Shown one piece after another: positions 1-17,512 of a stretch of DNA of 17,512 nt. The translations under genes were made by a program, and so were the position numbers. This stretch comes from Fidelibacterota bacterium (GTDB taxonomy: Bacteria; Fidelibacterota; Marinisomatia; Marinisomatales; TCS55). Below the pieces are notes generated by a model. That model did no database searches, had not been told where the DNA came from, and saw nothing but the letters and a program-made list of their open reading frames with translations. The stretch is from NCBI GenBank assembly GCA_046861385.1, contig JBHHTW010000039.1:1-17512 (forward strand), written 5' to 3'. The stretch's first letter is position 1. Every line of letters starts with the position of its first letter.

Positions 1-187
1 GAAATATCAAACCAAAAACGTAGAGACTGAATTTATCATAACGTAAAGTGTGCATTACGGTTCCTGCAAACCTGATTCAGCCATTACTTTTCTCATTCCG
101 TAAGGCTGTCCTCGAAGTTTGTGCTCCACATTCATTATATTCATCCCCATGATACCAGGAACAATTGAAAAACATCCGTAATAACAA

Positions 188-2023
188 ATGAATACACCTG
201 CATTTTCCATTGCATTCGCTTTGGCGTTCGGTATGATTGCCCAGTCAGTAGCCCGTCATATAAAAATTCCCGGGATTGTTTTATTATTGGTAGTGGGTGT
301 GCTAATGGGACCTGATGGATTAAATATCATTCGTCCAAATACTTTAGGCGATGCGCTACCTATTCTGGTTGGGTTTGCCGTGGCTGTGATTCTCTTTGAA
401 GGAGGGATGAGTCTTCGAATTGGTCGCATAAAAAGAGAGGGACAAACCATACGGCAATTAATAACTGTCGGTGCCTTGATCACAGCGATTGGAGGAACAC
501 TTTCAGCGATAGTATTTCTGGGTTGGGATTGGCAAACGGCTATTTTGTTTGGAATATTAATTATTGTTACAGGTCCAACAGTTATTAATCCTTTACTTAG
601 GAGAATTAGGCTAACGCCATCAGTATCGACAGTTTTAGAAGCTGAGGGTATTTTACTGGATGCCATCGGAGCTATTGTTTCTGTCGTGGCATTGGAAGTA
701 GTTCTGAGTCCATCCGGATTTACATTTCTCGCGAGCCCATTTATCATTTTAGGGAGAATTTTTATGGGAGGATTCATCGGCGTGGTTGGCGGATTCTTCA
801 TGGCTTGGTTATTAGGGATTCGTAATCTGGTACCGGAAGGATTAGAAAATGTGTTTACTCTTTCTCTTGTGTTTGCTCTATATCAATTTTCAAATGTTGT
901 CAGTCACGAAAGCGGTATTGTAGCGGTGACAACTGCTGGATTTGTCGTTGGGAATCGAAAATCATTTGTTCGAAGAGAATTAATGGAATTCAAAGAACAA
1001 TTAACTGTAATGATGATTGGTATGTTATTCATACTCCTTGCAGCAGATGTGAAGTTGTCAGACGTAAAACTACTGGGTATGGGAGGAATGTATACTGTTA
1101 TTGCACTCATGTTTGTTGTGAGACCTTTGAATATTTTTCTGGGGACAATAAACTCCGATCTATCCTTTAAACAAAAAGTTCTTCTATCTTGGATTGCTCC
1201 CAGGGGAATAGTCGCCGCTGCTATAGCGTCCTACTTTACAATCGAACTCGAGCAAAACGGAATAGATGGGTCTCAAATAAGGGCAATGGTATTTTTGCTC
1301 ATCACCGTCACCGTGTTATCTGCAGGACTCACCGGAAGTTTAATGGCGAGGTTATTGGGATTAAAACGCAGGAGTAACTCCGGCTGGGTGATACTTGGAG
1401 CGAATGCCATCAGCAGAGAAATGGCCAGATGGTTGAAAACTGAAAATGATGAATGTATATTGATTGACGAAATTCCCGGGTTGTGCAGATTAGCTGAAAA
1501 AGAAGGCTTAAAAGTTATATATGGAAATGGTCTTGAAGAATCAGTATTACTCCGTTCTGAAATTGATTTGCGCGAAGGTGCGATGGGTTTAACAGAAAAT
1601 GAGGAAGTGAATATGCTCTTCGCCAAACGCGCAAGGGAGGAGGGGAAAATATCCAATTTATTTATTGGTATAAAAACAGATGAAGAAGGAATTACTACAG
1701 AAATGGTAGAAGAAATGGGTGGTATGATTCCGTTTGCGCGTGCACGAGATTTAGAAAAATGGTCTGTGTGGATTCGTAGGAAGCAAGTTGAAACGATCCA
1801 TTTGATTTGCAATTCTAATACAGAAGTGCTTGCAGAAGAAGCCTTCAACAAAACTACTGAGGGAATTATCATTCCATTCATATACAATCGGAATGGAAAA
1901 CCTCATCCTTTGGGACATTTATCGAAGATAAAAAAGAAAGATCAAATATCCTGTTTAGTCCATACACGAAAATTAGAACAATTTGAAAAATGGCTGGACT
2001 TGAGTATTTTCACAAAAGAATGA
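188..2023 (+). CDS. Cation:proton antiporter, CPA1/NhaP-type, with C-terminal RCK/TrkA-N-like cytoplasmic domain
   Basis: 611 aa. About 390 N-terminal residues form roughly 12-13 hydrophobic helices with CPA1 motifs (IPGIVLLLVVGVLMGP, VAVILFEGG, TGPTVINP, LEAEGILLDAIG, WIAPRGIVAAA). A Rossmann-like tail follows (WVILGAN...ILIDE...VIYGNG...LTENEEVN). Confidence 0.9.
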   Translation: MNTPAFSIAFALAFGMIAQSVARHIKIPGIVLLLVVGVLMGPDGLNIIRPNTLGDALPILVGFAVAVILFEGGMSLRIGRIKREGQTIRQLITVGALITAIGGTLSAIVFLGWDWQTAILFGILIIVTGPTVINPLLRRIRLTPSVSTVLEAEGILLDAIGAIVSVVALEVVLSPSGFTFLASPFIILGRIFMGGFIGVVGGFFMAWLLGIRNLVPEGLENVFTLSLVFALYQFSNVVSHESGIVAVTTAGFVVGNRKSFVRRELMEFKEQLTVMMIGMLFILLAADVKLSDVKLLGMGGMYTVIALMFVVRPLNIFLGTINSDLSFKQKVLLSWIAPRGIVAAAIASYFTIELEQNGIDGSQIRAMVFLLITVTVLSAGLTGSLMARLLGLKRRSNSGWVILGANAISREMARWLKTENDECILIDEIPGLCRLAEKEGLKVIYGNGLEESVLLRSEIDLREGAMGLTENEEVNMLFAKRAREEGKISNLFIGIKTDEEGITTEMVEEMGGMIPFARARDLEKWSVWIRRKQVETIHLICNSNTEVLAEEAFNKTTEGIIIPFIYNRNGKPHPLGHLSKIKKKDQISCLVHTRKLEQFEKWLDLSIFTKE

Positions 2024-2091
2024 CAACGTTCTTATTCATTTTTTTGTCTTTGTCATTATAAAATCGAATCTGAATAAATTTCTAAAACCAG

Positions 2092-2169
2092 AACAGGGCA
2101 CGGTTAAAGAAACGATTCTATTAAGATAGAATGTTTCTGAGTGAATTCCGACATCGTCCGTGTCCTGTT
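2092..2169 (+). other. Candidate structured RNA element (outer 12-bp stem enclosing a 13-bp hairpin) upstream of the small ORF/pspC pair
   Basis: AACAGGGCACGG (2092-2103) pairs with CCGTGTCCTGTT (2158-2169), including one G-U. Inside, AGAAAC-G-ATTCTAT (2108-2121) pairs with ATAGAAT-GTTTCT (2126-2138) around a TAAG loop. Confidence 0.45.
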
Positions 2170-2197
2170 TAATAATTCGTATTTGAGGAGATAAACT

Positions 2198-2365
2198 ATG
2201 GTTAAATACATTTATCATAAAGAAGCATGGATCAGAAACGGCATTACATTTGGTTCCGCCTTAGGGATTGCCATTTCGTTTTCAATAAACAAATCAGTAT
2301 TTTGGGCAATATTGCATGGACTCCTATCTTGGATTTATGTATTTTATTACATATTGGTATACTGA
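2198..2365 (+). CDS. Small hydrophobic membrane protein, 55 aa (not in the supplied ORF track)
   Basis: GAGGAG RBS at 2185-2190, 7 nt before the ATG at 2198. Translation is MVKYIYHKEAWIRNGITFGSALGIAISFSINKSVFWAILHGLLSWIYVFYYILVY, with two hydrophobic segments. Its TGA overlaps the next ATG (TGATG, 2363-2367). Confidence 0.8.
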   Translation: MVKYIYHKEAWIRNGITFGSALGIAISFSINKSVFWAILHGLLSWIYVFYYILVY

Positions 2366-2559
2366 TGACTGAAGTCAAAAAACTATACCGAAATGTAAAA
2401 TCAGGCAAAATTGCCGGTGTTTGCGCCGGAATTGCCGATTATTTTAATATTGATATTGTTCTAGTCCGGCTCTTTTTTATTTTAATGATTTTCTGTGGAG
2501 GAAGTGTTATTGCGTATATAATTGCATGGTTTATTGTTCCACCGAATTATAAAATATAA
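2365..2559 (+). CDS. pspC: PspC domain-containing protein (phage shock protein C-like), 64 aa
   Basis: MTEVKKLYRNVKSGKIAGVCAGIADYFNIDIVLVRLFF...AYIIAWFIVP is the canonical PspC signature. The start is moved from 2227 to 2365 because the domain begins there and that ATG is coupled to the upstream stop. Confidence 0.88.
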   Translation: MTEVKKLYRNVKSGKIAGVCAGIADYFNIDIVLVRLFFILMIFCGGSVIAYIIAWFIVPPNYKI

Positions 2560-2608
2560 AATTTGAACCATTATTATATAAATTCCCGGCAATTATTTTT
2601 TCAATTCG

Positions 2609-4660
2609 ATGCGAATAAGCCAATTTTACATAATACTCTTACTTTTTTTTTCAACCTGTCAAAAGCCACTCAAGGACGCTGAAATACTCTGGGATGAGTA
2701 CGGTATTCCCCACATTTATGCTCAAAATGAGAATGATCTTTTTTACGCATATGGCTGGGCGCAGATGCATGCACATGGTGACCTGCTGCTTAAATTATAT
2801 GGGCAAGCTCGAGGACGAGCCGCTGAATACTGGGGAGAAAACTACCTGAGTAGCGATAAATGGATGTGGACTAATGGCGTTCCGAAAAGATCTGAACGCT
2901 GGTCAAAAGAGCAAGTAGAGCCCTATAAATCCATGTTGGAAAACTACGTTTCAGGGATAAATGATTATGTAGATCAAAACACTCAATATATTGAAGAAAA
3001 ATATAAAGTCGTTTTGCCAATCACTTTATCAGATGTGATGGCTCATGCGCAGCGAGTATTGCATTTTTCTTTCATGTTCAGTCAAGAAGATTTGAATACC
3101 AGTACATCTGATTGGAACGAAACAACCGGATCCAATACTTGGGCGATTTCACCTATACGTTCCTCATCCGGAAACGCCATGTTATTGGCAAATCCTCATT
3201 TATATTGGGGAGATTTGTACACTTGGTTCGAAATTCATTTGAACTTACCAGACGCAAATATTTACGGCGCCAGTCTTGTTGGATCACCAGCATTGGGAAT
3301 TATCTTTAATGAACACCTTGGCTATTCACATACGGTCAATACTCACGACGGAGCTGATCTATATGAATTAAACCTCAAAAATGGCGGATATGAATTTGAC
3401 GGTGAAATCAGAGAATTTCAGGTAGACTCTATCCAATTGAAAATAAAAAGTGACGACTCATTACGAACCGAGTTATTTATTGTAAAAAATTCGATTCATG
3501 GTCCCGTTGTGAAGGAGGAAAATGGAAAAGCAATCGCTTTAAGGATAGTCGGATTGGATGCAAGCCAAGTTTTTAAAGAGCGATGGGACATGGCAAACTC
3601 GTATAATCTGGTTGAGTTCGAAGCGAGCTTGAAAAATTTACAAACTCCCATGTTTACAGTGATGTATGCTGATATTGAAGGGAATATAATGCATCTATTT
3701 GGAGGACAAACGCCAGAACGTCCTCCGGGTAATTACGATTGGTCTGGAATTGTTCCGGGGAATACATCTGAAACATTGTGGTATGATGTTCATCCTTATG
3801 AAGATTTACCTCGCATAATAAACCCGGAGAGTGGATGGCTTCAAAATGCGAATGATCCTCCCTGGACAACCACATTTCCTGAAGAGATTGATCCGAATAA
3901 CTATCCAGAATATATGGCGCCGAGGAGAATGGGTTTCAGGGCCCAACGATCCGCAAGAATGTTAAATGAGGATGACAGCATTAGTTTTAAGGAATTGGTA
4001 GATTATAAATTTTCAACACGAATGGAATTGGCGGATCGAATATTAGATGATCTATTGGATGCGGCTTCTCTTGCGAAGGATAAAGAAATAAAGGAAGCAG
4101 TCCGGGTTTTAAAACGTTGGGATAGAACTGCAGATAATTCCAGTCGCGGGTCTGTGTTATTCAAGCAGTGGGTGGATGATATGAATTTTCCGGATGATTT
4201 TGCCATTCAGTGGAATGAACGAAGTCCAACTCAATTACCTGATGGCTTAAAGGACAGAACCATGGCAGTTCATCGCCTTTATGGGGCTGCGAAAGAAGTG
4301 AAAAGCAAATATGGTCGATTGGATGTTTTTTGGGGAGAGGTATTCAGATTGCAGCGTGATAGTCTTGATCTACCTGCGAATGGAGCTCCCGGTGATCCAT
4401 ATGGTGTATTTCGTACATCCTATTTCAAACCCACTAATGATAATAAGCAAAAGATAATTGCAGGTGATTCATACATCGCAGCGATCGAATTTAGCGACAC
4501 GATCAAAGCCCTAGGATTGATAGGATATGGGAATTTTAGTCAAAAAGGTTCAGTCCACAGAACAGATCAATTAAAACTGTATTCAGAGAAAAAATTGCGT
4601 CCCATCCATTTTTACAGAAAAGATGTTGAAGAAAATATTGTCGAACGAACAGCGTTTTGA
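2609..4660 (+). CDS. Penicillin acylase family Ntn-hydrolase (peptidase S45; glutaryl-7-ACA/AHL acylase-like), probable lipoprotein
   Basis: 683 aa. Alpha-subunit motif WDEYGIPHIYA. Beta-subunit start G|SNTWAI, with the nucleophile Ser175 at codon 3131-3133, then LLANPHL, HTVN, HGPV, YAD.EGNI and GWLQNANDPP. The N-terminus MRISQFYIILLLFFSTC looks like a lipoprotein signal. Confidence 0.9.
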   Translation: MRISQFYIILLLFFSTCQKPLKDAEILWDEYGIPHIYAQNENDLFYAYGWAQMHAHGDLLLKLYGQARGRAAEYWGENYLSSDKWMWTNGVPKRSERWSKEQVEPYKSMLENYVSGINDYVDQNTQYIEEKYKVVLPITLSDVMAHAQRVLHFSFMFSQEDLNTSTSDWNETTGSNTWAISPIRSSSGNAMLLANPHLYWGDLYTWFEIHLNLPDANIYGASLVGSPALGIIFNEHLGYSHTVNTHDGADLYELNLKNGGYEFDGEIREFQVDSIQLKIKSDDSLRTELFIVKNSIHGPVVKEENGKAIALRIVGLDASQVFKERWDMANSYNLVEFEASLKNLQTPMFTVMYADIEGNIMHLFGGQTPERPPGNYDWSGIVPGNTSETLWYDVHPYEDLPRIINPESGWLQNANDPPWTTTFPEEIDPNNYPEYMAPRRMGFRAQRSARMLNEDDSISFKELVDYKFSTRMELADRILDDLLDAASLAKDKEIKEAVRVLKRWDRTADNSSRGSVLFKQWVDDMNFPDDFAIQWNERSPTQLPDGLKDRTMAVHRLYGAAKEVKSKYGRLDVFWGEVFRLQRDSLDLPANGAPGDPYGVFRTSYFKPTNDNKQKIIAGDSYIAAIEFSDTIKALGLIGYGNFSQKGSVHRTDQLKLYSEKKLRPIHFYRKDVEENIVERTAF

Positions 4661-4675
4661 GAAAGTCGTATTATA

Positions 4676-4750
4676 CCGGCTTAAATGGAGGGGGGAGACA
4701 GACCAAGTAGATTACTAAATTAAAACCAAGGAGGTGGGCCTGTCTCCCGG
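4676..4750 (-). ncRNA. Candidate small RNA with an anti-Shine-Dalgarno loop
   Basis: Inverted repeat 4693-4704 / 4737-4748 pairs fully only on the minus strand (G-U there, A-C mismatch on +). The loop carries CACCUCCUUGGUU, and a second CCUCC lies 3' of the stem. Promoter-like elements are directly upstream. The boundaries are approximate. Confidence 0.5.
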
Positions 4751-4755
4751 TCAAA

Positions 4756-4761
4756 AGTATA
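4756..4761 (-). promoter_or_regulatory. Putative -10 box (TATACT) of the candidate sRNA
   Basis: The + strand reads AGTATA, which is TATACT on the minus strand, 7 nt before the first base of the stem (4748). Confidence 0.4.
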
Positions 4762-4783
4762 CATTATTCTTAATATGGGATGC

Positions 4784-4799
4784 TGTGATGTACCCCACA
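4784..4799. promoter_or_regulatory. CRP/FNR-family-like binding site
   Basis: TGTGA-tgtacc-CCACA matches 9 of 10 positions of TGTGA-N6-TCACA. Its centre lies about 42 nt upstream of the inferred minus-strand start near 4749-4750. Confidence 0.45.
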
Positions 4800-4996
4800 C
4801 AAAATGCTTTCATTTTAATAATTTAACTAAAACCGTTCTCTATTCACATTAAGAAGATATTGCATAATTTTTTTTTTGTGATTTACACATGTGTTTTTTC
4901 GAACCTTCAAGGTTGTTGAATGGAAACCCTTTGTTTGATTTTTAGGTCTTCTTATTTGTAGTTTCTTTTATGAAGGAAAGAAGCTAGTGTTGTGTC

Positions 4997-5006
4997 AACC
5001 AAGGAG
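4997..5006 (+). promoter_or_regulatory. Ribosome-binding site of the first TIGR02206 paralog
   Basis: AACCAAGGAG ends 12 nt before the TTG start at 5019. The spacing is somewhat long. Confidence 0.5.
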
Positions 5007-5018
5007 TAATATTAAAAA

Positions 5019-5738
5019 TTGACGAACCCACACGAAATTCTCGAACCCTTAAGCCCGATTTGGTGGCAGACCATTATTTGGTCAACGGTCATTATTGGAG
5101 GATTGCTTTATATTGCAAAAAAAATGAATACGAATCAAATTGCTTATTTTGCAATTGTGATTGGTGTGATACTCATTGCCCGTTCTATTCTAATCCATCC
5201 ATACGTAGCACAACTTAAAGGATGGGATATTTACAACAATTTGCCCTTGCATATGTGCGGACTTTCTGCAATCATTTCCGGTATTATAATGTTTTATAGA
5301 AGACAATGGTTATATGAAGTTCTGTATTACTGGGGAATCCCGGGAGCATTTCATTCTTTTCTGACTCCTGAATTTACACAGGGCACAGAAGGATTATTAT
5401 TTATTGAGTATTATTTAGCTCATGGTGGAATCATTTTCAGTGCACTGTTCTTCACTTTGGTACTTGGATATAAACCTTCGAAAGGATCCTGGTGGAGGAT
5501 TTTTCTCTGGACCCAATTACTTTTACCTATTATTGGTGGATTTGACTGGCTAATCAGTGCAAATTATATGTATCTCTGCGCACCTCCGATCGTTGATAAT
5601 CCTTTTATTTTCGGCGAATTCCCGGTACACTTGATTGGATTAGAATTTGCCGGATTACTCCATTTTGCACTAGTATATTTACCTTTCGGAATAAAATATC
5701 ATTATGCATCAAAAACTTCAGGGCCTGCAACTATTTGA
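5019..5738 (+). CDS. YwaF/TIGR02206 (TMEM164-like) integral membrane protein, paralog 1
   Basis: 239 aa, multi-TM. Motifs LPLHMCG, YYWG..G, FLTP, YYLAHG, ANYMYL, FGEFP. TTG start. Confidence 0.85.
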   Translation: MTNPHEILEPLSPIWWQTIIWSTVIIGGLLYIAKKMNTNQIAYFAIVIGVILIARSILIHPYVAQLKGWDIYNNLPLHMCGLSAIISGIIMFYRRQWLYEVLYYWGIPGAFHSFLTPEFTQGTEGLLFIEYYLAHGGIIFSALFFTLVLGYKPSKGSWWRIFLWTQLLLPIIGGFDWLISANYMYLCAPPIVDNPFIFGEFPVHLIGLEFAGLLHFALVYLPFGIKYHYASKTSGPATI

Positions 5739-6414
5739 CACGCTACATGTAAGTTATTTACTTGCATGGTTGGCTCTATGGATTCTGGTACCATTATTGG
5801 GGAAAAAATATCTTAATAAAGGTCAACAGAATATCGTAGTATGGATTATGATTATTTTTATGGTTGGGCAGGAAATTGTTGACTATTGGAACAGAACACA
5901 ATTTCGCCCCTTATCACTGGATCTTGATTTACCCCTCCACCTATGCCATTTATCACTCATATTTTCGGTTATTTTGCTTTATAGACCCAATCGTTATTTA
6001 TTTGAAATTACATATTTTTGGGGATTAGGTGGAGCAATTCAAACCATGTTGACCCCGGACACAACGGGGTTTGATAATTATTTATCATATTTTCTCATGC
6101 ATGCGCATCATGGTATGATCATATTAACGTGCCTGTGGCTGGCAGTCATTCTGGGGTATCGCTGTCGTCCGGGATCCATAAAACGAACTTTTATCTTAAC
6201 CAATATTGTCATTGTACCTGTGTGGCTTATTGACTGGTTGACTGGAGGGAATTATATGTATCTTATGGAACGGCCGCCCACCGAAAGCCCATTAGTATTT
6301 GGTGAATGGCCGTGGTATATCCTCAATATGGAAATAGTAGGATTCATTATTTTTTCCATATTGTATTTACCCATGATTTATTTGCGTAGGAAAGAGAAAT
6401 TGCAGACCTCGTGA
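5704..6414 (+). CDS. YwaF/TIGR02206 (TMEM164-like) integral membrane protein, paralog 2
   Basis: 236 aa. Motifs LFDTLH, LPLHLCH, YFWG.GG, MLTPD, HAHHG, GNYMYL, FGEWPWY. Overlaps paralog 1 by 35 nt. Confidence 0.87.
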   Translation: MHQKLQGLQLFDTLHVSYLLAWLALWILVPLLGKKYLNKGQQNIVVWIMIIFMVGQEIVDYWNRTQFRPLSLDLDLPLHLCHLSLIFSVILLYRPNRYLFEITYFWGLGGAIQTMLTPDTTGFDNYLSYFLMHAHHGMIILTCLWLAVILGYRCRPGSIKRTFILTNIVIVPVWLIDWLTGGNYMYLMERPPTESPLVFGEWPWYILNMEIVGFIIFSILYLPMIYLRRKEKLQTS

Positions 6415-7130
6415 CAGATTATATTCCACCTGAAGTGTATGGTTCACTGCATTTAAAATATATTCTGATGGGAATTGCTATGTGGACCATCATACCTATT
6501 ATTGGTAAAAAATTCCTAACCAAAACTCAACATCGAATCGCAGCGTATGTATTAATCATATTCACCATTGGTCAAGAAATAATAAATGATTCTTCGTTAA
6601 TGTTCCAAGGATTGTGGCAACTATCTGCTGATCTGCCACTGCACATGTGTGGATTTTCACTCTTCCTAACATCATGGGCATTGTACAATAAAAATCAAAC
6701 TGTATTTGAGCTGTCTTACTTCTGGGGTATGGCTGCATCAACACAAGCTATTTTTACGCCTGACTTAAGTGGCATTTGGAACCCAATAGGTATTTTTGTA
6801 TTTTTCTTTTCCCACTCAATGATTGTTTTGAATGTTATATGGTTATTGGTGGTGGGAGGAATGCGTTTACGGAAAAGTGCATTAATTAATACTCTCATTT
6901 TGACGAATGGGTTTGCATTTCTTATGACTATATTCAATTTTTTTGTTGAAGGAAATTATTGGTTTCTTTGTACCAAACCTGTAACAAACAGCCCATTTCT
7001 TATTGGTGAATGGCCTTTTTATATTGTGGGAATACAATTTGCTGGAATTATTTTAATGGGATTGATTTACTTGCCTTGGCTACCATATTTCCATCGAATG
7101 ACATTGCAGTCTGATTCCATCACAGCCTAA
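6411..7130 (+). CDS. YwaF/TIGR02206 (TMEM164-like) integral membrane protein, paralog 3
   Basis: 239 aa. Motifs LPLHMCG, YFWG, IFTPD, FFFSH, GNYWFL, IGEWPFY. The GTG start overlaps the previous stop (GTGA). Confidence 0.87.
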   Translation: MTDYIPPEVYGSLHLKYILMGIAMWTIIPIIGKKFLTKTQHRIAAYVLIIFTIGQEIINDSSLMFQGLWQLSADLPLHMCGFSLFLTSWALYNKNQTVFELSYFWGMAASTQAIFTPDLSGIWNPIGIFVFFFSHSMIVLNVIWLLVVGGMRLRKSALINTLILTNGFAFLMTIFNFFVEGNYWFLCTKPVTNSPFLIGEWPFYIVGIQFAGIILMGLIYLPWLPYFHRMTLQSDSITA

Positions 7131-7141
7131 ATTCAGTATAC

Positions 7142-8164
7142 ATGTCAACACTTTTACTGTACTTTTTTCTGGCCCTGGGTATTTCATTCCTATGCTCTTT
7201 ACTTGAATCTGTATTGCTCTCTATGAGTCCTACTTATATCAATTTATTAATGAAAAAACACCCAGTATCCGGAAAATTATTAAACAAATTAAAAGAGAAT
7301 ATCAATCGACCTTTGGCGGCAATACTCTCTCTAAATACGATTTCTCATACTGTAGGGGCTGCTGGAGTTGGTGCAGTTACGTATGATATTTTGGGTAGTA
7401 AGTGGGTAGCTATAATGTCTGGAATCCTTACGTTGTCTATCCTCATATTTTCAGAAATTTTCCCAAAAACCATTGGTTCCCATTATTGGAAACACTTGGC
7501 TGTATCTTCCGGATACATAATTCGCGGACTAATAATTATTATGTATCCCTTTGTTATATTGTTAGAAGTGCTTTCAAACTGGCTGAAGCCAGATGTAAGA
7601 CAGGATATTGTTACTAAAGAAGATGTAATAGCTATGGCAGAAATAGGGGAGGATGAAGGCACTATTGAAGAAGACGAAAGTACTATCATTGAAAATCTTC
7701 TTCGATTGGATAATATTACAGCAGAAGAGGTTTTAACTCCACGATCTGTCGTTTATGCGTTGCAAAAAGATTTGACAGTACGTGAGGCATTGGATGAATA
7801 TGACAATATCATTTTTTCCAGAATACCAGTTTATAATAAAGATCTGGATGAAATTACCGGTTTAGTTCGACGGGATAATTTACTCAACAGTAAAGCAGAG
7901 GACAAATTTGATGTAACCATGGATGCATTGTCGAATCCTGTTCATGTTGTTCAGGAAAAAGATTCTGTAGGAACAATTCTTGATGAATTTGTACGCCGTC
8001 GGGAGCATTTATTTATTGTCAAAGATGAATTCGGTCAATTCGTAGGTATCATAACTTTGGAAGATGCTATTGAAACATTATTAGGAGTTGAGATAGTTGA
8101 TGAAACAGATTCGGTGGTCGATATGAGAAAACTAGCTGTCAGTCAAAGCAAAGAACGGAAATAG
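7142..8164 (+). CDS. CNNM/DUF21 + CBS-pair membrane protein (CorB/CorC, 'hemolysin family'; Mg2+/Co2+ homeostasis)
   Basis: 340 aa. DUF21 motifs SFLCSLLESVLLS, PLAAILSLNT and IFSEIFPKTIG. CBS motifs LTPRS, FSRIPVY and DEFGQFVGIITLEDAIETLLG.EIVDE.D. The protein ends without a CorC_HlyC domain. Confidence 0.9.
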   Translation: MSTLLLYFFLALGISFLCSLLESVLLSMSPTYINLLMKKHPVSGKLLNKLKENINRPLAAILSLNTISHTVGAAGVGAVTYDILGSKWVAIMSGILTLSILIFSEIFPKTIGSHYWKHLAVSSGYIIRGLIIIMYPFVILLEVLSNWLKPDVRQDIVTKEDVIAMAEIGEDEGTIEEDESTIIENLLRLDNITAEEVLTPRSVVYALQKDLTVREALDEYDNIIFSRIPVYNKDLDEITGLVRRDNLLNSKAEDKFDVTMDALSNPVHVVQEKDSVGTILDEFVRRREHLFIVKDEFGQFVGIITLEDAIETLLGVEIVDETDSVVDMRKLAVSQSKERK

Positions 8165-8257
8165 TAACGAGTAACTGGTTAGCGGTAACTGGTGAGCAGC
8201 CGGTGATTGGTGAGGTGTAGCTGGCAAGCGGTGAATGATGGATAGGAACTGGTTAAT
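8163..8257 (+). repeat. Degenerate 7-nt tandem repeat array (13 units plus one 4-nt insertion)
   Basis: agtaacg agtaact ggttagc ggtaact ggtgagc (agcc) ggtgatt ggtgagg tgtagct ggcaagc ggtgaat gatggat aggaact ggttaat; approximate consensus GGTRASY. Confidence 0.65.
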
Positions 8258-8378
8258 GAATCAGAAAAAAGGAAATCTGGAGAAATATCGACAATAAAAA
8301 ATGGTGGTTTTCAATTAACCTTTTTATTTATAAATATGCTCGTTTCTTAAAGCTCCAAGATAACCTAAATTTGGGGCT

Positions 8379-11300
8379 ATGAAGCGTGCCCTCTGTGTAT
8401 TCTCTTTATTGGTTCTGGGACTGGCTGCGTCCATTCTACCTGCTAAGATTCAGTTCTTTTTAACAGAACTGGATTTTATAAGCAATCAGCCCGTTCCGGA
8501 ATCTGAAATACAATTTAAACCTCACTTAAGAGTAGATTATGATGATGCGAACAATGTAATTCAAAAACTGCACCTAAATAAGCAGGGTAAAGTTACAAAA
8601 ACAGAGATATTTACTTACGATTCAACCCAAATACTCAAGACAAAAGATATTTATGTCCCTGAAGAAATTCTTGTGCAGAAAATCATGTTTGGCTTGGAGG
8701 AAAAAGCAGTGGACTATATTGAGTATGTCTATGGAGTGGATACAGTAAAAGACTGGGCGGATCGGTTTTCCATAATGGATTATAATCACCTTTCTCAACT
8801 CACCAATCATTCATTTTACGATGTCAATGCATTCATGTATGGAAATGCCCATTTTGAATACGATTCACTGGGACATTTATCGAAAGAAGAATGGATTCGC
8901 CATCCATCAAAAAAAACGATGTATCTATGGAATCATTTCTTCGATCCTGTTACCCAACTCACGCGCATAATGGAGTATGATTCTAACGGCGTGTTGGTGC
9001 AGGATTTTCGTTTAAACCCGGATGGATCTGAATCCATATTTTGGTTTAAAAATTTGGAAGATTCCACCTTTATTAATCATACCAAACTCGTTTTTTGGAA
9101 CGAAAGTTTCTTAGAGTGGGGTCGTGTTGTTTTCTTTAAAGTGAATTCTGACAGCACACAACATGATAGTGTTCAATATACATTACAGAAACAATATTTG
9201 AATGAAGGTAATTTCTCAGTAGAAATGGAGCTGGACTCTCTTCTACAGGATAGTGCCATGTATAACATCGTATTTAAGGGCTGGGGAAAAAGTGGCTATA
9301 AAGCAACAGAGCGGGGAATTTATGGCGTCATATATGATATTTCTTCCCCCATATTAGAGCTGAATATTAAGCCGTTTATTAATAAACCTTTCATTGCGTA
9401 CGATCATTCAGAACCCCTTACAAAAGCATCTCTTGAATGGATCACTATGCACGATTCCACCCAGATACTTTCTATAGAATTTGATTCGTTAGATTTGACA
9501 AAGTCAGGAAATGGTAAATTTCGCCTAGCTCACCAGGAGGAACTGACAGATAGTGTATTCTACAGAGTGACATTATCGGGTGTCGATAGGGCAGGCAATA
9601 TTTCCACACCAACAGAGTTGGATTCCATCATGTACGATATTCAGCGTCCGATTTTAGAATTGTCATCACCGGTTGTCGGTGAGCATAGAAATATTTCTTC
9701 CATTGCTTTTGCTAATAACGAACCAATCATCTCTTGGAAGATCATGGTGAAGTCTATGCTAGGAGTACCTGATTCCTTATCTCCTCATTATTACGAAACT
9801 GATTCCTCATTTTTCGATCCCGGAATAATAGAAAAGGACTTGTCTGACGAATTTAAATTGAGTGACGGCACTGTTTATCGGTTTGAACTAAGTGGGATCG
9901 ACCGAGCCGGAAACATCTCAACTATACATTCCGTTGACTCAGTGACTTACGATATAACACCACCTATTTTAACCATTATTTATCCCGCTTCCGGAGCTGT
10001 GGTTAATCAAGCTACGATATCATATAGCAACAACGAAAAATTGAGAGCTGGTGAATTCCGCTGGGAGCAGACAGAGGGCACCATGGATTCATCGGCTCCT
10101 CATATAATTCCATTAATTCAATCAGAGTTAGAAAAGGGTGATCATATTCAATATCGTTTATCAAACCAGGAGGAATTGAATGACGGAACGGTATATTCCC
10201 TAATGTTCGTTGGTCAGGATTTTGCTGGAAACGAAGGAATCGCACCTTCCCATGCAGATATTTTATTTGACGCCGTTCCACCGGAATTTTCCGATATAAA
10301 ACCCCTGAGCGGTTCTGCGCTGAATTATAAACATGTATCGTATACCCTCTCAGAAAAAATTGAAAGTGGTTCCATTACATGGATTTGGTTGGGAGGCATT
10401 AAAGATGAATCATCGCCTCATATTATGTCTTTTGTTGGTGATGAAATGGAAATTGGCGTCCATGATTCAATAATGCTCGAAATGGATCCACCGCTCGCTG
10501 ATGGAGGTGAATATCAGCTGGAATTAAACGCTATTGACTTTGCTGGAAATGTCGCTGAAACAAAAGTAGTGAATAATATTTTGTATGATTTTACGCCCCC
10601 ACAGATTACAGTTTCATATCCTATGGAAATGTCATTCTTACCCAAAACAACAATGACTTATTTTTTATCTGAATCATTGAAAAATGGCTCATTTTTATTG
10701 GAAAGAATATCGGGGAAAGAAGACCCAAAATCTCCTTATGAAATAGATTTATCCATCAATGAAAAACTCGCTGGTGAACATAATGATGTCCATTTGATTT
10801 TTATGCCAAAAGTAATTGAAGGGACGGTTTATAAATTATCATTTAACGGTTATGATCGGGCAAATAATTATACGTCTCCACTGGTTTTATCAGGACTACA
10901 ATATGATTTTACACCGCCGATAATTTCTATTATTGATCCCATGGACAATACGGATGTAAACCATTTGAGGATTAATTACGAATTCAGTGAATTGATGAAA
11001 GAAGCTGAAGTGTCATGGGAATGGACAGGCGGCGTTAATGATCCAAACCCAATTCATGGTCAGTCATTGGTTAGTGATGAACTGGCAGAAGGTATTCATC
11101 AAGGGACAGAATTATTAAATTCTCCTAACTTAATAGATGGGGGAATATATAATATTTCCATTTCTGCAAAAGACAGAGCCGGCAATAGTTCAAATATCCC
11201 CTCGGTCAGCCAAATTCGTTATGATATTACGGCTCCCGTAATCGTGCTGAATTATCCATCTGAAGGATCGTATGTCTCGACACCAGTTATCAGTTATGAA

Positions 11301-14300
11301 CTCAGTGAGAACCTTGATAGTGGGAAAATAATATTTACGCAAACGGGAGGTTCACTTGATACATTATCACCCCAGGAATTTGTAATGAGTTTTGAACTGA
11401 TGGAGAAAGGTGAGCACTCAAATATATTCAAACTGGATGGACCTGAATTAACTGAGGGCTCCATTTACACTATATCAATCGAAGGTAATGATAGAGCTGG
11501 GAATGAAGCTTCGATTGCCAGCGTTTCAGGAATAATCTATGATGCAACTCCCCCGATAATTTCCCTTCACACAGCTGATTCATCACTATTTGTTAACCAC
11601 AATAGAATTTCTTTTTCAAAGAGCGAGCCCATAAAACGCGGTGTCATAACCTGGAAACAAATAGGTGGAACGAATGACCCGGCATCTCCCCTGGTTATCG
11701 ATCTCACAGATGATGAATTAAGTAAAGATTCGTATGATAACTATACATTAATGAACGCTCCTCACTTAAACGATGGCTCCATCTACACGATTGAATTTAC
11801 CGCTGTTGATTTTGCTGGCAATATAAGCGAAACAGCCCAAATGGAAAATGTACTCTATGATATTTCACCCCCCGTACTGCAAATCGTTTCTCCCGGAAAC
11901 AATTATATTACAAATGGAACTGAACTCAGCGTGTCCATCTCTGAGGATTTATCAAACGGAAAAATTACCTGGGATGGAATTGATTCCGAAGGAAACTCTC
12001 AGTTAACCTCTTGGGAATTAAAGGAAGGAATATTGAATGGAGGCCAATATGATGTTAATGATTATTATATTCCGGATCTTATAGATGGCGGAATTTATTC
12101 GATCACATTCAATGCTCAAGATCCTGCAGGCAATGAATCAATACCCGTCAAGATAGATAACTATCGAGTTGATAGAACCCCGCCTGTATTTACAAACATG
12201 AAACCAGTAACAGGTTCTTTTATCAACAGAGATTTTGTAGGATATACCCTCAGTGAAGATATGCAAAAAGGAGTGATCCTGATGGAATCAAAGAACGGGA
12301 CCATCAGCGTCCCTTTGCAAGGTCAGGAACTTAAAAGCGGTGAGCATCCGTTAGACCAGTTATTGGCAAAACCAAATTGGACGGACGGCGAAAATTATCA
12401 CTTAGAATTTGTCGGTAGTGATTTTGCAGAAAATGTTTCAGATACCGTGTATTTGAATGATATTTATTATGATATTTCTCCACCAATTTTCACGTTGACC
12501 AATCCCGGCAGTGATGACTATATAAATGAAACTATAGTCACATTTTCCGTCAATGAATCGCTAGCAAATGGACAAATGATTTGGGTCTCTGATACTGGAG
12601 ATTCCCTTGTGATTGAATTGGCGGAATCCCGATTGCTAAAAGGGGATCATGTCATAAATGATTCTATTGATTTTGTTGAAAAAATACCCTACTCCATATT
12701 TTTCAGGGGAATAGATCTGGCTGGGAATCACGGTTCGTCGGACCCCATATCAAATGTTCGATTTGATATAACCAAACCCGAACTGAAAATAATATCACCG
12801 GAAGAAAATTCGATTGTGAACCATTTATTAGTGAGTTACCACCTGAATGAAGATTTGCAATCTAGTAAATTGTTTTGGCAGGATGTGAGTGGCATGGATA
12901 ATAATTCAGTACATGAGATTGCTCTGACCGGGGACGAAATGATCGCCGGGGATCATATTGATATTACGTTAAACAAGTTACCGGAATTATTGGATGGAGC
13001 GTCCTATATGATCCAAATGGAAGGCTCGGATTTAGCAGGAAATAAGAACATAGCCGAACCAATTAAAAGTTATACGCTTGATTTTTCTCCACCGGTATTT
13101 TCAAAAATAAAACCTCCTTCCGGAGCGCTGATAAACCAGGTTGAACTTGAATACACAATTAGTGAAAATTTAAAATCAGGTACTATAACGTTCGTTCGGA
13201 CCGATGGTGAACCCGATCAAAAAAGCCCACATATTGTTAAGCTGTCCGGGAAGAAACTGAACAAGGGAACCCGAGGAGGTGTATTGCCATCAAACTTAGT
13301 ACCACTGACGAATGGCAGTGTTTATAAAATTGAATTTAGCGGAATAGACAGTGCCGGGAATACCTCAGAAGACATGGCGGTAGAAAACATATCTTTTGAT
13401 AATGAACTCCCAGTAGTTTTTATAAAAGCCCCTCAGCATAATGTTACTATAAACAACCTTGCTTGTGATTATATAATTGGCGAAGATATGGTTTCTGGGC
13501 AGTTAATAGTGGAAATTGATTCAAAAAATAAATTAGTCATTGAACTTAAAGAAGATGAAATGAAAGCGGGAGAATATGCACAGTTTCTGCCTCCTGAACT
13601 GGCTGAATTAGATGACGGAGTTACTTTGAATTTCACATTGGTAGGCAGTGATGCCGCCGGGAATATCGCAAAACCACACTCGATTGAAAATGTGAAATAT
13701 GATACAACTCACCCTGTGGTAACAATCGTTGATCCATCCACCGATGATATCATCAATTATACAACAATTTCTATAAATATTAGCGAAGATTTAGCGGTGG
13801 GGAATCTAACCATTATACAAACGGGAGGCGTAGTCGATAGCCGTTCACCGATTACAATTCCCTTGCAGACAACAGAAATGAAATCGGGATCTTATGAATT
13901 TATCCAATTGGAATACGGTCCCAAATTTCAAAATGGCTCGATTTATACTTACGAATTTTCCGGAGAAGATTTTGCAGGAAATCCGGTCTTAAGCCAATCG
14001 GTGATAAATATTTTATATGATAATGAACCACCTGTTATTTCAATCAGTAAACCCATCGATTCTGAACATATTAAGAACACGGAGGTCAGTTTTATTTCAT
14101 CTGACCAATTATCCCGCGGATTAGTCACTTTTGAACGAACCGGTGGATCAACGGATTCCAAGTCACCTCATGTAATTGAGTTAGAGGGAACACAGTTAAG
14201 AGAGGGCATACACATGGACGAAAATATTACTATTCCGAATGCTTTAGCAGATGGATCAATATATTTAATATCAATTCAAGGATGGGACAACGCCGGTAAT

Positions 14301-16874
14301 GAGTCAAAGATTGTTTCTGTAAAAAGTGTATTATTTGATGTCCTGCCTCCCACGCTCACGATTCATAGTCCCATAAATGGAGATGCATTTAATAATCCGG
14401 TCATCAGTTTTGAAATGAATGAAAAATTGGCGGAAGGAACATTCACTTTCAAACAAACGAGCGGTACCATCGATCCCGACAGTCCCCATATAGTAAACAT
14501 TTTGCCACCATATGATGTTCAGGGACGATATAATGATATCAATTATAGCAGTGATCTAACACTAAACGATGGGAGTATTTATTCCATAACATTCAATGCA
14601 AGCGACCCTGCAGGAAATGTGTCAGATCCGTTTACAGTTTCAGATATAATATATGACAACACTCCTCCCAAAATTTCCATTACATCACCAGTAGAAAATT
14701 CACATTTACGTAACATAACAGTGACATTTTCCAATGATGAAACGCTGATATCCGGCGCTCTTAATGTTGAGCAAACATTGGGTACTGCAGACCCAAATAG
14801 TCCACATAAAATTGACTTAATGAATGAATATCTCCTGCCCGGAGAACATAGTTTGACTGTTCAAAAAATGACTCAACTAATAAATGATGCTGAATATCGA
14901 ATCAAAATAAACGGGATGGATAAGGCAGGGAATGAGACAGTTTCTAATATAGTGGGGCAGCTTGTATATGATATCGAACCTCCCGTGTTGCAATTAACCG
15001 AACCATTGGCTCATTCTATTGTCAACCATTCCATTATCGGATTTATTTTAAATGAACCATTACAAAGCCTGAGTATAGCGTGGGTAGACGATGCAGGTAC
15101 GATTATACAAAAAATGTTGCCTGAAAAATATCGATTACCCGAAAAATATGAACGAATCGTGTTAGGGGACTCACCGGCATTAATCAGTGGTACAATGTAT
15201 ACTTTACAACTGGAGGGGACTGACTTAGCCGGTAATGAATCCGCAATAAAAATTGAGGAAGTTAAGTTTGACAATGAACCACCTGTTTTTACAGCTATCA
15301 GTCCATCAGAAAATTCCTATGTTAATCATACAAATGTTCATTTTGACTTCAATGAGCCGCTGCAATCAGGAGAATTAATTTGGACAGCTACAGGTGGCGC
15401 AACAGATTCACAAAGCCCAAGGAAAATCACCTTAAGTCAGCCTGAGCTTGAACAACCATTTTCTGCGCCGGCAACTTTGAACAATCAAAATCCGTTAAAT
15501 GATGGCACAATTTATCAACTATCCATTCGAGGAATGGATATCCCGGGAAATGAAACTGAAGTAAAATTAACAGAAAATATTCACTACGATATCTCTCAGC
15601 CAACTCTCACGCTCCTTTCGCCAGAGAATAATGATTATATTAATGATGACGATGTCGAATTTTCACTTAATGAGAATTTACTCAATGCTGTAATTTCCTG
15701 GACAAGGGTAGGGGGTGAGGCAGATCCTTTATCCCATAAGATTACACTTTCTGATGACCTGTTAACAGCTGGGGAACATTCAACGGCTGCCTTATCAGAT
15801 TTACCATTGGTCAGTGGTGCAATTTATAAAATTGAAATTTCGGGGACAGATTTGGCAGGAAATCAATCTGAAAGTGTTGGTAGTGTACAGGTCAATTATG
15901 ACACCACTCCTCCTGTAGTATCTATTACTTTACCTACAGTCAATTCTCAAATTAATATATTAAATATTTCCTATACCTTATCGGAGCCATTAAAAAGTGG
16001 GGAAATAATCTATACAAATGAAAATAATAGTACCATCGGCAAAACACAATTGAGTCCCAACGAACTAACTTCGCTCAATTGGGATAATAATGTATTGGAG
16101 AATCCATTGAATCTGGAAGATGGTGGTACATATACCTTAATTCTGCATGGAATCGATTTAGCTGGAAATATGGGTGAATCCGAAAAGATTACGGGAGTAC
16201 GTTACGATATTTCAAAGCCGGAGTTTACTATACTTCGACCGAAAGAAAACTACGTCAATGTTGAGAGCATTACCCATTATACAATAAATGAAGATATTGT
16301 ATCCGGCACAGCGACGTGGGTTCGCACAGGTGGTAAAATCCTTGGACCCGTTGCAACAGCAAACCGACCTCAGGTTATGGAATTGGTAGGTGATGAATTA
16401 AAAGGAGGAGATCATAAAAATATTCTGTTCACAAATTCTCCAAAATTAAACGCCACAACCATTTATAAGTTGACGTTAATTGGTACTGATGCAGCCGGAA
16501 ATGAAAGTCTGCCAACTTCAGTGGATGGTATTGAATTTATTCCTAACTTGGCCGGTAACTGGTATTTTCAGGGAGCTATTATGACCGTTGTCTGGACTTT
16601 CGAACCTGACGAAGGAGTGGAAGATCAATCAACAGGAATATTTTCACAAGGAATGCAAATGGGGACAAAGATCAGCAACCAGGAATATGGCAATTATACA
16701 ATCGATTATTCCGTCACGCCCTGGGAAATGGTGTGGGTAATGGAAAAATCAGGACAGCAACGATTCAGTATTTTTGAATTTCGGGATAATCTTCATTTGA
16801 AGGTTTTGACCAAAGATCGAAAAAAGCCTAAAAATTGGCGTGACGGCGAGGTGATGATTTATGAATTTCGGTAA
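8379..16874 (+). CDS. Giant secreted/surface protein with about 24 tandem bacterial Ig-like repeats
   Basis: Uninterrupted 2831-aa ORF with an N-terminal signal-like sequence (MKRALCVFSLLVLGLAASILPA). Units of about 105 aa recur, ending L.DG..Y.....G.D.AGN.S.......YD..PP. The protein is acidic, beta-strand-rich and almost free of Cys. Confidence 0.85.
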   Translation: MKRALCVFSLLVLGLAASILPAKIQFFLTELDFISNQPVPESEIQFKPHLRVDYDDANNVIQKLHLNKQGKVTKTEIFTYDSTQILKTKDIYVPEEILVQKIMFGLEEKAVDYIEYVYGVDTVKDWADRFSIMDYNHLSQLTNHSFYDVNAFMYGNAHFEYDSLGHLSKEEWIRHPSKKTMYLWNHFFDPVTQLTRIMEYDSNGVLVQDFRLNPDGSESIFWFKNLEDSTFINHTKLVFWNESFLEWGRVVFFKVNSDSTQHDSVQYTLQKQYLNEGNFSVEMELDSLLQDSAMYNIVFKGWGKSGYKATERGIYGVIYDISSPILELNIKPFINKPFIAYDHSEPLTKASLEWITMHDSTQILSIEFDSLDLTKSGNGKFRLAHQEELTDSVFYRVTLSGVDRAGNISTPTELDSIMYDIQRPILELSSPVVGEHRNISSIAFANNEPIISWKIMVKSMLGVPDSLSPHYYETDSSFFDPGIIEKDLSDEFKLSDGTVYRFELSGIDRAGNISTIHSVDSVTYDITPPILTIIYPASGAVVNQATISYSNNEKLRAGEFRWEQTEGTMDSSAPHIIPLIQSELEKGDHIQYRLSNQEELNDGTVYSLMFVGQDFAGNEGIAPSHADILFDAVPPEFSDIKPLSGSALNYKHVSYTLSEKIESGSITWIWLGGIKDESSPHIMSFVGDEMEIGVHDSIMLEMDPPLADGGEYQLELNAIDFAGNVAETKVVNNILYDFTPPQITVSYPMEMSFLPKTTMTYFLSESLKNGSFLLERISGKEDPKSPYEIDLSINEKLAGEHNDVHLIFMPKVIEGTVYKLSFNGYDRANNYTSPLVLSGLQYDFTPPIISIIDPMDNTDVNHLRINYEFSELMKEAEVSWEWTGGVNDPNPIHGQSLVSDELAEGIHQGTELLNSPNLIDGGIYNISISAKDRAGNSSNIPSVSQIRYDITAPVIVLNYPSEGSYVSTPVISYELSENLDSGKIIFTQTGGSLDTLSPQEFVMSFELMEKGEHSNIFKLDGPELTEGSIYTISIEGNDRAGNEASIASVSGIIYDATPPIISLHTADSSLFVNHNRISFSKSEPIKRGVITWKQIGGTNDPASPLVIDLTDDELSKDSYDNYTLMNAPHLNDGSIYTIEFTAVDFAGNISETAQMENVLYDISPPVLQIVSPGNNYITNGTELSVSISEDLSNGKITWDGIDSEGNSQLTSWELKEGILNGGQYDVNDYYIPDLIDGGIYSITFNAQDPAGNESIPVKIDNYRVDRTPPVFTNMKPVTGSFINRDFVGYTLSEDMQKGVILMESKNGTISVPLQGQELKSGEHPLDQLLAKPNWTDGENYHLEFVGSDFAENVSDTVYLNDIYYDISPPIFTLTNPGSDDYINETIVTFSVNESLANGQMIWVSDTGDSLVIELAESRLLKGDHVINDSIDFVEKIPYSIFFRGIDLAGNHGSSDPISNVRFDITKPELKIISPEENSIVNHLLVSYHLNEDLQSSKLFWQDVSGMDNNSVHEIALTGDEMIAGDHIDITLNKLPELLDGASYMIQMEGSDLAGNKNIAEPIKSYTLDFSPPVFSKIKPPSGALINQVELEYTISENLKSGTITFVRTDGEPDQKSPHIVKLSGKKLNKGTRGGVLPSNLVPLTNGSVYKIEFSGIDSAGNTSEDMAVENISFDNELPVVFIKAPQHNVTINNLACDYIIGEDMVSGQLIVEIDSKNKLVIELKEDEMKAGEYAQFLPPELAELDDGVTLNFTLVGSDAAGNIAKPHSIENVKYDTTHPVVTIVDPSTDDIINYTTISINISEDLAVGNLTIIQTGGVVDSRSPITIPLQTTEMKSGSYEFIQLEYGPKFQNGSIYTYEFSGEDFAGNPVLSQSVINILYDNEPPVISISKPIDSEHIKNTEVSFISSDQLSRGLVTFERTGGSTDSKSPHVIELEGTQLREGIHMDENITIPNALADGSIYLISIQGWDNAGNESKIVSVKSVLFDVLPPTLTIHSPINGDAFNNPVISFEMNEKLAEGTFTFKQTSGTIDPDSPHIVNILPPYDVQGRYNDINYSSDLTLNDGSIYSITFNASDPAGNVSDPFTVSDIIYDNTPPKISITSPVENSHLRNITVTFSNDETLISGALNVEQTLGTADPNSPHKIDLMNEYLLPGEHSLTVQKMTQLINDAEYRIKINGMDKAGNETVSNIVGQLVYDIEPPVLQLTEPLAHSIVNHSIIGFILNEPLQSLSIAWVDDAGTIIQKMLPEKYRLPEKYERIVLGDSPALISGTMYTLQLEGTDLAGNESAIKIEEVKFDNEPPVFTAISPSENSYVNHTNVHFDFNEPLQSGELIWTATGGATDSQSPRKITLSQPELEQPFSAPATLNNQNPLNDGTIYQLSIRGMDIPGNETEVKLTENIHYDISQPTLTLLSPENNDYINDDDVEFSLNENLLNAVISWTRVGGEADPLSHKITLSDDLLTAGEHSTAALSDLPLVSGAIYKIEISGTDLAGNQSESVGSVQVNYDTTPPVVSITLPTVNSQINILNISYTLSEPLKSGEIIYTNENNSTIGKTQLSPNELTSLNWDNNVLENPLNLEDGGTYTLILHGIDLAGNMGESEKITGVRYDISKPEFTILRPKENYVNVESITHYTINEDIVSGTATWVRTGGKILGPVATANRPQVMELVGDELKGGDHKNILFTNSPKLNATTIYKLTLIGTDAAGNESLPTSVDGIEFIPNLAGNWYFQGAIMTVVWTFEPDEGVEDQSTGIFSQGMQMGTKISNQEYGNYTIDYSVTPWEMVWVMEKSGQQRFSIFEFRDNLHLKVLTKDRKKPKNWRDGEVMIYEFR
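9034..16547 (+). repeat. Intragenic protein-level tandem repeat region (about 24 units of about 105 aa)
   Basis: Manual count gives 23 D-x-A/P-G/N/E-N motifs plus one degenerate first unit. The units are strongly diverged, and I saw no long identical DNA copies. Confidence 0.8.
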
Positions 16875-16882
16875 TCAAACCA

Positions 16883-16913
16883 TTGGACAAGCGATTGACT
16901 TTCGGTAAATTTG
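16883..16913 (+). promoter_or_regulatory. Putative housekeeping promoter for the DUF4295-like gene and tRNA-Ser
   Basis: TTGGAC (16883-16888), 17-nt spacer, TAAATT (16906-16911). The -10 region TAAATTTG also fits the Bacteroidota TAnnTTTG element. Confidence 0.45.
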
Positions 16914-16954
16914 CCGGCTTATTTTGAACAAGATTTAAAAGGAAAAAATTATTT

Positions 16955-17371
16955 ATGGCAAAAGGAACTTCATTTGCAGCAAAATCCAAAGGAAAAAGTA
17001 AGAAAACACAATCCTTTGTAAAATATGTAAAAAGTATCAAATCTGAAAAGACGGGTCATTGGCGTTTTAATGAACAGATGGTTGCATTAAACGAAGGCGA
17101 AAACATAGATAGTGCATTAAAGCGTTTAAAGAAAAATGCCATGGCTTTGGATATGGAAATGCCGGTTTTTGATGAACCAAAAACAGAAGAGGCACCCAAA
17201 GAAGTCGAAAAGAAAAATGAATCAAAGACTGAAAGCAATAAACCAATGGAAGAGTCAGTAGATGCACTACCTGTGGACGAATCCAAGGAAGCAGTTGATG
17301 TTGAAGAAGATTCAAAAAGTGAACCAAAAGAAGAAGCAAAAGAAGATTCAGCTGACAAAAAAGACGAATAA
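16955..17371 (+). CDS. DUF4295/ribosomal protein bL38-like basic N-terminal domain with an acidic low-complexity tail
   Basis: 138 aa. MAKGTSFAAKSK...VKYVKSIKSEKTGHWRFNEQMV resembles the DUF4295 pattern (MAKK...K.VKS.KTG.Y.F.E). The last roughly 70 aa are E/K/D/S-rich and likely disordered. Confidence 0.65.
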   Translation: MAKGTSFAAKSKGKSKKTQSFVKYVKSIKSEKTGHWRFNEQMVALNEGENIDSALKRLKKNAMALDMEMPVFDEPKTEEAPKEVEKKNESKTESNKPMEESVDALPVDESKEAVDVEEDSKSEPKEEAKEDSADKKDE

Positions 17372-17380
17372 CTAATCGAT

Positions 17381-17470
17381 GGAGAGGTGTCCGAGTGGCT
17401 TAAGGAGCACGCTTGGAAAGCGTGTGTGCGTTAACGCGTACCGTGGGTTCAAATCCCACCCTCTCCGCCA
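17381..17470 (+). tRNA. tRNA-Ser (anticodon GGA)
   Basis: Acceptor stem GGAGAGG/CCTCTCC, discriminator G and encoded CCA. D-arm TCCGAGTGGCTTAAGGA. Anticodon arm CACGC-TTGGAAA-GCGTG (GGA at 17415-17417). Long variable arm. T-arm GTGGG-TTCAAAT-CCCAC. 90 nt. Confidence 0.97.
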
Positions 17471-17512
17471 GCCTACGTCCCGCTGAAAGCGTGATCTTCG
17501 GCTGACGTGCCA

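Follow-up and report, generated by a model that had tools for sequence, protein, structure and literature searches.

A conserved minus-strand RNA with an exposed anti-Shine-Dalgarno (anti-SD) seed and a promoter-like module of its own is the main finding of this analysis; its existence is well supported and, in our judgment, very probable. Repression of translation in trans is its most likely mode of action on the basis of its anatomy, and we assign a probability of roughly 60% to the reading that the locus is an independently transcribed sRNA gene of ∼70 nt, belonging to one order of the Marinimicrobia (SAR406), that acts in this manner. The RNA is encoded in the window, by which we mean the whole stretch of 17,512 nucleotides that was analyzed; it constitutes a complete contig (C77, 17.5 kb) of an assembly of 2.43 Mb with 38.9% GC and a completeness of 97.85%. 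The coordinates of all features are collected in Table 1.

Table 1. Features of the sRNA locus and its surroundings, in window coordinates.
Feature	Position	Strand	Basis or remark
CRP/FNR-type operator-like palindrome, plus-strand TGTGATGTACCCCACA = TGTGA-N6-cCACA	4784..4799		in 21/21 copies
-10-like hexamer TATACT	4756..4761	minus	read by eye from aligned strings
Predicted transcription start, at the stem base	4747..4751	minus	inferred from the hexamer position
Predicted sRNA, ∼70 nt	4678..4749	minus	covariance model, 73.7 bits on the minus strand
5' arm of the outer stem, RNA GGGAGACAGGCC	4737..4748	minus	RNAalifold consensus and covariation
3' arm of the outer stem, RNA GGUCUGUCUCCC	4693..4704	minus	RNAalifold consensus and covariation
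Seed CACCUCCUUGGUU	4724..4736	minus	4728-4736 (CACCUCCUU) single-stranded; 4724-4727 (GGUU) in the inner helix
Inner helix of 4-5 bp, 3' strand AAUC pairing with GGUU	4710..4713	minus	independent RNAalifold prediction
C/U-rich tail CCCUCCAUUUAAGCCGG	4676..4692	minus	U runs near the stem in most relatives
AACCAAGGAG, 10-nt perfect seed complement	4997..5006	plus	12 nt before the TTG start (5019) of a TMEM164-family gene

A covarying hairpin on the minus strand

The hairpin begins 33 nt 3' of a penicillin amidase gene, which is on the plus strand and has its stop codon at 4660; ∼270 nt beyond the hairpin, the plus strand carries three tandem TMEM164-family genes and then a CNNM/CBS gene. The element is present as a single copy in the window's genome. 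Its outer stem comprises 12 bp (4748-4737 with 4704-4693), all of which form on the minus strand, where one of them is a G-U pair that becomes an A.C mismatch on the plus strand. The 32-nt loop opens with CACCUCCUU (4736 to 4728, minus strand), a second CCUCC is found at 4691 to 4687, and TATACT is located at 4761 to 4756. An earlier note on this DNA had quoted the minus-strand string of 4676..4761, including the 12-bp stem, the 32-nt loop and TATACT; the quotation is exact, and its statement that the stem is fully paired solely in the minus orientation holds.

Folding of the 72-nt RNA (4749 to 4678) yields -24.2 kcal/mol, with a z-score of -3.42 and none of 200 shuffles as good. The plus strand of the same segment yields -21.2 kcal/mol (z -1.41, 20/200 shuffles as good), and a longer segment of 131 nt did not fold significantly on either strand. 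RNAalifold applied to 12 sequences predicts the outer 12-bp stem together with an inner 5-bp helix (GGUUA/UAACC) and leaves ACCUCCUU unpaired. When 20 sequences were aligned to the covariance model, 94.4% of the 338 cells were paired, compared with 43-58% in slid controls, and compensatory changes on both sides were observed in 10 of the 17 pairs, a level of covariation reached by 0/500 shuffles. The outer stem contributes most clearly, with 8 of its 12 pairs changed on both sides, while the inner helix, in which 88.8% of the cells pair and G-C changes to G-U, has weaker support. The 20-sequence alignment is biased towards the structure because it was fitted to the covariance model, but the independent MAFFT/RNAalifold result concurs. 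In the first alignment, which comprised eight sequences, the loop segment AACCAAGGAGG (plus sense) was invariant and the stem segment GACAG/CTGTC was replaced by GGCAG/CTGCC; more distant copies have wholly different stems and an identical seed. The covariation analysis on homologs that the earlier note had proposed as a check speaks for a compensating stem.

The strand was fixed as minus on account of the G-U pairs and the covariance-model scores. In the 20 sequences, 319/338 cells pair in the minus sense, 44 of them as G-U, versus 279/338 in the plus sense with 4 G-U, and the corresponding values in the 12-sequence set are 197/203 and 172/203. Covariance-model scores range from 28 to 94 bits on the sense strand and do not exceed 21.6 bits on the antisense strand. 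Both the pairing and the model scores thus agree with the original proposal of a structured RNA on the minus strand.

A plus-strand feature, either an SD hairpin driving a small ORF or a CsrA sponge with GGA motifs, would make use of the perfect AAGGAGGTG that the plus strand carries and of the two CCAAGGAGG copies found in the loops of some relatives (L048). We consider it extremely improbable, as no start codon stands at a proper spacing, the loop lengths differ by non-multiples of 3, and the plus-sense pairing is clearly worse, as given above. The first ATG past AAGGAGGTG is at 4775, 40 nt downstream, which bears out the view of the earlier note that the motif lacks a well-spaced ATG, and the sole plus-strand ORF listed there (4734..4826, 30 aa) starts at a GTG within the motif. 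The motif alone is unremarkable, with 14 copies on both strands of the genome and ∼12 expected from base composition; the decisive evidence for the element comes from the comparison of relatives. For a sponge of the CsrB/RsmZ type, the GGA motifs would moreover lie on the disfavored plus strand, and CsrA was not found in the 97.85%-complete genome.

The seed and the 16S rRNA tail

An unchanged loop core, CUCCUUGG, is shared by 20/20 sequences, and ACCUCCUUGGUU is almost as constant; the flanks of the core are altered in two of these copies, to AUCUCC and to GGGU. The 16S comparison was made on two relatives, G008 and G018, the window's own assembly being without a 16S. In both, the 16S ends with GGAUCACCUCCUUUCU, and CACCUCCUU is identical to this 3' tail, so that the identification of the loop with the anti-SD tail, made in the earlier note from the letters alone, was correct for these genomes. 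Past the matching nine bases the seed continues with GGUU and the 16S with UCU. The RNA accordingly has a conserved, unpaired C/U-rich seed supported by covarying helices, as is characteristic of sRNAs with an anti-SD seed. The second CCUCC past the stem, which had also been pointed out, does exist in the window's genome and is not conserved among relatives.

Some homologs have a second, partly stem-embedded copy of the seed in their loops, namely ACCUCCUUGG in L048 and ACCUCCCUGG in L035, and L042 also belongs to this group; the window's genome has a degenerate remnant, UAAUCUACUUGG, alone. A duplication of the anti-SD motif may have given rise to the loop.

The likeness to the 16S tail also admits a reading in which the RNA is real and acts on a protein, namely as a decoy of the 16S 3' tail that titrates a factor recognizing ACCUCCUU, for instance a ribosomal protein, a nuclease or an enzyme that matures or modifies rRNA. 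The seed and the 16S tail agree over 8-9 nt, the invariance of the seed extends well past what SD pairing alone would require, GGUU is likewise conserved although it is partly paired, and a conserved sRNA-specific target could not be proven, all of which would fit a decoy. However, the locus has no linked candidate protein partner, its conserved neighbors being membrane proteins (TMEM164, CNNM), and the GGUU extension departs from the 16S (UCU at this place) but matches the AACC before the SD in candidate mRNAs. A decoy function thus appears unlikely to us.

Distribution in the Marinimicrobia

BLAST searches with the intergenic region showed that the stretch past the amidase stop is 75-80% identical within the genus and 68-69% identical in a second genus. 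A pattern scan of species-representative genomes returned 33 matches, 13 with the hairpin, all from Marinimicrobia or from an 'uncultured bacterium'. A covariance model was built from 12 sequences and then used to find distant copies. Among 61 relatives, the RNA was detected in 15: every one of the 6 genomes of the window's genus (the window's own included), all 4 genomes from a second genus in that family, both g13 genomes and a single genome from each of three additional genera that were examined. The remaining 10 genera of the family, as sampled by these 61 relatives, yielded no copy. A sample of 151 genomes of the phylum gave seven convincing matches, all from the same order as the window. 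Five weak matches to the model (G015, G071, G072, G149 and G181; E 0.001-0.007) were rejected, the seed being absent from them. A scan of the genome collection resulted in 49 matches, 21 of which fit the model, and none came from another named phylum. The total number of carriers amounts to 24 Marinimicrobia genomes, always with one copy.

At gathering scores, the only Rfam match in the window was a tRNA, and a permissive scan of 4600-5030 gave three matches of 13-16 bits, to be compared with gathering scores of 41-100. Neither scan provided a match for the element, as anticipated by the earlier note, which had called the RNA undescribed.

A promoter-like module and the predicted 3' end of the RNA

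Each of the 21 tabulated copies has a TGTGA-N6-TCACA-like box that matches at 8-10 of the 10 half-site positions; without exception (21/21), the RNA-proximal half-site reads TCACA in the RNA sense. The distance from the box to the stem downstream of it is 29-36 nt, and the box center lies 37.5-44.5 nt from the stem base (20 copies). The N6 spacer varies and the far half-site changes without compensation, as would suit a protein-binding DNA site better than an RNA helix. By eye, a TAnnnT hexamer can be recognized in most copies ∼21-23 nt past the box and ∼5-8 nt before the stem, and it is ambiguous in a few (x052, G008, G037). The TATACT that had been noticed just upstream of the hairpin turns out to belong to this conserved module of box and hexamer.

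Given the position of the hexamer, transcription would start at the stem base, which places the center of the box near -41 to -43. In class II CRP promoters, a 16-bp TGTGA-N6-TCACA site is centered near -41.5 and is combined with a -10 hexamer in the absence of a -35. The spacing at the locus is like this geometry, and we regard the module as a putative class II CRP-type promoter. A generic sigma-70 scan detected no -35/-10 pair at the site, which is consistent with an activator-dependent promoter, as such a promoter would be without a -35. The Bacteroidetes -7 motif TAnnTTTG was also considered as a promoter model and was dismissed, as it fits the window's genome and L052 and not most copies.

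The window's genome encodes two clear regulators of the Crp/Fnr type, one of which, the C80 protein (C80:126911-127588), carries RETVSR in its recognition helix, which looks similar to the RETVGR of CRP. A phyletic match between the sRNA and this Crp-like regulator was not obtained: close homologs of the C80 protein (the top ones 56-93% identical) are encoded in almost all 61 genomes searched, and a regulator that is nearly ubiquitous gives no means of telling sRNA-bearing genomes from the others. Elsewhere in the window's genome there are 3 perfect TGTGA-N6-TCACA boxes (C15:5861, C75:60430 and C79:8945), all of them intergenic, with shuffles averaging 2.8 genome-wide; the same Crp-type regulon might extend to these sites.

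In most relatives a U run follows within ∼10 nt of the stem, for example CAUCUUUUUA, UUUUUCAUU and CUUUUUUUA. The tail of the window's own copy, CCCUCCAUUU, is weak as a terminator, and a simple terminator scan found no match at the site on either strand. The 3' end of the RNA is probably near 4680.

With its start 33 nt past the amidase stop, the element could be taken for a mere terminator of the penicillin amidase gene, or for a palindrome that matters at the DNA level, devoid of any RNA function. For a plain terminator, the stem is expected to be kept and the loop not; the opposite was observed, with a loop core conserved in 20/20 sequences and a stem sequence that varies with compensation. 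In addition, the 32-nt loop contains an invariant core of 8-12 nt, the plus strand has no T run and the terminator scan was empty, the G-U asymmetry favors the strand opposite the amidase gene, and the conserved promoter-like module faces the hairpin. Nor is the amidase gene a constant neighbor: other genes adjoin in G008, G037, G046, G049 and G162, so that the element occurs without it. As the flanking genes differ between families, the element is independent of the penicillin amidase gene, and we hold a mere terminator or palindrome to be very unlikely.

Association with TMEM164-family genes

Despite rearrangements, a gene of the TMEM164 family is located within ∼0.2-2.4 kb of the element in 10/11 contexts; in the eleventh (G046), the contig ends before the upstream side. 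The TMEM164 gene is divergent from the RNA in the window's genome (G000) and in G008, G049, G162, G191, G192, G193 and G195, and it is co-directional and downstream in G037, with a cupin gene in between, and in G194, across a gap of ∼0.6 kb. The gene downstream of the RNA is convergent in G000 and G046, and the co-directional downstream genes of G037, G049 and G162 encode a cupin, a Fer4 protein and an alpha/beta hydrolase, respectively, which are unrelated families. A cis-regulatory 5' leader or riboswitch was rejected, as there is no conserved co-directional downstream gene across the copies.

The seed complement in front of the first TMEM164 gene of the window (Table 1) forms a duplex of -16.3 kcal/mol with the seed, and 2 of 200 shuffles were as good. 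This AACCAAGGAG site is absent before TMEM164 in relatives of the same genus and is therefore either lineage-specific or due to chance. In only 3 of the 11 genomes did the seed form a duplex with the divergent 5' region that was better than those of shuffles, and the sites differed. On these grounds, the TMEM164 mRNA was discarded as a conserved direct target. The TMEM164 linkage is the strongest conserved association of the RNA and is real, yet base pairing does not explain it; the simplest idea is a shared control of the sRNA and TMEM164 via the box.

The element might instead be part of the TMEM164/CNNM cluster, functioning as a cis leader or attenuator or as a local regulator expressed from the same Crp-type box. 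The constancy of the TMEM164 neighbor (10/11 contexts) and the 10-nt seed complement at the ribosome-binding site (RBS) of the first TMEM164 gene would agree with such a role. In most genomes, however, the RNA faces away from the cluster and into a convergent gene, which excludes a leader role in those genomes; the seed complement is not kept within the genus and pairing is significant in 3/11 genomes, and the 4-6 TMEM164 paralogs per genome raise the chance of adjacency somewhat. We judge a function within the cluster to be rather unlikely, and an sRNA acting in trans continues to be our preferred reading.

Several further observations concern this neighborhood. At 5019-8164 (+), the window holds three tandem TMEM164-family (PF14808) paralogs followed by the CNNM/CBS gene; related genomes have 4-6 such paralogs, and the pairing of TMEM164 and CNNM recurs in G049 and G162. 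The region 4925-4990 (+), upstream of the first TMEM164 gene, is conserved throughout the genus (AAACCCTTTATTTGATTTTTAGGTCTTCTTAT...) and in part alignable in a second genus. In the window's genome a hairpin, TAGTTTCTTT / AAAGAAGCTA, comes next, with GAAGGA(G) in its loop. The region might serve the TMEM164/CNNM operon as a promoter or as a 5'-UTR element. Further downstream, 8379-16874 (+) is occupied by an ORF of 2831 aa with the bacterial Ig-like domains Big_3_3, Big_13, Big_3_2 and InlK_D3, the product of which is probably a giant surface or adhesin-like protein. An ORF of 138 aa with a DUF4295 match, at 16955-17470 (+), is directly followed by a tRNA-Ser(GGA) at 17381-17470.

Candidate targets

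In the window's genome, SD-like motifs are concentrated at -14 to -8 before start codons; of 1430 crude ORFs, only ∼25% have such a motif, versus a background of 8%, and the anti-SD seed consequently has substrates. The seed complement ACCAAGGAG occurs 18 times in this genome, six times at RBS-like positions. These six sites precede 3 of the 23 genes for TonB-dependent receptors, a gene for a protein with a T9SS tail that lies directly upstream of another receptor gene, a gene for a 69-aa membrane protein and the first TMEM164 gene. Four other sRNA-bearing genomes from four genera contain 20 AACCAAGGAG-ATG sites, three of them without an ORF. The 17 sites that precede an ORF belong to 6 TonB-receptor-like genes, 4 genes for the 68-69-aa membrane protein and 7 others (RecA, a NiFe hydrogenase small subunit, an Atg22-like MFS protein, Yip1, LVIVD and two unknowns).

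The number of AACCAAGGAG-N3-9-ATG sites per genome averages 4.3 in the 15 sRNA-bearing genomes versus 1.26 in the 46 others, and ∼0.2 for a reversed-pattern control; these averages were summed by hand after removal of the site of the sRNA locus itself and of one overlapping duplicate. For one receptor, the orthologs have the full 10-nt site in 8/9 genomes with the sRNA versus 0/15 informative genomes without it, many of which read AATCAAGGAG at this position; G036 (no upstream sequence) as well as G010 and G019 (start not located) were dropped from the count. This association is, however, phylogenetically clustered, which counts against a specific link: 2 changes suffice to place the sRNA label on the gene tree of the receptor, and with only 2 independent contrasts, which agree but give p = 0.5 in a sign test, the test of co-evolution was underpowered. 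The receptor orthologs of the sRNA-bearing genomes, which represent three families, cluster apart from those of other genera of the window's family. This arrangement suggests a distinct receptor subfamily, or a transfer, that would travel together with the sRNA.

A specific link is weakened further by the fact that many genomes in which no sRNA was found have likewise retained AACCAAGGAGG at the 69-aa protein gene; the motif can be explained without the sRNA. The gene, located in the window's genome at C36:49051-49257 (-), encodes a hydrophobic protein of 68-69 aa with orthologs L210, L219, L223 and L226 and a weak, sub-threshold match to the TrbC/VirB2 pilins, and its ribosome-binding region AACCAAGGAGGAAC..ATG is deeply conserved across the family. 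The AACC prefix, which would pair with GGUU, does not speak for a specific link either: it is found at only 5 of the 113 RBS-like AAGGAG sites of the window's genome, a frequency tied with those of AAAA, AAAT and TTTT. Taken together, the TonB-dependent receptors and the 69-aa membrane protein with AACCAAGGAG sites are suggestive candidate targets as judged from their RBS sequences.

Proposed mode of action

We propose that a Crp/Fnr-family activator binds the TGTGA-N6-TCACA box centered ∼41-43 nt upstream of the start and would thereby switch on a promoter that has a -10-like hexamer and is devoid of a -35. Transcription would begin at the base of the 12-bp GC-rich stem, and this stem, in conjunction with the C/U-rich tail, may also terminate the transcript. 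As shown by covariation, the stem keeps the internal loop open and displays (C)ACCUCCUU, the copy of the 16S anti-SD, followed by GGUU. The seed could then pair with mRNAs that have an extended AACCAAGGAG(G) ribosome-binding site, occlude the SD and lower translation. A subset of the TonB-dependent outer-membrane receptors and the 68-69 aa membrane protein would tentatively be the likeliest targets. Because the search of the window's genome revealed no Hfq, the RNA probably works independently of Hfq. The pairing mechanism itself is deduced from the anatomy of the RNA and from precedent.

It is conceivable, though improbable, that the RNA is a soluble copy of the anti-SD, switched by the Crp-type regulator, that competes with the 30S subunit for every strong SD or titrates a factor reading the 16S tail. 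This lineage seems to rely on an SD for just about a quarter of its genes. The RNA would then be a translational mode switch and not a gene-specific repressor, and would shift translation globally from the SD-dependent class, with its abundant outer-membrane receptors, to SD-independent mRNAs.

Relation to known sRNAs and biological significance

Precedents for repression in trans by an anti-SD seed exist in other bacteria. According to the published account, the sRNAs alpha-r14/NfeR1 (and AbcR1/2) of alpha-proteobacteria carry an ultraconserved anti-SD CCUCCUCCC unpaired in hairpins, the stems of which vary, and alpha-r14/NfeR1 pair at the translation initiation region and thereby silence mRNAs, NfeR1 being Hfq-independent (PMC10746234). 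CyaR (RyeE) of enterobacteria is described as CRP-dependent and as pairing with the SD of ompX, an mRNA for an outer-membrane protein (PMC11795201).

The Marinimicrobia RNA shares with alpha-r14/NfeR1 the unpaired conserved anti-SD motif and the variable stems. In contrast to them, it has one hairpin where they have three, its seed ACCUCCUUGGUU is nearer to the true 16S tail, and it comes from another phylum and is preceded by a Crp-type box, whereas theirs is LsrB/NtrC control; sequence or structure homology and an Rfam match are lacking. With CyaR it has in common a Crp-type box at class II distance and, as candidate targets, outer-membrane TonB-dependent receptors, both of which are putative on the side of the Marinimicrobia. 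However, it shows no Rfam match, and CyaR is Hfq-dependent, while neither Hfq nor CsrA was found in the window's genome. Unlike the 16S 3' tail itself, the motif sits in a 70-nt hairpin RNA with its own putative promoter and continues with GGUU rather than UCU. In our best reading, the RNA represents a new family of trans-acting sRNAs with an anti-SD seed, akin in kind to CyaR and NfeR1 and a member of neither. A search of the literature, supplements aside, yielded nothing relevant on sRNAs of Marinimicrobia/SAR406 or on the seed string.

The Marinimicrobia (SAR406) abound in oxygen minimum zones and in the dark ocean, and their lifestyle is considered to be dominated by outer-membrane uptake machinery. 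The locus constitutes a complete testable module, in which a putative Crp-type operator and promoter are combined with a covarying hairpin that has an invariant seed; the family could enter RNA family databases and be followed in metatranscriptomes. It also points to a persistent partnership with bacterial membrane proteins of the TMEM164 family. If the link to the TonB-dependent receptors is true, the RNA would tie a nutrient-type signal to the outer-membrane uptake machinery of these bacteria.
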